Assembly: GCA_963675665.1 (NCBI GenBank)
Contig: OY776510.1
Location: 832,001-896,000, forward strand
DNA: 64,000 nucleotides
Origin: Spirochaetia bacterium
GTDB taxonomy: Bacteria > Spirochaetota > Spirochaetia > UBA9216
Direction of reading: 5' to 3'
Shown here: positions 1 through 64,000 of the stretch, piece by piece
Layout of the letters: each line of letters begins with the position of its first letter
Numbering within the stretch: position 1 is the first letter of the stretch
Position numbers and translations under genes: made by a program
Notes under the pieces: generated by a model
The model's database searches: none
Seen by the model: the letters and a program-made list of their open reading frames with translations, nothing else
What the model was told of the DNA's origin: nothing

Positions 1-1040
1 TCAGCGGTTTCAAATACACCGTCAAATTCGTTTCTTACGGCTGTTCTTATCTTTTGCGCCCTTGTGTAATACTGGTCCTGAAAACCGGAGCGCAGCACGT
101 AGGTGCCGAGAAGTATGCGGAGTTTTACTTCATCGCCGAACCCCTCGTCGCGGGATTTTCTGACCAGATCTTCAAAACCCGCCGCTTCGGCGGAGCGGTG
201 CCCGTAGCGGACCCCGTTGTACCGGGCGAGGTTGGCGCTTGCTTCGGCCATCGCGATTGTATAATAGGCCGCAATACCGTAATCAAGCATCGGAAGTTCA
301 ATCTCACTGACGGCGTATCCGGCCTTTTTCAGGCCGTCTACAGCCTTTCCGTATGCGGCTTCCACCTCCGGTTTCAGCCCCAGATCTCCGGATAAAACGG
401 CAACGGTTGAGGTTTCGTCGGTTGCCGGTATATGTTTGATTGAAGTCTGGTCAGCATCATCCTTTCCCTTAATCACTTCAAAAACACGGCGGGTTGTTCC
501 AACACTGTCGGCCAGCACTCCGCAGACTTCAAGCGAGGATGCGTACGCTACCAGCCCGAAACGCGAGACAACACCGTATGTGGGTTTCAGACCGTAAACA
601 CCGCAGAAAGACGCTGGCTGGCGGATTGATCCGCCGGTGTCGGTTCCGAGCGCGAAAGGAACCAGCCCTGCGGCAACCGCCGCCGCCGACCCGCCGCTGG
701 AACCTCCGCAGACACGTTCCGTGTCCCAGGGATTATTGGTTACGGCAAGCGCCGAATTGTCTGTCGACGAACCCATTCCGAATTCGTCCAGGTTGGTCTT
801 TCCGATGCAGACTGCACCCGCTTCCTTTAATTTTTTAACCGCTGTAGCATCATAAGGCGAGACAAAGTTCTCAAGCATCTTCGAGCCGCAGGTAAGATGC
901 ATTCCTTCAACTGCAATATTGTCTTTTACTCCGAAAGTCATTCCCGAAAGAGGCTTCCCGGCTGCGGAACCGGCAGCGCCGTCGGGTGCAAATTCGAGAA
1001 AACTGTGAATTTCTCTATCCAGTTTCTTTATATCTGTCAT
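1..1040 (-). CDS. gatA: Asp/Glu-tRNA amidotransferase subunit A (3' end outside window)
   Basis: Not in the ORF track. Manual translation from ATG at 1040 gives MTDIKKLDREIHSF...GVKDNI...GKTNLDEFGMGSS...GGSSGGSAAAVAAG (amidase signature). Lies directly downstream of gatC. Confidence 0.93.
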   Translation of the reverse strand, partial: MTDIKKLDREIHSFLEFAPDGAAGSAAGKPLSGMTFGVKDNIAVEGMHLTCGSKMLENFVSPYDATAVKKLKEAGAVCIGKTNLDEFGMGSSTDNSALAVTNNPWDTERVCGGSSGGSAAAVAAGLVPFALGTDTGGSIRQPASFCGVYGLKPTYGVVSRFGLVAYASSLEVCGVLADSVGTTRRVFEVIKGKDDADQTSIKHIPATDETSTVAVLSGDLGLKPEVEAAYGKAVDGLKKAGYAVSEIELPMLDYGIAAYYTIAMAEASANLARYNGVRYGHRSAEAAGFEDLVRKSRDEGFGDEVKLRILLGTYVLRSGFQDQYYTRAQKIRTAVRNEFDGVFETA

Positions 1041-1062
1041 TTATATACCCTGTAATGGTTTA

Positions 1063-1341
1063 TTAAAGTACGTTGGGAATTACTATGAAATTGTCTTCGT
1101 TTTCAGGGGCCCGGGAGACAAGCTCTTCCTGATTATTATTGGGGTTCGGATTATCTGCTCTGAGTGCGTTTTCGCGTACAAGAGCATGAGTGGTGGGTGT
1201 GAGATTACTTACATCAACTTCGTTCATCATTTCGAAGTAATCCAGCATTTCCGATACGGCGGTCCTTAACCGACCTTCCTCTTCCGCCGACAGGGCCAGC
1301 TGGGCCTGCGTCGCGGTTATCAATAGATCATCCTTTTCCAT
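1063..1341 (-). CDS. gatC: Asp/Glu-tRNA amidotransferase subunit C
   Basis: About 92 aa with a C-terminal APENEDNFIVIPNVL motif, upstream of gatA. Start placed at MEKDD. Confidence 0.9.
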   Translation of the reverse strand: MEKDDLLITATQAQLALSAEEEGRLRTAVSEMLDYFEMMNEVDVSNLTPTTHALVRENALRADNPNPNNNQEELVSRAPENEDNFIVIPNVL

Positions 1342-1475
1342 AGTAACGAATTTGGCATAATGGGGTATTAGTGTCAAGTCGAAGAAAAAAACAAAAGAAT
1401 ATGCAAATAATTTCTTTTTTGTTATAATTTTACCAATTAAACACTATTTCAAATTTATTTAATAAGGAAAGAATT

Positions 1476-2276
1476 ATGAAAAAATTTATTGGTCTTCTAA
1501 TGATAATTTCAACATCATTAGTCTTTTTCGGATGCGCATCGGGAGAAGCGGAAATTCTCTCGTTTGATCTCAGGGGTGCGATACTGGTCGGGGATCCGGT
1601 AATAGACGCAACGGCAAGAACTGTAGAGGTTTCGGTACAACCTGTAGACCTTTCATCGGTAACCCCGTCTGTAACAGTATCAGAAGGCGCCACATACAAA
1701 GCTGCCGAACTGTCCGACGGAAAAGAAGTAACTTATACGGTGATTGCTGAAAACGGGTCCGAGGTTGAGTGGAAAATTACGGTCACAATTGCTCCCGGCA
1801 TCTTTTTTACCTATGATGGGACAGAGGTTGTTTTAACGAAGGGCGTTGTAGATTCCGACAACAGTACACATAACGAAACCATTGGCAACAATGTTCCATT
1901 CGGCGGTTATGTTACCGATGATAACCGAACAACTTGTATTGCTCTTAAAGAAAAAATGGAATTTTCGGCAACCCAAATAACATGTGAGTATTGTGCTTTT
2001 GTAATTAACGGTAAAGAACCAGGTGATGCAGCTTCCGATCTTTATCTTTTCATATATGAAACAGCAGAGGCTTCATCTCCCGAAATCCAAATCTATATGG
2101 ATAATGATAATGACGTTACCTTCAATATCAGCGAATACGGCGATGTCGGAGAATACATCAGGGGAACATTCTCCTGTACCGACGCCGATTATACCGAGGA
2201 TGAAACAACCGGAGACGATGTAGAAATCACAAACGGACGGTTCAAGATACTAAGGCTGGAGGATGATATTGAATAA
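1476..2276 (+). CDS. Lipoprotein with N-terminal Ig/DUF5018-like domain
   Basis: Signal peptide with lipobox FFGC, a VTPSVTVSEGAT...VTYTVIAENG motif and an acidic C-terminal domain. Confidence 0.65.
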   Translation: MKKFIGLLMIISTSLVFFGCASGEAEILSFDLRGAILVGDPVIDATARTVEVSVQPVDLSSVTPSVTVSEGATYKAAELSDGKEVTYTVIAENGSEVEWKITVTIAPGIFFTYDGTEVVLTKGVVDSDNSTHNETIGNNVPFGGYVTDDNRTTCIALKEKMEFSATQITCEYCAFVINGKEPGDAASDLYLFIYETAEASSPEIQIYMDNDNDVTFNISEYGDVGEYIRGTFSCTDADYTEDETTGDDVEITNGRFKILRLEDDIE

Positions 2277-2329
2277 CGGTTAATCATTTATTTAACCTTG
2301 AATACCGACACCTTTTTCTATAGGGTGTC

Positions 2330-3238
2330 ATGATGAGCTGGTATGCTTTCATTCAGAAATATTTCGGTGCTTTTTTCGCAGCCGGCCTTGCTCTCGGGTT
2401 GTTTTTTCCTGATTTTTTCAGTCCGGTTTCAGAGCGGGTGGTTTTAATTCTCGGGACTGTTATGACTATGATCTTTCTGACGATTGATCTTAAAAGTGTA
2501 ATATTGAATTTGAAACGTTTTCATCATATCGGAGCCGCATTGTTTGTATCGAAAGCAGTTTTCCCGCTGCTGATTTACCTTGCCGCCCGCCCGCTTGGAG
2601 AACCTGTTTCAATCGGGGTTCTGCTGCTCTGTTTAACGCCTTTTGCAGCTGTTTCTCCCACAATAACAAGAATAATAGGCGGCGATACCGAATTTATTAT
2701 AATCTGCCAGGTTTTGCTTACTCTTCTTTCTCCGTTTTATATGCCGGCGCTTTTACTGCTCTATGCCGGGGCCGTAATTGAACTCGACATACTGCAAATG
2801 ATGAAAACCCTTGTTTTTCTTATTCTGATACCTTTCGGAATTTCTCTTGTACTGAGGCCACTTTTAAAAAAAGCTGTTGAGCGTACAAAAAAATATTATG
2901 GAGCTTTTACCATTATTCTTATTTCTGTTTTGCTTTCCGGTCTGCTTTCGGGAGCTTCCGAACCTATTACCGCCAACCCGCTTCGGGCGCTTCCGCTGGC
3001 AGGTCTTGCTGTCGGGCTCGGGGTTATCCTGTCGGCGGCAGGGTGGTTCGGATTTTTCTTTCTTGACAGAAAAAAACGCATTGGGCTTTCAGCGGCAAAC
3101 CTTTATATGAATGTTGGTCTTACCGCGGTAATAGCCGCCGGTTTTTTCGGCGCTGAAACAATGCTGTTTATTCTTCTGTATGAACTTCCGGCAAACCTTC
3201 TTCCGGCTGCATTAGGCAGAATTTTTAAAGATAAATAA
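2330..3238 (+). CDS. Bile acid:sodium symporter (BASS/Acr3-like) family membrane protein
   Basis: About 10 hydrophobic segments, a P-x-A-x-x-S motif and an NVGL motif. Confidence 0.75.
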   Translation: MMSWYAFIQKYFGAFFAAGLALGLFFPDFFSPVSERVVLILGTVMTMIFLTIDLKSVILNLKRFHHIGAALFVSKAVFPLLIYLAARPLGEPVSIGVLLLCLTPFAAVSPTITRIIGGDTEFIIICQVLLTLLSPFYMPALLLLYAGAVIELDILQMMKTLVFLILIPFGISLVLRPLLKKAVERTKKYYGAFTIILISVLLSGLLSGASEPITANPLRALPLAGLAVGLGVILSAAGWFGFFFLDRKKRIGLSAANLYMNVGLTAVIAAGFFGAETMLFILLYELPANLLPAALGRIFKDK

Positions 3239-3240
3239 AA

Positions 3241-3891
3241 TCAGAACAGGGGCTTTTCCCTGTTGGGATCCCCTATTGAACGCAGAGTTTTTCCGGACGG
3301 GTTCAACAGCGTCCGCCGGCCTTTCAGGGATCGCGAAATCGTCAGGCGATCGGCATATTCCAGGTCTCCGCCGGCAGGAAGCCCTGAAGCCAGCTGTGAA
3401 ATTCTGAGTCCTGAATCTTTCAAAAGATTAACCAGATACAGCGCGGTAGTTTCACCCTCCACTGTCGGATTTGTCGCAATAATCAGTTCGCTGACTTTTT
3501 CGTGTTTTAATCTGTGTAACAGTTTTCCAATTGTAAGTTCTTCCGGGCCCTTTCCGTCTATCGGCGAAATTACACCGCCGAGAACATGATATAAACCTTT
3601 GAAATCTCCCGTCGGTTCAATAGTGCTTATATCTTCCGGCTGTTCAACAACGCAGATCAGGCTGCGGTCCCGGTTGTGATCGGAACATATCGGGCAGGGA
3701 GAATCCTCTGTATAATTACCGCAGATTTCACAGAATTTTACGCGCTCTTTGAGTCCGGCTATCTGAGAGGAAAGATCCTGCACCCAGTAATCTTCCGCCT
3801 TAAGCAGGTAATGTGCAACGCGACGGGCGCTTTTCGACCCTATTCCGGGAAGTTTTGAAAGACTTTTAACAAGTTGATCGAGCGGATTCAT
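3241..3891 (-). CDS. recR: Recombination protein RecR
   Basis: LPGIGSKSARR HhH motif, C4 zinc finger, Toprim ATNPTVEGETTA. Confidence 0.97.
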   Translation of the reverse strand: MNPLDQLVKSLSKLPGIGSKSARRVAHYLLKAEDYWVQDLSSQIAGLKERVKFCEICGNYTEDSPCPICSDHNRDRSLICVVEQPEDISTIEPTGDFKGLYHVLGGVISPIDGKGPEELTIGKLLHRLKHEKVSELIIATNPTVEGETTALYLVNLLKDSGLRISQLASGLPAGGDLEYADRLTISRSLKGRRTLLNPSGKTLRSIGDPNREKPLF

Positions 3892-3910
3892 CCTAATCTC
3901 CGGCTGATGG

Positions 3911-4228
3911 TTACATTCCCATCATTTCCGGCGGAAGGTTCAAATCTCCGGCTATCGAGGCTGCTTCTGATTGAATTTTCGCCTTTATCTTGTTCGAAGC
4001 GTCTGTAAAAGCGGAAAGAACCAGATCTTCAATAAGTTCCGGATCTTCAGGATCAATTACTTCTTTTGCTATTTTCACATCAAGAACCGAATATTGTCCC
4101 GTTAACACCACTTTAACCATTCCGCCGCCGGATTCTCCTTCGGCGGTTACTTCATTAAGTTTATTCTGCATCTCCTGCATTTTAGACTGCATACCCTGCA
4201 GATTTTTTATCATATCCATCGGATTCAT
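3911..4228 (-). CDS. ybaB: YbaB/EbfC nucleoid-associated protein
   Basis: GESGGGMVKV and EDLVLSAF motifs. Sits in the dnaX-ybaB-recR operon. Confidence 0.95.
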   Translation of the reverse strand: MNPMDMIKNLQGMQSKMQEMQNKLNEVTAEGESGGGMVKVVLTGQYSVLDVKIAKEVIDPEDPELIEDLVLSAFTDASNKIKAKIQSEAASIAGDLNLPPEMMGM

Positions 4229-4234
4229 ATTTAC

Positions 4235-4454
4235 TCCTACAAAAACTGCTTGCCACGGACGGCAGGTTACGGAGAATGAAGTTTAAAAGTCTTATTTTTA
4301 AACTTCAAGATAAAAAAGAACATGGATGTTCTTTTTTTATCCGTCCTGCAAAAAATCCCTGCCATGGATGGCAGGTTACAGTGAATGAAGTTTAAAAAGT
4401 CTTATTTTTAAACTTCAAGATAAAAAAAGAACACGGATGTTCTTTTTTTATCCG
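4235..4454 (-). mobile_element. Two tandem copies (109 and 111 bp) of a triple-hairpin non-coding element inserted at the ybaB Shine-Dalgarno site
   Basis: TCCT cores at 4235, 4344 and 4455 delimit two near-identical units. Each unit has three hairpins: cctgccatggatggcagg; tgaagtttaaaaa..tttttaaacttca; gataaaaaaagaaca-cgga-tgttctttttttatc. Confidence 0.8.
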
Positions 4455-6013
4455 TCCTGCACAATTTCACCGCGAAAAACCTTCTTAACCGCATCAACCT
4501 GTTTGTTCAGATTATGCTGTCCTTCATCGATTTCCCTTGTTTTACCTGTCTGAACAACTTCAACTTCGATAATAAACTTTTTGCCTGTAATATCCGTTAA
4601 CGCGTCCTGAATAATGTTTCGATCGTTTTTTACAACCGATGCGGTATAGCCGTTATCAAAAGAAAAACTTATACTGTCGCCGGATTGCCGCCAGCCGACA
4701 GCCTGGTCTATTGATGCTGCAAGAGTCAGTTTCTTTTTACGTATTGCATTAAGCACCGCGTCCCTCTGTTCCGATGTCAGTCCGGTTTCAGAATGATGAA
4801 TTTCCGGTTGGACAGATTCGGTAACAAAAGGATTTTCGTTTTCATCTTCCGCTTTTTCTTCAAATTCTCCGGCGGCAATATTCTGTTTTAATTTTTCCAG
4901 TCTGTCATAAACCTCTGCAGGCGAAATCCATGCAGCAAGATCGGATAATTGCGCAAGGACCAGTTCAAGTTCAAACCTCGGATTAATTGAATAACGGACA
5001 TCCCTGTAAAATGAAAAAATCAGTTCGAGAGCTTTTTCAAGCTGGCTCTTGTTGAAAGCGTTCACGGTTGTTTCTGAATAACGCGCGCGGGCATATCCAA
5101 GCAATGATTCTTTTTCTATTCCGCAGCGTATAAATAAAAGGCTCCTGAAGTATTCGGCCAAATCCACAGCAAATTGTTCAATTGAGACTCCGCCTGCAAT
5201 TATTTCAGAACTCAGTTCCATGACCTTTACGGAACTGCGGGAAGCCATTGCTTCAACTATGACATTCATACTGTCGAGACCGACAAGACCAAGCTTTTCC
5301 CGAATCTTTTCCAGGGTAACCGTACCGTCTGAAAATGCCGCAACCTGGTCAAAGAGGGTATAGGCGTCGCGCATGGAACCGGTTGCTTCTTTGGCAATCC
5401 AGAACAGCGCATCGTCTTCCGCGTCTATTTTCAGCTCTTCAGCCGCCAGCTGAAGGCTGTTTTTTATTTCCTCAAGTGAAATAAGCCTGAAATTAAACTG
5501 CTGGCAGCGGCTTCTTATTGTAGCAGGGACCTTGTGGATTTCGGTTGTTGCAAAGATAAAGATAATATATGGCGGCGGTTCTTCTATTGTTTTTAAAAGC
5601 GCATTAAACGCCGAATTAGACAGCATATGAACTTCGTCTATTATGTACACTTTATAGCGGCAGGAATTGGGCGCGAAAAGAACTTCATCCTTAATCTCGC
5701 GGATGTCGTTGACCGAGGTATTCGAAGCACCGTCAATCTCTATTACATCGAGAGCATTGCCGCGCGCAATTTCCGTACAGGCAGAACATTTTCCGCAGGG
5801 TGTCGGAGTAGGTCCTTCTTCACAGTTAACCGCCCGGGCCAGAATACGTGCGGCCGAGGTTTTTCCGACGCCGCGCGGACCCGAAAAAAGATACGCATGG
5901 GCTATTCGGCCTGCCTTTATTGAATTCTTTATTGTTGATACGACGAATTCCTGGCCGACAAGATCTTCGAACATGCCGGGACGCCGCCGCGTTGCTGTTA
6001 CTTCATATGCCAT
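4448..6013 (-). CDS. dnaX: DNA polymerase III subunit gamma/tau
   Basis: GPRGVGKT Walker A, IIDEVHML, SRC motif, C4 zinc finger. Start placed at MAYEV. Confidence 0.97.
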   Translation of the reverse strand: MAYEVTATRRRPGMFEDLVGQEFVVSTIKNSIKAGRIAHAYLFSGPRGVGKTSAARILARAVNCEEGPTPTPCGKCSACTEIARGNALDVIEIDGASNTSVNDIREIKDEVLFAPNSCRYKVYIIDEVHMLSNSAFNALLKTIEEPPPYIIFIFATTEIHKVPATIRSRCQQFNFRLISLEEIKNSLQLAAEELKIDAEDDALFWIAKEATGSMRDAYTLFDQVAAFSDGTVTLEKIREKLGLVGLDSMNVIVEAMASRSSVKVMELSSEIIAGGVSIEQFAVDLAEYFRSLLFIRCGIEKESLLGYARARYSETTVNAFNKSQLEKALELIFSFYRDVRYSINPRFELELVLAQLSDLAAWISPAEVYDRLEKLKQNIAAGEFEEKAEDENENPFVTESVQPEIHHSETGLTSEQRDAVLNAIRKKKLTLAASIDQAVGWRQSGDSISFSFDNGYTASVVKNDRNIIQDALTDITGKKFIIEVEVVQTGKTREIDEGQHNLNKQVDAVKKVFRGEIVQDG

Positions 6014-6083
6014 ATGCGGAATTGTACATGATAATCGGGGAGGTATCAATGTGAGATTGTAATAAATGGTTTGAAAATAAAAA

Positions 6084-6185
<102 letters not shown>

Positions 6186-6191
6186 AATATA

Positions 6192-6276
6192 CGGAGAGAG
6201 GGGGATTCGAACCCCCGGTACCTTTCGATACACACGCTTTCCAAGCGTGCGCCTTCGACCGCTCGGCCATCTCTCC
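6192..6276 (-). tRNA. tRNA-Ser(GGA)
   Basis: GGAGAGA acceptor, CACGC-TTGGAAA-GCGTG anticodon arm, long variable arm, GGTTCGAATCC. CCA is not encoded. Confidence 0.96.
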
Positions 6277-6329
6277 TGAAGGTTATTTTTTACTGTTTCA
6301 GGTTGAACATAAACCGTAAACAGTGCTGA

Positions 6330-6514
6330 TCGGAGAGACAGGGATTCGCCTTCCGGCTCCACACATCCCGTGCGTATCCTTCAGGCCGCCTCTTTCGCTG
6401 GCGGCCGGCATCCGTGCCGTCCTCTCCTCGCCGGCTCGGCGCTCATTCGGTTCGAATCCCGTATAAACTATATTAAAGTATTAATAAAATATAATACTTT
6501 AAACAGTTGTTTCT
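6330..6514 (-). repeat. 185-bp tRNA-linked element bounded by a 19-bp duplication of the tRNA-Ser(CGA) 3' end
   Basis: tcggagagacagggattcg occurs at 6330-6348 and 6515-6533. The interval holds an inverted T-arm copy (ggttcgaatccc at about 6449-6460) and GC-rich hairpins. Confidence 0.7.
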
Positions 6515-6515
6515 T

Positions 6516-6603
6516 CGGAGAGACAGGGATTCGAACCCTGGGTACAGACGAGCTGTACAACGGCTTTCGAGGCCGCCCGATTCAACCACTCTCGCATCTC
6601 TCC
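6516..6603 (-). tRNA. tRNA-Ser(CGA)
   Basis: GCGGC-CTCGAAA-GCCGT anticodon arm, long variable arm, T-loop. Confidence 0.96.
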
Positions 6604-6628
6604 CTGAAACCCCGTAAGGGAAAAAAAG

Positions 6629-6702
6629 TATACCCAAGAGGACTCGAACCTCCGACCTTTAGGTCCGCAACCTAACGCTCTATCCAACTGAGCTATGGGT
6701 AC
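6629..6702 (-). tRNA. tRNA-Arg(GCG)
   Basis: GTACCCA acceptor, TTAGG-TTGCGGA-CCTAA anticodon arm, GGTTCGAGTCC. Confidence 0.95.
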
Positions 6703-6859
6703 CTGTAAAACTTTCAAAAATCGGTTATTTTTGAAAGTTTTTTGAATTAAAACGACCTGAAGACAGAACGTTTTAATTCCAAGTTCTTCCGGTAGAACCG
6801 TTAAAAATTGAAATTTTTAACGGGCCTTCGGAATTATAACACAAAAATATATAAAAAAA

Positions 6860-6946
6860 CGGAGAGGGAGGGATTCGAACCCTCGGTACCGTTGCCAGTA
6901 CAACTCCTTAGCAGGGAGCCCGATTCAACCACTCTCGCACCTCTCC
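6860..6946 (-). tRNA. tRNA-Ser(GCT)
   Basis: GCTCC-CTGCTAA-GGAGT anticodon arm, long variable arm. Confidence 0.96.
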
Positions 6947-6968
6947 GGTTAAACCAAATATAAAAATA

Positions 6969-7053
6969 CGGAGAAGGTGGGATTCGAACCCACGGAACCT
7001 TTCGGCTCAACGGTTTTCAAGACCGCCTCCTTCGACCGCTCGGACACCTCTCC
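6969..7053 (-). tRNA. tRNA-Ser(TGA)
   Basis: GCGGT-CTTGAAA-ACCGT anticodon arm, long variable arm. Confidence 0.96.
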
Positions 7054-7080
7054 ATCATGATATCAAATATCAGTGGACTT

Positions 7081-7109
7081 AATATATTTATCGATATGGA
7101 TTTTGTCAA
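7081..7109 (-). promoter_or_regulatory. Sigma70-type promoter of the tRNA/SRP cluster
   Basis: TTGACA-N17-TATATT on the minus strand, about 30 bp upstream of tRNA-Ser(TGA). Confidence 0.75.
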
Positions 7110-7130
7110 TAGGATACAAAAATGACGTTT

Positions 7131-8000
7131 TTACCCTTCGACTATATCCAGAAGCCGTTCAAGATCATCCATTGAGAAATAGGATATTTCAATTTTCCCT
7201 TTCTGAAGAGATCCTGTTATATTTACTTTGGTTCCAAATATATCGATAAATTTTTCTTCAATACTTTTAAGCTCCGGATCGGCGTCATGCCCGGAACCTG
7301 ATTTAACTGTTTTTTTTGCTGTCGCCGGTTTACTTCCGGAAACAGAAAATGCTTCGGCTTCCCTGACTGACAGACCGTTCGTTATTATCCGCCTGTGCAA
7401 GTCTTCCATCTGCTCCTCAGTATCCAGCGCCAGAATTGCCCTGGCATGCCCGGCAGAAATTGCACCCTTTGCAAGTGTTGTCTGTATATTTTCCGGTAAC
7501 TTCAGAAGCCTCAGGCTGTTGGCAATTGTAGATCTGTTTTTACCAACCTTGACTGCAACCTCTTCCTGGTTCAGATTGCCCCGCTCCATAAGGTCACGGT
7601 AAGCAACAGCTTCTTCTATCGGGTTAAGATCTTCCCGCTGAATATTCTCAATCAGTGCTATTTCGAGTTTTTCATTTTCAGTAAAGTCTTTTACTATAAC
7701 CGGAATTTCGCTTAACCCGGCAATGCCGGCCGCCCTGAATCGTCTTTCGCCGGCAATAATAGTATAAGAATTTCCTTTCTGCTCAACCAATATCGGCTGG
7801 ATAATTCCTTTCTCACTTATCGACGCGGCAAGTTCTTTAAGGCTGTGCTGATCAAATGTCTTCCTGGGCTGATCCGGATTACCGCTTACCATTTCAATAT
7901 TAACATTGAGTATTACATCTTTGTTATTATCTTCCAGGGCCGAATCGCCGGAGCCAATCAACGCGCTCATTCCTTTTCCCAGAGCCGGACGTTTAGACAC
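7131..8000 (-). CDS. parB: Chromosome partitioning protein ParB/Spo0J
   Basis: ALGKGM N-terminus, NPDQPRK, IIAGERRFRA, ENIQREDL and an HTH. GTG start overlaps the parA stop. Confidence 0.96.
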   Translation of the reverse strand: MSKRPALGKGMSALIGSGDSALEDNNKDVILNVNIEMVSGNPDQPRKTFDQHSLKELAASISEKGIIQPILVEQKGNSYTIIAGERRFRAAGIAGLSEIPVIVKDFTENEKLEIALIENIQREDLNPIEEAVAYRDLMERGNLNQEEVAVKVGKNRSTIANSLRLLKLPENIQTTLAKGAISAGHARAILALDTEEQMEDLHRRIITNGLSVREAEAFSVSGSKPATAKKTVKSGSGHDADPELKSIEEKFIDIFGTKVNITGSLQKGKIEISYFSMDDLERLLDIVEG

Positions 8001-8751
8001 GGTTAAGCACCTCCTGAGCAAGTCGTTCGTAACTTCTTGCTCCGATACAGGTTTTATCATAAAGGTTCACCGGAACACCGTGCGAAGGCGCTTCCGACAA
8101 CCTGATATTTCGGGGAATAATCGTCCTGAAAACCTTGTCCTTGAAATAGCCTGAAACTTCCTGTACAACCTCGTTTGCAAGCCGTGTTCGCGAGTCATAC
8201 ATTGTAAATAGAATTCCGTCTACAACAAGGTTTCGGTTTAATTCCTTCTGAACGGATTTAACGGTCTGAAGAAGTAAACTTAACCCTTCGAGCGCGAAAT
8301 ACTCACACTGAAGCGGAATTATTACTGAGTCCGCTGCAGTTAACCCGTTAAGGGTTAATATTCCCAGCGAAGGCGGACAATCTATAAATAAATAATCATA
8401 GTTTTTCCGTATATCCTTAATGCTGTTTTTCAGATAGAATTCCCTGTCTTTAAAATTTATTAACTCTACATTTGCGCCGGTCAGGTTAATATTTGAAGAG
8501 AGAATATCCATTCCCTCCATGGCGCTCTTTTGAAGCGCGCTTTCAGCATCAGTCTTTCCTACTATTACTTCATATATTCCCGGCTTGTTACGATCAGCTC
8601 CAACACAGCTGGAGAGATTTCCCTGCGGATCGAAATCAATTAAAAGAACCTTTTTACCGGCCTCTGCTATATATGCTCCAAGATTGGCAGCTGTTGTTGT
8701 TTTACCGACACCGCCCTTCTGATTGGCGAATACTACCGTTTTTCCATCCAT
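7993..8751 (-). CDS. parA: ParA/Soj ATPase
   Basis: NQKGGVGKTTT deviant Walker A, DPQGN, DCPPSLG, EAPSHG. Confidence 0.97.
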   Translation of the reverse strand: MDGKTVVFANQKGGVGKTTTAANLGAYIAEAGKKVLLIDFDPQGNLSSCVGADRNKPGIYEVIVGKTDAESALQKSAMEGMDILSSNINLTGANVELINFKDREFYLKNSIKDIRKNYDYLFIDCPPSLGILTLNGLTAADSVIIPLQCEYFALEGLSLLLQTVKSVQKELNRNLVVDGILFTMYDSRTRLANEVVQEVSGYFKDKVFRTIIPRNIRLSEAPSHGVPVNLYDKTCIGARSYERLAQEVLNRV

Positions 8752-8934
8752 AGCAGATATATTATACTTAAATGAAAATTTGTGTAAGGGGGATTTCTCC
8801 GAATTGTTGACCTTAGCTGTTCAGAATAGTAATATATAGTAACAGGATCTATCAATATAATCCTGCTGTTGATCTGTTTTGTAAAACAAACTTTGGTGTT
8901 TTCCATAGCAGGTAGTTTTTATAGGAGTAAACTA

Positions 8935-9156
8935 ATGAAAGAACAGGTAATTGCGGCACTTGAAGATGTTCGACCGTCGCTTCAGGCGGACGGCGGAGAT
9001 ATAGAATTTGTCGACGTGACAGAAGACGGAATAGTATCCGTTAAACTGAAGGGCGCATGTAACGGTTGCCCTATGGCAAAAATGACCCTGAAACAGGGTG
9101 TCGAACGATACCTTAAAGAGCAGATACCGAATGTTAAAGAGGTTGTTGAAGCCTGA
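8935..9156 (+). CDS. NifU/NfuA C-terminal-domain Fe-S carrier protein
   Basis: VRPSLQADGGD...GACNGCP. AGGAG SD precedes the ATG at 8935. Confidence 0.92.
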   Translation: MKEQVIAALEDVRPSLQADGGDIEFVDVTEDGIVSVKLKGACNGCPMAKMTLKQGVERYLKEQIPNVKEVVEA

Positions 9157-9159
9157 ATT

Positions 9160-9196
9160 AAAGAGCTTTTCGAAAAATCGAAAAGCTCTTTTTTTT
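9160..9196 (+). terminator. Intrinsic terminator
   Basis: aaagagcttttcga/tcgaaaagctcttt stem followed by a T run. Confidence 0.8.
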
Positions 9197-9343
9197 GTTT
9201 GTTGATTTACCATAATTGGGGTATAAATTAAGATACCGGTTTTGGAATTACAAATTTCTACGATTTTTGAAATTCCCTCAATTAATTTAACTTTTAGACA
9301 AATTCAGCCGTTAATGAATTTGATCTATACAGAAATTCTGTAA

Positions 9344-10405
9344 ATGGGGAAAATAGTGAGTTCTGGAAATTACAGCTTCAATCAGCTTATAATAGATATC
9401 CCAAAGACAGAAATCCACCTCCATCTTGAAGGTTTGATAAGCGTCGATACAATATGGAAACTGATACAGGAGAACAAGCTCCAGTTTGACGGCAGTGACT
9501 CAAAAGCCAATCTTAAAAAACGTTTTGCCGTAAAAAGCCTTGATGAGTTTATTGATCTTTTTATAAATGTAATACAGGCCAGTTTTGTCAAAGAACAGGA
9601 TATTGTATATCTGATAGAAGATGCACAGGAATATCTGAAGCGGAACGGAATTGTACATGCAGAGATTTTTTTTGCTCCTTCAAAATTCCTTCAATCAGGG
9701 TTTTCTTACCCGCATATGGCTGATATCCTCGAAGCCGGCTCCAAAAAGATTTTCGAAGAGTCCGGAATCACCGTAAATTTTATCATTGACGTATCAAGAA
9801 CTTTCGGCCCCGAAAACGCTGAAAAGAATCTTGATCTGGTTCTTGAAAATCCCCGCAGCAGCATTATCGGCATAGGGCTCGGCGGAGCGGAAAGCTCCGG
9901 TCCGGCGGAAGAGTACAAAGCTGTTTTTTCACGTGCTGTAGAAAACAATCTTTATGTGGTTGCTCATGCCGGCGAAGATGTAGGACCCGAGTCTATCTGG
10001 AACGCCATCAACTTTCTTAAGATAACAAGAATCGGACATGGAATAAGTGCAATTGAAGACCGGAAATTAATGGATTATCTGAAAGAAAAACAGATTCCTC
10101 TTGAGATTTGTCCGACGAGCAACCTTTTTACAAGAAAATATGTTTCTAAAATACAGAATCATCCTATTAAACAATTCTACGATAACGGTATATATGTCAC
10201 ACTCAATTCAGATGACCCTACGCTTTTCGGCTCAACTCTAACTGAAGAATACATTATGCTTTATGAGTCCGGCATATTCACTGATGATGAACTTTTCAAT
10301 ATTATCAAAAACACAATCTTTGCTGCTTTTATTACTGAAAAACGAAAAGAAGCTATCTGGAACGATGCTGAAAAACTGATAAAAAAATACAAATCAGGTA
10401 ACTAA
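9344..10405 (+). CDS. add: Adenosine deaminase
   Basis: PKTEIHLHLEG, AHAGE, RIGHG, CPTSN and NSDDP motifs. Confidence 0.92.
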   Translation: MGKIVSSGNYSFNQLIIDIPKTEIHLHLEGLISVDTIWKLIQENKLQFDGSDSKANLKKRFAVKSLDEFIDLFINVIQASFVKEQDIVYLIEDAQEYLKRNGIVHAEIFFAPSKFLQSGFSYPHMADILEAGSKKIFEESGITVNFIIDVSRTFGPENAEKNLDLVLENPRSSIIGIGLGGAESSGPAEEYKAVFSRAVENNLYVVAHAGEDVGPESIWNAINFLKITRIGHGISAIEDRKLMDYLKEKQIPLEICPTSNLFTRKYVSKIQNHPIKQFYDNGIYVTLNSDDPTLFGSTLTEEYIMLYESGIFTDDELFNIIKNTIFAAFITEKRKEAIWNDAEKLIKKYKSGN

Positions 10406-10417
10406 TCTGATAAATTT

Positions 10418-10433
10418 TGTTTCACGTGAAACA
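10418..10433. promoter_or_regulatory. parS site 1
   Basis: Perfect palindrome TGTTTCACGTGAAACA, the widespread parS consensus. Confidence 0.93.
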
Positions 10434-10445
10434 AAAAAGGCAGAA

Positions 10446-10461
10446 CGTTTCACGTGAAACA
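10446..10461. promoter_or_regulatory. parS site 2, embedded in a terminator stem
   Basis: CGTTTCACGTGAAACA flanked by aggcagaa/ttctgcct. Confidence 0.9.
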
Positions 10462-10491
10462 TTCTGCCTGAAAATTTTAATCTTTCAAAAA

Positions 10492-12930
10492 TCAATTAGT
10501 ATCATCATTCTCCATGATAACTCTGGCTACACCAATTACTGAATCCGGTTTGTTTATATTAACAACCCTGACCCCCTGAGCATTTTTACCCATAACCGAT
10601 ATTTTATTAAGAGCCAATTTAAGCGTATTGCCCTGTGATGTTATACAAACCAGTTCATCTTCCTCTCTTACGGCAAGGACGCCTATAAGCTCTCCTGTTT
10701 TTTCAGTTACCCTGTAGGCTTTCTGTCCCCGGGTTCCTCTTCCGTGCGGATTAAACTGATCATAGTTTGTACGTTTGCCGTACCCGTACTCACTGATAAC
10801 GAACATCATCTCGCCTTCTTTTACGCTTAAAAATCCCGCCAGCTCGTCATCACCGCTGAGTTTTATACCCGTAACGCCCCTTGTCGCACGGCCCATGGTT
10901 CTGACTGCATTCTCGTTGAATCTCAAAGCGTTGCCTTTCTTTGTCACCAGGAATACATCATCATTTCCCGATGTAAGAACCGCATCTACAAGAGAATCTC
11001 CCGAATCAAGTTTTACTGCTATAATTCCCCGTGTTTTGGCGTTTGTAAAATCCGAAGTTTTAACCTTTTTTACTATCCCGTTTCTGGTTCCCATAAAGAT
11101 AAATTCTTTGTCGGAAAACCCTTTCAATGAGACAATAGCCTTAATTTCTTCATCAGGAGAGATTGAAAGAAGCGCCTTTATCTGGGTTCCCCTGGCAGCC
11201 CTGGAGCCTTCAGGTATTTCATGTATTTTCATCCAGTACGATTTACCAATGCTGGTAATAAACATGATGTAATCATGGGTGGATCCGACAAAAAGATGTT
11301 CGATAAAATCATCGTTTTTCAGATTTGCCGAAGAAGAGCCTTTTCCTCCGCGTCCCTGGTTTTTATATGCTGTTACCGGAAGTCGCTTTATAAAACCCTT
11401 GCCTGATATAAGGACAACCATGTCCTCTTCTTTTATCATATCCTCTATATCTATTTTTTCGGCTTCTTCAAGTACAATCTCGGTAGCCCGCTTATTACCG
11501 TATTTTTCGGACAGCTCTCCCATTTCGGTCTTTATAACGCCAAGAATTTTCTGACCATCGGATAGTAAATCTTCAAGATATGCAATAAGAGCCTTCAGCT
11601 CAGCCAGTTCATCAAGAATCTTCTGGGTTTCAAGACTGGTAAGTTTCTGCAGCCTCATGTCGAGTATTGCCTGTGCCTGTATCTCGGAAAGATCAAATGT
11701 CTCTCGGAGTCTGGTACGGGCAATATCTACCGATTGCGAACTCTTTATTATCGCTATTACTTCGTCAATATTATCAAGCGCAATCTTCAAACCAAGCAGG
11801 ATATGTTCCCGCTCCTTTGCTTTCTTCAGATCAAACCGTGTTCGTCGTGTGATTACCTCTTGCCGGTGCTCGACAAAATAATGTATCTGATCTTTCAGCG
11901 TCAGAAGCTTCGGCCTGCCGTCTACCAGCGCCAGGGCATTTACATTGAAGTTCTGCTGTAATTGTGTGTTGCTGAAAAGCCTGTTTAAAACAACCCGCGG
12001 TATTGCGCCGCGTTTAAGCTCTATAACAATTCTTATTCCGTCACGGTCAGATTCATCCCGTAAATCCGAGATTCCCTGCAGTTTCTTGTCCGCTACAAGA
12101 TCCGCTATTCTTGTAATAAGGGTTACCTTGTTAACGGCATAAGGAATTTCGGTTACAATAATTATATCCTTGCCTTTCTTTGTCGTTTCAAGGTTGCACT
12201 TTGCGCGCATTGTTATTTTTCCGCGACCGGTTTTGTAAGCCCTTATTATTCCGGACTTACCGAAAATCAGCGCACCTGTCGGGAAATCCGGCCCGCTTAC
12301 ATATTTCATCAGCCCGTCTATTGTAATATCAGGATCGTCTATATATGCCTGAATTGCTGCAGAGACCTCTTCAAGATTATGCGGCGGCATATTGGTTGCC
12401 ATACCTACTGCAATACCGCTTGCCCCGTTTATCAGAAGATTCGGTATGGCTGCAGGCAGGACAGACGGTTCAATCATCGAATCGTCATAATTAGGAACAA
12501 AGTCGACTGTTTCTTTCCTGATGTCATTTATCATGTCATCGGCTATCTTCTGCAGCTTTGCCTCGGTATAACGCATGGCTGCAGGCGGATCTCCGTCAAT
12601 TGAGCCGAAATTACCCTGTCCGTTAACCATCGGGTATCGCATTGAGAATTCCTGTGCCAGTCTCACCAATGCATCATATATCGACTGATCCCCGTGCGGG
12701 TGATATTTACCAAGAACGTCCCCGACTATTCTTCCGCATTTTTTAAACGTTCTGTCGGAGCGCAGTCCCATTTCATACATTGAGTATAAAATTCTTCGAT
12801 GAACCGGCTTTAAACCGTCGCGTACATCCGGGAGAGCCCGGCTTACAATAACTGACATCGCATAGTTCAGATAAGAGGTTTTCATCTCATCTTCAATTGC
12901 TATGGGTATTACTTTTCCTGTCGTCTCCAA
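10492..12930 (-). CDS. gyrA: DNA gyrase subunit A
   Basis: [29 protein letters not shown] and GyrA box QGRGGKG. TTG start. Confidence 0.98.
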
Positions 12931-12950
12931 AGTTAGACTCCACTATTATT

Positions 12951-15100
<2,150 letters not shown>

Positions 15101-15198
15101 TCAATATGATATTTTCTTGCAATGAGATAGACTATGGATTAAAATGCTCTTCTACGGCTTTTAATATTTTTGTTTTCTTTGTTCAGAGTAATTTATAT

Positions 15199-15405
15199 TG
15201 TGTATAACTTGTGTATAACTTTTATGAAAATGAAAATCACAGGTTTTTTCTTCTTAAGTGAAGATATATATATAAATTTTTTTAATATAGTTTTATAAAG
15301 TATTATATTATAATGATTTATATCATTCTTGGTCTAAGAGTGCCTGTTTTTTTTGATAAAAGCCTATTTTTAACATTACTTTAACATTGATCTGCTTGTG
15401 GATAA
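15199..15405. promoter_or_regulatory. DnaA boxes upstream of dnaA (oriC part 1 or autoregulation)
   Basis: TGTGTATAA at 15199 and 15210 and a perfect TGTGGATAA at 15397, in a very AT-rich spacer. Confidence 0.8.
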
Positions 15406-15429
15406 GCTGTTAATAAAGGAACTTTTTCT

Positions 15430-16842
15430 ATGAAAAATGAAGAAAATTGGGATTGGACCGGTTTCTGGACTGAAACACTGAATCAGATTCGTGATGAAAT
15501 CACGGAGCAGGAATGGGTTATGTGGTTCAGCAGTCTGGAATATCTTTCGGGTTCGGAAGAATCAGTGACTATTGCTGTTCCGTCTTCCTTTTATAAAAAC
15601 CAAATCTCGCAACGATACGGAACAATGCTGTCGGATACAATCGAAAATATATGCGGCCGTAACCTTAAAATAGAATTCGTCGTATCGGAAATTAAGACTT
15701 CCCTGAAAAACCAGAATGCAAATTCGGATAAAACCGAAATAAAAAACGAAAATGTTAAACCTCAGCAAAAAGCGAAGAATACTGCAAAAACCGGTATGGC
15801 CAGAAGCCATAGTCAGCTTAATCCTGATTATACCTTTGAATCATTTGTTATCGGCGATAATAATTCATTTGCTGCAAATGCGGCATATGCCATTTCCAAA
15901 AATCCGGGAACTGCATATAATCCCTGTCTTTTTTACGGCGGCGTAGGACTGGGAAAAACACATCTTATCCAGTCCATCGGGCATTCCGTTTATAAAGACA
16001 GTCCTGATCTCAAAATTGTCTATGTGACCGCTGAATCGTTTACCAACGAATTTCTTGATATGCTTGGCAAAAAGAACATGCATCAATTTAAAAACAAATA
16101 CCGGTCGGTTGATGTTCTGCTCATAGATGATATTCATTTTCTGCAAAAAAAAGAAGGAACCCAGGAAGAACTGTTTCATACCTTCAATGCTCTTTATGAA
16201 TCAAAAAAACAAATTGTCTTTACATGCGACCGACCTGTCTCCGAATTAAAGAATCTGACCGACAGGCTTCGCAGCCGGTTTGAACGCGGTTTGAATGTTG
16301 ATCTTAAACCGCCGGATCTTGAAACGCGCCAGGCTATTCTGATCAAAAAGATGGAAAACCGTAACATCTCAATATCCAAAGACGTAATTGAACTCATATG
16401 TCAGAATATAACTACCAACGTAAGAGATTTGGAATCGGCCCTTCTTAAACTTGTAGCATATGCCGAGCTGGTTCATAAGGATATAACTGTAGACATAGCT
16501 AAGGAACAGCTTAAAGACCATTTTACCGATTCCGTCCAGATAAACATTTCGGTTGATCTTATTCAGAAAATTGTCTCTGATTATTTCAATGTGAGCACGG
16601 CAGATCTTAAAAGTAAAAAACGTACAAAAGCCGTTACAACACCGAGACAGATTGCCATGTTTATACTCAGGGAACTTACCGAATACTCAACCACCGAAAT
16701 AGGTTATGAATTCGGTGGTCGCGATCATACGACTGTTATGCATGCATGCCAAAGAATAGAAAGCAGAATGAAAACTGATCCTACGCTTGAACCGACTATA
16801 AATAATATTATAAGAACTGTTAAAGATGACATAAAAAACTAG
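15430..16842 (+). CDS. dnaA: Chromosomal replication initiator DnaA
   Basis: YNP..YGGVGLGKTHL, LLIDDIHF, FGGRDHTTVMHA. Confidence 0.99.
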   Translation: MKNEENWDWTGFWTETLNQIRDEITEQEWVMWFSSLEYLSGSEESVTIAVPSSFYKNQISQRYGTMLSDTIENICGRNLKIEFVVSEIKTSLKNQNANSDKTEIKNENVKPQQKAKNTAKTGMARSHSQLNPDYTFESFVIGDNNSFAANAAYAISKNPGTAYNPCLFYGGVGLGKTHLIQSIGHSVYKDSPDLKIVYVTAESFTNEFLDMLGKKNMHQFKNKYRSVDVLLIDDIHFLQKKEGTQEELFHTFNALYESKKQIVFTCDRPVSELKNLTDRLRSRFERGLNVDLKPPDLETRQAILIKKMENRNISISKDVIELICQNITTNVRDLESALLKLVAYAELVHKDITVDIAKEQLKDHFTDSVQINISVDLIQKIVSDYFNVSTADLKSKKRTKAVTTPRQIAMFILRELTEYSTTEIGYEFGGRDHTTVMHACQRIESRMKTDPTLEPTINNIIRTVKDDIKN

Positions 16843-17062
16843 AAAAACTGTGAATATATTGTTTATGAATTGATAAAAATCTATTATTCTGTGTATAAAC
16901 TGAATAAACTGTTTATAATTTCTTTGTTCTTTCAGTTTATTATTTTATTATATGTTAAAGTTTTAATCGGCTTGTTAACATATTAGCAGATACTACTAAT
17001 ACTATTACTATTATTAATATAAAGTATGTATTAGAGAACAACGCTTTATCGGGAGATTTTAT
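16843..17062. other. Probable oriC unwinding region (dnaA-dnaN spacer)
   Basis: Degenerate DnaA boxes (tgtgtataa 16890, tgtttataa 16910) and a DnaA-trio-like run, tactactaatactattactattatta, at about 16991-17016. Confidence 0.78.
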
Positions 17063-18166
17063 ATGAAATTTACATGTGAAAAAAACAATCTTACCAAAGA
17101 AATTTCAATAGCACAGGAAATTATATCTTCTAAAAATGCATTATCAATACTTTCAAACGTTCTTCTTGAAGCTGAAAATAATACTCTTACCATAAAGGCT
17201 ACCGATTTAAAAGTTGGTTTTGAAACAAACATACCGGTTGATATTTCAGTTCCCGGAAGTACTACAGTTTATTGCGACAAGTTTTTAAGTATTTTACGTT
17301 CTCTTCCTGATGGAGATATAGAATTCGAACTGAAAGACGGAAAGCTGTTTATCAAACCTCTGTTTAAAAAAATTAATTTTCAGCTTAAAAGTATTGCATC
17401 CGAACAATATCCTGAAATGCAGAAAATCTCCGAAGAAAGCTATTTTGTTATTCCCCAGGCTGATTTGATTGAAATGATTGGTCAGACAATATTTGCTGTA
17501 TCCGACGATGAAACCAGATATTTTATGAACGGTGTTTTCATGGAAAATATAGAGGGTAATCTTATTATGGTTGCAACAGACGGCCGAAGACTCTCGTATA
17601 TCAAAAAAAATACTTCAGGTACGGTTAATCCGTTTAACGGGGTAATTATACCGCCGAAAGTTTTACAGCTGGTAAGCAAACAGAGCAGCGGAGAAGGAAC
17701 TATTCAGGTTGCCGTTACCGAAAAAAGCATCTTCTTTAAATTTGATAATCAGACTATTTCATCAAGCCTTATTGAGGGACAATTTCCCAATTATAGTCGT
17801 GTTATACCTGAAAGTCAGAATTTTGAAGTAACCGTCAAGCGAGAGGAGCTTATTGAAGCAGTAAAACGCGTATCTCTTCTTGTAGAAAATAAATCAAGAA
17901 GAATTTTTCTCAATATTACCAACGGAATGATTGAGTTAAATTCAGAAGAAAGCGAGATAGGTGTTGCTACCGAAGAAATAGAATGCGCTTACGAAGGAAA
18001 CGATACATTATTAGCGCTTAATTATTCTTATCTTATCGATCCTCTTCGCGTTATTGAAAATGAAAATATCAAACTGCTGTTTACTGAATCAAATAAAGCA
18101 ATAACTCTTCAGTCTTCAGAAGAATCTGATTACTTTCATATTGTTATGCCTATGCAGCTTGATTAA
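17063..18166 (+). CDS. dnaN: DNA polymerase III beta clamp
   Basis: ATDL, ATDGRRL, LIEGQFPNY and C-terminal VMPM. Follows dnaA. Confidence 0.98.
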   Translation: MKFTCEKNNLTKEISIAQEIISSKNALSILSNVLLEAENNTLTIKATDLKVGFETNIPVDISVPGSTTVYCDKFLSILRSLPDGDIEFELKDGKLFIKPLFKKINFQLKSIASEQYPEMQKISEESYFVIPQADLIEMIGQTIFAVSDDETRYFMNGVFMENIEGNLIMVATDGRRLSYIKKNTSGTVNPFNGVIIPPKVLQLVSKQSSGEGTIQVAVTEKSIFFKFDNQTISSSLIEGQFPNYSRVIPESQNFEVTVKREELIEAVKRVSLLVENKSRRIFLNITNGMIELNSEESEIGVATEEIECAYEGNDTLLALNYSYLIDPLRVIENENIKLLFTESNKAITLQSSEESDYFHIVMPMQLD

Positions 18167-19270
18167 ATGGGATTTTCTTCTGTAAGGACCTACCAGTTCA
18201 GAAATCTGGAGGATTCCGAGATAATTTTTTCTGATAAAGATATATACCTGGTAGGAGAAAACGGGCAGGGTAAAACAAATTTTATTGAGTCTGTCTATCT
18301 TCTTTGTGTAGGTTCTTCTTTCAGAACAAAGAATGAATCTTTTTTGTTAAAAAACGGCTGTAATGAAATGTCGATAGCAGGTAATTTTAACGAAGATGAG
18401 AGAAAAAGAAAGGTTATTCTGAAGATAGAAAATAAAAAGAAGACGATTTTTATCGACGGAAAACGAATAAAAGACAGAAAAGAATTACTTCGGGATTTTC
18501 CCTGTATAGCCTTTACTCATGATGATATTAATTTTGTAAACGGTACTCCGGCAGCACGCAGACAATTTATAAATCAGACTATAAGCATGTTCGACGAAAC
18601 ATATATTGATTCGCTTCGAACATACAATCGTGTAATAAAACTCAGAAACCGAATTCTCAAAGAACGGAAACCGGGTTTGCTTGATGTTTACGATTACCAG
18701 GCTGCTGAAGCCGGTATGGAATTACAGCGTAAACGGACGGAACTTATGGATGAGTATAATACAGTGTTTACTTATCTGTACCGAAGTATTTCAGGTACTG
18801 ATTTGAAACTTGCTGTAAAATATTCTCCGTCATGGAAAATTAAATCCGGAAACAGCACAGATGATGTTATCGGTTTATTGTATGAATTCAGAAACAGAGA
18901 CTTGATGTACGGAACTTCAACATCCGGCCCGCACCGGGACAGAATAGGTTTTTATGCTGACGGCAAAAATTTTGCCGCTACTGCATCCACCGGACAGATC
19001 AGGCTGATATCTCTGGTTCTCAGGGCATCCCAGGCTGCATATACCGCGGAAAAAAGCGAAAAAAAGCCTGTCCTGCTGCTGGATGATGTTTTACTTGAAA
19101 TGGATCTCAATAAAAGAAAGCGTTTTCTTGAATTTCTGCCCGAATACAGGCAGGCTTTTTTTACTTTTCTTCCCGACGAGGGACTTGTAAACAGCCGTAT
19201 AAACGGCCCGCTGTATCATGTAAATGCAGGAATTATAACCAGGAAGGACATAAATGAAAAAAGCTGCTGA
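18167..19270 (+). CDS. recF: DNA replication/repair protein RecF
   Basis: FRNL, GENGQGKTN, GPHRD, STGQ, LLLDDV. Confidence 0.97.
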   Translation: MGFSSVRTYQFRNLEDSEIIFSDKDIYLVGENGQGKTNFIESVYLLCVGSSFRTKNESFLLKNGCNEMSIAGNFNEDERKRKVILKIENKKKTIFIDGKRIKDRKELLRDFPCIAFTHDDINFVNGTPAARRQFINQTISMFDETYIDSLRTYNRVIKLRNRILKERKPGLLDVYDYQAAEAGMELQRKRTELMDEYNTVFTYLYRSISGTDLKLAVKYSPSWKIKSGNSTDDVIGLLYEFRNRDLMYGTSTSGPHRDRIGFYADGKNFAATASTGQIRLISLVLRASQAAYTAEKSEKKPVLLLDDVLLEMDLNKRKRFLEFLPEYRQAFFTFLPDEGLVNSRINGPLYHVNAGIITRKDINEKSC

Positions 19271-19535
19271 TATTATCAATGCCATGATGGACGGACTGTT
19301 TCAAAACAATGCCCAGCGGGAAGCTGCTACCTTATTTTCAGCCTGGAGTGAAATAGCCGGAATAGATGAAGGTTCACATTCGCAAATTGAAGAGATTGAA
19401 AACGGTATTGTTTTTGTAAGGGTAGATCATCCGGGATGGCTTCAAAAGCTTGAATTTAAAAAAGCGGGCATTCTTTCAAAATTGAAGAAAAACTACCCGG
19501 AATTATCCATCAGAAACATCAGGTTTCTCCTGTAG
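19254..19535 (+). CDS. DUF721/DciA-family helicase operator
   Basis: 93 aa with a W..IAG...H...V.V.HPGW.QKL pattern, directly after recF. Confidence 0.8.
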   Translation: MKKAADIINAMMDGLFQNNAQREAATLFSAWSEIAGIDEGSHSQIEEIENGIVFVRVDHPGWLQKLEFKKAGILSKLKKNYPELSIRNIRFLL

Positions 19536-19538
19536 ATA

Positions 19539-19568
19539 TTGACACTGCATGCATTTAAAACGTATACT
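19539..19568 (+). promoter_or_regulatory. Sigma70-type promoter of the rpmH operon
   Basis: TTGACA-N18-TATACT. Confidence 0.65.
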
Positions 19569-19627
19569 ACAGCACCCTAATTATAAGAAATAATATAATG
19601 ATTTATATAGATTAAGGAGCATCTCTG

Positions 19628-19783
19628 ATGAAGAGGACATATCAGCCCAGCAGGGTTAAAAGAAACAGGAAATTCGGCTTTCGTTCAAGAATGAAAACAA
19701 AGGGCGGCAGAGCTGTTCTTATGCGCCGAAGACGGAAAGGAAGAAAAAAACTTTCAGTTGCTGATGAGAAAAAGCCTTACTAA
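19628..19783 (+). CDS. rpmH: 50S ribosomal protein L34
   Basis: Below the ORF-track size cut-off. Manual translation: [59 protein letters not shown]. Confidence 0.97.
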
Positions 19784-20141
19784 GTCGGAGCGACTTGGTA
19801 AACTTTCGGATATTAGAAGGACGTTTGCTTCCGGAAAAAGATACAGTATTCCGGGGGCAAAGCTGGTGTTTGTCGACAATAAACTGGATTATTCCCGGTT
19901 TATGGTTACTCTGGTAAAAAAATACGGCAATTCAATCCATCGGAACAGGGCCAAACGGATAGCCAGAGAGATTTTCAGACTTAATAAGCACCTGCTTAAG
20001 CCGGGGTATGATATAGTTTTGATTTTTTTTCCTGATAAAGACATATACTCTATCAGAGAAAAACAGATGTTTAAACTATTTAAAAAAGCCGGGCTTTACT
20101 CCGACGGAGGACAATGGAATCAGCATGAAAAGACCGGTTAA
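19764..20141 (+). CDS. rnpA: Ribonuclease P protein component
   Basis: [18 protein letters not shown] (RNR motif). Follows rpmH. Confidence 0.95.
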
Positions 20142-20346
20142 ATTCATTTTAATTGGTATTATTAAACTTTACAGGAAATTCATATCCCCAATGCTTCCTG
20201 ATTCATGCCGGTTTACACCTACCTGTTCCAAATATGCAATTACAGCTATTGAGAAATACGGACCCGGAAAAGGCAGCTGGCTTGCTGTTAGAAGGATTTT
20301 AAGATGTCATCCTTTTAATCCAGGAGGTTATGATCCGGTTCCCTGA
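20125..20346 (+). CDS. yidD: Membrane protein insertion efficiency factor
   Basis: [10 protein letters not shown]...[17 protein letters not shown]. Confidence 0.96.
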
Positions 20347-20377
20347 ATAAAGTTTTCCACGAAGACCAAAAGGAGAA

Positions 20378-22228
20378 ATGATGGATAAAAGAACACTTAT
20401 AGCAGTAGTTCTTTCTACAATTGTAATAACAGCTGGATTCATGATCCAGGCGAAATTTTTTCCGCCGCCGGAGCAGCCGGTGGAAAGTGCAGCAGCAGTT
20501 GAACAGACAATCGCTGTTGAAGAAACAGTTAAAGCAGCTCCGAGACAGCAGGCTGCATCATCTGATGAACTTAAACTTGATTTGGATTCCGTAATAGAAG
20601 AGCAGATCATAGAAGCTGAAACAAACAGGTTTTATATTACCTTTTCCAATAAAGGCGGTGTTATTACTTCTTTAAAGCTTAAAGAACATATGGATAACAA
20701 TGAGCCGCTTGAAATGATTTTTCGTAATGAACAGCAGGATGCAGCTTTTGAAATTGCATTCGGCGGGTACGATGCTGTTCCTCTGAGCGATACTTTCGAA
20801 TATCACCAGATAGACCAATATACATTCCGGTTTTCAAAGCCTTTTCTTGCCCCTGCTGATACTGACGGTAAACGCTACCCTTTCACGCTTATAAAAACCT
20901 ATAAGTTTACCGCAGATGATTACATGATGGAGCTTCGGGTAGGAATTGAAAATTCTATCAACAGGATTCCTGCGCTGAATTTCGACGGTTATTCATACAG
21001 TTTAACGTTTGGTCCCCAGATAGGACCTGAATTTACCGAGCTTGACAACAGGTATTTTTACCGCAGATTTTATTCCTATAACGGCGGTAAAAAGGCAGAT
21101 ACCGTTAAAGTCAAAGACGGCTTTACTGAACTTGAAGACAGGGTAACCTGGACAGCATTAACCGGGAAGTACTTTTCGGCAATTGCCATCCCTGACGCTA
21201 CTGATTATGTCATCACCCTGACTGAAGAAAAAGAAGAAAGTTCGCTGCCGCAATCCAATAAAATTGTCTTTTCAAGGCCTCCGATAAAAAGTTCAAATAA
21301 CGAAGATGTTTTTAAATTCTATTTCGGTCCAAGATTGAATAGATATCTTCAGCCGTATAACAATGCCGATGAAAACGGTTTTGCAATGAAGGATCTGAAT
21401 CTTGATGAAGTAGTAGATTCCAGTTCTCTTCTGGGGTGGCTTGAGTGGCTGCTGCAAAAAGGGCTTGCTCTTATTTATCAATTTCTGCCGAACTACGGTA
21501 TTGCAATAATTCTTCTCACTATAGTCATCAAGATTGTGCTGTTTCCGCTTACCAGAAAGAGTACGCAGTCTACAGCAAGAATGTCGGCGCTGGCACCAAA
21601 GATGGAAGAATTAAAGGCACAGTACAAGGACCAGCCCGATAAGCTTAACAGGGCCATGTCCGAAATGTACAAGAAAGAAGGCGTCAGTCCAATGGGAGGC
21701 TGTCTGCCAATGCTAATTCAGTTTCCGTTTTTTATTGCCATGTACGGGCTTCTGAACAAGTATTTCGAGTTTCGCGGTGCAGTTTTTATTCCGGGATGGA
21801 TTACAGACCTTGCCGCGCCGGAATCAGTTTATCATTTCGCATTTACAGTTCCGCTTGTAAACTGGTCCGATATCAGGCTTCTGCCGATAATATTCGTAGG
21901 ATCGCAGATCCTGAGCACAAAGATTATGCAGAGCAACCAGACAAGCGCCGCCGGAAATCAGAGTTCAATGAAAATGATGATGTACGGCATGCCGATAATG
22001 TTCTTCTTTATTCTTTATAATGCGCCGTCGGGACTGCTTGTATACTGGATTTGCTCAAACGTTTTTTCCATGCTTCAGCAGATGTATACAAACAGGCATC
22101 TGAAACCAGCTGCTGCGGGCGACGGAAAAGCAGGCGCTGATTTTAAAATAGTCGGCAAGGATGAAACAGCAGAACAGAAACAGAAGGTTGTTCCGCCTCC
22201 GAAAAAAAAGAAAAAGAAGAAGAAATAG
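20378..22228 (+). CDS. yidC: Membrane protein insertase YidC
   Basis: Large periplasmic domain, NYGIAII, GGCLPMLIQFP, PSGLLVYW and a poly-Lys tail. Confidence 0.97.
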   Translation: MMDKRTLIAVVLSTIVITAGFMIQAKFFPPPEQPVESAAAVEQTIAVEETVKAAPRQQAASSDELKLDLDSVIEEQIIEAETNRFYITFSNKGGVITSLKLKEHMDNNEPLEMIFRNEQQDAAFEIAFGGYDAVPLSDTFEYHQIDQYTFRFSKPFLAPADTDGKRYPFTLIKTYKFTADDYMMELRVGIENSINRIPALNFDGYSYSLTFGPQIGPEFTELDNRYFYRRFYSYNGGKKADTVKVKDGFTELEDRVTWTALTGKYFSAIAIPDATDYVITLTEEKEESSLPQSNKIVFSRPPIKSSNNEDVFKFYFGPRLNRYLQPYNNADENGFAMKDLNLDEVVDSSSLLGWLEWLLQKGLALIYQFLPNYGIAIILLTIVIKIVLFPLTRKSTQSTARMSALAPKMEELKAQYKDQPDKLNRAMSEMYKKEGVSPMGGCLPMLIQFPFFIAMYGLLNKYFEFRGAVFIPGWITDLAAPESVYHFAFTVPLVNWSDIRLLPIIFVGSQILSTKIMQSNQTSAAGNQSSMKMMMYGMPIMFFFILYNAPSGLLVYWICSNVFSMLQQMYTNRHLKPAAAGDGKAGADFKIVGKDETAEQKQKVVPPPKKKKKKKK

Positions 22229-22314
22229 AAATATGATTTCTATTTCTTCTTTAGGAGATTTTGCTGCGCAAAACTCCACGAAGTTTAATTAGAGCAAGTC
22301 ATGTCTCTAAGGAG
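22223..22314 (+). repeat. Degenerate triple-hairpin element between the yidC stop and the jag SD
   Basis: Three hairpins (aaatagaaat-atg-atttctattt; ggagattttgc..gcaaaactcc; ttagag..ctctaa) ending in TAAGGAG. Confidence 0.45.
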
Positions 22315-22322
22315 TTTTATAT

Positions 22323-22970
22323 ATGTTCAGGGAATTTGAAGGAAAAACAGAAAAGGAGGCAATTGATAAAGCAGTAGAAGAATTAGGAATAGACAGGGAA
22401 GAGTTCGATGTCGAGATAGTAAACAAACCGAAATCCGGCATTTTCAGAAAAGGGAATGTTAAAATCAAGGTTTATATCGGCGAAGCTGATGAAGAACCGA
22501 AAACCGTTGATGATTTCGAACATAAAGTTATTGAATATCTCGAAACCCTTATTTCCAAAATGGGATTCCCCGGTAAAGGCCGAGTAGCCTTCAGGGAAGA
22601 AAGCAAGATTGGTATCGAAATTGAGTCGGAATATACCGGCATTCTGATCGGCAGAAAGGGAAAAAACCTGGATTCAATTCAGCTGTTGCTGAATGTTTAC
22701 GCAGGAAGACTGGGCAGCGACTGCAGAGTAATAATCGATGCGGAAAACTACAGGGAACGCAGGGAAGAAAACCTTGTAAGAATGGCCAGAAAGAGCGCCG
22801 AACAGGTTAGAAGAACAAGAGGCTCAAGACTTCTCGAACCGATGAATCCGTTTGAACGCAGACTTGTTCACACAACACTTAATGAACTGACGGATATAGA
22901 TACGATAAGCGAAGGAGACGGATTATACAAACAGATCCGTGTGCTCTACCGCGGAGACGTCAGAGAATAG
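22323..22970 (+). CDS. jag: Jag/KhpB (EloR) RNA-binding protein
   Basis: Jag_N domain, KH motif LIGRKG and R3H motif ERRLVH. Confidence 0.95.
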   Translation: MFREFEGKTEKEAIDKAVEELGIDREEFDVEIVNKPKSGIFRKGNVKIKVYIGEADEEPKTVDDFEHKVIEYLETLISKMGFPGKGRVAFREESKIGIEIESEYTGILIGRKGKNLDSIQLLLNVYAGRLGSDCRVIIDAENYRERREENLVRMARKSAEQVRRTRGSRLLEPMNPFERRLVHTTLNELTDIDTISEGDGLYKQIRVLYRGDVRE

Positions 22971-23036
22971 ATAAAAATTACTGCTTAATACCGGAAAGAC
23001 TATCCGGTTATCGATTGTCCGGCTGAAAAGTGCCGT

Positions 23037-23073
23037 AAAGGGGGTGTCCAAAATGGTTTTGGATATCCCCTTT
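23037..23073. terminator. Bidirectional terminator between convergent genes
   Basis: aaagggggtgtccaaaa-tgg-ttttggatatcccctt. Confidence 0.7.
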
Positions 23074-23074
23074 C

Positions 23075-24142
23075 TTATATTGCTTCGTGACTGTCGGCAT
23101 GGTGTTTTTCAAGAAGAAGCGAAATAACAATCAGTACTACCCATATTATGATGGTTATATCGATAAAAAATGTATTGCCGCTCATTGACCATAAAAATAC
23201 TGAAAGGCCTAGAAGAATGCTGACCGAATAAAGAGTTAACAGAATCTGCCTTGTTGAAAAATTCCTGTCCATAAGTTTGTGATGCAGATGTTCGCGGTCG
23301 GGATGAAACGGCGACTGCTTTCTTCTGAGTCTTCTGAGCATTGAGGTAAGAGTATCAATTACAGGAATAAACAGGATGCTTATTGAAATTATCAGCGTCA
23401 TATCGGAATGGTAATTTATTTCCAGAAAAGGAAGACTTGCAATGGCAAAACCAAGAAAAAGAGCACCGGAGTCGCCGATGAATATTTTTGCCGGCGGAAA
23501 ATTGAATACAAGAAAACCCACCAGAGAACCGAAAAGCGAAAATGAAATTAATGCTGTTACAGGATAACCCAGCGCAATAGATATTATAGATAAAAACAGC
23601 GCCGCTATTGCAGAAATTCCGCCGCTGAGACCGTCCATGCCGTCAATAAGGTTAACAGCATTACAGGCGCCGATTATCCATACTGCAGCGAGAACATAGC
23701 CCAGAATGCCTATATCAAGAGTTACATTAATAAAAGGAATATGAAGCAGCGACATGGATCTGTTCGGCAGAATAATCATCAGGGTAGCTATTATCTGTAC
23801 AATAAATTTGTATCTCGGCCTGATGTTCCTGAAATCATCAATTAACCCGATAATATGAACAAGCGCAAAAGCTGCAAGAAAAATTATCAACCGACGGCAG
23901 GGAAAATCAGTCATTAAACCGGTTTTACAGCCAAGTATAAGAAGTCCTGCAATCAGGCCTGCAAGCATTGAATAAAAAACAGCCAGACCGGCAAGTCTTG
24001 ATATGTTTCCGGTATGAATTTTACGCTCGTCTATTATATCAAACCACTTATTTTTTATACTCAGCCTTATAAGAACCGGAATTAATATCACGCAAACTAC
24101 AAATGAAAGAACCCCGGCAGAGATCAGCATTATTTCGAACAT
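23075..24142 (-). CDS. WecA/TagO-type undecaprenyl-phosphate sugar-1-phosphate transferase (GT4/MraY family)
   Basis: RKIH, GLIDD, NAVNLIDGMDGL, FNFPPAKIFIGDSG, DREHLHH. Confidence 0.92.
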   Translation of the reverse strand: MFEIMLISAGVLSFVVCVILIPVLIRLSIKNKWFDIIDERKIHTGNISRLAGLAVFYSMLAGLIAGLLILGCKTGLMTDFPCRRLIIFLAAFALVHIIGLIDDFRNIRPRYKFIVQIIATLMIILPNRSMSLLHIPFINVTLDIGILGYVLAAVWIIGACNAVNLIDGMDGLSGGISAIAALFLSIISIALGYPVTALISFSLFGSLVGFLVFNFPPAKIFIGDSGALFLGFAIASLPFLEINYHSDMTLIISISILFIPVIDTLTSMLRRLRRKQSPFHPDREHLHHKLMDRNFSTRQILLTLYSVSILLGLSVFLWSMSGNTFFIDITIIIWVVLIVISLLLEKHHADSHEAI

Positions 24143-24260
24143 GACTAATGATAAAACACCCTTAAGGCAGTGTCAATGAGGTTCAGCTAACGGTTTATTA
24201 CTTGTTAATAATCAATTATATTATTATATTAATCTAACGAGTAAAAAACGGAGAGAAATT

Positions 24261-25691
24261 TTGGAATACAAGATAAAAGATATCAGCCTGGCGGAATGGG
24301 GCAGAAAGGAAATCGAAATAGCCGAGCATGAAATGCCCGGACTCATGTCCATCAGGGAAAAATTTGCGGCTGAAAAACCGCTGAAAGACGTAAGGATTAC
24401 CGGCTCGCTTCACATGACGATTCAGACGGCGGTTCTGATCGAAACCCTTACAGAGTTGGGCGCGGATGTTCGCTGGGCCAGCTGTAATATCTTTTCAACC
24501 CAGGACCACGCAGCCGCGGCTATTGTCGTCGGAAGACCCGAAAGCGGCGGAACGGAGAAAAATCCCAAAGGAGTACCTGTCTTTGCCTGGAAAGGGGAAA
24601 CCCTTGAGGAGTACTGGGACTGCACCCTTGATGCGTTGAGTTTTCCCGGCGGAAAAGGCCCCAACCAGATAGTTGACGACGGAGGTGATGCCACTCTGCT
24701 TGTACACAAAGGTTATGAACTTGAAAACGGTTCCGACTGGGTAAAACAGCCCGGTAAAAAACATGAAGAACAGGTTATTAAAAACCTTCTCAAGTCTATT
24801 AATGAAAAAAACAATAATTTTTTCAGTTCAATGGTAAAAGATATCAGGGGCTGTTCTGAAGAAACAACCACGGGTGTACACAGGCTGTACCATATGATGG
24901 ACGAAGGCAGCCTGCTTTTTCCGGCAATCAATGTTAACGATTCGGTAACAAAGAGCAAATTCGACAACCTCTACGGCTGTCGTGAATCACTGGCCGACGG
25001 CATCAAGCGTGCAACCGATGTAATGATAGCCGGAAAGGTGGTTGTAGTCTGCGGATACGGAGATGTAGGAAAAGGTTGCGCCCAGTCAATGCGTGGAATA
25101 GGGGCCAGGGTAGTAATAACCGAAATAGATCCCATATGCGCGCTGCAGGCGGCAATGGAAGGCTTTGAAGTAAAAACGGTAGAAGACACTCTGGGGACCG
25201 GAGATATCTATGTGACAACAACCGGAAACAGGGACGTAATAACAGCTGAACACATGGCCGGAATGAAAAACCAGGCAATAGTATGCAACATCGGCCATTT
25301 CGACAATGAGATCCAGGTAGACGAATTAAACGAATGGCCCGGCGTCAAAAAGATGAACGTTAAACCCCAGGTCGACAAATACATCTATGACGACGGCCAC
25401 GAGATTTTTCTCCTTGCCGAGGGGCGGCTGGTAAATCTGGGCTGTGCCACGGGGCACCCGTCGTTTGTAATGTCCAACTCGTTTTCAAACCAGACGCTTG
25501 CGCAGATTGATCTCAACAGTAATAATTACAAAATCGGGGTATACAGACTGTCGAAGAAGCTTGATGAAGAAGTTGCCCGGGCTCATCTTGACAAGATAGG
25601 TGTAAAACTTACGACTCTCTCAAAAGAGCAGGCTGATTATATCGGAGTTTCGGTGGAAGGTCCGTATAAGCCGGAACATTATCGTTATTGA
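24261..25691 (+). CDS. ahcY: S-adenosylhomocysteine hydrolase
   Basis: [51 protein letters not shown] start. Confidence 0.98.
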
Positions 25692-25804
25692 GATTATAAA
25701 ATGAAGTACAACCTTCCCCGGTCCTTTGCTTGCTTGAACCGGGGAATGAGGGTTTACTAATATATTTTTTTGTCGGGCCGCCTTGGCCCGTGCAATCTAA
25801 GGAG

Positions 25805-25902
25805 TAATAAAAAATAACCTCCATGTTATTTTTTATTTTGAAGTTTGAAAATTCTTTCAAACTTCATCTCCGTAACCGCTTCCATGCGGAGAATTTAAGG
25901 AG
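25805..25902 (+). mobile_element. Triple-hairpin element (98 bp) at the metK Shine-Dalgarno site
   Basis: TAAGGAG is repeated at 25798-25804 and 25896-25902. Hairpin order and the tctccgtaacc linker match the 4.2-4.5 kb units. Confidence 0.78.
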
Positions 25903-25910
25903 AAGAAAAT

Positions 25911-27074
25911 ATGGAAAACAGAAACTACCTCTTTACGTCAGAGTCTGTCAGCGAAGGCCATCCCGACAAACTTTGCGACCAGGTCTCGGATGCGATACTT
26001 GACGCATGCCTGACAGATGACCCGCAGTCCAGGGTAGCCTGTGAAACGTTCACTACTACCGGAATGGTTCTGGTGGGCGGTGAAATCACAACAAACACCT
26101 ACGTTGATGTTCAGGAAGTCGCCAGGGGCGTCGCCCGGAAGATCGGTTATGTTAAACCCGAATACGGCCTTGATTATGAGTCGATGGCAGTATTGAATAC
26201 AATCCACAGCCAGTCGCCGGATATCTCACAGGGCGTCACCGACGGGGAAGGACTGTTCAAGGAACAGGGCGCCGGCGACCAGGGCATGATGTTCGGTTTT
26301 GCATGCCGTGAAACCCCGCAGCTGATGCCTGCGCCCGTGATGTTTTCGCACCAGATTCTTCTGAAAGCAACCGAGCTTCGGAAGGGCGGAAAACTCCCAT
26401 GGCTGAGGCCCGATTCAAAAAGCCAGGTAACGATAGAATATGACGGATTTGTACCGAAGCGGATCGATACGGTTGTTGTAAGTCATCAGCATGATGAAGA
26501 TATTTCTTATGAAGAGCTTAAGAACGATATAATCGGAAAGATAATCAAACCGGTGCTCGAACCGACCGGGCTTCTTGCGGACGATACGAAGTTCTTCATT
26601 AACCCGACAGGCCGGTTCGTAATAGGCGGCCCCCACGGAGACTCGGGACTTACAGGCCGCAAGATTATAGTAGATACCTACGGCGGAATGGGCCGGCACG
26701 GCGGCGGCGCGTTCAGCGGAAAAGACCCGTCGAAGGTAGACAGGTCCGCAGCCTACATGGCAAGGTATGTAGCCAAAAATATCGTTGCGGCGGAGCTCTG
26801 CGAACGCTGCGAGGTTGAGCTGGCATACGCGATAGGCGTACCCTACCCCGTTTCGGTTATGGTCGACACCTTCGGTACCGGGCGGGTCCCGGAATCAAAA
26901 ATAGAGGCCGCTGTTGAAAAGGTTTTCGATTTAAGCCCGGCGGGAATCATAAAAACCCTTGATCTGAAAAAGCCGATCTACCAGGAAACTGCCGCCTACG
27001 GCCACTTCGGCCGCGATATTTTTTCGTGGGAAAAAACCGACAAAGCTGCAGCTCTTCAGAATGAAATAGGCTGA
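25911..27074 (+). CDS. metK: S-adenosylmethionine synthetase
   Basis: [26 protein letters not shown]. Confidence 0.99.
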
Positions 27075-27086
27075 AGTTATTGGAAC

Positions 27087-27121
27087 CCGCAGCAGTATAA
27101 ATACCTGCTGCGGTTATTTTT
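27087..27121 (+). terminator. Intrinsic terminator after metK
   Basis: ccgcagcag..ctgctgcgg stem plus a T-rich tail. Confidence 0.7.
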
Positions 27122-27341
27122 ATTGCTTTTATGTAACCTTTTTTTTGGTAAATTGCTTGTTTTTATGTTTGAACGGGAGTAAACTGTTGTTAATGGAAAA
27201 GGCCTGTACAGCCGATACATTTAAAAGCATGATTTCAATGTCGGCGTCTTTGCCGTTTTTTTGGAAAAAACATCTCTTTTTTAACAATAATTTAAAAATA
27301 AGGAGTCGCTTTTCATAAATAGGTTAATAACCGATATTTTC

Positions 27342-27370
27342 TTGACAGCTAAAAATGGGGTTGTTATAAT
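27342..27370 (+). promoter_or_regulatory. Consensus sigma70 promoter with extended -10
   Basis: TTGACA-N17-TATAAT with TG at the extended -10 position. Confidence 0.88.
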
Positions 27371-27446
27371 TACCCCAAAAAATATTAAAACGGGATATTA
27401 ACAGACCGTTGGTCTGATCCCAAAAACACGGAGGAAGTGAATTAAT

Positions 27447-29270
27447 ATGAAAAAAATAGCACTTGTCCTTGCTGTACTTCTTTGCGCGTTGCCGATGATG
27501 GCATTCGCAGAAATCGCAGTATCCGGTTCTGTTAGTTTCTCAATCGGTAACTCAGACGAAACAGATCCTACGCTGCCGGCATTTTCAGGTAGCAGTTCCG
27601 TAACAGGTTCTGTTACAATCGCTACTGACGACGAAAAGGTTGTTGCTTCCGCAACATTCGACCTTCTCCCGACAGTAACCACCACTTATACAGGGTATTC
27701 AAACGATTACTACTATAACTGGGATGCAGGCCTTACCAACTTTGGTCTTGATTATGTGAATTATCTTTCACTCTCAACAGCAGTAGATTTTTATAACGAT
27801 CATGCTGATGATGAAACAGCTGTTGCTGAAGTTACAATCTGGACAGCAACAACCGAAGCTGATCTTCAGGCTGAATTAAAAGACGGCACAGCTCTTGACC
27901 TTCTTGCTTCAGACGATGACGCAGGCGATATAACAATCAAAGATGCTGTAGATGCTGACGCTGAAACAGATGAATTTGTATGGTCAGTTGCAAATTCCGC
28001 TTCAGTTAATACAATCAATGGTGCTTTCCAAGGTGAGTTATTTCTTCAGGTAACTGATGCAATTGAGAAAATTCTTGACGAAGCTTCTACCGATACCAAA
28101 GCTGACTTGACGGCCGGCGGTATTGTTCTTACTAACTTTGATGTTCAGAGTACTGTAACTAATAATATGTTTGATTATCTTAGCGGTTTAGTCACTTATG
28201 ATATAATCAAAGACTGGACTGCAGATGATAAAGCCGTTGTTCTGGCTGCTCTTGATTTAGAAATGGCATACAACAACATGGGTGTTCCTGATGAGACTCC
28301 TACAGTTGAATCAGCACTTTCATTTGTTGAAAGCGCATCTCTTGCATTCAACAATGTTGGCGGGATTGTAGATATCGTTTGTAATTTGAAAGGTACACAC
28401 GTTACTGCAGGCGCTATCTCTGTTGACGAAGCCGGACATCAGGATGACGCTGTAAGCGGATATCCTTCACTGATGATAGGCCTTTCTTCAGGTGTTGTTG
28501 AAGGTCTTAACGCGGGCGTTACCCTCTACATCGACGACAACGGCATGCAGGATGCAGTTTCAGACACATGGTACACATGGCTTGATGAAACCGACGATAT
28601 GGAAGAGCCAGTTTACGGTCTCGGCGTCAGCGGCGGTTACACAACTACAGTAGGCGATATGACAGTAGGCGCATCAGCAACCCTCGGTCTCTATGACCTG
28701 ATGGGCGGTGATGATCTTGCTTATGCTTTCTCAGTAGCTCCTTCATTCAGCGGAATGGGCGCAAATGTAGCTGTAGAATTCGATTACGGCCTTGACATGA
28801 TGTACCTGATGGCTGCTGTAGACTACACAATAATGGGTCTTACTCCTTCCGTAGCTTTCCACTACCTCGCGGCGGACGGCGACTATAACCTCGCATACAA
28901 TGATGATCCTGCAAGCGTAATGGCTGATTTCAAAGCTGCCGACGGTATGCTTCTTGAAGCCGGTCTTGCAGCCGACCTTTCCGAACTTATCGGAATGGGC
29001 GTATCTGTAAGCGGCGGGATGGACTACGGTCTGACCAGCTCTGAACTTGCATGGAATGCAGGCCTGTCTGTTGCAGGTCTTGTTGAAGGCCTTACAGTCG
29101 GATTCGACTGTGACGCTGACAGCGTTGAAGGCTCAACCTTCGACTATGCAGTAAGCGCGTCTTACGCATACAGCATTGCAACACTGTCCTTCTCACTCGG
29201 AAGCGACTACAACAGCGGTGACGATGCTAACTACACTTCATGGAGCGTAGGAACATCAGTATCCTTCTAA
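27447..29270 (+). CDS. Putative major outer-membrane beta-barrel/surface protein
   Basis: Signal peptide (AFA-E), alternating amphipathic strands, C-terminal WSVGTSVSF beta-signal, GGAGG SD. Confidence 0.7.
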   Translation: MKKIALVLAVLLCALPMMAFAEIAVSGSVSFSIGNSDETDPTLPAFSGSSSVTGSVTIATDDEKVVASATFDLLPTVTTTYTGYSNDYYYNWDAGLTNFGLDYVNYLSLSTAVDFYNDHADDETAVAEVTIWTATTEADLQAELKDGTALDLLASDDDAGDITIKDAVDADAETDEFVWSVANSASVNTINGAFQGELFLQVTDAIEKILDEASTDTKADLTAGGIVLTNFDVQSTVTNNMFDYLSGLVTYDIIKDWTADDKAVVLAALDLEMAYNNMGVPDETPTVESALSFVESASLAFNNVGGIVDIVCNLKGTHVTAGAISVDEAGHQDDAVSGYPSLMIGLSSGVVEGLNAGVTLYIDDNGMQDAVSDTWYTWLDETDDMEEPVYGLGVSGGYTTTVGDMTVGASATLGLYDLMGGDDLAYAFSVAPSFSGMGANVAVEFDYGLDMMYLMAAVDYTIMGLTPSVAFHYLAADGDYNLAYNDDPASVMADFKAADGMLLEAGLAADLSELIGMGVSVSGGMDYGLTSSELAWNAGLSVAGLVEGLTVGFDCDADSVEGSTFDYAVSASYAYSIATLSFSLGSDYNSGDDANYTSWSVGTSVSF

Positions 29271-29290
29271 TTTAATTAGAAACTGTTACG

Positions 29291-29318
29291 GCCCCGGGTT
29301 TACCCGGGGCTTTTTTTT
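29291..29318 (+). terminator. Intrinsic terminator
   Basis: gccccggg-ttta-cccggggc followed by T8. Confidence 0.9.
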
Positions 29319-29333
29319 GGATATGATACCGTT

Positions 29334-30002
29334 ATGAAAAGACTTACAATTGCATTAATCCTTCTGCTGACGTCCGCTTTTTTTGCCGCTGCGCAGAGCG
29401 TAACCGTGGACTTCAAGATAGTCGGGCATGAGGTGAACTTCATGAAGCTTCAGGGTACGGTCCAGGCTGAGGTCGACAGGGGGTACACGCCGATAGGATT
29501 GTCCGGCTACGACGACAAGCTTTACGTTCTGTATCTGAGCGACAACGTAATCCGCTCGAAGGCCTGGCAGGTGGCGCGCTACCAAACTATCCAGGAACTG
29601 GACAAAAGAATAGCCGAAAAAATCTCCGACGGCTGGTTTCCCGCGGGCTATTCGTCGCTGAAGGGAGATCTGTACGCGCTGTTTCTTGAAAGCGACTATA
29701 AGGCTACATATTACAAGGCAAAGGAATCGAAAATCGACGACGAATCGCTTAAGGATGAGTTCGGTCCTTTTCTGAGAACGGGAACCATTCCGATGGATTT
29801 TGATATTATCGGCGATGTTCAGCTTTACCTGTCCGCCCAGATGGCCAATATGCCGGCAAGCGACTGGAAACAGGTTGCATTCGACTTTGAAAGCGAAACG
29901 CTGAACCAGCAGATAACTGAGGAAATGAAAGGTCGTTACCTGCCATGGGGAATGGACATTACCGAGGGGATTCTGAGAATAAGCTTTTTAAAATTCAAAT
30001 AA
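29334..30002 (+). CDS. Exported protein with four ~50-aa internal repeats
   Basis: Signal peptide and a recurring G-[YWT]-x-P-x-[GD] motif. Confidence 0.6.
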   Translation: MKRLTIALILLLTSAFFAAAQSVTVDFKIVGHEVNFMKLQGTVQAEVDRGYTPIGLSGYDDKLYVLYLSDNVIRSKAWQVARYQTIQELDKRIAEKISDGWFPAGYSSLKGDLYALFLESDYKATYYKAKESKIDDESLKDEFGPFLRTGTIPMDFDIIGDVQLYLSAQMANMPASDWKQVAFDFESETLNQQITEEMKGRYLPWGMDITEGILRISFLKFK

Positions 30003-30046
30003 ACTTTTATCTGATTGCGCCGGGAAAAGAAAATTCCCGAAACACA

Positions 30047-30083
30047 AAAAAGGCCGCGATTCTGTTATGGAATACGGCCTTTT
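30047..30083. terminator. Bidirectional terminator
   Basis: aaaaggccg..cggcctttt between convergent genes. Confidence 0.65.
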
Positions 30084-30104
30084 AATATTTATCTTTGTAA
30101 AGTT

Positions 30105-30950
30105 CTACAGCCCGCGTTCCTTTTTGATCTGGTCCCAGGCGTTCTGTATTTCGAGGAATTTCTGTTTTGCAACCTTCTGAAATTCTTCGGGCAGGCCTTT
30201 TGCCGAAACCTTGTCCGGGTGGTACTCGTTTACCAGTTTGCGGTAAGCGCGCTTGAGCTTGTCGTCGCTGTCGGACGGGCTGCAGCCGAGCACGGAATAG
30301 GCGGCGCCCGAAGAAAAGCCCCCAGAAGCCCCGTAACGGCTCTGTGAGCCGTCGTAACGGCCGCCGGCATATTTGGACTTGATTCGTGAATAAACGCTGT
30401 CGTCAAGGTGGAAAATATGAAGCCCGTCGACAATAAGGGTTTCTTCCTCGGCGCTGATGCCGTTGTCTTCTGTCGCTACCCTTACCATTATATCGATCAT
30501 CAGTTCAAGCAACTGCGGCTGAAACCGGAACTCACGGTAGAACTGGTTGGCAAACTGGTAAAATGTTTCAGATGAATTGACTGCAGTGTCGAAGATTCTG
30601 AAAGCGCTCTGTTTGGTAACGGCATCCAGGTTAAGATCGCGATCCATGAATTCTTCAATCTTACGGCGTTCCTTTTCCGAGACGTTGCCGTCTACGGCGC
30701 AGAGTTTCGCCAGCATTGAAAATGCCCCGACAAAGAATGTCATCTGGTTATGCTGGCTGCGGTTCATTCTGCCGCCGTACCAGTTCGAGAAACGGTCTCC
30801 TCCCTGAAAATTATCGTCCTTTTCGCCGAAACCTATTCGGGCGGCGCCGCCGGAAATGAAACCACCGAAAGCGGCGCCTGCTATGGCGCCGAGAGGTCCG
30901 CCTAAAAATAAACCTATGGTTCCGCCTATTATTGCGCCTAAACAGCTCAT
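30105..30950 (-). CDS. djlA: DjlA-like co-chaperone (TerB domain + J domain)
   Basis: N-terminal GGPLGAIAG membrane segment, TerB-like middle, C-terminal J domain with HPD. Confidence 0.88.
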   Translation of the reverse strand: MSCLGAIIGGTIGLFLGGPLGAIAGAAFGGFISGGAARIGFGEKDDNFQGGDRFSNWYGGRMNRSQHNQMTFFVGAFSMLAKLCAVDGNVSEKERRKIEEFMDRDLNLDAVTKQSAFRIFDTAVNSSETFYQFANQFYREFRFQPQLLELMIDIMVRVATEDNGISAEEETLIVDGLHIFHLDDSVYSRIKSKYAGGRYDGSQSRYGASGGFSSGAAYSVLGCSPSDSDDKLKRAYRKLVNEYHPDKVSAKGLPEEFQKVAKQKFLEIQNAWDQIKKERGL

Positions 30951-30965
30951 GATTTGCCTGCCGTA

Positions 30966-32390
30966 TTATAGTTTATCGATCAGCATGGAACATTTACCGG
31001 AAGGAATCGGTAGTGTCTTTTTCTTGTGCTCATCAAGTATATTGATTGTGAAATAGTATAGTTTCTCTGATTCAAGTCTTATTTCCCATCCCCGTCCGCT
31101 TTTATTGCTGAGAATGGTTATAAGGTTCCGCTTAAGGGAAAGGTTTTCTATCCCCATTATTTCAAGCGTAGGCATTATCCAGTCGACAGTTTTTCGCGGA
31201 AGGCTGATGTACAGACCTAGCACGTTTTCAACAATCAGGGTTACCGTTGCAATTGAGGTATAGGCAAGAAAAACCGGTTTGGGAAAATCTTTCAGGGTGC
31301 GGCTGACGGCGGGACCGTCCGAATTCGGTTTATACGCCTCGTAGATATCACCCTTTTTATCGCCTTCCGGATGAAGGGTATCAAGCATAAAATAAAGATG
31401 CCTGATGGAGCATTCGCGTGCAAGCTCATAACGGGCATATTTTTCAAGCCCCTTGATTACCATAAATGTAAACGGTGAATAAACAGATCCGCGGCAGCCG
31501 TCGCCGTCTTCGGTATAGTCCGGTTCCGAGGTTGCCAGCGACGGAAAGGGGTTATCGGTACCGAAAGATTCGGGATCCTTTAAATGATCGATTAACGTGT
31601 TCGCACGATCCTCGTTAGGAATTTCAGCAAGCAGCGTCCAGAACGATGCAATTGTCTTTATTTTAACCTGCTGCTCATCCTTGTCGAGATCGTAGTAGAT
31701 ACCTTCTTCATCGTTCCACATTAATGATGAAATTCTGGTTTTAAGGGAAAAATACTTGCGTTTGTATTTAAAGCTCATTTCCTTGTCGTTAAGGATGTCG
31801 CCGATCTCGGACATATAAAGGGCGTTTACAGCCTGCTGCGAATTGAAATCAACCGGGTAGTAAACATTAACACGCGGGCTGTTAACCATTGTTGTCGCCT
31901 CAATCGGTACATTGTAAAGCCCGTTTTCCTTTTTGAATGTCTGTTCCACCCAATGAAAATATTTTTCCAGGTATACGACTATTTCTTTGAGCCTTTTTTT
32001 GTTGCCTTCCTTGTGGTAAAGGTTGTATTCAGCCCAGGAAAATAACGGAGGATGTATACCCTCGGGATTATTGCTGCTTAAAACAGGCTTTCCGTCGGAT
32101 TCACCGTATGCACAGCGTATTGCTCCGGTTTCTTCCTGTTTTGAATAGAATAAATCCATGGAAGGACAGGCCGGAAACTGGTTGTTGCTGTAGACAAGAA
32201 AGAATGTTGCAAGTATTGATTCAAACTGATTTACAGAATCGTTTTCGGGGTAATTAAAATATGTTTTAGGAAATCCATTTTTAGAATTGCCGATTTTCCA
32301 TGAATCCTGCAACCAGGCCCAAGTCTTTTCATACAGGTCCACGAAGTCCTGATCGTAGAAATGAACAGCAGGAAAACCTTTTTTTACCAA
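30966..32390 (-). CDS. GH63/trehalase-like (alpha/alpha)6 glycoside hydrolase family protein
   Basis: HPPLFSWAE, MWNDEEGIYYD, YEAY and TTMVNSPR motifs typical of MGH1-like proteins. Confidence 0.72.
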   Translation of the reverse strand: MVKKGFPAVHFYDQDFVDLYEKTWAWLQDSWKIGNSKNGFPKTYFNYPENDSVNQFESILATFFLVYSNNQFPACPSMDLFYSKQEETGAIRCAYGESDGKPVLSSNNPEGIHPPLFSWAEYNLYHKEGNKKRLKEIVVYLEKYFHWVEQTFKKENGLYNVPIEATTMVNSPRVNVYYPVDFNSQQAVNALYMSEIGDILNDKEMSFKYKRKYFSLKTRISSLMWNDEEGIYYDLDKDEQQVKIKTIASFWTLLAEIPNEDRANTLIDHLKDPESFGTDNPFPSLATSEPDYTEDGDGCRGSVYSPFTFMVIKGLEKYARYELARECSIRHLYFMLDTLHPEGDKKGDIYEAYKPNSDGPAVSRTLKDFPKPVFLAYTSIATVTLIVENVLGLYISLPRKTVDWIMPTLEIMGIENLSLKRNLITILSNKSGRGWEIRLESEKLYYFTINILDEHKKKTLPIPSGKCSMLIDKL

Positions 32391-32511
32391 TATTAAAACC
32401 TCTTTTAGCGTAGTCCTATTACTTTGTAATATGATTTATATAAAGAATAGATATACATTTATTATAATTTAATATCGACGATACTACAAGTCAATTAGAA
32501 AAAAAGAGGAG

Positions 32512-32617
32512 TTAATAAATCGAGGGAATTTAAAAATATATAATCTTTAAATTCCTGATTTTTTTGTTTAATATCACGGCTTTGAAAAAATGATCTTTTA
32601 AAAGCCTCGATTATTAA
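32512..32617. repeat. Nested inverted-repeat element in a divergent intergenic region
   Basis: Outer IR ttaataaatcgagg/cctcgattattaa encloses two hairpins. Confidence 0.5.
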
Positions 32618-32639
32618 TTTATTCTATGTAAAAATATAA

Positions 32640-34499
32640 TTGATGTCAATCATTAAAAAAAGCAGCGGAAACAGCTTTCTCCCGATTAATAAAACCGATA
32701 TGGATCATCGGGGGTGGGAATCCTGCGAGTTTATAATCATAACGGGCGATGCCTATGTGGATCATCCGTCGTTCGGAGCGGCTATAATCGGGCGGCTTCT
32801 TGAAAACGAGGGATACAGGACAGGAATTATCGCGCAGCCCGACTGGAAAACACCGGAGTCATTTACTGTACTCGGAAAGCCCGATTATGCTTTTCTGATC
32901 ACCTCCGGAAACCTGGATTCAATGGTGAACCATTACAGTTCCATGAAAAGGCCAAGAAGGACCGATGCGTATTCCCCGGGAGGCAAAACGGGCCTTCGGC
33001 CGGATCGTGCACTGATTGCCTATACAGCCGCGGTAAAACAGGTCTGGAAGGGTGTTCCGGTTGTTCTCGGCGGGATAGAGGCTTCTCTGCGCAGGTTGAG
33101 CCATTATGATTACTGGAGCAACAAACTTCGTCGTTCCGTGCTGGTAGACTCGAAAGCGGATCTGCTGATTTACGGAATGGGGGAAAACCCGGTTGTAGAA
33201 ACCGCGCGCAGGCTGGCCGGAAACGAAGATATTAAATCCATAAGGGATATTCGGGGAACGGTATACCGGCTTACGGGGCGTGAAGCTGAAGACGGTGTTT
33301 CCGACACAGTCATGCTTCCTTCGTTTGCAGATTTAAATCTGAGGCCGGAACTTTTCGGCGACAGTTATGTTTTGCGCAGCAGCAACAACAACCCTTTCAC
33401 GGCCGGAGCCCTGGCCGAACCGACCGACGGCCAGCTTGTTGTCCAGAACCCGCCGGCATTTCCGCTGAGTGAATCTGAAATGGACCGGCTTTACAGCCTT
33501 CCGTACACAAGAACGGCTCATCCGGTATATTCCGGCGCCGGCGGAATTCCGGCATTGACCGAGGTTGAGTTCAGCATTACAGCAAACCGCGGATGTTACG
33601 GTTCATGCTCGTTTTGTTCGCTGGCCTTTCACCAGGGACGGGTAATCCAGGCGCGCAGCAGCGAGTCGATAATCGGAGAAGCACAGCAAATGACGCAATC
33701 ACCCGGATTCAAGGGGATAATCCATGACGTCGGCGGCCCAACGGCTAATTTCTATCATCCAGCATGTGAAAAACAGCGGACAAATGGGGGTTGTGCTGAT
33801 CGGGAGTGCCTCTTTCCCGAACCCTGCCCGAAAATTGATTCCGATCACCGAAATTACCTTGAGCTGCTGAGAAAACTGAGAAGTCTGCCCGGCGTTAAAA
33901 AGGTTTTTATACGTTCAGGACTCCGTTTCGATTACCTGATGTCGGCAGTTAATGCAGAAAAAAAAGCGGGCGGAAAAAAAATAACCGGCGGGACGGAATT
34001 TCTTGAAGAATTGTGCCGGCATCATGTAAGCGGCCAGTTAAAAACGGCGCCCGAACATGTTTCCGACAGGGTCCTTAAACTGATGAAAAAACCTTCGAAC
34101 AGGGTCTATCAGCAGTTTGTACAGGCTTTTGAGGACATGAACAGGAAGCTTAATAAAAAACAGTATATTATCCCTTATCTTATATCGGGACACCCCGGAT
34201 CGGATCTGAACGATGCAATAGAACTGGCGCTTTACCTGAAAAGACAGGGTTTTATTCCGGACCAGGTTCAGGATTTTTATCCGACGCCGGCAAGTCTTTC
34301 AACCTGTATCTACTTCACAGGAATCGATCCTTATACGAAAATAAAAGTATATTCTGCCAAAACACCGGAAGAAAAGGCCATGCAGCGGGCATTGCTTCAT
34401 TTTCATAAACATGAAAACAGAAATCTTGTAATCAGGGCATTGAAGAAAGCCGGTAGAATGGATCTGGTAGGAAACGGAAAAAACTGTCTGATCAGATAA
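32640..34499 (+). CDS. YgiQ-family radical SAM protein
   Basis: GDAYVDHPSFG, CYGSCSFC (CxxxCxxC), APEH, QVQDFYPTP. Confidence 0.93.
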   Translation: MMSIIKKSSGNSFLPINKTDMDHRGWESCEFIIITGDAYVDHPSFGAAIIGRLLENEGYRTGIIAQPDWKTPESFTVLGKPDYAFLITSGNLDSMVNHYSSMKRPRRTDAYSPGGKTGLRPDRALIAYTAAVKQVWKGVPVVLGGIEASLRRLSHYDYWSNKLRRSVLVDSKADLLIYGMGENPVVETARRLAGNEDIKSIRDIRGTVYRLTGREAEDGVSDTVMLPSFADLNLRPELFGDSYVLRSSNNNPFTAGALAEPTDGQLVVQNPPAFPLSESEMDRLYSLPYTRTAHPVYSGAGGIPALTEVEFSITANRGCYGSCSFCSLAFHQGRVIQARSSESIIGEAQQMTQSPGFKGIIHDVGGPTANFYHPACEKQRTNGGCADRECLFPEPCPKIDSDHRNYLELLRKLRSLPGVKKVFIRSGLRFDYLMSAVNAEKKAGGKKITGGTEFLEELCRHHVSGQLKTAPEHVSDRVLKLMKKPSNRVYQQFVQAFEDMNRKLNKKQYIIPYLISGHPGSDLNDAIELALYLKRQGFIPDQVQDFYPTPASLSTCIYFTGIDPYTKIKVYSAKTPEEKAMQRALLHFHKHENRNLVIRALKKAGRMDLVGNGKNCLIR

Positions 34500-34542
34500 A
34501 TCCTTTACTGTATAAAATCATGCAATAGTATTATTATTAGGT

Positions 34543-36402
34543 ATGGAAATGCGAAAACAGCTCGGTTTTAAAGAAGTATTCTCGATATCATCCGGAGCAA
34601 TGATCAGCTCCGGTCTTTTTGTTCTTCCGTCGATTGTCTTTGCCGAAATAGGACCAGCTGTAATAGCAGCCTATTTTCTGGCGGCATTATTTGTAATACC
34701 GGCTATGTTCGCCAAGACGGAACTTGCTACAGCAATGCCCAAATCGGGCGGAGTATATTTCTACATCAACAGAAGCCTCGGCGCTCTGTTCGGGACGTTC
34801 GCGGGGTTTGCATCATGGTTTTCGCTGAGTCTGAAATCTGCTTTTGCCCTTGTCGGTATCGGCGTTTTTCTTGAACCGCTTATGCCGGTTTATTCGCCGA
34901 TGATGGTTAAATTCATCGCTGTGGGGTTTACCGTTTTTTTCACGGCGCTGAACATTCTCAGCGTGAAGGAAAGCAGCCGTTTTCAGGTTATTCTTGTTGT
35001 TGCACTGCTTGCCATTCTTGCTGTTTTTGTCTCGATTGGCGCTCCCAAAATAGATGTGCACAACCTGACTCCTTTTTATAATGGAAACGGCATACGCCGG
35101 TTCATAACCGCGATAGGAATGATTTTTATCTCTTACGGCGGGCTTACAAAAATAGCGTCGGTTGCGGAAGAGATCAAAAACCCCGTCAGAACAATAAAAA
35201 CCGGCATGTTTGCAGCCTATACAGTAGTCACCATCATGTACACGCTGGTTATTTTTATTGTAACCGGAGTTCTTCCGCATGAAGTTTTTACCGGGTCGCT
35301 GAGACCTATATCCGACGCGGCCATGACAATAGCAGGTTATCCGGGGTTTTATATTCTGTCGGTGGCGGCAATGCTGGCTTTTATTTCAACAGCCAATGCA
35401 GGCCTTATGGCTTCTTCGCGCAGCCCGCTTGCAATGAGCGGTGATAACCTTTTGCCCGGGTTTTTTGCAAAGCTGGATGTCAGGCGCGGAACCCCCTGGG
35501 TATCAATTCTGGTAACCAGCGTATTCATGATTACCTGTATTCTTTTGCTGGATATGAAAACCCTTGTCAAGGTTGCGTCGACAATGAAGCTGATTCTCTT
35601 TGCGCTTGTATGTCTTTCGGTGATCCTGATGCGTGAGAGTAAAATCGTTACCTATAAACCGGCATTCAGAATGCCGTTTTACCCGTTTCTGCCGATCGCA
35701 GGGATTTTAATCTATTCCGCGCTTATCTTCGAAATGGGCAGAATACCTCTGACTATAACCGGGCTCTTTTTTGTCGCGTCTATCGGCTGGTATTTTATAT
35801 ATGCAAGGTCAAGAAACAAAAAAGAGTCGGCGCTTGTCAAAATAGTTGAACGGATAACATCCAGCAGTATCAAATCTACAGGGTTGTCGGATGAACTCCG
35901 GGAGATCCTGATTGAGCGCGACGGTATTATCGAGGATCGTTTCGACAGAATAATCAAGGAAGCGCGTATTATTGATGTTGAAGAAGATATGAACATGGAC
36001 GGGCTGTTTTCGCTGCTTGCCGGAGAACTTTCCTGTCATGAAGGCTGCACGAATGATGATATTCTTTCCATGCTTTATGAACGCGAGAGCGAATCCACCA
36101 CTGTGATCAGCGACGGACTGGCAATTCCGCATATTGTTACAAGCGGAGAACATCAGTTTGAAATTGTAGTTGTGCGTTCAAAAAAGGGAATTATTTTCAA
36201 CGCCGCCGCAAATCCGGTCAGGGTTGTTTTCGCGCTGTCCGGCTCAAAGGATGAGCGCAATTTTCATCTTAAGGCGCTGATGGCAATAGCACAGATTGTT
36301 CAGTCGCCGGATTTTCTATCGAACTGGATGAAGGTAAAAACAATCGACGATTTACGCAACCTGATTCTTATGGCGGAAAGAGCCAGAAAAGGAATGGTAT
36401 AA
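34543..36402 (+). CDS. APC-family amino acid permease fused to a C-terminal PTS EIIA domain
   Basis: GAMISSGLFVLP, ELATAMPKSGG, AEEIKNP. C-terminal ERE..STT...LAIPH. Confidence 0.88.
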   Translation: MEMRKQLGFKEVFSISSGAMISSGLFVLPSIVFAEIGPAVIAAYFLAALFVIPAMFAKTELATAMPKSGGVYFYINRSLGALFGTFAGFASWFSLSLKSAFALVGIGVFLEPLMPVYSPMMVKFIAVGFTVFFTALNILSVKESSRFQVILVVALLAILAVFVSIGAPKIDVHNLTPFYNGNGIRRFITAIGMIFISYGGLTKIASVAEEIKNPVRTIKTGMFAAYTVVTIMYTLVIFIVTGVLPHEVFTGSLRPISDAAMTIAGYPGFYILSVAAMLAFISTANAGLMASSRSPLAMSGDNLLPGFFAKLDVRRGTPWVSILVTSVFMITCILLLDMKTLVKVASTMKLILFALVCLSVILMRESKIVTYKPAFRMPFYPFLPIAGILIYSALIFEMGRIPLTITGLFFVASIGWYFIYARSRNKKESALVKIVERITSSSIKSTGLSDELREILIERDGIIEDRFDRIIKEARIIDVEEDMNMDGLFSLLAGELSCHEGCTNDDILSMLYERESESTTVISDGLAIPHIVTSGEHQFEIVVVRSKKGIIFNAAANPVRVVFALSGSKDERNFHLKALMAIAQIVQSPDFLSNWMKVKTIDDLRNLILMAERARKGMV

Positions 36403-36415
36403 GGTAAAAAAGTTA

Positions 36416-37756
36416 ATGAAATTGAACTCTATTTATCGTGATCTGTTCAGAGTCGCAGTTCCTGTTGCTTTGCACAACCTTGTTATCTCTTCCCTGTCAT
36501 TTGTTGATACGCTAATGATCGGGCAGCTTGGCGAGGTGGAAATTGCTTCGGTCGGAATAGGCAACCAGCTGTTTTTCCTGTTTACTCTGTTGCTGTTCGG
36601 TATCGGAAGCGCCAGCGGAGTGTTTGTCTCGCAGTACTGGGGCAAAAAGGATTTTCCTAATATCCGCATAACATCCGGGTTAAGCGTTACCCTGGGGCTG
36701 ATAGGAGCTCTGCCGTTTGCGCTGCTGTCTTTTGTGCTGCCGAAGCAGGTTGTGGGCATCTTTTCAACCGATGCTTCGGTTATTCCGCTCGGGGCCGAAT
36801 ATCTTAAAATTGTGTCGGTCAGTTACCTGTTTTCCGCCGTTACGATTACGATGGCGCAGGTACAGCGAAGCCTGGAAAGGGCTAACCTTCCGTTTTTTGT
36901 TTCAATCGCCGCTCTCGGACTAAACACCCTGTTGAATTACCTTTTCATCTTCGGCAAGGCGGGGTTTCCGGCATGGGGGGTCAGGGGTGTTGCCCTTGCA
37001 ACCACGATATCCCGGGCGGTGGAATGCTTTCTGCTGATAATGATTATTTACCGGAATAAAAAAAATCCTGCTGCAGGGAAGCTGCGGGAACTCACCGGGT
37101 TTTCATTTGAATTTTTCCGTAGATTTATGAAAACGGCGTCGCCGGTTATTATAAACGAGCTTTTCTGGGCCCTCGGCATGACAGTTTTCAAGATTGTTTA
37201 CGGCCGGATGGGAACGTCTGCGCTTGCATCGGTTAATATCGCAGAGGCCGTTATGAACCTGATGTTTGTGGCGCTTATAGGTTCTGCAACAGGCGCGTCG
37301 GTTCTTACGGGAAAAACGATAGGCGAAGGCCGTTATGATGAAGCAAAACGTAACGGGGCCAGGTTTATCAGGCTTGCAGTTATTGAAGGCCTGGTAATAG
37401 CGGCTGTCTGTATGGTTTTCTGCGGGCTTCTTCCGAAGGGTTTTAATGTGCCGGACGAACTTAAACAGTCGGCAACCGTTATAATAATTATCTTTGCGAT
37501 ATTTCTGCCGTTTAAATCTTTCAATCTGCATACGATTGTCGGTATTTTCAGGGGCGGCGGAGACACTCTTTATGCGGCGACAACCGAAATTATAGGGGTA
37601 TGGGGAGTGGGTGTTGTTCTTGCATGTATTACCGGGCTTTGGCTCGGGCTGCCGGTTCATCTTGTATATGGATTTGTAAGCCTTGAAGAGATTGTTAAAG
37701 CGGTAATAAATACTGTAAGGCTCAAATCAGGAAAATGGGTACACGATCTTACATGA
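36416..37756 (+). CDS. MATE family efflux transporter
   Basis: DTLMIGQLG, SQYWG, GVALAT, RGGGDT. Confidence 0.92.
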   Translation: MKLNSIYRDLFRVAVPVALHNLVISSLSFVDTLMIGQLGEVEIASVGIGNQLFFLFTLLLFGIGSASGVFVSQYWGKKDFPNIRITSGLSVTLGLIGALPFALLSFVLPKQVVGIFSTDASVIPLGAEYLKIVSVSYLFSAVTITMAQVQRSLERANLPFFVSIAALGLNTLLNYLFIFGKAGFPAWGVRGVALATTISRAVECFLLIMIIYRNKKNPAAGKLRELTGFSFEFFRRFMKTASPVIINELFWALGMTVFKIVYGRMGTSALASVNIAEAVMNLMFVALIGSATGASVLTGKTIGEGRYDEAKRNGARFIRLAVIEGLVIAAVCMVFCGLLPKGFNVPDELKQSATVIIIIFAIFLPFKSFNLHTIVGIFRGGGDTLYAATTEIIGVWGVGVVLACITGLWLGLPVHLVYGFVSLEEIVKAVINTVRLKSGKWVHDLT

Positions 37757-37768
37757 ATATAGTATGAT

Positions 37769-38503
37769 ATGCGCATGATTAAATTACCAGTTTTAAACAC
37801 CAAAGACGAATATATTGTAAACCCCGGAAAAATTGTAGCTCTCGGTTTGAATTACCGTGATCATGTAAAAGAAAGCGTTTCAATCCTTGCCGGAGGATAC
37901 AAGCCCGAAGAACCGACAGAGCCGGTTATTTTTCCCAAGGCTGTATCTTCACTTGCGGGGCCAGGCGAACCGATAGTGATACCGGCTTTTCTTAAAGATT
38001 ACAGTTTCGACAGTTCTGAACGAAACGATTATGAAGCCGAGCTTGCATTTTTCATCAGTAAGGACTGCCGAAATGTTTCAGAGGCAGAGGCGATGGATTA
38101 CATCTTCGGGTTCACCTGTCTGAACGATGTCAGCCAGCGAAACCTGCAGACCGGCGATAAAAGCGGGTGGTACAGGGGCAAATCTCTGGATACATTCTGC
38201 CCGGTCGGTCCGGTTGTTGTACTTGCAAAAGACATAGGTGATCCTCAGAACCTGAATATAAAATGCAGGCTTAACGGAAATGTCGTTCAAAACGGGAATA
38301 CAAATCAGATGATTTTTTCCATTACCAGGATTGTATCAATCCTTTCTTCCTGGTTTACCCTGAAAAAAGGCGATCTGATAAGCACCGGAACGCCGAGCGG
38401 AGTAGGCCCTGTTAAAGACGGTGATGTAGTTGAAATAGAAATCGAGAATATCGGCATTCTGAAAAACCCGGTGATTGAAGAAAAGCCGCGGAGCGTGAAA
38501 TGA
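37769..38503 (+). CDS. Fumarylacetoacetate hydrolase family protein
   Basis: GLNYRDH, DYEAEL, NDVSQR, KSLDTF, TGTPSGVG. Confidence 0.93.
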   Translation: MRMIKLPVLNTKDEYIVNPGKIVALGLNYRDHVKESVSILAGGYKPEEPTEPVIFPKAVSSLAGPGEPIVIPAFLKDYSFDSSERNDYEAELAFFISKDCRNVSEAEAMDYIFGFTCLNDVSQRNLQTGDKSGWYRGKSLDTFCPVGPVVVLAKDIGDPQNLNIKCRLNGNVVQNGNTNQMIFSITRIVSILSSWFTLKKGDLISTGTPSGVGPVKDGDVVEIEIENIGILKNPVIEEKPRSVK

Positions 38504-39774
38504 AATTTTCGAAGTTCGGCGAAAGATTTATAAACGATACCGGTATCAAGGATCTTGTTGATGATCTCGGCAAATATGCAGGCCTTGAAGGGACTTGCAT
38601 GCTCGGAGGTGGTAATCCGGCTCTTATTCCGGAAGTAAATGAAATCTGGCGCGGAAGGATGCGGGAAATCCTTGATAGCGGAGATCAGTTTCAGCGGATG
38701 CTGGGACTTTACGATACCTCAATCGGGAAAATCAAGTTTTTCGACGCTCTGGCGGAAATGTTGAACCGTGAGTACGGATGGCCGGTTACAGGAAAGAATG
38801 TCGCCGTCATAAACGGCAGCCAGACATCATGTTTTCTGCTGTACAATATGCTTTCCGGAGAGATGCCTGTGTTGCCGGGAGCTGCCCCGTCTGCAGGCAG
38901 GACAGGAAAGATCCTGTTGCCGCTTATGCCCGAATATATCGGATATGCAGATCAGACGATTGATCCGGCCGCCTTTGTTTCCTGCCGCCCGGGCATAAAC
39001 GAATATGAACCTAAAATGTTCAAATACCAGGTTGATTTTGATCGTATAGATATGACGGACGTAAACGCGATTGCAGCGTCCAGGCCGACAAATCCAACCG
39101 GAAACGTTCTGACTGATGCCGAAGTTTCCAGGCTGAGCGACATGGCTGCTGAAAATGGAATTCCCCTGCTTCTGGACAACGCTTACGGGCTGCCTTTTCC
39201 CGGAATTATCTTTGAAGACGTCAAACCGGTATGGAATGAAAATATTGTTCTCAGCATGAGCCTTTCCAAAATAGGAATGCCCGCGACCCGCACCGGAATA
39301 ATCGTGGCGAACGAAGAAATGATTGAAGCCCTGTCGGCAATGAGCGCCGTGGCCAGCCTTGCTCCGTCGGGGGTCGGCCAGGAGATTGTTCTGCCCATGC
39401 TGAACGACAGCAGTCTTCTTGATATCAGCCGTGATATTGTAATGCCGTTCTACCGCGGGAAATCACAGCAGACCATAGGTTACATCAAGGAGAGCTTCGG
39501 CAGCCGGTTCGATTATTCAATACATAAAAGTGAAGGCGCTATCTTTCTCTGGATATTGTTCAAGGATCTTGAAACAGGCTCGGTAGATCTGTATAACAGG
39601 CTGAAAAAACGCGGTGTAATTATTGTCCCTGGTGAATATTTCTTTTTCGGGCTTCCGGAATCAGATAAAGACTGGGAACACAGGCACCGTTGTATAAGGG
39701 TTAATTATTCACAGGATTTCGAAGAAGTTAAACGCGGTCTCGATATTATTGCTGAAGAAGCCGCCAAAGGATAA
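38500..39774 (+). CDS. avtA: Valine-pyruvate transaminase
   Basis: MLGGGNPA, PEYIGY, SRPTNPTGNV, DNAYG, SLSK, GAIFLW. Confidence 0.9.
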   Translation: MKFSKFGERFINDTGIKDLVDDLGKYAGLEGTCMLGGGNPALIPEVNEIWRGRMREILDSGDQFQRMLGLYDTSIGKIKFFDALAEMLNREYGWPVTGKNVAVINGSQTSCFLLYNMLSGEMPVLPGAAPSAGRTGKILLPLMPEYIGYADQTIDPAAFVSCRPGINEYEPKMFKYQVDFDRIDMTDVNAIAASRPTNPTGNVLTDAEVSRLSDMAAENGIPLLLDNAYGLPFPGIIFEDVKPVWNENIVLSMSLSKIGMPATRTGIIVANEEMIEALSAMSAVASLAPSGVGQEIVLPMLNDSSLLDISRDIVMPFYRGKSQQTIGYIKESFGSRFDYSIHKSEGAIFLWILFKDLETGSVDLYNRLKKRGVIIVPGEYFFFGLPESDKDWEHRHRCIRVNYSQDFEEVKRGLDIIAEEAAKG

Positions 39775-39801
39775 CTGTTAAAAACTATCCGGGAGGAATA
39801 C

Positions 39802-42081
39802 ATGTCTGTAAAATTCGGTACATTCAAAGGTGTATTCGTACCGTCGACCGAGGCTATTCTCGGAACGGTGCTCTTTCTCCTGATGCCGCTGCTGACGGCG
39901 GATACGGGTCTAACTACAATGCTCGGAGTAGTTCTTCTGGCACACTCGGTTACCCTGGCTACAGCTTCGTCGCTGTCGGACTGCGCCACAAACCTGAATC
40001 GGATTGAAGGCGGCGGTCTTTATGCTCTTTCAAAACAGTCGCTGGGCAGCGCAATGGGAGGCTCTATCGGGGTCATGCTTTTTTTTGCGCAGGCTGCATC
40101 AATCGGTTTTTACTGTATAGGTTTTGCCGAACCGCTGCATGCGCTGATTGCTCCTTGGCTTTCAGGACGTTTTCAGCTGTTTACAGGCAGCGGACCTGAA
40201 GCCGTTCTGATGCAGAAACAGATTCTTGCAACATTTTTCATGCTGGTTTTTTTCATAATTGTAATGATCGGCGCCGATTTTACCCTGAAACTGCAAATTC
40301 TGATTTTATTTGTGCTTCTGGTTTCGGTTTTCACAATTTTTGCAGGCCCTGCAGTCGGGCTGGTCTATGAAGGCCGTGAGGTTTTCAGCGGAACTTTAAA
40401 TATGCATGGCGCCAGACCTCTTACAACAGCGATTTTCTTCCTCACTTTCACCCAGTTTTTTCCGGCTGTAACAGGCATCAGTTCGGGCATCGGAATGAGC
40501 GGCGATTTAAAAAATCCACGCAAAAGTATAGTAAAAGGGACCTTCAGTGCGATTACAATGACAATGGTATTTTACATAATCGCAACGGTAATTTTCTCAT
40601 TAATAGACCGGGACGTTCTTGTCACCGGGTATGATGACGGAATTCCCGTCGGGGTTATTCTTACCAAACTTTTCGGACTCGGCAGGGCTTTTCCCCATAA
40701 TGTTCCGGGACTGCTGATTCTTGCGGGCGTCTTGTTTGCAACATGTTCTTCTGCACTGAGCGTATTCATGACCGGGCCCAGAACGCTCCAGTTTCTTGCA
40801 CGCGACGGAATCCTTCCTCGTCCGCTTGGATTTTTACAAAAGGATTTTTCAGCTTCCGGTACGGAACCGCGTTATGCAATTATAGTGTCTTTTTTTATCG
40901 GGTTGATAATAATCTGGATGGGCAGCATAAACTTTGCATCAATGGTTGTCGGTATCCTTTTCCTTGTTGTTTACGGCTGGATTAACGGGGCCGCTTTTCT
41001 TGAACGTATAAGCAGGAATCCCGCATTCAGACCTACCTTTAAGGGGCATTGGCTTATTTCCGGTTATGGCCTTTTGGCCTGTATTCTGGCTATCTGCCTG
41101 TTTAACTGGAAAGTCGGCATAGCGATATTCCTCAGCCAGTATATCATGTTCAGACTGATCCTGAAATTCAAGACTAAAGGAAGACTTGAAGGTGTCTGGT
41201 GGGGAGTTATCTTCTCGAATATTACCCGGGGGCTTGCAAGGCTTAACAGAATAGTACAGGGAACCAGAAACTGGAGACCGGTACTCACTGCAATTGCTTT
41301 TCCTGAAAACTTTAACGAATGCAGTAACGTGATTGAAATTGCGGAACAGATAGCTTCCTACCAGGGTCTTGTAAGCTGTAACCTGATGGTTCCGAACGGT
41401 TATGACGAAAGCAGTGAGAAGCATGAACTTTTCAAGTCGTCAACGGTTCCTGTCTCTTATGTCAAAACGCCGAATATGACCGATTCAATAATTACGCTGC
41501 TTCAGGGCAGCAATGTCACCGGAATAGACAATAACACCATTCTGCTTGCTTACAGTAACAGAATAAATAATGTTAAGGTAATAAAAGCAGTTCTGGAATA
41601 TAAACAGAACCTCCTGCTGTATAAACCGGGAATTCCGGCCGCGGGAAGCATGAGGCTTGATATCTGGTGGCGCGGGGAGCGGAACGGTAATCTTATGGTA
41701 CTGCTTGCATTTATTATCAACCGCTATCTGCACGACCACAAGCTTGCGCCGTATAATATCAGGATAATACGAAAACTCGGAAAGGATCAGCCTGAAACAG
41801 AAGCACGGGATGAAATTTCGATGCTTCTGAAGCTTTCACGTATCGAAGGAGATATCGTGATACTTCCTTCGTCTGAGGAAAGTTTTCATAAAGTGTTGGA
41901 AGAGACTTCAAAAGGCGCTTCGCTTGTAATGCTGGGCCTTCCGGGAAATTATGAAAACAGAACCTCCGGCGTATTTAATCTGAATCAGATGTTTTTTGAT
42001 CGCGAGATAAAGAGTTATAAGGATATGCCTCCTATCCTCTTTATTAAAAGCTATATGGTAATGAACCTGTTCGAAGATTAA
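39802..42081 (+). CDS. SLC12/cation-chloride cotransporter-like permease
   Basis: FGTFKGVFVP, FFPAVTGI..G..MSGDLKNP, NWRP, DIWW and a large C-terminal domain. Confidence 0.85.
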   Translation: MSVKFGTFKGVFVPSTEAILGTVLFLLMPLLTADTGLTTMLGVVLLAHSVTLATASSLSDCATNLNRIEGGGLYALSKQSLGSAMGGSIGVMLFFAQAASIGFYCIGFAEPLHALIAPWLSGRFQLFTGSGPEAVLMQKQILATFFMLVFFIIVMIGADFTLKLQILILFVLLVSVFTIFAGPAVGLVYEGREVFSGTLNMHGARPLTTAIFFLTFTQFFPAVTGISSGIGMSGDLKNPRKSIVKGTFSAITMTMVFYIIATVIFSLIDRDVLVTGYDDGIPVGVILTKLFGLGRAFPHNVPGLLILAGVLFATCSSALSVFMTGPRTLQFLARDGILPRPLGFLQKDFSASGTEPRYAIIVSFFIGLIIIWMGSINFASMVVGILFLVVYGWINGAAFLERISRNPAFRPTFKGHWLISGYGLLACILAICLFNWKVGIAIFLSQYIMFRLILKFKTKGRLEGVWWGVIFSNITRGLARLNRIVQGTRNWRPVLTAIAFPENFNECSNVIEIAEQIASYQGLVSCNLMVPNGYDESSEKHELFKSSTVPVSYVKTPNMTDSIITLLQGSNVTGIDNNTILLAYSNRINNVKVIKAVLEYKQNLLLYKPGIPAAGSMRLDIWWRGERNGNLMVLLAFIINRYLHDHKLAPYNIRIIRKLGKDQPETEARDEISMLLKLSRIEGDIVILPSSEESFHKVLEETSKGASLVMLGLPGNYENRTSGVFNLNQMFFDREIKSYKDMPPILFIKSYMVMNLFED

Positions 42082-42160
42082 ATCAGACTGGTATAAAATT
42101 AGGAAAATTAATTGTTTCATGTTAAAATCAGGATATATTCTCAATATGAGAGGAAAGATT

Positions 42161-42655
42161 ATGAAAAAAAGATTTATCTTACCGGGTATTTTACTTTTAA
42201 TATGTCTATCGGTTACCGGTTGCAGCTGGAGCCTGTACGGGCTGCTGTTAAATGATGAAGAGAAAGACATGATAGGTTTGTGGCGAGGCGAAAGCTGGGA
42301 CAGCGAGACCGATATTTCATATTACGACTTCAGAAAAAACGGCAGGGTCTATGTTACGGACTGGACCTGGGACCTTCAGACAACGAATAATTTTCTTGTG
42401 CCCAATTACTTTTCATATTCGGTAAACGACGGGATCCTGAAGCTGGATCAGTTTTTCGGTATTCTAAAATTTGAATTTGTTATGGTTGACGAATCAACGA
42501 CGGATATCGATGCTTATAATCTCCAGGTTTTGAGTGAGATGTCTGATTATGATCAGCTGGACGATCATAATTCGATTTATATTGAAAAAATAGACGACTA
42601 TTCCGACGAAGCCCGTGCCGTAAGGGAATATCTTGAGGAGTACGATTATGAATAA
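42161..42655 (+). CDS. Lipoprotein, lipocalin-like
   Basis: Lipobox VTGC, IGLW motif, acidic composition. Confidence 0.6.
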   Translation: MKKRFILPGILLLICLSVTGCSWSLYGLLLNDEEKDMIGLWRGESWDSETDISYYDFRKNGRVYVTDWTWDLQTTNNFLVPNYFSYSVNDGILKLDQFFGILKFEFVMVDESTTDIDAYNLQVLSEMSDYDQLDDHNSIYIEKIDDYSDEARAVREYLEEYDYE

Positions 42656-43121
42656 AACAAGAATCCTGTTTTTTATTGTAATTATAATCGTTGTTGTTTT
42701 TTTCTCTTCATGCCGCTCGGACGGTCCGGACGGGGTCGATATAACCGGGGTTTGGCAGGGCACGGTATTCTCAAATGATGATGAGAATAACGCCGAAATT
42801 GTTGTTTTTGAGTTTCTTGACAACGGCGATGCGCGAATGGGAAACCCCGGCGACATCATCATTTATGATGAAACCTGGGCAGTAGAGTTCACGTGGTCTT
42901 TGGACGAGCGGTATCTAGAAATAACGGCATGGTTTGATCTTTACTACGCCGAGTACTATTATAATCTGATAGATGATAATACACTTGAGATAATTCTGAT
43001 ACAGCGGAATTTTTTCAATGATACATACGAAGAAATCAGGTGCGGCGACCGGATTGTTCTGATTAAAAATGAAACCGATACTTTTATGGATCTGGTAACC
43101 GCTGATGATTCGGAATTCTAA
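42648..43121 (+). CDS. Lipoprotein, lipocalin-like
   Basis: Lipobox FSSC, ITGVW motif, GAGGAG SD. Confidence 0.6.
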   Translation: MNKTRILFFIVIIIVVVFFSSCRSDGPDGVDITGVWQGTVFSNDDENNAEIVVFEFLDNGDARMGNPGDIIIYDETWAVEFTWSLDERYLEITAWFDLYYAEYYYNLIDDNTLEIILIQRNFFNDTYEEIRCGDRIVLIKNETDTFMDLVTADDSEF

Positions 43122-43148
43122 TTAAATGAAAAACGGAGAAAAATATAA

Positions 43149-43700
43149 ATGAAAAAGGTTTTTATCCTGACAGTTGTTATTTTTTTGGTTGTTTCTTCTT
43201 CAGTATATTCTCAAACAGAAAAATACTACGAACAGGGAAGATTTGTTTTCGGCGGCAGCGGAAGCATGAGTATTTATACCGAAGCGGGAGATTCCTCAGG
43301 TGTGAGTATCTTCCTGTATCCTGAATTCGGTTATTTCCCGGTTAACAATCTTGAGCTTCTTATGGGGATGAACACCAGGTTCAGTTCAGGCAGCATGTTG
43401 CTTCAGCTGGATTCCGGAATAAAATATTTTCTCTCCGGAAGTAAATTTGTTCCCTATGCGGGAGCAAATGTTTCCTATACCGTGGCGGATGATTTTTACG
43501 GAGAAGAAGGGTTAATTAACCTGCAGGCTGTAACAGGGCTGGATTTCTTTATGATACAGCGGCTTGCATTTTATGTTGAACTGACGCCGTTAACATATTA
43601 TATGTATGACGGTTACTCTGATTTCGGGTCATATATCTACATGCGCTTCGGTTTTCATTTTTATGTGCCGGTAGGTCCTCTGGAATTTACAGGTTCCTGA
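43149..43700 (+). CDS. Small outer-membrane beta-barrel protein
   Basis: Signal peptide and alternating aromatic/Gly strands (PEFGYF, FVPYAG, GLDFF, RFGFHF). Confidence 0.65.
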   Translation: MKKVFILTVVIFLVVSSSVYSQTEKYYEQGRFVFGGSGSMSIYTEAGDSSGVSIFLYPEFGYFPVNNLELLMGMNTRFSSGSMLLQLDSGIKYFLSGSKFVPYAGANVSYTVADDFYGEEGLINLQAVTGLDFFMIQRLAFYVELTPLTYYMYDGYSDFGSYIYMRFGFHFYVPVGPLEFTGS

Positions 43701-43707
43701 GCTGAAA

Positions 43708-44769
43708 TCAGCCGTTAAAATATTCCTCAAGCGTCAGGTGTTTCCCGAAGATTTCCTCCGCCAGTTTGGCTCCCACATAGCGCAGATGCCAGGGCTCGTA
43801 TGAGTACCCGGTAATATCTTCCTTTCCTTCGGGATAGCGTATTATAAAACCGAAGCGGTGGGCGTTTTCAGCTACCCAGAGGCCTTCCGAGGTCTTGCCG
43901 AAAGACTGTTCAAGCTGAAAATTAACGGCTTCACTGCTGATGTCCATAGCCAGCCCGGTCTGGTGTTCGCTTGTTCCGGGGCGGGCGCTGAACCGGGCGG
44001 CGTATTCTTCTCCGTGCTCACTGACATTGGCTTCATAAAGCATAACCTGTGTTTTATATGATCTGTATCCGCTTCGGGCCGACAGTTCAAAGCCCTGCTC
44101 AGCTTCGGCCGCAGCGAACATGCTTTCGAGTGCGTCCGACGCTGCCCGCCTGAGATGGTTGACTTCTTCAAAAACAAGGATTGTCGGAACATTGATTCGC
44201 ACCAGATCTGGGGGAATATATCCGGCGGGCATCCTGCGCTCTTTATTGACAAACACGTCATATGCGGCCGGGTCGGTGACTACGCCGTCGAAGTCAATCC
44301 GGGCGGCCGGGTTTTTTCTGACCCTGATTGCTGCATCAGTGCCGTAACCGGCCCAATTCATTTTAACCGATACGGATTCGCCCGATAAAAGCGATTCGCC
44401 GGCGCGTATAATTATTTTTGCCCGAATACCTTCCTTCGAGAGTTCCGGTTGCACTGAAAGCAGTTTGAATTCCGGGTTTGACAAGGTAATTTCCAGGTCG
44501 GCTGAACTGAATAATTTCAGGGTTTGCCGATCAGGGATAAGGGTGCTGCCGTCTGCAGTGTTTGCTGGTGATTTTGAATCCGAAAAAACAACTTCAAGAT
44601 TCATTTCGGCGGTTCTACCGGGCTGTACCGTGATGCCGGACGGCCCGACAACAAGATTTATCGTTTTTCCGTCAGAACAGGATATAAAAAGTATCGCTGA
44701 AATCAAAACAGCAAATATAAACGGGCCGGTATGCATTATTCTGTTTTTTCGGGTTAAACAGCGCATCAT
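43708..44769 (-). CDS. M15B D-Ala-D-Ala carboxypeptidase (VanY-like) lipoprotein
   Basis: SGYRSY, SARPGTSEHQTGLAMD, YEPWHLRYVG and lipobox FISC. Confidence 0.9.
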   Translation of the reverse strand: MMRCLTRKNRIMHTGPFIFAVLISAILFISCSDGKTINLVVGPSGITVQPGRTAEMNLEVVFSDSKSPANTADGSTLIPDRQTLKLFSSADLEITLSNPEFKLLSVQPELSKEGIRAKIIIRAGESLLSGESVSVKMNWAGYGTDAAIRVRKNPAARIDFDGVVTDPAAYDVFVNKERRMPAGYIPPDLVRINVPTILVFEEVNHLRRAASDALESMFAAAEAEQGFELSARSGYRSYKTQVMLYEANVSEHGEEYAARFSARPGTSEHQTGLAMDISSEAVNFQLEQSFGKTSEGLWVAENAHRFGFIIRYPEGKEDITGYSYEPWHLRYVGAKLAEEIFGKHLTLEEYFNG

Positions 44770-46063
44770 TACAAAACTCCCAGATACAGCCGCGAAAGCA
44801 GAAACCCTGCGGCAAGAACAACAATTGCCGGCTTAACTATTCCCAGAAGGCTTTTTCCCAGGCCGACTTTAAAGTATTCGTTTGAAACAAGAATACACAC
44901 ATGTACCGGCGAAAGAAGCTGCCCTGCATGGCCGAAAGTATAAGCCAGGACCGTAGTTGATACAAGAAGGGCGAAGTCGGGATTCGGGCCGATAAGACTG
45001 ATAACAATCGGAAACGCCGCGCCTACCGTGCCTATAGCTATACCGGTAGATATTCCGCATACCAGCGGAATCAGCATTATCAGAAGATATGTTGATATTC
45101 CGGCCGCAGACAGTTCTCCTCTGAGGGCTTCCATCAGCAGTGTTCCGCCGGGCAGCCGGCCTTCAATGAATGCCCCGTAAACTCGTATCAGCGCTACAAG
45201 GACCACCATATTAAAATTACGTCCGGAAAAGAGTATTTTTTTCCATACTGCGGGCTTGAGGGGCTCATAATCTGCAGGTAGATAATTGACAATAGAATTC
45301 CGATGGTTATCGGAAGATACCGGGTAAATCTGCTTAAAGCGGGGAATAGCGGGCCCAAAACAGCGTATGAGCCCATAACAATGATGATAGGTGAAACCAG
45401 AAACAGAAAGTGTCCGAAAGATCTGCTCCTGCCGGATTTATCCGGTTCGATATCGTTCTCCGTTTTTCGAAGAAGAAAAAACCATGCGCCGAGAATCGAA
45501 AACAGCGAAACAGGGAGCATAAATACCATGAAAACAGGCACCGGTAAACCGGAAATCTCTATTGCAAGCAGAACTCCCGGATACAGCGGCCACCAGTATT
45601 CCCAGATATGCCTGAACCAATAGTTAATCCGGGATTTAAGCGACGGATCCATATGATCAAACGGATCGCAGCTGTCTACAAGCGGAGCTGAAAAAACTGC
45701 GCCTCCGGGCATGGGCAACAGACCGATAACAGCCGGAAGGATGGCCATAGACTTATTTCTTGAAAAGCGTCGCGTGATACTTGAAACCAGATCGTCCATA
45801 ATCCCGGTTTCTTTCATCTGGGCCGAAAGAAAAATAACAATCAGAACTACGATCATTAAAAAAATGTTATCGGTTTCGGAAAACCTGGTCCAGGCAATTG
45901 ATAATGCCCCGGTCAGACTGTGTCCTGACCATACAGCCAGAATCAGGGTACCGGCCAGGACACCGTATATCTGGTTGGAGATTAGTTTATTTATGATAAT
46001 AATGGCAGCCAGCGATGTAATAATTTTCAATATTGCAGGTGCGTTAAATATTGCCTCAAACAT
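44769..46063 (-). pseudogene. DUF401-family membrane protein split by a 1-bp frameshift near 45260
   Basis: GLLPMPGGAVFSAP and NYWFRHIWE in the N-terminal part, SPVHVC in the C-terminal part. The frames join across a C4 run (GGGG on + at 45260-45263). Confidence 0.7.
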
Positions 46064-46112
46064 AACGAAAATGTAGCAGGGTATGCTGATTTCTTCAATA
46101 GCCGGAGGTTTG

Positions 46113-46126
46113 TTAGGGTTGACTAA
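46113..46126. promoter_or_regulatory. Putative DtxR/TroR-type metal-repressor box overlapping the -35 of feoAB
   Basis: TTAG-ggttga-CTAA palindrome containing TTGACT. Confidence 0.5.
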
Positions 46127-46199
46127 TAATCAGAAAATTGTTAACTTATCTTAAGTTTTATTTGTTTTTTAGATTTTTTAAGGAGAGCCTTATTCAGGG

Positions 46200-46433
46200 A
46201 TGGTGGAAAAAATGAGTCTTTCTGAATTAAGACCGGGAACCAGGGCAATAGTAGAATCAATTTCCGGCGGAAAACATCTCCGACAAAAACTGGTGCACCT
46301 GGGTATGATTCCCGGATCCGAAGTCAAAGTGATTCGGGCAAACAGAATGGGTCCGATGGTTCTGAATATTCAGGGTTCCCAGATAATGATTGGGCAGGGG
46401 ATGGCCAGAAGAATATATGTCAGAGAAGCATGA
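46200..46433 (+). CDS. feoA: Ferrous iron transport protein A
   Basis: KLVHLGMIPGSEV..GPM FeoA pattern, directly upstream of feoB. Confidence 0.93.
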   Translation: MVEKMSLSELRPGTRAIVESISGGKHLRQKLVHLGMIPGSEVKVIRANRMGPMVLNIQGSQIMIGQGMARRIYVREA

Positions 46434-48555
46434 TTTTATACTGGCTTTTACCGGAAATCCCAATAGCGGGAAGAGCACGCTCTTCAATGCCCTTACGGGC
46501 GCAAAACAGCAAATAGGAAACTGGCCGGGAGTAACCGTTGAACGGGTTGAAGGCCGGTACGATTATAATAACATTAAATATAATATAGTTGATCTCCCGG
46601 GAATATATTCTCTTTCACCGAACAGCGAAGATGAACGGGTTTCGAGGGATTATATCCTCAGCAACAGGGCCGATTTGGTTGTTAATATTATAGATGCATC
46701 CAACCTGTCCAGAAACCTCTTTCTGACGGCGCAATTAATTGAAATGCGGGTGCCGGTTGTTGTCGTATTGAACATGATGGATCTTGCTGTTTCGAACGGG
46801 CTTGAGATTGATATTGATCACCTGTCCGCCCATTTAAAATGTCCCGTAATAGGTGTCAGCGCCGTAAAACAGGGTGATATCGTTAAATTAAAACAGTTTT
46901 TGCACGAACAATGCAAACAGCCCGCAGTTTCGTCGGTCACGCTGAAATATCCGAACGAGATAGAGGATCTGGTTAAGCAGTGGCAGCAGAAACTATCAGA
47001 AAAATCTGTAGAGCTTGGTATTGATTCAAGGTGGCTTGCTTTAAGGCTTGTTGAAGAAGACAGCTGGGCGATGGATCTTGTCGGTAAAGAGGCTTTGATA
47101 GAGCAGGAAGAAATTGAAACCGGATTGGAGTCAATTAAAAAAATTCTTGCTGAAACACCGGACATGATAATTGCGGATTATGTATACGGCGCAGTTAACG
47201 GTGTTTGCCGAGAGGTTGTAAACCGCATTAAGGAAGTAAAGCCGATTGGCGACAGGATAGACGCATTCGTGATGCATCCTTTTTTCGGGGTGCCTGTCTT
47301 TTTTGCGGTAATGATGATTGTCTTTCTTGTTACAATCCAGGTCGGCAATATCTTTGTCGGATGGTTTGATACTGCGGCAGGATTTGTTTTTGTTGACGGA
47401 CTTCGTTCTCTTCTTGATGTCGCCGGGGCTCCTCCGATAATTTCTTTTATAATTGCCGACGGAATAGGCGCCGGGATACAGATGGTCATATCTTTTATTC
47501 CGTTTGTATTTTTCATGTTTCTGATGCTTTCGCTTCTTGAAGATTCCGGTTATATGGCCCGCGCAGCATTTGTTATGGATAAGTTTATGGGAAAACTTGG
47601 CCTGCCGGGTAAAGCTTTTGTTCCTATGATTGTAGGATTCGGCTGCTCCGTACCGGCCATACTGGCCACCAGAACGCTCGATAACCGCCGGGACAGGATG
47701 ATTACCATTTTTATGGTACCGATGATGTCTTGCGGGGCAAAGCTGCCTGTTTATGCGTTATTTGCCGCGGCTTTTTTTCATTCGCGTTCAGGGCCGGTTG
47801 TTTTTTCTCTTTATCTTACAGGTGTTATTGTTGCCGTTTTATCAGGACTTCTCGTTAAATTAACTTTATATCACGGAGAGCCGTCGCATCTGATAATGGA
47901 GCTGCCGAAGTATCATTTTCCGAGAGCAAAGCATATTCTGCTGCACACCTGGGCCCGGGTCAAGGATTTTATCAAACGTGCCGGTCAGGTTATTATAATT
48001 GCAGTTTTTATTCTTTCGATATTGTCTTCGTTCAGCTTCAGCAGCGGTTTCCGGCAGGACAATGTTGCAGGTTCAATTCTTGCTTCACTGGGAAAGATTC
48101 TGACGCCTGTTTTTACTCCGATGGGAATAACCCCGGAAAACTGGCCGGCAACCGTAGGACTTTTTACAGGCCTGTTTGCAAAAGAATCGGTTGCGGGTAC
48201 TCTCAACGCAATCTACAGCCAGCTTGATTCGGGCAACCCTTCTGCCGCGGTAGGTCTTCGTTCGCTTAAGTCGAGGTTTTCCCCGGCGGCGGCCTATGCA
48301 TACCTGCTGTTCATTTTGCTTTATATGCCCTGTGTGGCGGCTGTCGGCACAGCAATGAAAGAGATAAACGTCCGTTTCGGACTTCTTCAGGCGCTGTATC
48401 TGACTCTTGTCGCCTGGATCCTTTCAACTTTATTTTACCAGATTGCCGAAGGTCATAACGCCGTTTTCATTATCATCGCCGCCGCACTGGTGGCCGGTAT
48501 TATTCTGGCTTTTAAGATCATCGCCCGGTTTTTATACGCCGGAACGCGGGACTGA
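46417..48555 (+). CDS. feoB: Ferrous iron transport protein B
   Basis: GNPNSGKS, GNWPGVTVE, DLPG, NMMD, LEDSGYMAR, GFGCSVPA. Start placed at MSEKH. Confidence 0.97.
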   Translation: MSEKHDFILAFTGNPNSGKSTLFNALTGAKQQIGNWPGVTVERVEGRYDYNNIKYNIVDLPGIYSLSPNSEDERVSRDYILSNRADLVVNIIDASNLSRNLFLTAQLIEMRVPVVVVLNMMDLAVSNGLEIDIDHLSAHLKCPVIGVSAVKQGDIVKLKQFLHEQCKQPAVSSVTLKYPNEIEDLVKQWQQKLSEKSVELGIDSRWLALRLVEEDSWAMDLVGKEALIEQEEIETGLESIKKILAETPDMIIADYVYGAVNGVCREVVNRIKEVKPIGDRIDAFVMHPFFGVPVFFAVMMIVFLVTIQVGNIFVGWFDTAAGFVFVDGLRSLLDVAGAPPIISFIIADGIGAGIQMVISFIPFVFFMFLMLSLLEDSGYMARAAFVMDKFMGKLGLPGKAFVPMIVGFGCSVPAILATRTLDNRRDRMITIFMVPMMSCGAKLPVYALFAAAFFHSRSGPVVFSLYLTGVIVAVLSGLLVKLTLYHGEPSHLIMELPKYHFPRAKHILLHTWARVKDFIKRAGQVIIIAVFILSILSSFSFSSGFRQDNVAGSILASLGKILTPVFTPMGITPENWPATVGLFTGLFAKESVAGTLNAIYSQLDSGNPSAAVGLRSLKSRFSPAAAYAYLLFILLYMPCVAAVGTAMKEINVRFGLLQALYLTLVAWILSTLFYQIAEGHNAVFIIIAAALVAGIILAFKIIARFLYAGTRD

Positions 48556-48650
48556 GTAACAAGCTTACAAAAATTATTATGTTGTATTGACTCCCGTTAT
48601 GTTTTACAATGAATGTTCTGTTACACTTGGTTAATAAAACGGAGGATTAA

Positions 48651-49361
48651 ATGAGTTTACACATTGCCGCTGAAAAGGGCGCAATTGCAGAAACAGTACT
48701 TATGCCCGGAGATCCGCTGAGAGCCAAATACGCAGCTGATAAATTTCTCGATAATGCGGTTTGTTACAATGAAGTCAGGGGAATGTACGGTTTTACCGGA
48801 ACATATAAAGGTAAAAGAGTTTCAATTCAGGGTTCCGGAATGGGACAGCCGTCGATGGGAATTTACTCATATGAATTGATGGCGGATTACAATGTGAAAA
48901 ATATAATGCGCATAGGTTCATGCGGTGCTGTACAGCCTGAAATAGAGCTGCGCGATATTGTTATTGCAATGTCGGCATCTACAAACGGCGGGAACAATAA
49001 GGGCATATTCAGAGGAATGGATTATGCGCCCTGCGCAGACGCGGATCTTTTTTTAACTGCAGTTAAAAAAGCGGGGCAGATGAAACTTAACATCAGGGCC
49101 GGAAATATCCTCTCGTCGGATAATTTCTATGATGATGATCCCGAGATCTGGAAGCTCTGGGCAAGGTTCGGAGTGCTTGCAATTGAGATGGAAGCCTCGA
49201 TGTTGTATACACTTGCCGCGAAAATGGGCGTAAAAGCCCTGGCTATTTGTACTGTAAGCGACAGTATTGTGAATCAGACTCTTCTGTCTGCCGAAGAAAG
49301 GGAAAAATCTTTTGATGAGATGATAACCCTGGCGCTTGAAACAGCGGCTGAACTCGGTTAA
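48651..49361 (+). CDS. deoD: Purine nucleoside phosphorylase (DeoD type)
   Basis: MPGDPLRA, GMGQPS, RIGSCG, EMEA. Confidence 0.97.
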   Translation: MSLHIAAEKGAIAETVLMPGDPLRAKYAADKFLDNAVCYNEVRGMYGFTGTYKGKRVSIQGSGMGQPSMGIYSYELMADYNVKNIMRIGSCGAVQPEIELRDIVIAMSASTNGGNNKGIFRGMDYAPCADADLFLTAVKKAGQMKLNIRAGNILSSDNFYDDDPEIWKLWARFGVLAIEMEASMLYTLAAKMGVKALAICTVSDSIVNQTLLSAEEREKSFDEMITLALETAAELG

Positions 49362-49381
49362 GAAGAGTATCGGAAAAAGTT

Positions 49382-49870
49382 TTGAATGTTGACAGCGAGC
49401 TGCAGAAAGCTCAGAATATCTATAAAGAAAATAAAAAACTCATTGAAAAGCTGAAACGGTGGAAGCGTAAAGATCTGGACAGTCTTTTTTTCGAAGCGCA
49501 CGAAGCCGTATTTGCTGATATAGACTGCCGGGAATGCGGAAACTGCTGTAAAAACCTCGGTCCGAAATTAAATAACCGCGATATTGAAAGACTTGGAAAA
49601 TTTATAAATATGAGGGCCGGAAAGGTCCGGAAAAACTATCTTGAAATAGATGAGGATAATGATTTTATCTTCCAGTCAATGCCTTGTCCGTTTTTACACG
49701 AAGGAAATTTCTGTTCGGTATATGAAGCGCGGCCGAGGGCCTGTGCTGAATACCCGCATACTGATTATCCGAATATGCAGAAGAGACTTAATCTGACCCT
49801 TAAAAACAGCCTGATTTGTCCCGGAGTGTACAGAATTCTAAACAGGATAAGAGCTGAAGTGATGGATTAA
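49382..49870 (+). CDS. YkgJ-family cysteine-cluster protein
   Basis: CRECGNCC...PCPFL...CSVYEARPRACAEYP. Confidence 0.9.
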   Translation: MNVDSELQKAQNIYKENKKLIEKLKRWKRKDLDSLFFEAHEAVFADIDCRECGNCCKNLGPKLNNRDIERLGKFINMRAGKVRKNYLEIDEDNDFIFQSMPCPFLHEGNFCSVYEARPRACAEYPHTDYPNMQKRLNLTLKNSLICPGVYRILNRIRAEVMD

Positions 49871-49886
49871 ACCGGAGGCATTTCCG

Positions 49887-50813
49887 TTGGACAGCAAAAT
49901 CCGAAAGAGAAAAATTAAACACGCATCATGGGCCGGAATAGTCGGCAACGGCGTTCTTGCTGTAATCAAGATCTGGTTTGGAACTGTAGGCGGAAGCGCA
50001 GCCCTTGTAGGCGCCGGAATTGACACTGCGACCGATATCGTTTCATCAATAATTACGCTGCTGACTGCAAATATCGCCGATAAGCCGCCTGATCAGGAAC
50101 ACCCTTACGGCCACGGCCGGGCTGAAACAATCGCGGCGAGGATTCTATCGTTTATAATAATAACCGCCGGAATTCAACTTCTTTTCAATACCGCCGAATC
50201 ATTGATCCGCGGTTCCGAAAAAGCCCTTCCCGAAATGTTTGCCGTTTATATTTCCATTGTAGCAATTGCCGCAAAATTTGCGCTTTATATCTATAAAATG
50301 AAAATAGGAAAAGAAGTAAACAGCCAGATGGTAATAGCCGACGCCAGGAACATGAAGGCGGATATTGTATTGTCCGCATCGGTTTTGACGGGATTGTTGC
50401 TCACTTACGCGGTACAGCTTGCCGTGATAGATTCGATAATGGCTATCGGCGTTGCTGTATGGATAATCAGAAACGGCATCAGTATATTTATGGAATCCAA
50501 CGATGAATTAATGGAAGGCGCCGGGGATTCAAAGCTGTACGGACAGGTTTTCGGCTGTCTCAAAGAAGTTGACGGAATAAGCAACCCGCACCGGGTTCGA
50601 ATCAGAAAAATTAATACAATGTATGTTATTGATCTGGATATTGAGGTTGACGGCAGTCTGACTGTTTATGATGGGCATCTTCTTGCGATCCGGGCGGAAA
50701 AAGCGCTGAGAAAAGAGATTAAGAATCTTTATGATGTGATAGTGCATATAGAACCGGGCGGTAATTATGAAGATCAGGAGCGTTACGGTTTGACAGAGGA
50801 AAGCCTCGATTAG
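49887..50813 (+). CDS. Cation diffusion facilitator (FieF-like) transporter
   Basis: PPDQEHPYGHGRAE and C-terminal VHIEP. Confidence 0.92.
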   Translation: MDSKIRKRKIKHASWAGIVGNGVLAVIKIWFGTVGGSAALVGAGIDTATDIVSSIITLLTANIADKPPDQEHPYGHGRAETIAARILSFIIITAGIQLLFNTAESLIRGSEKALPEMFAVYISIVAIAAKFALYIYKMKIGKEVNSQMVIADARNMKADIVLSASVLTGLLLTYAVQLAVIDSIMAIGVAVWIIRNGISIFMESNDELMEGAGDSKLYGQVFGCLKEVDGISNPHRVRIRKINTMYVIDLDIEVDGSLTVYDGHLLAIRAEKALRKEIKNLYDVIVHIEPGGNYEDQERYGLTEESLD

Positions 50814-50869
50814 TATACTGCATTGGAATATGAATTTTTTAGTTGACCAAATATAACCGGGAGAAGGAT

Positions 50870-52525
50870 ATGGTTAAAGCCTTGAGAAAAAACCCTGAAA
50901 TGGAGAAAAGAAAAGGCCCCGTGCTGTTAGTGATTATGGACGGGGTCGGTTATGGACAGTATGAAGAAGGTGACGGTTTTAAAGCCGCCCACACGGAAAA
51001 TCTGGATGAACTTATGAAAGATTATCCGACGGTAAAGCTCAAGGCTCACGGAAAAGCCGTCGGTTTGCCTTCTGATGAGGATATGGGTAATTCGGAAGTT
51101 GGCCACAATGCAATAGGCTGCGGGCGTGTCTTTGCCCAGGGCGCAAAACTTGTGACCGAATCGATAAAAACCGGAGCAATGTTTTCAGGGAAGACGTGGA
51201 AGAAACTTACGGCAAATTGCGTAAAAGAAGACAGCGTAATACATTTCATCGGACTTTTGTCCGACGGCAATGTTCATTCCCATATCGATCATCTAAAACA
51301 AATGGTTATAAAAGCCAGGGAAGACGGTGTAAAAACAGTACGGATTCACGCGCTGCTGGACGGCCGGGATGTAGGCGAAACATCTGCGCTCGATTTTTTT
51401 GATCCGTTTGAAGAATTCTGCAAAGAACTCAGCGTCGACGGTTTTTCGGCAAGGATTGCAAGCGGCGGCGGTCGTATGGTCATAACCATGGACAGATACG
51501 GCGCTAACTGGGATATGGTCAGGCGCGGGTGGGAAACACATGTTCTCGGAGAAGGCCGCACTTTTAATACGCCGCATGAGGCTATCGAAACCCTCAGGGC
51601 AGAGACCGGAGCAATAGATCAGGACCTGCCCGCTTTTGTAATTGCTGAAGACGGTAAACCCGTCGGAATGATAAATGACGGCGATTCGGTTGTCTTCTTT
51701 AACTTCCGGGGAGATCGGGCTCTTGAAATCACAAAGGCTTTCGAAGCAGGGGATGATTTTTCCGAGTTTGACAGAAAAAGAATGCCGAAAGTCGAATATG
51801 CGGGAATGATGGAATACGACGGCGATTTGCATATACCTATGCAGTATCTCGTTTCTCCGCCGGCGATTGATCGCACGATGGGCGAATATCTCGCTGCAAC
51901 GGGAGTCAGGTCTTTTGCAATAAGCGAAACCCAGAAATACGGACATGTTACATATTTTTTCAACGGAAACAAACTTGGAAAATTCGATGAAAAGCTTGAA
52001 ACTTATGAGGAGATTCTTTCAGATGTAGTTCCGTTTGAGCAGCGACCTTGGATGAAATGTGCGGATATTACCGACAGGGTGCTTGAGGTAATAAAAACCG
52101 GAGAATATGATTTTATCAGAATGAATTTTCCCAACGGCGATATGGTGGGGCATACCGGTAATTACGAAGCTGTTATATGTTCAATGGAGGCGCTGGATCT
52201 CTGTTTAGGCAGAATCCGCAAAGCGGTAGAGGCTGCAGGCGGCGTAATGATTATCTCTGCAGATCACGGGAATTCGGATGATATGTATGAACATGACAAA
52301 AAGACCGGCGAAGTAAAGAGGCATCCGAACGGAAAACCGAAAGCAAAAACAGCACATTCTCTGAATCCTGTTCCATGCATCATTTACGATCCTGCCGGAA
52401 AAGGCGAATATAAACCGGAACTTCGGGAAGGTCTTGGAATAAGTTCGCTTGCCGCGACGGTTGTCGAATTTCTGGGATATGAAAAACCGGATGAATACGA
52501 TATCTCGGTTCTGCAATATAACTAA
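50870..52525 (+). CDS. gpmI: 2,3-bisphosphoglycerate-independent phosphoglycerate mutase
   Basis: IMDGVG, MGNSEVGH, LDGRD, NFRGDR, DMVGHTG, ADHGN. Confidence 0.97.
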   Translation: MVKALRKNPEMEKRKGPVLLVIMDGVGYGQYEEGDGFKAAHTENLDELMKDYPTVKLKAHGKAVGLPSDEDMGNSEVGHNAIGCGRVFAQGAKLVTESIKTGAMFSGKTWKKLTANCVKEDSVIHFIGLLSDGNVHSHIDHLKQMVIKAREDGVKTVRIHALLDGRDVGETSALDFFDPFEEFCKELSVDGFSARIASGGGRMVITMDRYGANWDMVRRGWETHVLGEGRTFNTPHEAIETLRAETGAIDQDLPAFVIAEDGKPVGMINDGDSVVFFNFRGDRALEITKAFEAGDDFSEFDRKRMPKVEYAGMMEYDGDLHIPMQYLVSPPAIDRTMGEYLAATGVRSFAISETQKYGHVTYFFNGNKLGKFDEKLETYEEILSDVVPFEQRPWMKCADITDRVLEVIKTGEYDFIRMNFPNGDMVGHTGNYEAVICSMEALDLCLGRIRKAVEAAGGVMIISADHGNSDDMYEHDKKTGEVKRHPNGKPKAKTAHSLNPVPCIIYDPAGKGEYKPELREGLGISSLAATVVEFLGYEKPDEYDISVLQYN

Positions 52526-52532
52526 AACAGGA

Positions 52533-54056
52533 ATGAGTATGGATATAATAAAAGATCTTGAACCGGCGGTATTCTGGAAACATTTTTATAATATTACGCG
52601 TATTCCGCGCGAATCCGGAAATGAAGCGGGAATAAGACAATATACGGCAGATTTTGCCGAAGAACACAATCTTGAATACAGGATTGATGCCATCGGTAAT
52701 ATCATTATTAAACGACCGGCATCGCCTGGAAAGGAAGATCGCCCGTCTGTTGTTCTTCAGGGACACCTGGACATGGTCTGTGAAAAAAACCGGGATAAAG
52801 TACATGATTTCGAAAAGGATCCCATCGCGCTTGTAATTGAGAACGGGTGGCTTAAAGCGGACGGCACAACTCTCGGCGCCGACAACGGAGTTGCCATTGC
52901 GGCAGGTCTGGCCGTCCTGGAATCCGATGAGATTCTCGGCCCTGTTGAGGTTCTTCTTACCGTCGATGAGGAAACCGGGCTTACCGGCGCCCTTGAACTT
53001 GATCCGTCCATTGTTGATTCCAGAATACTCATTAACCTCGATTCGGAAGAAGACGGTATAGTCTATGTAGGCTGTGCGGGAGGAAAAAATACGGAAGGAT
53101 ATCTTCCGGTTGAATTCGAAACGGCGCCCGGGGGTTACGTTGTTTTTTCCGTCGTTCTGAAGGGCCTGAGGGGCGGACATTCCGGTACCGAGATTCACGC
53201 AGGACTGGGTAATTCGATCAAGCTTGGATCCCGGTTTTTATGGAATGCCGCTGAAAAATTCAATACAAAACTGGCTTATATGGAAGGCGGCGGTAAACAT
53301 AATGCGATACCAAGAGAATTTTTTGCATCGGTAATGGTTCGGGAAAGCGAAACAGAGGCATTTCTTGAATATGCCGCCGAATATGCCGGCATAATAAAAT
53401 CCGAATTCAAGATTACAGAACCCGGTTTGAGTTTTGAGGTTTTACCGCTGCAGAAGTCTGAAGGTGCTGATATCTTTGAACAGGGTCATGACGGTATGGT
53501 CTACACAGAAGAAACCCGGGAGCGTATTCTTGATATGATTTATTCAATACCTCACGGAATTCTTAAAATGAGCAAGGTACTTGATGATCTTGTTGAAACC
53601 TCGACAAACCTTGCCAGGGTAGAGCTGCTTAACAAAGGCAAGGGTATTGAAGGTTCAAATACGACAGGAGAAACAGAGTTTTTCGTGCTTAACTGTCACC
53701 GCTCCTCTGTTGATACCGAATGTGACGATGCTGCCGATATGGTCCGTTCATGCATCAGGGCTGCCGGAGGCAGGTATGAATTCAGGCATGAATACCCGGG
53801 CTGGGATCCTGATCCGGAATCAGCCATCCTGAAAACGGCAGAAAGGGCTTATAAGGAACTGTTTGGAAAAGCTCCGGAAATAAAAGCCATACATGCGGGG
53901 CTTGAGTGCGGTGTAATAGGAAAGAAATTCGATTCAATGGATATGATCTCATTCGGTCCGGAACTTATGGATGTTCACACGCCCGGAGAAAAAGTACAGA
54001 TAAAATCAGTTGAAAACGTCTGGAAATTCCTGATTGCATTGTTAAAAATGATATAA
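52533..54056 (+). CDS. pepD: Aminoacyl-histidine dipeptidase (M20C)
   Basis: QGHLDMV, TTLGADNG, VDEETG, NLDSEE, GGHSG, HAGLECG. Confidence 0.95.
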   Translation: MSMDIIKDLEPAVFWKHFYNITRIPRESGNEAGIRQYTADFAEEHNLEYRIDAIGNIIIKRPASPGKEDRPSVVLQGHLDMVCEKNRDKVHDFEKDPIALVIENGWLKADGTTLGADNGVAIAAGLAVLESDEILGPVEVLLTVDEETGLTGALELDPSIVDSRILINLDSEEDGIVYVGCAGGKNTEGYLPVEFETAPGGYVVFSVVLKGLRGGHSGTEIHAGLGNSIKLGSRFLWNAAEKFNTKLAYMEGGGKHNAIPREFFASVMVRESETEAFLEYAAEYAGIIKSEFKITEPGLSFEVLPLQKSEGADIFEQGHDGMVYTEETRERILDMIYSIPHGILKMSKVLDDLVETSTNLARVELLNKGKGIEGSNTTGETEFFVLNCHRSSVDTECDDAADMVRSCIRAAGGRYEFRHEYPGWDPDPESAILKTAERAYKELFGKAPEIKAIHAGLECGVIGKKFDSMDMISFGPELMDVHTPGEKVQIKSVENVWKFLIALLKMI

Positions 54057-54074
54057 CGTTTCGGAGGAAATTTA

Positions 54075-54395
54075 ATGAAGCGAACCGGGGTATTGAAGAT
54101 ACTTCATGATACAGCATTTCCCATTAACAAACTTGTCATACATCCCAACACCGGTTTCGATTTGGGGTTTATGCAGATAAAGTATGTGGTGCAGATGTGT
54201 ATCAATACAACTATCGAGGACTTTAAAAACGGATGTTCCGAAGCCCTCTGTGATACGGACATTCTGCTTCTGAATGAATGCCGGGCCGATACGGTTGAAA
54301 TGGGACAAAAACTTTGGGAAAAAATCGGCCGGCCGGAACGTTGTCTTCTTGTTTATGATGAGGAAACAAACCGTTTATTTATAGCAACCAGATAA
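54075..54395 (+). CDS. Hypothetical protein
   Basis: 106-aa ORF with GGAGG SD, co-oriented after pepD. No family recognised. Confidence 0.6.
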   Translation: MKRTGVLKILHDTAFPINKLVIHPNTGFDLGFMQIKYVVQMCINTTIEDFKNGCSEALCDTDILLLNECRADTVEMGQKLWEKIGRPERCLLVYDEETNRLFIATR

Positions 54396-54398
54396 ATT

Positions 54399-55622
54399 TT
54401 ACTGCGGCGTCAGATCTTTTACTCTGCGAGCAAGTTTTTTTGCCTGTTCAACAGCCTTCAGGATTACATCCTCATCCGCACGGCCCTGCCATTCTACCGG
54501 TTCAATACATTCCCAATTAAGACCTTCCGTCATTTCTGTAAACTGCTTCTGGGCCCCCCCGGACCAGCCGTAAGAACCGAAGCGAAAAATGTTTCTGTTT
54601 TTAACATGGCTTCGATCAAAGATGTCCAGTACATGGGCCATGGGCGGAAACATCCTGTATTCGTATGTCGGCATGCCGAAAATCAATCCTGCAGATTTCC
54701 ATGCGTCCGCCAGGACAAATGAAACATGTTCCTGGGGAACACGGTGTACATTGATATTCACGCCTTCATTTTTAACAGCATCAATAACGGGTTGAACAAG
54801 TTTTTCGGTATTTCCGTACATGCTCGACCAGATTAATGTTATTTCCTTTTCTGCCGGACCGTTGTGATACGAGGCCAGTTTCCGGTATGTTTCAATTATT
54901 TTTTCGGGATTTTTCCGCCAGATTATTCCGTGGGAAGGAGCGATCACTTTTATATCAAGTCCGGAAAGCTTGTCTATGGCCTTCAGAACAAAACCGGAAA
55001 ATGTTGATACTATATTGGCGTAATAACGCAGGGTTTCCCATTCATAAAAAACTTTTTCTTCCGGCGTAAGCTGATCATCAAATATATGGTCTGTGACCCG
55101 GCCGAAAGAACCGAAAGCATCGCATGAAAAAAGAACGCCCGAGGACATTTCGTATGTGACCATTGTTTCCGGCCAGTGAACATTCGGTGCATCTATAAAG
55201 GAGAGGACTTTGCCGCCGCCGAGATCCAGGCTGTCTCCGGATTCTACCGGGAAAACATTCTCCTCAATCTTGTAAAAGGCCTTAATCAGCGGAACGGACT
55301 TTTTTGAGCAGTATATTTTAAGATCCGGGTTTTTCTGTTTCATTTCCGTAAGCCAACCGGTATGATCAGGTTCCATATGGTTCAGAACAAGATAATCGAT
55401 GTTTTCAATGCTGAACCCGGCATCCGTCAGCTGCTCGTTTACCTGTATTAATGCGTCGTCCCAGTCTTTTACCAGATCAATCAGGGCTGTTTTCTCGCCC
55501 TTCACCAGATACGAATTTATTGAGACGCCTTCCGGAATGGGCCATATCCCCTCAAACAGGTCTTTATTGCCGATATTTGCCGCTATCCGGTATACATTGT
55601 CTGCTATTTCCATTGCTTTCAT
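54399..55622 (-). CDS. FprA-family flavodiiron protein
   Basis: NHMEPDH, HWPETM, SCDAFG, PSHG, SMYGNT, GSYGWSG. Confidence 0.94.
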   Translation of the reverse strand: MKAMEIADNVYRIAANIGNKDLFEGIWPIPEGVSINSYLVKGEKTALIDLVKDWDDALIQVNEQLTDAGFSIENIDYLVLNHMEPDHTGWLTEMKQKNPDLKIYCSKKSVPLIKAFYKIEENVFPVESGDSLDLGGGKVLSFIDAPNVHWPETMVTYEMSSGVLFSCDAFGSFGRVTDHIFDDQLTPEEKVFYEWETLRYYANIVSTFSGFVLKAIDKLSGLDIKVIAPSHGIIWRKNPEKIIETYRKLASYHNGPAEKEITLIWSSMYGNTEKLVQPVIDAVKNEGVNINVHRVPQEHVSFVLADAWKSAGLIFGMPTYEYRMFPPMAHVLDIFDRSHVKNRNIFRFGSYGWSGGAQKQFTEMTEGLNWECIEPVEWQGRADEDVILKAVEQAKKLARRVKDLTPQ

Positions 55623-55638
55623 AAGTATCTCCACAGTT

Positions 55639-56385
55639 TTAATTTTTAAAATAATTTACGCCGTTTTTTATTATATCAAGACCGAAACCGCGATCAACTT
55701 TTTTTCTTGTCCAGAGCGGATGATTTTCAGGATGAATGAAGGCTTCCGGATGAGGCATCAGTCCGAGAATCCGGCCTGTTTTATCGGTGATTCCGGCAAT
55801 GTTTTCAGCGGATCCGTTTGGGTTCCAGCCGGAGTATTTTAAAACGTCGAGATTGTTTTCTGTTATATAATTCATGATCTTTTCGTTTTCGGTAATAAAA
55901 CGGCCTTCTCCGTGTCTGATTGGGAGCTCGATTGAGTCGATATTCTTAAGCCAGGCACAACGCGAGTCCTTTTTAACTTCAAGCCTGACCCAGTCGTCGA
56001 TAAATGTTCCGCAGTCATTATGGACAAGAGTAACTTCCGGTTTCCAGGATCCGTTTATGTTCGGCAGAACTCCCATTTTTACAAGAACCTGAAAGCCGTT
56101 GCATATGCCGATAATCAGGTTGCCGTTATCCACAAATTTCTGAAGGCTGTCTTTAAGATGCTTTTTGAAAAGATGGGCAAAAACAAGGCCGGAGCCGAGG
56201 TGGTCGCCGAATGAAAAACCTCCGGGAAAGCCGAGAATCTGAAAGTCGTCCAGATGCGAAGGCTTTGCTATAAGATCGTTTATATGAAGGAGTTCAGTTT
56301 CGGATCCGGCCATGCTGAATGCGTCCGCAAGGTCCCGATCCGAATTAATTCCGAAGCCTGTAATAATGCAGGTTTTAATTTTCAT
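55639..56385 (-). CDS. purQ: FGAM synthase glutaminase subunit
   Basis: PGGFSFGD, GICNGFQ, HGEG, NPNGS, MPHPE. Confidence 0.95.
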   Translation of the reverse strand: MKIKTCIITGFGINSDRDLADAFSMAGSETELLHINDLIAKPSHLDDFQILGFPGGFSFGDHLGSGLVFAHLFKKHLKDSLQKFVDNGNLIIGICNGFQVLVKMGVLPNINGSWKPEVTLVHNDCGTFIDDWVRLEVKKDSRCAWLKNIDSIELPIRHGEGRFITENEKIMNYITENNLDVLKYSGWNPNGSAENIAGITDKTGRILGLMPHPEAFIHPENHPLWTRKKVDRGFGLDIIKNGVNYFKN

Positions 56386-56393
56386 TCTTTCTC

Positions 56394-59300
56394 CTATTTA
56401 AAGCTCTTCCAGGCTTTTTCTATGCTGTTTATATCGGTTTCAAGGCATATTCTTCCGTTCCGGGTGAATGTCAACATATTCTTCTGCACCTCCGGGCCTC
56501 CTGTGACCCTGCCGGTTTCAGCCGTCCTGGTTCCCTTCATGATTTCTTCGAACCTTGTTTTGTCTGCGGACGAAACCGAAACAATAAAGCGCGACGGAGT
56601 TTCACTGAACAGCATTCGGGTTGTTTCAAAATCACCCCGGGAAACAGGAACATCATCAAGGTTTATTTCTGCGCCGAGCCTTCCGCCCAGGGCCGACTCT
56701 GCAGCAGCCGCCGCGAGGCCTCCGTCGGAGAGATCGTGGCAGGATTTAACAAGACCCTCCTGCATCGCTTTATGAAGTTTGCGGTACAGCTCAAGAGCCT
56801 CTCCGGTTTTTACAGACGGGCAGTCGCCGAGATTGAACAGGCTGTCGGAACGGTCGTCGCCGTTCTGCTGTGCCATAAGCTTTTCATAGAAGCTTCCGCC
56901 TAGTTCCTCACGGGTTTCCCCGAGAATATAGATTAAATCTCCGTCTTCCTTAAAATCGGAAGTGACGGCTCCGGTTACGTCACTTATTATTCCCATTTGC
57001 GAAATCAGCAAAGTCGGCCGAACCGGTATTTTTTTCCCGCCTATTTTTGACTCATTTTTCATGGAATCCTTTCCCGAGATAAGGGGCATTCCGTATGCTG
57101 TGCAGGCGTCCCTTAGGCCTTTGCAGGCGCGGACCAGCTGTGCCATACGGTATTCGCCGTCCGGGTTATCAGGGCTCTGAACAGGATCAGGCCAGCAGAA
57201 ATTGTCCAGTGCAGAGGTTCTTTCCGGGTCGCCGCCGACCGCGATGTGAGCCCTGTAGGCTTCGTCGACGCCGCACATTGCCATATCGTAAGCGTCCGCG
57301 TCTCCGAACCTGGGACAAACCCCGTGAGTTACGGTTACGCCCTTCCTGGAGTTTCTGACGGGCCGCAGTACCGCTCCGTCCGAAGGAGCGTCACTGTTGA
57401 CGCCGATGAAGGGTTTCATCACCGACTGGGCAAGAACCTCGTGGTCGTACTGTCTGATTAAACCCTCTTTTGATGCTATATTGGGTTCGGCAAGAAGCTT
57501 AAGAAGCATTTCGCTGTTTGCTTCAGCCGTATCGGAATACGATCCTTTCCCTGCTTTTTCCAGAGAAACAACCCCGGTGCGCGTTTTTTTCCATTCGGCT
57601 TTAAGCTGCATTTTCGGCAGTCCGTCGTGCAGAAATTCCAGCTCCAGTAGTCCGACCGGGCGGTTTTTATAACGGAGATCGATATAGCCGTCATCGGTGA
57701 ATTCTCCAATCTCGACGGCTTCAACCCCGCGTGCGGCGGCAAGCTGTTTAAACGCTTCAAGGGTATCGTCAGCGACTGCAAGGCTCATACGTTCCTGGCT
57801 TTCCGACACCAGGATTTCCCATGGGGCGAGGCCGCTGTATTTCAGCGGGCATTTATCAAGATCTATGCGGATTCCGTTGCTGAATTCGGCCATCTCGCCA
57901 AGCGACGACGAAAGACCTCCGGCGCCGTTGTCGGTGAGGCCGGCGTATAATCCTTTGTCCCGGGCTTCAATCAGGAAATCACTGAGTTTTTTCTGGGTTA
58001 TCGGATCTCCAATCTGTACTGCAGATGTCGGCGATTCTTCATCAAGCGCAAGCGATGAAAAGGTCGCGCCGTGGATTCCGTCTTTTCCTATACGCCCGCC
58101 GAGCATAACTGCTTTGTGTCCGGCTTCTATATGTTTGATCCAGGAACCTTCGCCGTCTATTTCAGCAGGAAGAATCCCTCCGGTCCCGCAGAAAACCAGC
58201 GGTTTTCCGGTATAGCTATCGTCGAACAGAAATCCTCCGCCGACTACAGGGATGCCCGACTGGTTTCCGCCGTCGACTATTCCGCGGTGAACGCCTTCCA
58301 TAATCTGTCGCGGATGAAGGAGCCCTTCCGGGATCTTTTCTTCGGGAGCTGTAACCTCTCCGAAGCACAGGTAGTTTGTGTTAAAAATAGGGCGGGCGCC
58401 CTTTCCCGTGCCGAGAATATCGCGGTTAACACCCACGATGCCAGTTATCGCGCCGCCGTACGGATCAAGAGCCGAAGGCGAATTATGAGTTTCAACCTTG
58501 AAACAAATCAGATTATCATCATCAAAAACAATCACGCCTGAATTATCGTGAAAAACGGAGCGCAGATAATCTTTTTCCTTGGATATCTCATCGGTTGTGT
58601 CGCGAATGTATTCTTTAAAAAGGGATCCGATTTTTTCAGTTGTTTGAGTATCTGTATCGGTATATACAACTGCCGCATTCAGAATTTTGTGTTTACAGTG
58701 CTCGGACCAGGTCTGGGCTATCATCTCGATTTCTACATCGGTTGCTTCGGCGCCGAGACCTGCTTTCAATCTTGATTTGGTAACCTTCCCGCTTGCATAA
58801 TATTTTTTTACTGCGTTCATTTCTTCAAGAGTCAGCGCAAGCAGTCTTTTTCGTGAAAAGGACAGAAGTTCCTTGTCCGACATTGAGGTAATATCGAATG
58901 TTTCGATATCTATACTGCTTTCTGCAACTTTTGCAGGGTAGATATCCGGAAAGCGTTTTCCTTCCGACCATTCCCCGGCGGAAATTATAACAGCCTGTTC
59001 GATAAGAGGATTATACAGGTGTTTTTTCAGGGCGGTCATCTCTGTTTCATTCAACAGGCCGCATTTTATTAATAGTTGTCTTGCCGTCTGTACTATGGTT
59101 TCTCCGGGAAGGGTTTGACCGACAGCGGCACCGATTGCTGTTCTGGCTGTTATTGCAGTAGGGTTTGTAACGCCTGTTTTATAGGAAATTTCAAACAGGT
59201 AGTCCCAGCTTTCCCTGTTAAGTTCCGCTGCAGGTTTTCCGAAGCTGACGCACTGCGCCACCGGGTCGGAAAATATCTCTTCCGCTGCAGATTCGTCAAT

Positions 59301-59438
59301 GCCGGTGAAATCGGTTATGTATATATCCGCTATAGAGATATTCTCTATTGAAGCGGAAACGGATGTTCTTAGACTTTCGACAAGCCTGTGTGATCTGCCG
59401 TCGAGTCCGGGGTCCTTGAAAAATACTTCCATTCTCAT
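56394..59438 (-). CDS. purL: FGAM synthase synthetase subunit with PurS-like N-terminus
   Basis: QTWSEHCKHK, ETHNSPS, DNGAGGLSS, SESQERM, QYDHEV, HDLSDGG. Confidence 0.95.
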   Translation of the reverse strand: MRMEVFFKDPGLDGRSHRLVESLRTSVSASIENISIADIYITDFTGIDESAAEEIFSDPVAQCVSFGKPAAELNRESWDYLFEISYKTGVTNPTAITARTAIGAAVGQTLPGETIVQTARQLLIKCGLLNETEMTALKKHLYNPLIEQAVIISAGEWSEGKRFPDIYPAKVAESSIDIETFDITSMSDKELLSFSRKRLLALTLEEMNAVKKYYASGKVTKSRLKAGLGAEATDVEIEMIAQTWSEHCKHKILNAAVVYTDTDTQTTEKIGSLFKEYIRDTTDEISKEKDYLRSVFHDNSGVIVFDDDNLICFKVETHNSPSALDPYGGAITGIVGVNRDILGTGKGARPIFNTNYLCFGEVTAPEEKIPEGLLHPRQIMEGVHRGIVDGGNQSGIPVVGGGFLFDDSYTGKPLVFCGTGGILPAEIDGEGSWIKHIEAGHKAVMLGGRIGKDGIHGATFSSLALDEESPTSAVQIGDPITQKKLSDFLIEARDKGLYAGLTDNGAGGLSSSLGEMAEFSNGIRIDLDKCPLKYSGLAPWEILVSESQERMSLAVADDTLEAFKQLAAARGVEAVEIGEFTDDGYIDLRYKNRPVGLLELEFLHDGLPKMQLKAEWKKTRTGVVSLEKAGKGSYSDTAEANSEMLLKLLAEPNIASKEGLIRQYDHEVLAQSVMKPFIGVNSDAPSDGAVLRPVRNSRKGVTVTHGVCPRFGDADAYDMAMCGVDEAYRAHIAVGGDPERTSALDNFCWPDPVQSPDNPDGEYRMAQLVRACKGLRDACTAYGMPLISGKDSMKNESKIGGKKIPVRPTLLISQMGIISDVTGAVTSDFKEDGDLIYILGETREELGGSFYEKLMAQQNGDDRSDSLFNLGDCPSVKTGEALELYRKLHKAMQEGLVKSCHDLSDGGLAAAAAESALGGRLGAEINLDDVPVSRGDFETTRMLFSETPSRFIVSVSSADKTRFEEIMKGTRTAETGRVTGGPEVQKNMLTFTRNGRICLETDINSIEKAWKSFK

Positions 59439-59583
59439 AATTGTTTCCTTATCCTATAGAAAATTTGTTATATTTTCAATCCGGGCCTGCATAATCCGAC
59501 ACATAGCTAATTTCTGATGATTGTATTAAATCTCCAAAAAAAGCAATCAAATATCTGGATTAATAAATGATTTTTAATTAAGC

Positions 59584-60069
59584 TTGACCGATGGTGACGT
59601 TGTGATTCAGAATTTTTGTAACGGGTCGGTAATTTGTAATCTTCAGAGTGTGGAAAAGTTCGATGCAATCCATGAGCTGTTATCGAAAGCTCCCGTTTTT
59701 AAAAATATTAGTAATCTTTCTTCTTTTGAACGGGTTGTGGTTGAGCGGGAAAAAAAGCTCTCTACGGGTTTGGGACACGGCGTTGCCTTTGCGCACGGCA
59801 AGACCGATGTGGTTGATACGCTGTATGTAGCGCTTGGGATTTCCCGGAAAGGTATTGAATACGAAGCCCTTGATAACAAACCGGTGCATCTTCTGTTTAT
59901 TGTTGCCAATCCGAAAAACGGTCATCATGAATATCTCCAGTTGATTTCGGCATTAAGCAGAATTCTTCGGGATAATGATTTCAGGAATAGGATTCTGATG
60001 CTCAATGATGAAAAAGAGATTGAACAGGAGTTTCGCATAGCGCTGGAACGGATAACCGTCAATTGTTAA
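59584..60069 (+). CDS. Stand-alone PTS EIIA (Ntr/fructose-type) protein
   Basis: EREKKLSTGLGHGVAFAH, D.KPVHL and HLxxxS-like motifs. Start codon uncertain. Confidence 0.85.
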   Translation: MTDGDVVIQNFCNGSVICNLQSVEKFDAIHELLSKAPVFKNISNLSSFERVVVEREKKLSTGLGHGVAFAHGKTDVVDTLYVALGISRKGIEYEALDNKPVHLLFIVANPKNGHHEYLQLISALSRILRDNDFRNRILMLNDEKEIEQEFRIALERITVNC

Positions 60070-60149
60070 CAGCAGTCCCAAACGGGGCTTTTTTTGTTTT
60101 TGGAGATAATTCCTTAAAGATTATTCTTTTACAATCAGACTAAAATATT

Positions 60150-61406
60150 TTACACAAGTCCGGGAAAATCAAGAGTGGCAAAATAATCATTCGGCGTTTC
60201 TGCACGTCTGATCTGAACTACTGATCCGTCGGGTTCAAGCAGCAGTTCAGCGCTTCGTAATTTTCCGTTGTAGTTGAATCCCATTGCATAACCATGTGCT
60301 CCTGTATCATGGAACACAAGGACGTCTCCACGTTCGAGATGCGGCAGTTCCCTGTCAATTGCGAACTTGTCGTTGTTCTCACAGAGGGAACCTGTTACGT
60401 CAACCGGGCCTTCGACAGGTTTATTTTCCTTGCCTATCGGTGTGATATGATGATATGCCCCGTAAAGCGCAGGTCTCATCAGGTTGGCCATTGAGGCATC
60501 CATACCGATAAAAGTTTTATATGTCTCTTTTCTGTGAAGAACCTTTGATACCAGGTAACCGTATGGCCCCATAATCATTCTTCCGGATTCCATTACGATT
60601 CTCAGTGCCGAAAGGCTGTTTTTCTCAATTTTTTCTTTATAAAGAGCTTTTATTCCGGCAGAGACTTTTGCAAGATCTACGGGCTCTTCTTCCGGTTTGT
60701 ACGGAATACCTATACCGCCGCCGAGATTAACAAAATCAAAGGTAATACCAAGTTCCCTGTTCAAATCGAGAACAAGTTGAAAAAGAATATCGGCGGTTTC
60801 AACAAAATATTCCCAGTTAAGCTCATTTGAGGCCACCATTGTGTGAAGGCCGAAATGTTTAATGCCTTTTTCTTTTAATCTCCGGTATCCTTCAAAAAGC
60901 TGTTCACGTGTAAAACCGTATTTGGCCTCTTCCGGCTTGCCTATAATAACATTTCCTTCCTTCAGGGGGCCCGGGTTGTACCTGAAGCAGATTCCGTCGG
61001 GAATACCGGCTGCTTCTTCCAGATAATCGATATGACTGATATCATCGAGATTAATGATTACGTCAAGTTGCCTTGCTTTCAGATATTCTTCAGCCGGGGT
61101 GTCGTTTGACGAAAAGAAAATCTCGTTTCCTTTCAGTCCGACTGCATCGGCGAGCATCAGTTCAGGCAAAGACGAACAGTCAGCTCCCATTCCTTCTTCC
61201 CTGAGTATTTTCATAATATGCGGGTTCGGACAGGCTTTTACAGCAAAAAAGTTTTTAAATCCGCCCGGAACCCAGTTGAAGAGCTTATAGAGCTTTTTTG
61301 CATTTTCCCGTATCGCTTTTTCATCATAAATATGAAATGGTGTAGGGTATTTCTCAATAATCTTTTTAAGCTGCTCTTCTGAAAAGGGAAGCGTTTTAAT
61401 GCTCAT
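60150..61406 (-). CDS. lysA: Diaminopimelate decarboxylase
   Basis: FAVKA, NLGGG, ESGR, RPALYGAYH, GSLCENND, GAHG. Confidence 0.93.
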   Translation of the reverse strand: MSIKTLPFSEEQLKKIIEKYPTPFHIYDEKAIRENAKKLYKLFNWVPGGFKNFFAVKACPNPHIMKILREEGMGADCSSLPELMLADAVGLKGNEIFFSSNDTPAEEYLKARQLDVIINLDDISHIDYLEEAAGIPDGICFRYNPGPLKEGNVIIGKPEEAKYGFTREQLFEGYRRLKEKGIKHFGLHTMVASNELNWEYFVETADILFQLVLDLNRELGITFDFVNLGGGIGIPYKPEEEPVDLAKVSAGIKALYKEKIEKNSLSALRIVMESGRMIMGPYGYLVSKVLHRKETYKTFIGMDASMANLMRPALYGAYHHITPIGKENKPVEGPVDVTGSLCENNDKFAIDRELPHLERGDVLVFHDTGAHGYAMGFNYNGKLRSAELLLEPDGSVVQIRRAETPNDYFATLDFPGLV

Positions 61407-61468
61407 TTGGATCTCCTATAAAAAGTCAACCACAAGCTAAAAATATAAGCTTATGATCTGGTCGGATA

Positions 61469-62581
61469 TCAACCGACCATTACAGCTTCCCATGCTGCTG
61501 CCTGCATTTCCCTGTATTCTTTTCTAAAAGCCATTTTCATCGGATCAAACGGCTCTCTGGTTTTTAAAATTGTATATACCAAAGTGCTCATCTTGCGGGC
61601 GGCAGCTATTACACTCTTACCCGAGCCTTTCTGCTTCTTCATCGCTGCATACTTCGTCATTATTCGGTACGTCCCGGTCTTCTTTTGCATACGAACCATT
61701 CCCATCACCATCTGTACGAAGGCTGTCCTCAGTTCTACAGGCCCACGCTTTGTTATATGTCCATGATGTATTGTCATATTTGAGTTCTGCACCCATGGCA
61801 CAAGCCCGGCGTTTGCTGCATATTTCTTCGCACTATCATATCTGCCGATATCGTCTGTATAGGCTCTTACTGTTGCTGCTGTTATTAGACCCACGCCTGG
61901 TATTGTCTGCAGAAGCTCAACATCTTCATCGTCCTCCACAAGCTCAGCCAAAACCTTTTCAAGCTGCTTGACTTGCGATGCCTGATTATCTATCATATCC
62001 AGTAACGGTATTACCGTTTTGGCAGCGCTTCCGTAAAAGTCGTGGTCCTCGAGACCGTTCAGGATTCGCTGCCTTTCTTTTTTACTCTGCAGCTGTCCGC
62101 GTTTGGTCTCTATTCCATAACCAAGTAATAAGCCATGCACCTGGTTCTTTAACGACACAACAGATTTTACCAGTATCGACCTGGATTTCAGCACCCTTCG
62201 AATATCCTCACTCTCTTGGGAACATAATATCGATTCAGGCAGCATGTCTTTCTCAAGAAACTCCGCCAGGGTGCGTGCATCATGTTTGTCTGTCTTTTTT
62301 ACAGATTCATTCACTACCTTGAATTTCAAAGTATTCACTACAACCACTTCGACTCCAGCCTTTAACAGTTTATTGCGGAAATAACGGGCATTCCCGGTTG
62401 TTTCCACCGCTGCTCTCAACTCATATTCCTCTTCACAATATTCATCCAGCATTTTCAGAAATGCTCCATAACCATTTCCGCTGGTCGGATACATTCCCAA
62501 TTGATCAATTTTTCGGTCTTCACTTAAAAGGCATACTGTAAACTGCGTTTTGTGAAGATCCACGCCAATACTCATCTTCAT
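61469..62581 (-). CDS. IS110-family DEDD transposase / bridge recombinase
   Basis: RuvC-like GVDLHK, AVETTG and KTDKHDA (DEDD). Tnp domain TIPGVG, AGLVPWVQNS, ITKRG, AAARK. Confidence 0.96.
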   Translation of the reverse strand: MKMSIGVDLHKTQFTVCLLSEDRKIDQLGMYPTSGNGYGAFLKMLDEYCEEEYELRAAVETTGNARYFRNKLLKAGVEVVVVNTLKFKVVNESVKKTDKHDARTLAEFLEKDMLPESILCSQESEDIRRVLKSRSILVKSVVSLKNQVHGLLLGYGIETKRGQLQSKKERQRILNGLEDHDFYGSAAKTVIPLLDMIDNQASQVKQLEKVLAELVEDDEDVELLQTIPGVGLITAATVRAYTDDIGRYDSAKKYAANAGLVPWVQNSNMTIHHGHITKRGPVELRTAFVQMVMGMVRMQKKTGTYRIMTKYAAMKKQKGSGKSVIAAARKMSTLVYTILKTREPFDPMKMAFRKEYREMQAAAWEAVMVG

Positions 62582-62616
62582 GTTCTATCTCCAATAGTTT
62601 GAAGCAGTGCCTATAC

Positions 62617-62776
62617 GGTGAATTGTTCCATTCTCCTATCCGGTCTCGCAGACCATTGAATGTTTCGGTTACGGCTCTTCAATCTCCTAAACGGTCTCGC
62701 GGACCAGTAAAAATGTCGAACAGTAACCTTACTGCCTCAATTAAAGTTAAGGCAGTATATCAATTCACCAGCTCAT
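62617..62776 (-). ncRNA. Putative bridge RNA in the IS110 left (upstream) non-coding end
   Basis: Closing stem ggtgaattg/caattcacc and a 5' hairpin tactgcct..aggcagta. Two internal-loop arms are capped by GGTC(C/T)GCGAGACC, each followed by TAGGAGA. Confidence 0.72.
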
Positions 62777-62794
62777 GAAGACTTTTTATCATTC

Positions 62795-62937
62795 CTCCTA
62801 TAAAAAGTTCCCGCATGGATGCGGGTTTTAAGAGGTGAGGTTGTAAAGCTAAACTGCGTTTGCAGTTTAAACTGCGTTGCAGTTTTTGTTTTACAACTTC
62901 AAAATGATAAAATTGCATGGAAGCAATTTTATCATTC
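62795..62937 (-). mobile_element. 143-bp triple-hairpin non-coding element with the same termini as the adjacent IS110
   Basis: Left end AGGAG|GAATGATAAAA and right end ACTTTTTATAGGAG are identical to the IS ends. No ORF. Confidence 0.82.
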
Positions 62938-63004
62938 CTCCTGAAATTATTTACGGCCCGCTTTTTAAAAGCCGTTATACATGAGTATTTATGTTAATGA
63001 CCGG

Positions 63005-63916
63005 TTAGGTCAATACCTTTACTTTGTTCTTTTTAAGCACCAGTGAGCCCTCGGGGCCTCCGGCGTCCTGTGCTACCGCGGCGCATTTTATTCTAAAAAG
63101 AAACCATGTCGGCGGCAGGTTTTCTCCCGACAGGGCTTCATAGTTTCCCTGTCCTTTCGAGATAATAATATCGGCCGAATTGAGTCTTGTAATAAAACCT
63201 GGATCACATTCCGATAAAACGGTTCCCGCTGTTGCCGCACCGGAACTGATTGTTTCAACTAATTTGTCTATGCCCACTGTTCTGGTGTCTTCCAACAGCG
63301 CGTCATTGAGCGCCGGTCCGCCGCGGACAACGAAAGTAATCTTTTTATCGGGAAAATCGGTAAGCAGGGTTTCAATGAAAATCCGGTCGAAGACAATCTC
63401 GCCGGCGTTGTCTCCGAGATAAATGATATTTTCAGCCTGTTTCAAATCAATGTGGAAATCCTCGAGCATGAAAAGCCCGTCATTGAAATCGTCTCCGTTT
63501 TCTATATGCTGAAAAAGCGGCTGGTCAAGAATTTCTTCAAGCGCTTCATTTAAATCAAGTGAAACCTTTGCTCCGAAGTCAATCAGGTTGCCTGCAATTG
63601 CAAGTGCAAGCGCTTCTGCAAACGGGTTATCAGCCTCTGTGACGCGTTTTTTCAGCTGCGGATACAGCTTCATTGCCGCTTCATTACTTGCGACCTTTAT
63701 TTTTTTATACGGATCGGCGATTCCTGTAGCTTCCTTAATCTTTACGGTAAGATAGGCGGCCATTTCGGGCGGGGTTACAGCGTCGGCAAGATCAGCAAGA
63801 TTTTCCAGCAGTTTATGAAATTCAATGCTTAATTCTTCTTCACCGATGCCGCACATGCGGCTGATCTGAAGATACTGTTTAAGCAGGCATACTACACAAT
63901 CAGGTTTGGCTATCAT
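63005..63916 (-). CDS. DUF89/ARMT1-like damage-control phosphatase
   Basis: CVVC N-terminus, DPYK, GNLID, DNAGEIVFD, LNDA, KGQGNYE. Confidence 0.93.
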   Translation of the reverse strand: MIAKPDCVVCLLKQYLQISRMCGIGEEELSIEFHKLLENLADLADAVTPPEMAAYLTVKIKEATGIADPYKKIKVASNEAAMKLYPQLKKRVTEADNPFAEALALAIAGNLIDFGAKVSLDLNEALEEILDQPLFQHIENGDDFNDGLFMLEDFHIDLKQAENIIYLGDNAGEIVFDRIFIETLLTDFPDKKITFVVRGGPALNDALLEDTRTVGIDKLVETISSGAATAGTVLSECDPGFITRLNSADIIISKGQGNYEALSGENLPPTWFLFRIKCAAVAQDAGGPEGSLVLKKNKVKVLT

Positions 63917-64000
63917 AATGAGGCAATCTTAACAAAAAGAACTGATTAATGCAATATTGCCTACAATGCGCTTATAGTTTAATCTTGAAGCATGATTATT

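Follow-up and report, generated by a model that had tools for sequence, protein, structure and literature searches.

The genes dnaX and ybaB are essential and normally overlap, which raises the question of why, in the 64,000-nt stretch of DNA analysed here (the window), they are split by 219 nt of hairpins and dnaX carries an altered C-terminus. The gap holds two head-to-tail units of 109 and 111 nt, about 90% alike and with three hairpins each, whose boundaries read AGGAC, AGGAC and AGGAG (Table 1). An earlier sequence-only reading had described two AGGA-bounded tandem units at this place, and both Tandem Repeats Finder and our reading of the junctions bore it out, with a single array detected at 4235-4461 (period 109, 2.1 copies, 90% matches, 1% indels, score 373). 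The final two codons and the stop of dnaX lie within or adjoin unit 2, which contains the TAA (4450-4448) and terminates in TTTTTTGCAGGAC, with AGGAC at 4347-4343. The right end of unit 1, TTTTTGTAGGAG, forms the Shine-Dalgarno (SD) motif of ybaB (GTAGGAG; AGGAG at 4238-4234), followed by 5 nt (TAAAT) and the ybaB ATG (4228-4226, minus strand). The units thus supply both a new dnaX end (CAG GAC GGA TAA) and a new SD for ybaB, as had been proposed and as is seen in the sequence. No ORF of at least 40 aa lies wholly inside a unit, indicating that the units have no transposase gene of their own.

Table 1 Features of the window at the dnaX-ybaB junction and at related elements (positions are those of the window).
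Feature	Positions	Strand	Remarks
ybaB/ebfC-family gene	3911..4228	-	translation from the SD at the right end of unit 1
Unit 1, 109 nt, TD-type, three hairpins	4234..4342	-	Tandem Repeats Finder; Rfam TD-2; hairpins I12, I8
Hairpin 3 of unit 1, then T run	4251..4264	-	terminator-like
Unit 2, 111 nt, TD-type, three hairpins	4343..4453	-	Tandem Repeats Finder; Rfam TD-2; hairpins I4, I5, I21
Hairpin 3 of unit 2, then T6	4358..4375	-	7 pairs, 5 G-C; terminator-like, sense direction
dnaX (DNA polymerase III tau/gamma)	4448..6049	-	ORF; end ...IVQDG (GTG CAG GAC GGA TAA)
AGGAC, left junction	4454..4458	-	in the last dnaX codons (CAG GAC)
Third TD-type element	25805..25902	+	at an AAGGAG SD motif (25799-25804)
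IS110-family element IS1, 1.38 kb	61413..62794	-	left end GAATGATAAAAAGTC..., right end ...TTGACTTTTTATAGGAG
Putative donor-binding loop	62633..62662	-	CATTCAAT - GGTCTGCGAGACC - GGATAGGAG
Putative target-binding loop of bridge RNA	62684..62715	-	CATTTTTACT - GGTCCGCGAGACC - GTTTAGGAG
TD-type element, 143 nt, exact IS1-type ends	62795..62937	-	directly upstream of the IS110 element

The hairpins of unit 2 have perfect arms of 15, 13 and 8 nt, and two arms of 12 nt were found in unit 1. Folding of the 251-nt stretch gave a predicted energy of -87.5 kcal/mol compared with -47.4 ± 4.1 kcal/mol for shuffled sequences (z -9.7), and none of 200 shuffles folded as well. A pattern scan predicted intrinsic terminators (a G+C-rich stem followed by a T run) on the minus strand at 4375-4358 and 4264-4251, and four terminator-like sites were counted over 900 nt, compared with 0.8 ± 0.9 in shuffled sequences. 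Only one promoter signal was found around the units on both strands, where 1.7 would be expected by chance.

Both units were assigned to the Rfam family TD-2 (RF03162), with plus-strand matches to the full model (1-98) scoring 67.5 bits for unit 2 (4358-4456) and 54.9 bits for unit 1 (4249-4345), above the gathering score of 48.7 bits. The cmscan alignments showed the traits of TD-2 in each, namely three hairpins, of which the first and the third carry conserved loops of the AYGGAU type. The genome to which the window belongs (G000) contained 42 TD-2 matches at E ≤ 1, 18 of them over the cut-off, and our own nhmmer profile returned 98 hits, which reduced to 91 after removal of overlaps and to 57 of full length. 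The unit is therefore not confined to this locus, a possibility that the sequence-only reading had raised against itself, and its pattern lies far from chance because it belongs to a multi-copy family. Across the 57 copies, covariation was evident in all three hairpins (22 predicted pairs, 94% of cells paired), several pairs occurring in three or four pair types while the loop sequences were conserved. Dispersed elements, including those with perfect ends, were about 75% alike, and the two dnaX units were closest to each other, at 88-90% identity compared with at most 75% to any other copy.

The same reading had placed an IS110 element with an upstream guide RNA in the window, and this element proved to be real: the ORF at 61469..62581 (minus strand) matched DEDD_Tnp_IS110 (PF01548, 9.3e-18) and Transposase_20 (PF02371, 1.4e-17), and the RNA upstream of it contains guide-like sequences. 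We label the element IS1. It is present in 15 genome copies at least 99% identical to one another, every one of which (15/15) lies at ...AGGAG/N5-7 ATG, the slash here and below marking the junction, with a spacing of 6 nt in 12 copies, 5 nt in two and 7 nt in one; the window copy is inserted between the AGGAG and the ATG (61406) of its downstream gene. In the upstream RNA, catttttact (62715-62706) and tttaggag (62691-62684) flank a GGTCCGCGAGACC hairpin, and the 5' region was predicted to fold into two loops capped by GGUCYGCGAGACC (z -4.9), with guides that match the flanks and the ends. The putative donor-binding loop fits the IS1 ends (ATAGGAG/GAATG), and an Rfam scan of the 5' region matched no bridge-RNA family. 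Among 80 loci with IS1 relatives in other taxa, the exact left-end 15-mer was present at 44 and the exact right-end 13-mer at 52, and in 39 of these 52 an ATG followed 3-10 nt downstream. The 3' guide of the target loop varied with the left flanks among orthologues, reading TTTAGGAG in G000, TACAGGAG in Oceanispirochaeta (left flank ACAGGAG in 5 of 6 flanks read) and CAAAGGAG in Syntrophales (left flank AAAGGAG in three of the four read). IS1 sites did not fit the register of the right-hand guide in any simple way. A second IS110 type in G000 has a different small palindromic repeat as its target.

The units had originally been tied to this RNA by guide matches, and the counts given were correct: catatttact (4226-4235) agrees with catttttact at 9 of 10 positions, and the rebuilt site agrees with the predicted target at 13 of 16. 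As evidence, the second count is weak, since the 15 real IS1 sites score 9-14 on the same 16-mer (median 10), against a background median of 9 over 1125 AGGAG-N4-8-ATG sites. Scoring by the 16-mer fails to separate IS1 sites from ordinary ribosome-binding sites, and we rejected it.

Read in the direction of the gene, the consensus of the TD family is xGGAG/GAATGATAAAA...TTTTTATAGGAG/N5-7 ATG. IS1, with its 15 copies, has the same two ends, left and right, and the same target and orientation. Of the 57 TD elements, 15 carried the 15-nt left end of IS1, GGAG included, without a mismatch and 24 carried it with at most two, while the 12-nt right end was exact in 8 and within two mismatches in 31. 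Throughout the genome the left-end 15-mer occurs 34 times, 15 of them inside IS1 copies and the other 19 outside, whereas a reversed control gave 0 occurrences. An ATG was located 3-11 nt past the right end in 41 of the 57 elements, and most of the other 16 lead into another unit or into IS1. When averaged over all 57, the end columns were no better conserved (0.73 and 0.61) than the interior (0.72-0.75); exact ends mark a subgroup. The dnaX units match the IS1 ends at 12 of 15 positions on the left and at 11 of 12 and 9 of 12 on the right. In G002, the IS1 left end on TD elements matches over up to 19 nt, and both G002 and G006 contain elements that combine IS1-type ends with different interiors.

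Further signs of a common target came from the neighbourhood of the elements. Six of the 15 IS1 copies lie directly after a TD element, five of these detected by the profile and one by visual inspection (p 6e-5 to 7e-4 in a rough binomial estimate), and adjacent units in two other arrays share just 71% and 56% identity. The TD ends are not mutual inverted repeats, bar a short A/T run, and the repeated AGGAG common to element and target is core-like. A classical MITE derived from a DDE transposon was rejected, as the elements do not show terminal inverted repeats with a target-site duplication of fixed length.

Comparison with sister species revealed presence and absence alleles at three loci, dnaX-ybaB among them. 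Six relatives have no unit at this junction, their dnaX stop lying 0-2 nt from the ybaB ATG; in a seventh, also without a unit, dnaX abuts ybaB and runs straight into its GTG start; and G004 carries a single unit. This single unit is 63% identical to the dnaX units of G000, which is less than its 68% identity to other copies, so a special kinship between the units at the two junctions was rejected. The element at 25805-25902 is absent in G001, G003 and G004, where a single AAGGAG is kept, and G001 shares another one, at 742051-742184, which G003, G004 and G005 lack. At both loci, empty and filled sites differ by exactly one element plus one AGGAG. The proposal that the units were inserted between SD and start, with empty and variable alleles to be found in relatives, is thus upheld by junctions with no unit in most relatives and one unit in one species, but the exact empty allele predicted, CAGGAGTAAATATG, was not found among relatives, which are 74-79% identical and whose dnaX ends in ...QGGN/QGGE. 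No contig of four public sequencing runs, one of them probably the source, joined the dnaX-ybaB flanks with zero or one unit. One run yielded pieces that match the window exactly on either side of the array, with no contig spanning it, and a bridging contig from another run (a second organism, flanks about 97% identical) had a different sequence of 91 letters in place of 133 nt of the array.

The dnaX units therefore belong to a family whose members have ends, target and orientation in common with IS1, occur as empty and filled alleles, and re-use rebuilt targets. Given these shared ends, target and orientation and the empty sites, the units are most likely MITE-like elements moved by an IS1-type recombinase, where we infer both the mover and the order of events. 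Taken as a whole, we consider it rather probable that they are decayed members of such a family, mobilized by an IS1-type bridge recombinase, and that the pair arose by duplication in place. A TD element would then consist of a three-hairpin core (Rfam TD-2/TD-1) framed by IS1-type GAATGATAAAA... and ...TTTTTATAGGAG, and the IS1 bridge RNA would direct insertion between an AGGAG SD and the start codon, always in the orientation of the gene. Because the IS1 right end brings a new AGGAG, the downstream gene would keep a ribosome-binding site and a near-perfect target would be rebuilt.

Applied to this locus, the ancestral dnaX stop would have been located 0-2 nt before the ybaB ATG, with the SD within the last dnaX codons, and an IS1-type recombinase that acted in trans together with a bridge RNA may have placed a first unit at that SD. 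We read the AGGAC of the left junction as a remnant of the original SD, or core, of the target, the left junctions of the family being xGGAG/GAATGATAAAA. The unit would subsequently have been duplicated in place, possibly through recombination between TGYAGGAS junctions, with or without the recombinase; since the dnaX units are closest to each other (88% versus at most 75%), such a duplication fits better than two separate arrivals. Both units would since have diverged by about 10%, with decay of their ends, leaving a dnaX that ends in ...VQDG-stop, hairpins between the genes of which two are terminator-like, and GTAGGAG as the SD of ybaB. For annotation, this history would account for the split between the two genes and for the altered dnaX C-terminus. 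Two claims of the sequence-only reading survive here in part. Placement of the units by the same or a related bridge recombinase agrees with the ends, target and orientation of the family, although the ends of these particular units are degraded and the movement is something we infer; and repeat insertion at a rebuilt core agrees with the IS1 copies that follow elements and with the unrelated neighbours in other arrays, although the dnaX pair itself was likelier duplicated in place.

A broader reading, to which we give somewhat less than even weight, is that in this spirochaete-like group a two-tier, RNA-guided mobile system carries the TD motifs as its cargo, and that this system would act as natural programmable 'RBS-swap' cassettes. 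The first tier would be an IS110 lineage with a bridge RNA directed at ribosome-binding sites, and the second would be hairpin mini-elements that use the IS110 ends. Each hop would replace an SD, add a terminator-like hairpin and rebuild the target, and because the target is rebuilt each time, sites would fill into arrays and coupled pairs such as dnaX-ybaB would be pulled apart.

We also considered whether TD is an old REP-like repeat that spread independently of IS110, with IS1 merely preferring its SD-bearing right ends and the dnaX pair never having been handled by a bridge recombinase. This would resemble the insertion of IS110-family elements into REP sequences, and the distribution across genomes offers it some support. 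The IS1 protein (E ≤ 1e-20) was found only in G000 among 11 family genomes, mostly draft assemblies, although G001-G004 carry TD-2 elements and TD relatives occur in five sister species; in G009, four contig ends run into IS1-like sequence, and G005 holds a truncated IS1 left end with part of the bridge RNA. In another genus, g38, each of four complete genomes (2.7-2.8 Mb) contained at least 19-25 TD-2 matches (E ≤ 1e-6; best 25 candidates scored), while PF01548 had no match in any of the four and none of 8 elements read had IS1-type ends or an AGGAG-ATG afterwards. The TD core can thus multiply without IS110. The orthologous g38 locus, compared for empty sites, is a region full of repeats and multi-copy genes. 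Moreover, the contrast between IS1 copies at least 99% identical and TD elements about 75% alike gives no sign that a recent IS1 burst moved the TD elements, and the six IS1 copies at element right ends, like the repeat targeted by the second IS110 type, could reflect such a preference.

A REP-like origin leaves unexplained why 15 of 57 elements reproduce the 15-nt left end of IS1 exactly, with up to 19 nt in G002, why the orientation is shared, and why empty sites lack precisely one element together with one AGGAG. IS1 relatives of other phyla conserve this left end; in five of their genomes that were searched, TD-2 had no match and the number of left-end motifs approximated the number of IS copies, with no clear surplus. 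In addition, a search of G000 for a Y1/HUH transposase (PF01797) returned no match, while the control matched in 6 of 14 genomes. We therefore regard the REP-like explanation as unlikely, if the most serious competitor to mobilization by an IS1-type recombinase.

Less likely still is that the units owe their retention to a role they perform themselves, with mobility secondary, either as a plus-strand small RNA or as a cassette of terminator and ribosome-binding site. The plus strand is the Rfam orientation of TD-2 and is antisense to the dnaX-ybaB junction, and TD-2 was judged a possible non-coding RNA in its 2007 description (Weinberg 2007, PMC1950547); on the sense strand, a terminator and ribosome-binding site would uncouple ybaB-recR from dnaX. 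Strong covariation in three hairpins, conserved loops, the fold z of -9.7 and a terminator-like hairpin 3 with T run in both units are consistent with either role. Covariation may equally reflect a DNA or RNA structure needed in transposition, however, and promoter signals were not above chance on either strand. Most relatives have no element at dnaX-ybaB, and the genes downstream of the elements are unrelated to each other, as was noted for TD-1 in 2007 (PMC1950547). An immobile dnaX terminator that was simply duplicated on the spot would fit the units being each other's closest relatives (88-90%) but is very improbable given the 57 full-length relatives in the genome, those in five sister species, a junction that is empty in most relatives and, at the same site in G004, a single unit of dissimilar sequence (63%).

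If the dnaX units were indeed mobilized by an IS1-type recombinase, the TD motifs would acquire an explanation. In the accounts cited here, the descriptions of TD-1 and TD-2 are confined to Treponema denticola and treat them as candidate RNAs with no known function (PMC1950547; RF03162, clan CL00124), TD-1 being an overlapping reverse-complement motif usually found just upstream of genes (PMC1950547), and Rfam lists TD-2 under the type 'Gene; sRNA'. The dnaX units have the same three hairpins, conserved loops and an orientation as for TD-1. They differ in that the elements described here add GGAG/GAATGATAAAA ... TTTTTATAGGAG ends and sit exactly at ribosome-binding sites, and in that presence and absence alleles and tandem arrays occur here, whereas the 8 elements read in g38, the genus with the strongest TD-2 matches, have no such ends. 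Within this bacterial family at least, motifs with no function assigned since 2007 would turn out to travel as passengers with a bridge-RNA recombinase and not to be RNA genes in their own right.

MITE-like elements served by IS110 enzymes are already known, with MITEPpu9, the partner of IS110-family ISPpu9 in Pseudomonas putida (PMC12288879), as the precedent. It likewise occurs both beside the IS and alone, and mobilization in trans has been proposed for it (PMC12288879), but it is described as carrying the sRNA gene ssr9, having 8 copies and entering REP sequences (PMC12288879), unlike the TD elements, which number at least 57 copies, have a three-hairpin core, enter ribosome-binding sites and rebuild the site. 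These would be a second, much larger natural case of non-autonomous elements served by an IS110-type enzyme. That mini-elements with only the IS ends can move in laboratory tests when transposase and non-coding RNA are given in trans has been reported (PMC11187229).

IS1 itself resembles the bridge-RNA or seekRNA elements IS621 and ISEc11 as described (PMC11208160, PMC11187229) in its DEDD and Tnp domains, in a 5' non-coding RNA with two guide loops, in guides matching the halves of target and donor on either side of a common core, and in having no long terminal inverted repeats. Unlike in the published descriptions of those elements, the left donor half of IS1, which is the right end of the element, is very similar to the left target half, so that the LD/RT junction formed by insertion would again be a good target. 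Tandem non-coding units beside IS110 elements, with boundaries that keep left-donor matches, have been attributed to repeated local insertion or duplication (bioRxiv 10.64898/2026.08.14.744561); the arrays reported there adjoin the transposase module, whereas the dnaX pair and most arrays in this genome lie far from IS1. A donor half that mimics the target half would rebuild the target and allow arrays to grow, which bears on the behaviour of bridge recombinases towards similar donors and targets, a point of importance for their use in genome engineering.

Insertion in one orientation between the ribosome-binding site and the start codon is also a feature of the IS900-group IS110 elements of mycobacteria, which form a lineage different from IS1, and we know of no hairpin MITE family associated with that group. 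TD elements share with REP and BIME sequences a structured, palindromic make-up, a dispersed intergenic location and a tendency to form arrays, and such repeats are frequent targets of IS110-family elements. In contrast to the REP/BIME system with its RAYT (Y1) enzyme, no Y1 transposase was found in G000, and the TD elements insert at a defined point and in a fixed orientation relative to the gene downstream.

The 219 nt that separate the dnaX stop from the ybaB start are filled by two head-to-tail units, resolved by Tandem Repeats Finder (TRF) as an array of period 109 with 2.1 copies and 90% matches. In gene direction, dnaX ends GTG CAG GAC GGA TAA, and TAAAT separates unit 1 from the ybaB ATG. 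Each unit contains three hairpins, and the two-unit stretch folds much more stably than shuffles (z -9.7). On re-reading, the sequence-only reading had described the pair correctly, including its coordinates and its counts of matches to an IS110 guide (9/10 and 13/16).

Features of the dnaX-ybaB region, the third TD-2 copy and IS1
Feature	Position	Strand	Detail
recR	3241..3891	-	
ybaB	3911..4228	-	
unit 1	4342-4234	-	3' terminus TTTTTGTAGGAG
unit 2	4453-4343	-	3' terminus TTTTTTGCAGGAC
dnaX	4448..6049	-	
SRP RNA (small)	6084-6182	-	directly upstream of dnaX
five tRNA genes	6192-7053	-	upstream of dnaX beyond SRP RNA
third TD-2 copy	25805-25902		Rfam match 25802-25895
IS1	61413 to about 62794-62799	-	370-aa protein with both IS110 domains

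Both units exceed the gathering score of the Rfam family TD-2 (RF03162) on the + strand, that is, antisense to the genes. The 2007 description presents TD-2 as a motif found in many copies in Treponema denticola, with TD-1 as its reverse-complement partner; neither had an assigned function, and TD-1 lay mostly immediately 5' of genes (PMC1950547). The limited literature collection searched yielded no link of either motif to IS110 or mobile elements. In the genome under study (G000; a single contig of 5.15 Mb), TD-2 matches at E<=1 number 42, of which 18 exceed the cut-off, and a profile built from these matches returned 98 hits (91 without overlaps), with 57 full-length elements. Further arrays of 2-5 TD units occur elsewhere in G000, the largest being five units at genome 1652333-1652894 that are 93-99% alike and abut a gene's start codon.

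IS1, the IS110-family element near the window's end, is present in G000 in 15 copies that are at least 99% identical. The 5' RNA of IS1 forms two loops, both with a GGUCYGCGAGACC cap, the first holding CATTTTTACT and GTTTAGGAG and the second CATTCAAT and GGATAGGAG. The left end GAATGATAAAAAGTC lies immediately 3' of AGGAG in 15/15 copies, and the right end TTGACTTTTTATAGGAG is followed in all 15 by 5-7 nt (6 nt in 12 copies, 5 nt in two, 7 nt in one) and then ATG, indicating that IS1 inserts between the Shine-Dalgarno motif and the start codon. It does so in the gene's orientation, its right end supplying a new AGGAG as replacement Shine-Dalgarno motif. IS900-type elements insert between ribosome-binding site and start codon. 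A hypothetical IS1 circle, with right end joined to left end, would carry TTGACT, 17 nt and TAAAAA preceded by TG, promoter-like in an unscored by-eye reading.

Relatives of the IS1 protein with 52-79% identity were found in Oceanispirochaeta, Syntrophales, Desulfobacterales, Treponema and other assemblies, and their ends and type of site are kept: the exact 15-nt left end was present in 44 of the 80 loci fetched and the exact 13-nt right end in 52, with an ATG 3-10 nt downstream in 39 of these 52. Across these relatives the first-loop 3' guide varies along with the left flanks, and the second loop and IS ends are constant. The guide is TTTAGGAG in G000, TACAGGAG in Oceanispirochaeta (left flank ACAGGAG in 5 of 6 flanks read) and CAAAGGAG in Syntrophales (AAAGGAG in 3 of 4). 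Such co-variation against a fixed second loop and fixed ends is what a bridge RNA should show. Downstream of the transposase in one Spirochaeta assembly (L094), the last ~27 nt of the IS right end (...TTGAGCTCACGGTTGACTTTTTATAGGAG) form a tandem pair ahead of the target ATG, a repeat that involves the right end only.

The TD consensus in G000 reads, in gene direction, xGGAG/GAATGATAAAA - hairpin 1 - hairpin 2 - hairpin 3 - TTTTTATAGGAG/N5-7 ATG. Among the 57 TD elements, 15 match the 15-nt IS1 left end exactly and 24 match it within two mismatches; for the 12-nt right end the corresponding numbers are 8 and 31. An ATG follows 3-11 nt past the right end in 41, and most of the other 16 lead into a further unit or IS1. 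G000 contains 34 occurrences of the left-end 15-mer (15 within IS1 copies) versus 0 of a reversed control, and elements with the same ends and other interiors are present in two further genomes, G002 and G006, with as much as 19 nt of the IS1 left end matched in G002. Alongside mobility, the units may have a putative function of their own: all three hairpins covary across TD copies (94% of cells paired), and hairpin 3 with its T run is terminator-like, just 5' of the Shine-Dalgarno motif. Were they instead a REP-like repeat merely targeted by IS1, the left end common to TD elements and IS1 would be left unexplained. As for a Y1 transposase as mover of TD elements, none was found in G000.

A TD-type element lies directly before IS1 in 6 of 15 copies (five by profile, one by eye), exceeding random choice among 1125 AGGAG-N4-8-ATG sites (rough binomial p 6e-5 to 7e-4). 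The left half of the IS1 donor mimics that of the target, so the target is nearly rebuilt on insertion. Some array neighbours are near-identical (93-99%) and others (71%, 56%) are as unlike as unlinked copies, indicating that both local duplication and independent insertion beside a resident unit occur.

Comparison with other genomes revealed filled and empty sites. At the locus of the third TD-2 copy, G000 reads caatctAAGGAG, then 98 nt ending AAGGAG, then aagaaaatATG, and G001, G003 and G004 have a single AAGGAG, 7-8 nt and ATG. The locus at genome 742051-742184 is filled in G000 and G001 and empty in G003, G004 and G005, the last with cggatAAGGAGgaatgATG. This empty G005 site (L184), AAGGAG gaatgATG, has a right half resembling the element's left end (GAATGAT) and a left half resembling its right end; it thus looks like a donor junction, a likeness that may be chance. 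Between dnaX and ybaB, G000 has two units and G004 a single three-hairpin unit at the same place (63% to the G000 units versus 68% to other copies); loci L002, L005, L006, L007, L009 and L012 are empty, with 0-2 nt from dnaX stop to ATG, in L010 dnaX continues into a GTG start, and G001 has an unrelated 47-nt spacer. The empty and filled alleles anticipated at this junction were therefore found across species, but the exact empty sequence proposed, CAGGAGTAAATATG, was not seen in relatives, as is unsurprising given that these are only 74-79% identical.

Units 1 and 2 are 88% alike globally (TRF gives 90%), and neither exceeds 75% to any other copy. A single insertion followed by in-place duplication is the simpler history, and an 8-nt TGCAGGAC at the left and middle junctions is consistent with such duplication. 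Both units have decayed termini (left end 12/15; right ends 11/12 and 9/12) and are probably relics with respect to the present IS1 guide. Among ribosome-binding-like sites, the correctly counted 13/16 guide match ranks the rebuilt site in the top 1.8%, and 14/16 ranks the present junction in the top 0.7%. The measure does not discriminate, since genuine IS1 sites reach only 9-14 (median 10). The sequence-only proposal that the same or a related bridge recombinase placed the units, a regenerated core allowing repeat insertion, was right in kind and partly right in detail, the observation beneath it being confirmed.

Other findings weigh against movement by an IS1-type recombinase. TD-2 was detected at E<=1e-6 in 8 of 151 sampled genomes of the class, namely G000, G003, G004, G008 and, from a single other genus (g38), four complete genomes of 2.7-2.8 Mb, with at least 19-25 matches in each of the latter (25 candidates scored per genome). 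A PF01548 search of the four g38 genomes gave 0 matches, and IS1-type ends or an adjacent AGGAG-ATG were seen in 0 of the 8 g38 TD elements read. An abundant core without IS110 in g38 indicates that the hairpin core has an IS110-independent life; in the window's family this core appears to have acquired a frame of IS1 ends. The g38 cores (L201-L209) often adjoin partial copies of their own hairpins. Dispersed TD copies are old (~75% alike), whereas IS1 copies are young, and averaged over the 57 TD elements the ends show no stronger conservation than the interior. Of the 11 family genomes (the entire order as sampled), G000 alone yielded the IS1 protein. Four G009 contigs (L147, L154, L161, L167) break off inside an IS1-like left end, after 60-77 nt, so that the IS is probably present there but unassembled. 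In G005 (L173) a truncated IS1 left end is accompanied by a piece of the guide RNA. The distribution of IS1 is consequently underestimated when draft genomes are searched by protein.

Among known systems, published reports describe MITEPpu9 as a MITE-like partner of an IS110-family element (PMC12288879), mini-elements with IS ends alone as mobile in trans in the laboratory (PMC11187229), and tandem repeats of cargo and tandem non-coding units next to IS110 elements (10.1101/2025.10.25.684509, 10.64898/2026.08.14.744561).

G000 also harbors 7 copies of an unrelated second IS110-type element that encodes a 387-aa protein (for example genome 553001-557000 and 2621202-2622705), with a 346-aa relative at genome 4457488. 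Its target is a different small palindromic repeat, CCTCTAA..CCC...GGG..TTAGAGG, and one copy lies inside a TD-type hairpin 1.

Follow-up and report, generated by a model that had tools for sequence, protein, structure and literature searches.

A candidate bridge RNA in an IS110-family insertion sequence with a target loop resembling a ribosome-binding site, in a Spirochaetia genome

Toward the right-hand edge of the window (the whole 64,000-nucleotide stretch that was analysed, from contig OY776510.1), an insertion sequence (IS) of the IS110 family and a miniature element with the same ends lie in tandem upstream of lysA, the mini-element directly upstream of the IS. The features of the locus are as follows.

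60150-61406, minus strand: lysA, with PLP-dependent decarboxylase domains by Pfam
61404..61412, minus strand: right flank ATCCAA and the lysA ATG, read from the sequence
61413..62794, minus strand: insertion sequence (IS110 family), 1382 bp, counted with the left AGGAG excluded and the right AGGAG included
61413..61431, minus strand: right end of the IS, the subterminal repeat GACTTTTTAT (61418-61427) followed by AGG-AG
61424-61429, minus strand: -35-like TTGACT in the right end
61469..62581, minus strand: transposase, 370 aa, IS110 family by Pfam and NCBIfam profiles
62780..62794, minus strand: left end of the IS, made up of the extension GAATG and the subterminal 10-bp inverted repeat ATAAAAAGTC (62780-62789)
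62783-62788, minus strand: -10-like TAAAAA in the left end
62795..62937, minus strand: mini-element (MITE), 143 bp, with the same ends as the IS (nhmmer E = 3.5e-25)
62938..62942, minus strand: original lysA AGGAG, now left of the mini-element, read directly from the sequence

The transposase carries both domains expected of the family. PF01548 (N-terminal DEDD, RuvC-like) is matched over residues 5-155 (E = 9.3e-18; 64.9 bits against a cut-off of 29) and PF02371 (C-terminal Tnp domain) over residues 222-303 (E = 1.4e-17), and the NF033542 profile is matched with 216.8 bits against a cut-off of 140. Similarity to the proteins of IS621 and ISCro4 is weak (E about 1e-15) and is confined to the C-terminal domain; the ESGSS stretch of ISCro4 has, at its first S, a serine as counterpart in the present protein, putatively the catalytic residue. 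A tblastn search of plasmids for the placement of the protein among IS110 or IS1111 transposases returned matches with generic names only. The non-coding portion of the IS is distributed unevenly, with 213 nt preceding the transposase and 55 nt following it. Transposases in the 73-79% identity class occur in records labelled Spirochaetia, Syntrophales, Desulfobacterales and Gracilibacteria.

The genome contains 15 copies of the IS at 100% identity, and its boundaries were set at the point where the flanks of these copies diverge; under the IS1111 convention, which assigns the core AG to the left end, the element would run from 61415 to 62796. The ends bear a perfect 10-bp inverted repeat (ATAAAAAGTC / GACTTTTTAT) that is subterminal, the very ends being without terminal inverted repeats. 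Insertion is specific for both site and orientation. In keeping with the SD-spacer-ATG target that the earlier note read from the guides, every copy (15/15) is inserted between a ribosome-binding site, AGGAG, and the ATG that follows it at 5-7 nt, and all 15 are oriented in the direction of the target gene. The spacing from AGGAG to ATG is 5 in two copies, 6 in 12 and 7 in one, and the adjoining ATG in each case opens a reading frame of 93-729 codons. At lysA, the AGGAG of the IS right end is the Shine-Dalgarno (SD) sequence that the gene receives from the element. The right end, which terminates in TTATAGGAG, is kept in relatives, and the same ends and the same SD-ATG targeting are found in relatives down to 33% identity.

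Joining the right end to the left end brings TTGACT and TAAAAA together across a 17-nt spacer. Among contigs from four runs of one study, covering region 60900-63300, no end-to-end circle joint was seen, a result that cannot exclude one, and no contig bridged an empty site. One contig in this set joins 61432 to 62762 with 6 other letters between them and a shorter side of 20 letters; a very small deletion derivative or a misalignment may account for it.

Between the left end and the transposase is a region with an intricate predicted secondary structure, the parts of which are listed here.

62617..62769, minus strand: core of the candidate bridge RNA, a closing helix around a 5′ hairpin, a target arm and a donor arm
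62769-62761 (GGUGAAUUG) with 62625-62617 (CAAUUCACC), minus strand: closing helix of 9 bp (helix 1), compensatory changes in 5/9 pairs
62732..62755, minus strand: 5′ hairpin (helix 2), compensatory changes in 7/9 pairs
62667..62728, minus strand: arm 1, the putative target-binding loop with its basal stem (helix 3), compensatory changes in 3/10 basal-stem pairs
62706..62715, minus strand: target loop 5′ strand CAUUUUUACU, complement of the right flank (spacer and ATG) on the sense strand
62693..62705, minus strand: target loop inner hairpin GGUCCGCGAGACC (helix 5), compensatory changes in 2/5 pairs
62684..62691, minus strand: target loop 3′ strand UUUAGGAG, identical to the left flank (SD) on the sense strand
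62658..62662, minus strand: donor loop 5′ strand CAUUC, complement of GAATG, the opening 5 nt of the element
62642..62654, minus strand: donor loop inner hairpin (helix 7), compensatory changes in 3/4 pairs, in 12, 11 and 1 sequences
62633..62639, minus strand: donor loop 3′ strand AUAGGAG, identical to the final 7 nt of the right end; AAUG comes next

All of these parts lie where the earlier note had placed them on the minus strand, and the checks of folding and covariation that it called for bear out the architecture. The minimum-free-energy fold of 62582-62800 on this strand is exactly the one described, at -64.9 kcal/mol; 200 dinucleotide shuffles averaged -47.8 (sd 3.85; z = -4.44), and none of them was as stable as the real sequence. 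Covariation was scored on a hand-drawn structure and an alignment of 28 homologous regions, in which 89.3% of the cells in the structure are paired, as compared with 26-44% when partners are slid by 1-3 columns, and 20 of the 45 base pairs display double-sided changes. Within the target loop inner hairpin, for instance, a G-C pair becomes A-U in five sequences and a U-A pair becomes C-G in seven. Considered as a whole, the segment 62617-62769 is best explained as the bridge RNA (seekRNA) of an IS110-family element with IS1111-like ends, a reading to which we assign a probability of roughly 0.85; the transposase profiles, the fold and the covariation all point to it, as the note had supposed.

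Both predicted loops contain AGGAG followed by A-N-U-G, which resembles the start of the left end minus one base. A handshake-guide reading of this segment was considered but is not put forward, since its second base varies freely.

Loop 2 of the predicted RNA corresponds, as previously proposed, to the joint of the element ends, and covariation links its 5′ strand to the 5 nt with which the element opens. All 16 elements with a GAATG left end carry CAUUC. Twelve have other left ends, and among these the strand is fully complementary in six, requires only G-U/G-T pairs in three and is mismatched in three, so that the donor 5′ guide follows the left end in 25/28 relatives with G-U/G-T pairs counted. 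The matched combinations are GAATG/CAUUC, GCACG/CGUGC, GCAUG/CAUGC, GUAUG/CAUAC and GAGUG/CACUC, and metagenome elements add two further covarying cases. The 3′ strand, AUAGGAG, is identical to the right end and invariant in 28/28 relatives; because both are invariant, this strand cannot covary. The notion that CAUUC simply forms a stem with GAAUG (helix 6), which had been a worry at the outset, found no support: compensatory changes are absent from this helix, and 8-9 of its cells are unpaired.

A comparison of guides with flanking DNA likewise shows that the 3′ strand of the predicted target loop (NN-AGGAG) specifies the Shine-Dalgarno side of the target, in agreement with the role first given to the AGGAG-containing guide. 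Across 25 element families, UUUAGGAG covaries with the left flank, and none of 5000 permutations did equally well. Guide and flank agree at positions -6, -7 and -8 in 57/61, 45/61 and 28/61 sites, respectively, yielding 130/183 left-flank matches as against 70.7 +/- 11 with families permuted. A T at -6 is present at 13/15 IS sites versus 150/893 background sites (Fisher p = 4e-9). The pattern is replicated in metagenome elements: a pattern scan returned 119 loci, 14 with the RNA and 8 with both guide and left flank, and in these eight the guide matches at -6 in 8/8 and at -7 in 7/8. Having the sequence of the sense-strand left flank, UUUAGGAG would pair with the antisense strand of the target. 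The left flank of 9/15 copies is TAUAGGAG, which departs from the target guide at -7 and agrees with the donor guide instead. In a Leptospira relative (L072), represented by a single copy, the guides differ and the flanks do not match them, and this case was uninformative.

The opposite strand of the loop is harder to interpret. It was originally taken, together with its partner, to spell an SD sequence plus ATG; the SD half of that proposal stands, and pairing of CAU in loop 1 with the target ATG is moderately supported, by a peak in register and by spacing. We regard it as about an even bet that this strand (CAU and five variable bases) forms loose pairing both with the ATG and with the 5 nt that precede it. 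CAU is kept in 27/28 relatives and the five bases after it vary; since CAU differs in a single relative, it cannot show covariation. Anchored at the ATG, right-flank matches amount to 148/280 versus 112 +/- 12.8 with families permuted, a test confounded by base composition because AT-rich guides occur in AT-rich hosts. This register is nonetheless the best of seven slides of the five variable guide bases against the 5 nt preceding ATG, and it remains the best (70/155 versus 45-57) without the two largest families. Anchoring at the SD instead (offsets 0-3) gives a weaker result, with 127-144/300 matches and 29-316/3000 permutations as good. A spacing of 5-6 is found at 46/57 IS and MITE sites versus 364/836 other AGGAG-ATG sites (Fisher p = 5e-8), the latter a background that includes false gene starts. 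An ATG follows TAGGAG by 5-7 nt in 137/790 genomic occurrences, and follows TAGGAG or TNTAGGAG at this distance in 17-24%, versus 15/15 at the IS sites.

The principal competitor, to which we give somewhat less than even odds, is a bridge RNA that reads the SD side only. In that case, CAU and the five variable bases would be mainly structural or would confer a preference for A/T, and the ATG would adjoin through the linkage of SD to start codon and the loss of insertions elsewhere; the association with ATG could also arise solely because insertions within genes are selected against. Several observations are in its favor. The encoded SD-ATG gap is 5 nt, and real sites mostly have 6, the spacing running from 3 to 9 over 56 sites when relatives are included; contiguous pairing in the style of IS621 cannot hold. 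Cognate right-flank matches reach just 45-53%, and the IS's own 5′ guide matches its right flanks poorly, with 2/8 at the lysA site without a bulge. The earlier count of 9/16 for that site as a whole, also without a bulge, proved correct when the sequence was reread. Pairing of CAU with the AUG on the facing side of its loop (helix 4) is possible in 21/28 sequences, with counts of up to 27/28, a distant Lentisphaeria relative has no obvious CAU in the corresponding strand, and one target guide of IS621 is described as only 4 nt long (PMC11208160). The match peak at the exact ATG-anchored register, the enriched spacing and the universal ATG at IS copies speak against it, as does the retention of CAU in 27/28 sequences while its putative partner A/U at column 147 is not retained (seven unpaired).

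Two other explanations deny the region a guide function on this strand, and both fare far worse. It is very improbable that the region is a structured 5′ leader of the transposase mRNA, acting in translational control or stability, with the protein choosing the target. Its location directly upstream of the transposase SD and ATG would suit such a role, as would the lack of an Rfam family match: a search of 61000-63200 with Rfam 15 returned no bridge RNA family even at E up to 10, and its top matches fall on the mini-element. However, internal-loop bases that covary with DNA outside the element and with its own left end are not expected of a leader, and the IS110 family is described as RNA-guided (PMC11208160, PMC11187229). 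Still more improbable is a functional RNA from the opposite strand, since the helices fold on either strand but the core would lie at the guide 5′ ends, donor would precede target and the hairpin would be 3′, unlike any described bridge RNA or seekRNA, while sense G-U pairs (columns 97/154 in 15 sequences, 111/137 in 27) would become C-A mismatches and the predicted junction promoter points in the sense direction.

For the bridge RNA reading, a mechanism can be proposed by analogy with IS621, ISEc11 and ISEc21. The IS would excise as a circle, and the joined right and left ends would create a promoter (TTGACT, 17 nt, TAAAAA) transcribing the RNA and the transposase. The 3′ strand of the target loop would then select the SD side and the donor loop would read the joint of right and left ends, while pairing by the 5′ strand of the target loop might tolerate one or more extra bases beside the crossover. 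Exchange would fall at or inside the AGGAG that target and donor share, with its final AG (CT on the opposite strand) as the likeliest point, placing the IS between SD and ATG in the direction of the gene. Its right end would bring a fresh AGGAG, equally far from the ATG, and as a result the target gene would keep a ribosome-binding site and the site would stay a target, which would in turn explain tandem arrays of mini-elements and IS copies. Mini-elements, carrying only the two ends, would be moved in trans.

Mini-elements with the ends of the IS, which the earlier note had anticipated, are represented by 72 nhmmer matches. At 18 places in the genome they reach the gathering score of the Rfam TD-2 motif (RF03162, 48.7 bits). 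Three of these matches are in the window, at 4358-4456 (67.5), 4249-4345 (54.9) and 25802-25895 (49.3); the copy at 62847-62940 scores 35.2, below the gathering score. In the study that introduced them, the TD-1 and TD-2 motifs are presented as candidate structured RNAs of Treponema denticola and not as mobile mini-elements (Weinberg et al., 2007; PMC1950547). TD-1 is described there as usually occupying a 5′ regulatory position with respect to genes, which fits elements sitting between SD and ATG. These similarities suggest that the TD-1/TD-2 motifs are mini-elements of this IS system, and this is a likely explanation for what have been orphan motifs.

A broader view, tentative and a little short of an even chance, is that the present IS belongs to a clade spread over several phyla whose bridge RNA is hard-wired to SD and AUG, which inserts in the sense direction within 5′ untranslated regions, supplies a replacement SD and regenerates its target, and whose mini-elements are the TD-1/TD-2 5′-UTR modules. 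Sense insertion inside 5′ untranslated regions would permit host promoters to transcribe the element, and the replacement SD would make insertion nearly harmless. Regeneration of the target would cause mini-elements to pile up in tandem and become 5′-UTR modules. A universal SD-AUG target would also explain the near-identical transposases (73-79%) in records labelled as different lineages.

If the bridge RNA reading holds, this is a natural bridge or seek RNA whose target is not a repeat but a functional signal, the translation start region, and the IS comes with a built-in means of keeping its target gene translatable. One consequence concerns annotation, in that many ‘native’ ribosome-binding sites would be element ends in genomes carrying these elements. 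Bridge and seek RNAs have recently become tools for genome writing, and insertion just upstream of start codons could conceivably serve promoter traps or tagging.

Insertion between ribosome-binding site and start codon in a strict orientation has a precedent in the actinobacterial IS110-group elements IS900, IS901, IS902 and IS116, which are oriented opposite to the target gene. The present IS occupies the same gap between SD and start codon but lies in the direction of the gene. Literature searches found no description of IS900 together with bridge RNA and no citable source for IS900-type insertion at ribosome-binding sites.

Closer parallels exist with the IS1111 family and its seekRNAs (ISEc11, ISKpn4, ISPa11) as described by Siddiquee et al. 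(2024; PMC11187229). Both have subterminal inverted repeats, usually 11-13 bp in IS1111 and 10 bp here, and, on the convention that the AG core belongs to the left end, the extensions of the present IS are AGGAATG on the left (7 bp) and AGG on the right (3 bp), resembling those of IS1111. Absence of target duplication and a single insertion orientation are common to the two, and the circle-junction promoter reported for IS1111 can be read here from the joined ends. The order of the putative guides is also that of a seekRNA, the complement of the top strand (CAUUUUUACU) being 5′ of the complement of the bottom strand (UUUAGGAG). The two differ in that the non-coding RNA region is upstream of the transposase here and downstream in IS1111, apart from a few exceptions given in that account, such as ISMtsp17, and in that the target here is a translation start region, where IS1111 elements use attC, REP or transposon ends.

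In other respects, the predicted RNA resembles that of IS621 as described by Durrant et al. (2024; PMC11208160) and Hiraizumi et al. (2024; PMC11208158). The RNA is situated in the left end in both cases, upstream of a recombinase with DEDD and Tnp domains, and consists of a 5′ hairpin, a target loop and a donor loop in that order. Each loop has two guides that would read opposite strands and meet at a dinucleotide, with CT as the core on one strand and guide 3′ ends facing the core. The IS621-type guide layout that the earlier note had assumed does not apply: in IS621 the 5′ strand of a loop has the sequence of the left (upstream) DNA and the 3′ strand is complementary to the right DNA, and relative to the left and right of the element this order is reversed here, as in IS1111-type seekRNAs. 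Unlike IS621 in these accounts, the present RNA has a covarying closing helix around all three arms, shares 5 nt (AGGAG) rather than 2 nt between target and donor, and has a donor 5′ guide that does not cover the core. Were the ATG side truly read with a flexible gap, that would be a mode of pairing not described for IS621 in these sources. The RNA lies upstream as in IS621, with ends and guide order of the IS1111 type, an unusual combination that helps to link the two described layouts.

The element, 1382 bp at 61413–62794 (minus strand) as set by comparing the flanks of its 15 full genomic copies (100% identity), has a 213-nt non-coding left end, which holds the RNA region, followed by a 370-aa ORF (61469–62581, minus strand). 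The ORF contains both IS110 domains (PF01548 and PF02371), scores 216.8 bits against NCBIfam NF033542, "IS110 family RNA-guided transposase" (cut-off 140), and weakly matches the solved relatives ISCro4 and IS621 in the C-terminal domain (E ~1e-15). The left end starts GAATGATAAAAAGTC and the right end closes with GGTTGACTTTTTATAGGAG. Insertion at sites composed of a Shine-Dalgarno (SD), a spacer and an ATG, as an earlier note had proposed, is seen in every copy: AGGAG abuts the left side in 15/15, and ATG lies to the right at a distance of 5 nt in two copies, 6 nt in 12 and 7 nt in one, each time starting a same-strand ORF of 93–729 codons. Because the right end itself closes in AGGAG, the target gene retains a Shine-Dalgarno at the original distance. 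The gene downstream of the window copy is lysA, which is diaminopimelate-decarboxylase-like. A mini-element (a short non-autonomous element carrying IS ends) lies directly upstream in five of the 15 copies. Upstream of the window copy are:

62795–62937, minus strand: 143-bp mini-element with the same ends as the IS
62938–62942, minus strand: original lysA AGGAG, left of the mini-element

Contigs from four runs of one study, a kind of data that cannot exclude a circle, showed no circle junction and no empty site. One contig in each of three runs joins 61432 to 62762, with ~20 nt of right end, six other letters and then the left end; this may be a tiny IS deletion derivative, or a misplaced contig, since the shorter side has only 20 letters. 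Elsewhere in the window, a five-tRNA cluster adjoining a small SRP RNA (6084–7053, minus strand) is ordinary.

The RNA comprises the following features, read from the sequence:

62617–62769, minus strand: bridge RNA core
62769–62761 with 62625–62617, minus strand: 9-bp closing helix
62755–62732, minus strand: 5′ hairpin
62728–62667, minus strand: arm 1, an internal loop around hairpin GGUCCGCGAGACC
62715–62706, minus strand: arm 1 (target) loop, 5′ side, CAUUUUUACU
62691–62684, minus strand: arm 1 loop, 3′ side, UUUAGGAG
62662–62658, minus strand: CAUUC of arm 2 (donor loop)
62639–62633, minus strand: AUAGGAG of arm 2

The hairpin of arm 2, GGUCUGCGAGACC, is nearly identical to that of arm 1. 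All of the parts previously described, namely the hairpin, two arms and closing stem, are present, and the same architecture is recovered in the minimum-free-energy fold of 62582–62800 (minus strand) at −64.9 kcal/mol, compared with −47.8 ± 3.85 for 200 dinucleotide shuffles (z = −4.44; 0/200 as stable). Directly 3′ of AGGAG in both loops (62680–62683 and 62629–62632), nearly all relatives carry A-N-U-G, which looks like the left-end start (GAAUG) minus one base and could be a handshake-like segment; in a Lentisphaeria relative, the donor loop has the joint plus one extra G instead.

A protein-guided scan covering a single genome for each species supplied the relatives, 80 loci whose record titles include Spirochaetia, Oceanispirochaeta, Syntrophales, Desulfobacterales, Gracilibacteria, Dehalococcoidales, Dysgonamonadaceae, Treponema, Leptospira, Lentisphaeria and others. 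The 51 loci examined gave 33 distinct upstream regions; this set omits nine extra copies from one Marispirochaeta assembly (later added back), one partial locus, and 19 loci that are partial or at most 41% identical. Nearly all examined relatives share the left end (AGGAG)GAATGATAAAAAG and the right end TTGACTTTTTATAGGAG followed by 3–9 nt and ATG, the exceptions (L050, L073, L074, L075 and L077) being cut by contig ends or degenerate. Lentisphaeria relatives at 33–35% identity have a right end ...TTTTATCATAGGAG and then N5–8 ATG, with a 277-nt non-coding upstream region in one group. Transposases 73–77% identical to that of the window copy are found under the record titles Gracilibacteria, Syntrophales, Desulfobacterales, Desulfobulbaceae and "delta proteobacterium" (loci L018, L019–L028, L038, L042, L043 and L071), and a Thiospirochaeta plasmid has a 76.6% match; this cross-phylum near-identity may reflect either recent transfer or mis-binned contigs.

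The structure is conserved across an alignment of the window copy with 27 of 32 distinct relatives, from which one near-duplicate and five relatives with truncated RNA regions were omitted. Standard pairs fill 89.3% of 1259 cells in the hand-drawn structure, versus 83.5 ± 0.4% in column shuffles (0/500 as high) and 26–44% when partners are slid by 1–3 columns. In the 28 sequences, 20 of the 45 pairs change on both sides (closing helix 5, 5′ hairpin 7, arm-1 base 3, inner hairpins 2 and 3), which is covariation of the kind sought across homologous IS ends; RNAalifold predicts 33 pairs, with compensatory changes in 16. In the same alignment, compensatory change is absent from two candidate helices, the CAU/AUG of arm 1 and the CAUUC/GAAUG of arm 2. 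With 8–9 unpaired cells in the latter, CAUUC behaves as a guide, and the earlier concern that it might be a stem is not borne out. Overall, the window RNA is probably a genuine bridge RNA or seekRNA (probability roughly 0.85).

Arm 2 matches the donor joint, as had been suggested. AUAGGAG in its loop is invariant and identical to the IS right end, while the 5′ strand tracks the first five nucleotides of the left end: CAUUC is found in 16/16 elements with GAATG, and among 12 elements with other left ends, six pair in full (GCACG/CGUGC in three, GCAUG/CAUGC in two and GUAUG/CAUAC in one), three require only G-U/G-T pairs and three are mismatched. A metagenome set adds two covarying cases, GAGUG/CACUC and GUAUG/CAUAC.

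In the target loop, the guide containing AGGAG reads the SD side, and covariation supports this assignment as it does that of the donor guide. On the 3′ strand, the trinucleotide preceding AGGAG varies among families (UUU here; UAC, CAA, UUA, AAA and others elsewhere) and, at 61 sites from 25 families, equals the left flank in 57 cases at −6, 45 at −7 and 28 at −8. The sum of 130 compares with 70.7 ± 11 when families are permuted (0/5000 as high), and a single consensus per family gives 52/75 versus 31.8 ± 3.3 (again 0/5000). Eight further elements on metagenome contigs agree at −6 (8), −7 (7) and −8 (2), and in the host genome T occupies −6 at 13/15 IS sites versus 150/893 AGGAG-N3–10-ATG-ORF sites. 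This agreement implies that at least NN-AGGAG is read; the case for reading at −8 is weak. A point against the simple picture of SD-side target guiding is the left flank TATAGGAG, present in 9/15 IS copies (TAT background 53/893), which departs from the target guide at −7 and is identical to the IS's own right end and to the donor guide. Many such flanks are mini-element ends, and their identity to the right end indicates that the IS lands preferentially just downstream of the ends of earlier elements, for which "half-match recombination", reportedly described in a preprint, offers a possible comparison.

The ATG side of the proposed SD-spacer-ATG guide is less firmly established than the SD side. 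The 5′ strand of the target loop is CAU, five variable bases and N-U in 27/28 sequences; read as a guide, it specifies, immediately following the core, five bases and an ATG. Being invariant, CAU offers no scope for covariation, and actual SD-ATG spacing is mostly 6 nt here and 3–9 nt in relatives (29 of 56 sites at 6). When anchored on ATG, the variable bases match the five nucleotides before ATG at 148/280 positions, versus a permuted mean of 112 ± 12.8 (0/3000 reach 148), in a right-flank test confounded by base composition. Among seven slides this register scores highest (others 86–134), as it still does when two large AT-rich families are removed (70/155 versus 45–57), and it outperforms an SD-anchored comparison; the IS's own 5′ guide fits its own right flanks poorly. 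Spacing of 5–6 nt characterizes 46/57 IS and mini-element sites versus 364/836 other AGGAG-ATG sites in the host genome (Fisher p = 5e-8; chi-square p = 3e-6), a background that includes false starts. ATG follows at 5–7 nt in just 137/790 genomic TAGGAG occurrences; the association of insertions with ATG could also stem from selection against insertions within genes. Reading of ATG by the guide is plausible but unproven, with about even odds for pairing between CAU and the start codon, which would require at least one flexible extra base beside the crossover.

Mini-elements with the same ends, also anticipated, were found at 72 places in the genome with a profile built from 16 seeds (E ≤ 1e-3). 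They measure 100–157 bp, form three hairpins with variable stems, occur in tandem arrays of up to five, and almost all lie directly upstream of a start codon; where no further element follows, 42/49 right ends have, within 3–10 nt, an ATG starting an ORF of 60 codons or more. Besides that at 62795–62937, the window contains the following, all four having IS ends and three covarying hairpins:

4249–4345, plus strand: mini-element
4358–4456, plus strand: mini-element
25802–25895, minus strand: mini-element

The Rfam TD-2 gathering score is reached at three window and 18 genome places, the matching strand being opposite to that of the gene downstream. Both TD-1, "usually in a 5' regulatory configuration", and TD-2 date from 2007, when they were presented as orphan motifs in Treponema denticola (PMC1950547). 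Since mini-elements with IS ends upstream of start codons reach the TD-2 score, both motifs resemble non-autonomous members of this IS clade. Loops of the first and third mini-element hairpins are often CUUCC, CCUCC or CAUCC (for example 62915–62925, minus strand), resembling an anti-Shine-Dalgarno, and the elements end in AGGAG; for these reasons mini-elements might modulate translation of the downstream gene. Of the arrays of five (G000:C1:1652333–1652891) and three (2973058–2973366), the former starts GATTT in place of GAATG, a mismatch to the present donor guide that points to a helper element that was earlier or different.

Insertion between the ribosome-binding site and start codon occurs in some actinobacterial IS110 elements. 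The papers searched included no report of IS110-family insertion at a ribosome-binding site plus start codon, none on a bridge RNA of IS900, and no IS110 bridge RNA aimed at a Shine-Dalgarno, a target class that supplementary tables of the 2024 papers may list. The ribosome-binding site mentioned by Siddiquee et al. (PMC11187229) is that of a cargo gene, and a Shine-Dalgarno mention in another bridge RNA/IS110 paper concerns a riboswitch.

Each loop of the IS621 bridge RNA carries the left DNA sequence on its 5′ strand and the complement of the right DNA on its 3′ strand (PMC11208160, PMC11208158). This order is reversed in both loops here, so the IS621-type layout originally assigned does not hold; the reversed order is instead shared with IS1111-family seekRNAs (Siddiquee et al., PMC11187229). 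The defining features of that family are subterminal inverted repeats, usually of 11–13 bp, and terminal extensions, 7 bp long at the left end and 3 bp at the right (PMC11187229). The element likewise has a perfect 10-bp subterminal repeat, ATAAAAAGTC/GACTTTTTAT, and assigning the AG core to its left end gives extensions AGGAATG (7) and AGG (3), which also favors exchange at the final AG of AGGAG. Its joined ends read TTGACT, 17 nt, TAAAAA, predicted to form the junction-promoter arrangement of the IS1111 and IS621 groups. Unlike in IS1111, the RNA lies upstream of the transposase; a few exceptions with upstream RNA are noted in that family (PMC11187229). The overall layout resembles that of IS1111, but with the RNA placed upstream.

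Follow-up and report, generated by a model that had tools for sequence, protein, structure and literature searches.

The TD-1 and TD-2 motifs were treated as candidate RNAs when they were described, and the available part of that report places them in T. denticola only (Weinberg et al., 2007, PMC1950547). Among IS110-family elements, an associated MITE that forms minicircles has been described from Pseudomonas putida, namely MITEPpu9 (ssr9) with its partner ISPpu9 (Pares-Guillen et al., 2025, PMC12288879, as far as the available part of the paper goes), and a gutted ISEc11 was mobilised in trans by recombinase and RNA, according to the accessible text of Siddiquee et al. (2024, PMC11187229). 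For IS621, the available portion of a preprint (10.64898/2026.08.31.748434) describes donor-only, single-strand excision. Searches of the literature on IS110 MITEs and bridge RNA, on TD-1/TD-2 motifs and on spirochete IS110 elements returned no link between TD motifs and IS110. IS900, IS901 and IS902, which belong to the IS110 family of mycobacteria, insert in one orientation between RBS and start codon, and we know of no mini-element associated with them. The accessible part of PMC8141618 yielded no confirmation of RBS/start-codon targeting by IS900.

Here we describe a locus at which a short structured unit and an IS110 element share their ends. Coordinates are positions in a 64,000-nt window of contig OY776510.1 (Spirochaetia bacterium), and the genome from which it comes is referred to as the source genome (G000).

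A structured unit abutting an IS110 element

The locus comprises the following features:

60150-61406, minus strand: PLP-dependent Orn/DAP/Arg-type decarboxylase gene (by domain search), the RBS of which is the insertion site
61413-62794, minus strand: insertion sequence of the IS110 family, 1382 bp with its right GGAG (61413-61416) counted in, belonging to a set of 15 near-identical copies
62795-62937, minus strand: mini-element of 143 bp, made up of its body and right-hand GGAG (62795-62798), divergent TD-2-type, with left end GAATGATAAAA and right end ACTTTTTATAGGAG
62938-62941, minus strand: left GGAG flanking the unit, a core copy (the original Shine-Dalgarno) read from the sequence

On the minus strand these are ordered as TTTCAGGAG, then GAATGATAAAATTGC...GGGAACTTTTTATAGGAG, then GAATGATAAAAAGTC...(IS)...GTTGACTTTTTATAGGAG, then ATCCAA ATG. 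The extent of the unit and the terminal identities that the earlier note had reported both hold, with a left end common to unit and IS of 16 bp (AGGAGGAATGATAAAA) and a right end of 14 bp (ACTTTTTATAGGAG). Allowing up to two mismatches, GGAGGAATGATAAAA occurs twice in the window (expected 0.34; 5 of 100 shuffles reach two) and ACTTTTTATAGGAG five times, two of them exact (expected 0.62; none of 100 shuffles reaches five). An nhmmer profile built from units of the source genome recovers 62795-62937 at 80.2 bits (E 1.3e-22). The unit had been called ORF-less, which is only loosely true: two ORFs, of 52 and 41 aa, overlap with it, and it has no transposase.

Excising unit and IS from the sequence gives TTCAGGAG-ATCCAA-ATG, just as had been claimed, and the decarboxylase orthologues of five out of five congeners have a plain RBS from which the unit is absent. 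In one metagenome contig, exactly 1382 bp are missing at the locus, and this contig represents an IS-free allele that retains the unit. The assembled metagenome contigs list neither an allele lacking the unit nor a back-joint between right and left end of the IS, a result without weight either way, since contigs are no guide to absence. At this locus the unit would have arrived first, and the IS would then have entered its right junction, an ideal target. As a separate observation, a contig joint from 61432 to 62762 with six extra letters appeared in runs X8 and X10; it would correspond to a mini form of ~63 bp in which left end and right end are joined, and such a joint was looked for in the assembly and not found.

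The three hairpins proposed for the 143-bp unit are real, its folds as RNA and as DNA both lying far below those of shuffled sequences. The RNA minimum free energy is -56.8 kcal/mol, compared with -26.5 +/- 3.5 in 200 shuffles (z -8.57, with 0 of 200 as good), and the DNA fold has a z of -8.84, with both aaactgc..gcagttt sub-hairpins visible inside hairpin 2. In the folds, the hairpins are:

62902-62937, minus strand: hairpin 1, (G)AATGATAAAATTGC, loop TTCCAT, GCAATTTTATCATT; its 5' arm is the IS-like left end
62836-62901, minus strand: hairpin 2, a stem GTTGTAAAAC...GCTTTACAAC around two aaactgc..gcagttt sub-hairpins
62810-62825, minus strand: hairpin 3, CCCGCATCCATGCGGG then AACTTTTTAT, terminator-like

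Hairpin 2 is an enlarged version of the GAAGTTTG...CAAACTTC hairpin of the family, and its closest relatives in the source genome are 81-88% alike. The base of hairpin 3 is lengthened in the RNA fold, where CCUCU pairs with the downstream AGGAG, and hairpins 1 and 3, both close to the unit ends, have a loop motif (T/A)TCC(A/G)TG in common. Across 51 full-length units, the distal stem of hairpin 1 shows compensatory changes, and such changes are numerous in the stems overall. Taken with the roughly 10 loci at which the source genome and a congener both have a unit (see below), they indicate that the structure is under selection, for which a host function would also account.

The units belong to the TD-2 family

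The unit family is already known: its opposite strand is the Rfam family TD-2 (RF03162), in the TD-1 orientation. As in TD-2, the three hairpins are in order and two carry AYGGAY loops (TTCCAT(G) and ATCCATG in gene sense). The TD-2 covariance model gives the copy at our locus 35.2 bits (E 0.0047); the enlargement of hairpin 2 keeps it below the gathering cut-off, 48.7 bits. It matches the source genome 42 times, with 18 matches passing the cut-off, including the three other copies in the window. TD-1 itself was absent from Rfam E-value scans of two unit regions.

These three window copies are:

4231-4461, minus strand: two tandem units before ybaB (gene named by Pfam), TD-2 scores 67.5 and 54.9 bits
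25798-25909, plus strand: one unit before metK (gene named by Pfam), TD-2 score 49.3 bits

They had been put forward as the same architecture recurring at the same boundary. The copies do exist, lie in the sense orientation and end in (A)GGAG N5-8 ATG, but their left flanks and ends are not identical to those of the IS: the ybaB copies start AGGAC followed by GGATAAAAAAAG and the metK copy starts AGGAG followed by TAATAAAAAA, so their termini are similar to the IS ends rather than the same.

Genome-wide, we counted 85 unit copies in the source genome, and 65 of them are immediately followed by an RBS and start codon. Identity between dispersed units does not exceed 88% (median 63%), values of 97-99% being confined to tandem neighbours. 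Tandem arrays are heterogeneous, and unit-then-IS and IS-then-unit orders both occur. A GGAG is present at the left flank in 38 of the 60 units with a covered 5' end and missing from the other 22. The dinucleotide before this left GGAG is CA in 13/38 and TA in 9/38 units, compared with 207/1623 and 91/1623 at ordinary RBSs, a bias in line with what the present IS (TA) and the relative 79% identical to it (ACA) prefer. Read by eye, units have a GGAG-to-ATG spacing of 5-9 nt, against mostly 6 for the IS, and only about a dozen, also by eye, have both ends exactly matching the present donor loop.

The IS110 element and its bridge RNA

Two parts of the IS are relevant here:

61469-62581, minus strand: recombinase gene, 370 aa, with DEDD_Tnp_IS110 (PF01548, 64.9 bits) and Transposase_20 (PF02371, 64.3 bits), both above cut-off
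62582-62794, minus strand: left-end non-coding region, encoding a two-loop bridge RNA (alignment and consensus fold of five orthologues)

The consensus of the five orthologues has compensatory changes in 17 of 37 pairs. Its target loop is CATTTTTAC / TTTAGGAG, reading (T)TA-GGAG plus an A-rich N6-ATG, and its donor loop is ATTC / ATAGGAG, reading ATAGGAG of the right end and GAATG of the left end. Across the orthologues the guide strands covary with the target flanks and with both IS ends: the donor-loop 5' strands ATTC, ATAC, ATAC, ATGC and ATAC match left ends GAATG, GTATG, GTATG, GCATG and GTATG, and the 3' strand is ATAGGAG or ATGGGAG, matching the right ends.

The 15 IS copies of the source genome are 99.9-100% alike, and all 15 sit at a GGAG before an ATG, co-oriented with the gene (spacing 6 in 12 copies, 5 in two and 7 in one) and preceded by TA in 13/15 and AA in 2/15. 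The right end of the IS rebuilds the gene's Shine-Dalgarno sequence. A joint of right and left end would read TTGACT-17 nt-TAAAAA with TG upstream, which suggests that the left-end box doubles as a -10 element, on a principle set out in the available text of PMC11208160.

Five of the 15 copies abut a unit detected by nhmmer, and by eye seven of 15 have a hairpin-3-like stem upstream. The IS inserts at the right end of the unit, this end being an RBS of the TTTATAGGAG type. A preference for units as such was considered and rejected, a unit lying upstream of 5/15 occupied versus 15/34 unoccupied TATAGGAG-type RBSs. Relatives of the IS are inserted at 19/19 RBSs at which there is no unit or stem-loop.

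Shared ends change together across lineages

The unit possesses both donor half-sites of the IS as well as the flanking core. GGAGGAATGATAAAA occurs 34 times in the source genome, 15 times in the IS and 19 times outside it, and GGAGGAATGATAAA occurs 36 times, with no T, C or G variant. In G215, where the left end of the IS is GTATG, eight non-IS copies read GGAGGTA[TC]GATAAA and none has the A form; seven of these eight can be read as units with the end ...TTTTTAT(G)GGAG N ATG. The units of the source genome have only GAATG, and those of G215, G025 and G052 have only GTATG or GTACG. Thus, the left terminus of the unit changes together with the left end of the resident IS across lineages (GAATG in the source genome vs. 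GTATG in G215 and G250). Some units, for example in G010, agree with the left end of the IS for 26 nt.

The termini of the IS, including 26 nt of its left end, are identical in relatives from an Oceanispirochaeta MAG and a Syntrophales MAG, neither of which gave a TD-2 match, so the end sequences belong to the IS, and the idea that the IS copied its ends from local units is unlikely.

Distribution and filled or empty sites

We compared 27 unit loci of congeners with the source genome, 18 of which have an orthologous gene there. At 11 of these the source genome also has a unit, and at seven it does not. Six of the seven unit-absent loci are precise pairs of T_L-GGAG-T_R and T_L-GGAG-[unit-GGAG]-T_R, between species only. 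Six of the eight orthologue-comparable units of the congener G008 are absent from the source genome, and G008 has relics of the IS: a 102-nt stretch that is 88% identical to its left end and, where a contig begins, a sequence resembling its right end. The absence of the IS from congeners is therefore not robust, given that these are draft MAGs and that G008 holds such relics.

IS and TD-2 occur together in the source genome, G215 and G250, and in G008 with its IS relics; several MAGs have TD-2 without the IS. In G250, five unit copies are exact, and GTACG copies number about 15; the most typical TD-2 copies of G215 and G250 lack GGAG at their ends and are not adjacent to an RBS. The complete, single-contig g6 genomes G025, G052, G075 and G095 have 21-72 TD-2 matches each and no PF01548 match at E <= 0.001. 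G025 and G052 each have nine matches to the IS-like left-end motif; in G025, 7/9 coincide with TD-2 and 9/9 read as RBS-abutting units. Copies in genomes free of IS110, which the earlier note held would speak against its reading, are thus found in part, in these four genomes. Conversely, TD-2 matches number zero in G174, G054, G447 and G448, all with IS relatives (50-79% aa identity), and G448 has exactly as many copies of the left-end 15-mer as of the IS.

Are the units passengers of the IS110 clade?

The presence of IS end sequences in the unit points to a hitch-hiking mini-element of the IS, and we lean, from sequence comparison, towards the GGAG-bounded, RBS-abutting TD-2 subfamily being carried, as a non-autonomous and MITE-like passenger, by an IS110 clade that targets RBSs. 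Recombinase and bridge RNA from an IS copy would act in trans and join the unit ends at GGAG, giving a predicted circle junction TTTTTATAGGAG|GAATGATAAAA. In light of the IS621 preprint (10.64898/2026.08.31.748434, available part), the intermediate may be a single-stranded circle with folded hairpins. Pasted into another RBS, the circle would yield T_L-GGAG-[unit...TTTATA-GGAG]-T_R, that is, a new structured 5' UTR with its Shine-Dalgarno restored.

The present IS burst in the source genome shows no sign of unit movement, dispersed units being at most 88% alike versus 99.9-100% for the IS, and near-identical dispersed copies beside an active IS, a criterion for MITEs, are lacking there. The spread of the units looks older, and earlier residents from this IS110 clade probably drove it. 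The proposal of a MITE-like family survives in its dispersed copies (85), IS-type termini and filled and empty RBSs, but must accommodate TD-2 matches in IS110-free genomes and a family already listed in Rfam. Also against a passenger are the IS relatives in TD-2-free genomes, the poor tolerance of mismatches in IS621 (PMC11208160, in its available part) when only about a dozen units have exact ends, the 22/60 units without a left GGAG, the typical TD-2 copies of G215 and G250 that have neither GGAG ends nor an adjoining RBS, and a spacing wider than that of the IS.

A rather unlikely but substantial alternative is that the units are host structured 5'-UTR or intercistronic repeats of TD-1/TD-2 type which the IS does not move, acting as a terminator or attenuator, an SD-sequestering hairpin or a protein-binding site, and offering at their right end a safe landing site for the IS. 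The right end of the IS would then resemble that of the unit because it resembles its own target, and the likeness of the left ends would stem from a functional box common to both, for example an extended -10 (TGATAAAA) or the short subterminal inverted repeat. The abundance of the family in complete IS110-free genomes, covarying stems, conservation at about 10 orthologous loci, a terminator-like hairpin 3, the pairing of the CCUCU linker with the SD in the fold and the use of the IS left-end box as -10 across the joint all fit it, as do the 5-7 of 15 IS copies beside a unit or hairpin-3-like stem and two precedents, the target stem-loop gate of ISPpu10 (10.64898/2026.03.19.712850) and the REP targeting of ISPpu9 (PMC12288879), both as given in the available parts of these sources. 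Host repeats targeted by the IS had been the earlier note's own alternative, and part of it stands, in that the IS does enter the right end of the unit and the IS-free allele keeps the unit; IS sites, however, are not enriched for units (5/15 vs. 15/34), and the IS relatives use 19/19 RBSs devoid of unit or stem-loop. Host repeats also leave unexplained the GGAG core on both sides of the unit, the six precise filled and empty RBSs, and the A-to-T switch of the unit left end alongside the IS left end and donor loop.

It is improbable that the units are immobile relics, which would have arisen once, as internal-deletion derivatives of the IS clade fused to an existing TD hairpin module, and would be kept, after a former spread, by drift or co-option, with the present IS linked to them by descent of the ends only. 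This overlaps with a passenger origin and differs solely in whether mobilisation continues. Old, diverged copies, units in IS-free genomes, the IS relics of G008 and the 26-nt left-end match of G010 units are all consistent with relics, but the 6/8 comparable units of G008, a genome with IS relics, that are absent from the source genome are not, and near-identical tandem copies and heterogeneous arrays suggest continuing turnover. Finally, mobilisation by another enzyme, such as a Y1 transposase (IS200/IS605 or RAYT-type) recognising TCCATG-loop hairpins, cf. PATEs and REPINs, is highly improbable: hairpins 1 and 3, with their common loop motif and position adjoining the ends, do recall the subterminal hairpins of IS200/IS605 ends, but PF01797 was not found at E <= 0.001 in the source genome or five g6 genomes, while control genomes were positive in 6/14 cases.

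Implications

Returning to the passenger origin of the units, it is tempting to speculate further, as a tentative extension, that GGAG-bounded TD-1/TD-2 motifs are a guide-less bridge-recombinase cargo of 100-170 nt, copied out as ssDNA circles and pasted into RBSs by an RBS-programmed bridge RNA, in an old two-part system that rewrites translation-initiation regions across Spirochaetota. If so, each insertion would give a gene a rebuilt Shine-Dalgarno and, in front of it, a new structured leader that includes a terminator-like stem as well as an anti-SD stretch, and the unit would be a minimal natural donor for bridge recombination. The guide of the IS reads SD and start codon and its right end rebuilds the SD, so that insertions can precede genes and keep their translation signal active, each insertion of the IS clade adding a new leader.

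Should the passenger reading hold, it would supply a mechanistic account for an Rfam family without a function since 2007, and would mean that RNA-guided IS110 recombinases bear long-lived non-autonomous passenger families, beyond the lone published case from Pseudomonas. Natural donors sharing just ~10-15 nt on each side of GGAG would help to define what bridge recombinases need in a donor. In annotation, an "RNA motif" of this kind that immediately precedes a start codon may turn out to be mobile DNA and not a regulator.

Comparison with known systems

The units share with TD-2 (RF03162, clan CL00124) the three hairpins in the same order, the AYGGAY loops (RUCCRU in gene sense), the GAAGTTTG...CAAACTTC centre and many copies per genome, and, like TD-1 of Treponema denticola as presented in the available part of PMC1950547, they lie 5' of unrelated genes. 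They differ from the TD motifs as published there in belonging to another spirochaete family, in being bounded by GGAG and abutting an RBS, and in carrying IS110 ends.

The IS resembles IS621 (Durrant et al., 2024, PMC11208160, as described in the available text) in its DEDD recombinase, its left-end two-loop RNA around a shared core and its junction promoter, and is unlike it in having a GGAG core instead of a CT dinucleotide and an RBS as target, the guide reading the start codon as well. In the IS described here, the loop strand with the sense of the left flank is the 3' strand. In IS621 the order of the loop strands is probably the opposite.

In lying at a fixed distance 3' of the GC-rich stem-loop of a repeat (5-7 of 15 copies), the IS recalls the REP/BIME-targeting ISPpu9/IS621 and ISPpu10 (10.64898/2026.03.19.712850, in its available part). 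Unlike in targeting of the ISPpu10 type, the stem-loop is dispensable here, being missing at 8-10 of 15 sites and at 19/19 of the relatives, and unlike REPs the unit also has the left end of the IS.

MITEPpu9, as far as the available part of PMC12288879 describes it, is likewise short and transposase-free, has near-copies of the IS end boxes and the same core as its IS (AG there, GGAG here), and lies beside the IS or alone, sometimes in tandem; the proposal there is that the transposase of the IS serves it in trans. For MITEPpu9 minicircles were shown, and it lies downstream of tnp, numbers eight copies, is known in that source from three strains only and encodes an sRNA complementary to the antisense RNA of the IS. 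The units described here, by contrast, form a large and old family in more than one spirochaete family, with three hairpins, situated at RBSs and usually upstream of the adjacent IS.

Structure and genomic distribution of the unit

Upstream of a decarboxylase gene, a 143-bp unit abuts a 1382-bp IS110-family element (hereafter the IS) in the following order:

Layout of the locus (minus strand, in reading direction)
TTTCAGGAG, before the unit
62937 down to 62795, minus strand, 143-bp unit
62794 down to 61413, minus strand, 1382-bp IS
3' of the IS, minus strand, ATCCAA, then the start codon (ATG) of a gene for a PLP-dependent Orn/DAP/Arg-type decarboxylase

Both unit and IS start with GAATGATAAAA, immediately 3' of a GGAG, and end with ACTTTTTATAGGAG. 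The identities claimed in the earlier note (16 bp left, 14 bp right) are exact, and both shared end motifs are commoner in the real window than in shuffled sequence. The three hairpins that it had described fold far better than shuffles (RNA z -8.57, DNA z -8.84, neither fold being matched by any of 200 shuffles), the middle one carries the duplicated aaactgc..gcagttt sub-hairpins in the DNA fold, and sense-oriented copies do exist at metK and, as a tandem pair, at ybaB. In the first ybaB unit, the TAA of the upstream ORF, read by eye, apparently lies inside the left end (window 4440-4452, minus strand; ...CAG GAC GGA TAA...), and the GCAGGAC found there recurs at the tandem junction. Also in the window, a five-tRNA-gene cluster (6084-7053, minus strand) adjoins the small SRP RNA.

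The dispersed family proposed in that note extends to 85 matches in the source genome, G000 (nhmmer profile from 30 copies). Sixty-five abut an RBS, meaning that an RBS and the start codon of an ORF of 50 codons or more follow on that strand no further than 60 nt away; the other 20 are followed by an IS (five), another unit (eight) or neither (seven). On the opposite strand, units match Rfam TD-2 (RF03162), with three window copies over cut-off (67.5, 54.9 and 49.3 bits) and 42 matches genome-wide, 18 of them over cut-off; the unit at 62795-62937 falls below it (35.2 bits) because its hairpin 2 is enlarged. Among 51 full-length copies, compensatory changes maintain hairpins 1 and 2 (e.g., one pair is GC in 22, UA in 16 and AU in 8). 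The 2007 report of TD-1 and TD-2 presents them as candidate structured RNAs confined to Treponema denticola, TD-1 being "usually in a 5' regulatory configuration" (PMC1950547).

Two further observations concern unit architecture. The stretch at 4311-4449 (plus strand) weakly matches Rfam TwoAYGGAY (RF01731; 29.5 bits vs. a cut-off of 43), and the TD-2-strand loops of its hairpins 1 and 3 read AYGGAY; TD-2 and TwoAYGGAY may have a common loop-recognising partner. In G000 and its congener G008, a variant has hairpin 1 swapped for another left module, GGAGGAATGATAAAGA(T/A)AGCCTAAGGTGCA... (G000:C1:4212079-4212165 and 1527127-1527213; right flank of locus L078, G008:C153).

The insertion sequence and its target

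The IS encodes a 370-aa product with both IS110-family domains and is present in G000 (5.15 Mb, one contig) in 15 copies, 99.9-100% identical. All 15 have GGAG at both ends and a start codon downstream, the gene being co-oriented; the right GGAG lies 6 nt from the ATG in 12 copies, 5 nt in two and 7 nt in one, and the left GGAG, mostly inside a T-rich run, is preceded by TA in 13 and AA in two. Since all copies are thus GGAG-ended before start codons, the right end TTTTTATAGGAG substitutes for the Shine-Dalgarno (SD) context split by insertion. Relatives with 74-79% aa identity (from two MAGs, one Oceanispirochaeta and one Syntrophales) have an identical 26-nt left end and an identical right end, and occupy an RBS after ACA or AAA in 19 of 19 copies examined.

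Alignment of the IS left end (213 nt) with four orthologues (50-53% aa identity) revealed two internal loops with closing stems, with compensatory changes in 17 of 37 predicted pairs:

Loops of the predicted bridge RNA
First (target) loop, 5' strand: CATTTTTAC, complementary to the A-rich-N-ATG of the right flank
First (target) loop, 3' strand: TTTAGGAG, identical in sense to left flank and core (GGAG)
Second (donor) loop, 5' strand: ATTC / ATAC / ATAC / ATGC / ATAC, matching left ends GAATG / GTATG / GTATG / GCATG / GTATG
Second (donor) loop, 3' strand: ATAGGAG or ATGGGAG, matching right ends

Joined, the IS ends read TTGACT, 17 nt, TAAAAA, with TG upstream, a putative junction promoter of the kind described in PMC11208160.

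G000 also contains a second, unrelated IS110-family element (387-aa ORF, ~1.5 kb), with seven copies, none in the window (G000:C1:2046239-2047740, and at 553739, 2621203, 2818563, 3725153, 4981504 and 5030457). Six of these lie at another repeated sequence (GGGGACTTCTAAAA...), and the copy at 2621203-2622704 sits in the hairpin 1 loop of a unit, ~100 bp from a copy of the studied IS.

Occupied and empty sites

In a 347-nt contig of a marine metagenome from an independent run, position 61412 is followed directly by 62795, so that exactly the 1382-bp IS is missing (14 letters are common to the two sides); 128 nt of the unit are covered, with two differences. This IS-free allele retains the unit, which therefore came first, the IS being a later, polymorphic insertion at its right junction. 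Units lie upstream of 5 of 15 occupied TATAGGAG-N5-7-ATG sites vs. 15 of 34 free ones; IS copies are not enriched at unit-backed sites. Two sequencing runs (X8 and X10) each hold one contig with a 61432/62762 joint (first 37 nt of the IS left end, six letters, last 20 nt of the right end) at depth 5-8, near single-copy depth; this sequence, absent from the assembly, could be a roughly 63-bp IS deletion derivative or an assembly artefact.

For the units themselves, the earlier note had called for empty and filled alleles. From 27 congener unit loci we compared the 18 with a G000 orthologue (aa identity of 60% or more, aligned from residue 1), leaving aside nine whose orthologue was lacking or doubtful. 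G000 itself carries the unit at 11 of the 18 (ten distinct loci, often with compensatory stem changes) and lacks it at seven. At six of these seven the flanks can be aligned, and G000 reads T_L-GGAG-T_R (T_L and T_R, left and right target flanks) where the congener reads T_L-GGAG-[unit...GGAG]-T_R, a difference between species. The decarboxylase gene lacks the unit in five of five congeners.

CA stands before the left GGAG of units in 13 of 38 cases (four being junctions of a single array) and TA in 9 of 38; the corresponding counts for ordinary RBSs are 207 and 91 of 1623. The studied IS prefers TA, and its Oceanispirochaeta relative ACA. Arrays mix units of different kinds, and an IS may either follow or precede a unit, as repeated insertion at a regenerated right junction would give. 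Two arrays have junctions reading ...AGGAG, then GA(A/T)T...ATGATAAAA:

Tandem arrays of units
G000:C1:1652328-1652895, five units, period ~112 bp, nearly uniform (98-99% identity)
G000:C1:2973058-2973374, three units, period ~101 bp, two near-identical copies and one with different stems

Covariation of unit and IS termini

The left 15-mer GGAGGAATGATAAAA occurs 34 times in G000, 15 times in IS copies and 19 elsewhere, and GGAGGAATGATAAA occurs 36 times, its T, C and G variants never. In G215, a complete genome from another family, ten IS left ends read GGAG followed by GTATG, and of eight additional GGAGGTA[TC]GATAAA copies seven read as units (the eighth continues without further hairpins). 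These seven end ...TTTTTAT(G)GGAG, then N5-8 and ATG, and one carries the right end of the IS itself, TTGACTTTTTATGGGA. In G250, an IS-bearing genome of a further lineage, the unit start GGAGGTA[TC]GATAAAAAG is that of its IS. Hence the single position that differs among IS left ends, and is read by the donor loop, differs likewise in the local units. Counting against dependence on the IS, the top-scoring TD-2 copies of G215 and G250 lack GGAG ends, and no RBS adjoins them.

Units in genomes without the IS

Units and IS110 do not always occur together, which speaks against dependence of the units on the IS. In four complete single-contig genomes of genus g6, TD-2 matches number 21-72 and an IS110 transposase domain is missing altogether. 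Two of these (G025 and G052) have nine matches each to an IS-like left-end motif; in G025 seven of the nine coincide with TD-2 matches, and all nine read as RBS-abutting units. Conversely, four genomes holding the IS clade gave no TD-2 match, and the 15-mer is as frequent in the Syntrophales genome as the IS itself. Within the order of G000, TD-2 matches occur in five of five congeners and the IS transposase (E <= 1e-20) in 0 of 10 other genomes; the absence of the transposase is weak evidence given that these are drafts and that G008 holds IS remnants, namely 102 nt of the left end (88% identity) and right-end-like sequence at a contig start. The 102-nt fragment (locus L098, G008:C379:2182-2285) stops within the first bridge-RNA loop, then continues as unrelated sequence, and is a relic or an assembly join.

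Origin of the units

We lean towards reading the units as passengers of this IS clade. Targeting alone does not explain why unit and IS have the left end in common, why that end covaries with the resident IS, why GGAG is doubled or why the filled/empty sites are so precise; a non-autonomous passenger would show all of this. The common right end is accounted for by targeting, as this IS resembles its own target. Against dependence on the IS, dispersed units in G000 are diverged (best pair 88% alike, median 63%), and the recent IS burst there involved no visible unit movement. We consider it less likely that the units are host leader or terminator structures used by the IS as a landing pad, to which units in IS-free genomes, stem covariation, conservation at orthologous loci, the terminator-like hairpin 3, a predicted pairing of the CCUCU linker with the SD, and the target stem-loop gate presented for ISPpu10 (preprint 10.64898/2026.03.19.712850) all point. 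Both readings may be partly true; a passenger supplying a working leader can be retained by the host. That the units are immobile relics seems improbable. Mobilisation by another enzyme is very improbable, as no Y1 transposase was found in G000 or five g6 genomes.

Neither the unit family nor the notion of an IS110-linked MITE is new, both having been published separately. Our literature searches returned no paper linking TD motifs to IS110, nor any on spirochaete bridge RNAs that are programmed for the RBS and have ends restoring the SD, or on lineage-matched termini of units and IS; a census notes many MITE-like repeats in Spirochaetes without an IS110 link (PMC11602168). As precedents for the passenger reading, minicircles have been shown for MITEPpu9/ssr9 with ISPpu9 (PMC12288879), and a gutted ISEc11 moves when the transposase and the non-coding region are provided in trans (PMC11187229). 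IS621 is described as excising chiefly a single-stranded circle, with donor recognition only (2026 preprint 10.64898/2026.08.31.748434); single-stranded excision of this kind would ease the circularisation of 100-150 bp and let the hairpins fold.
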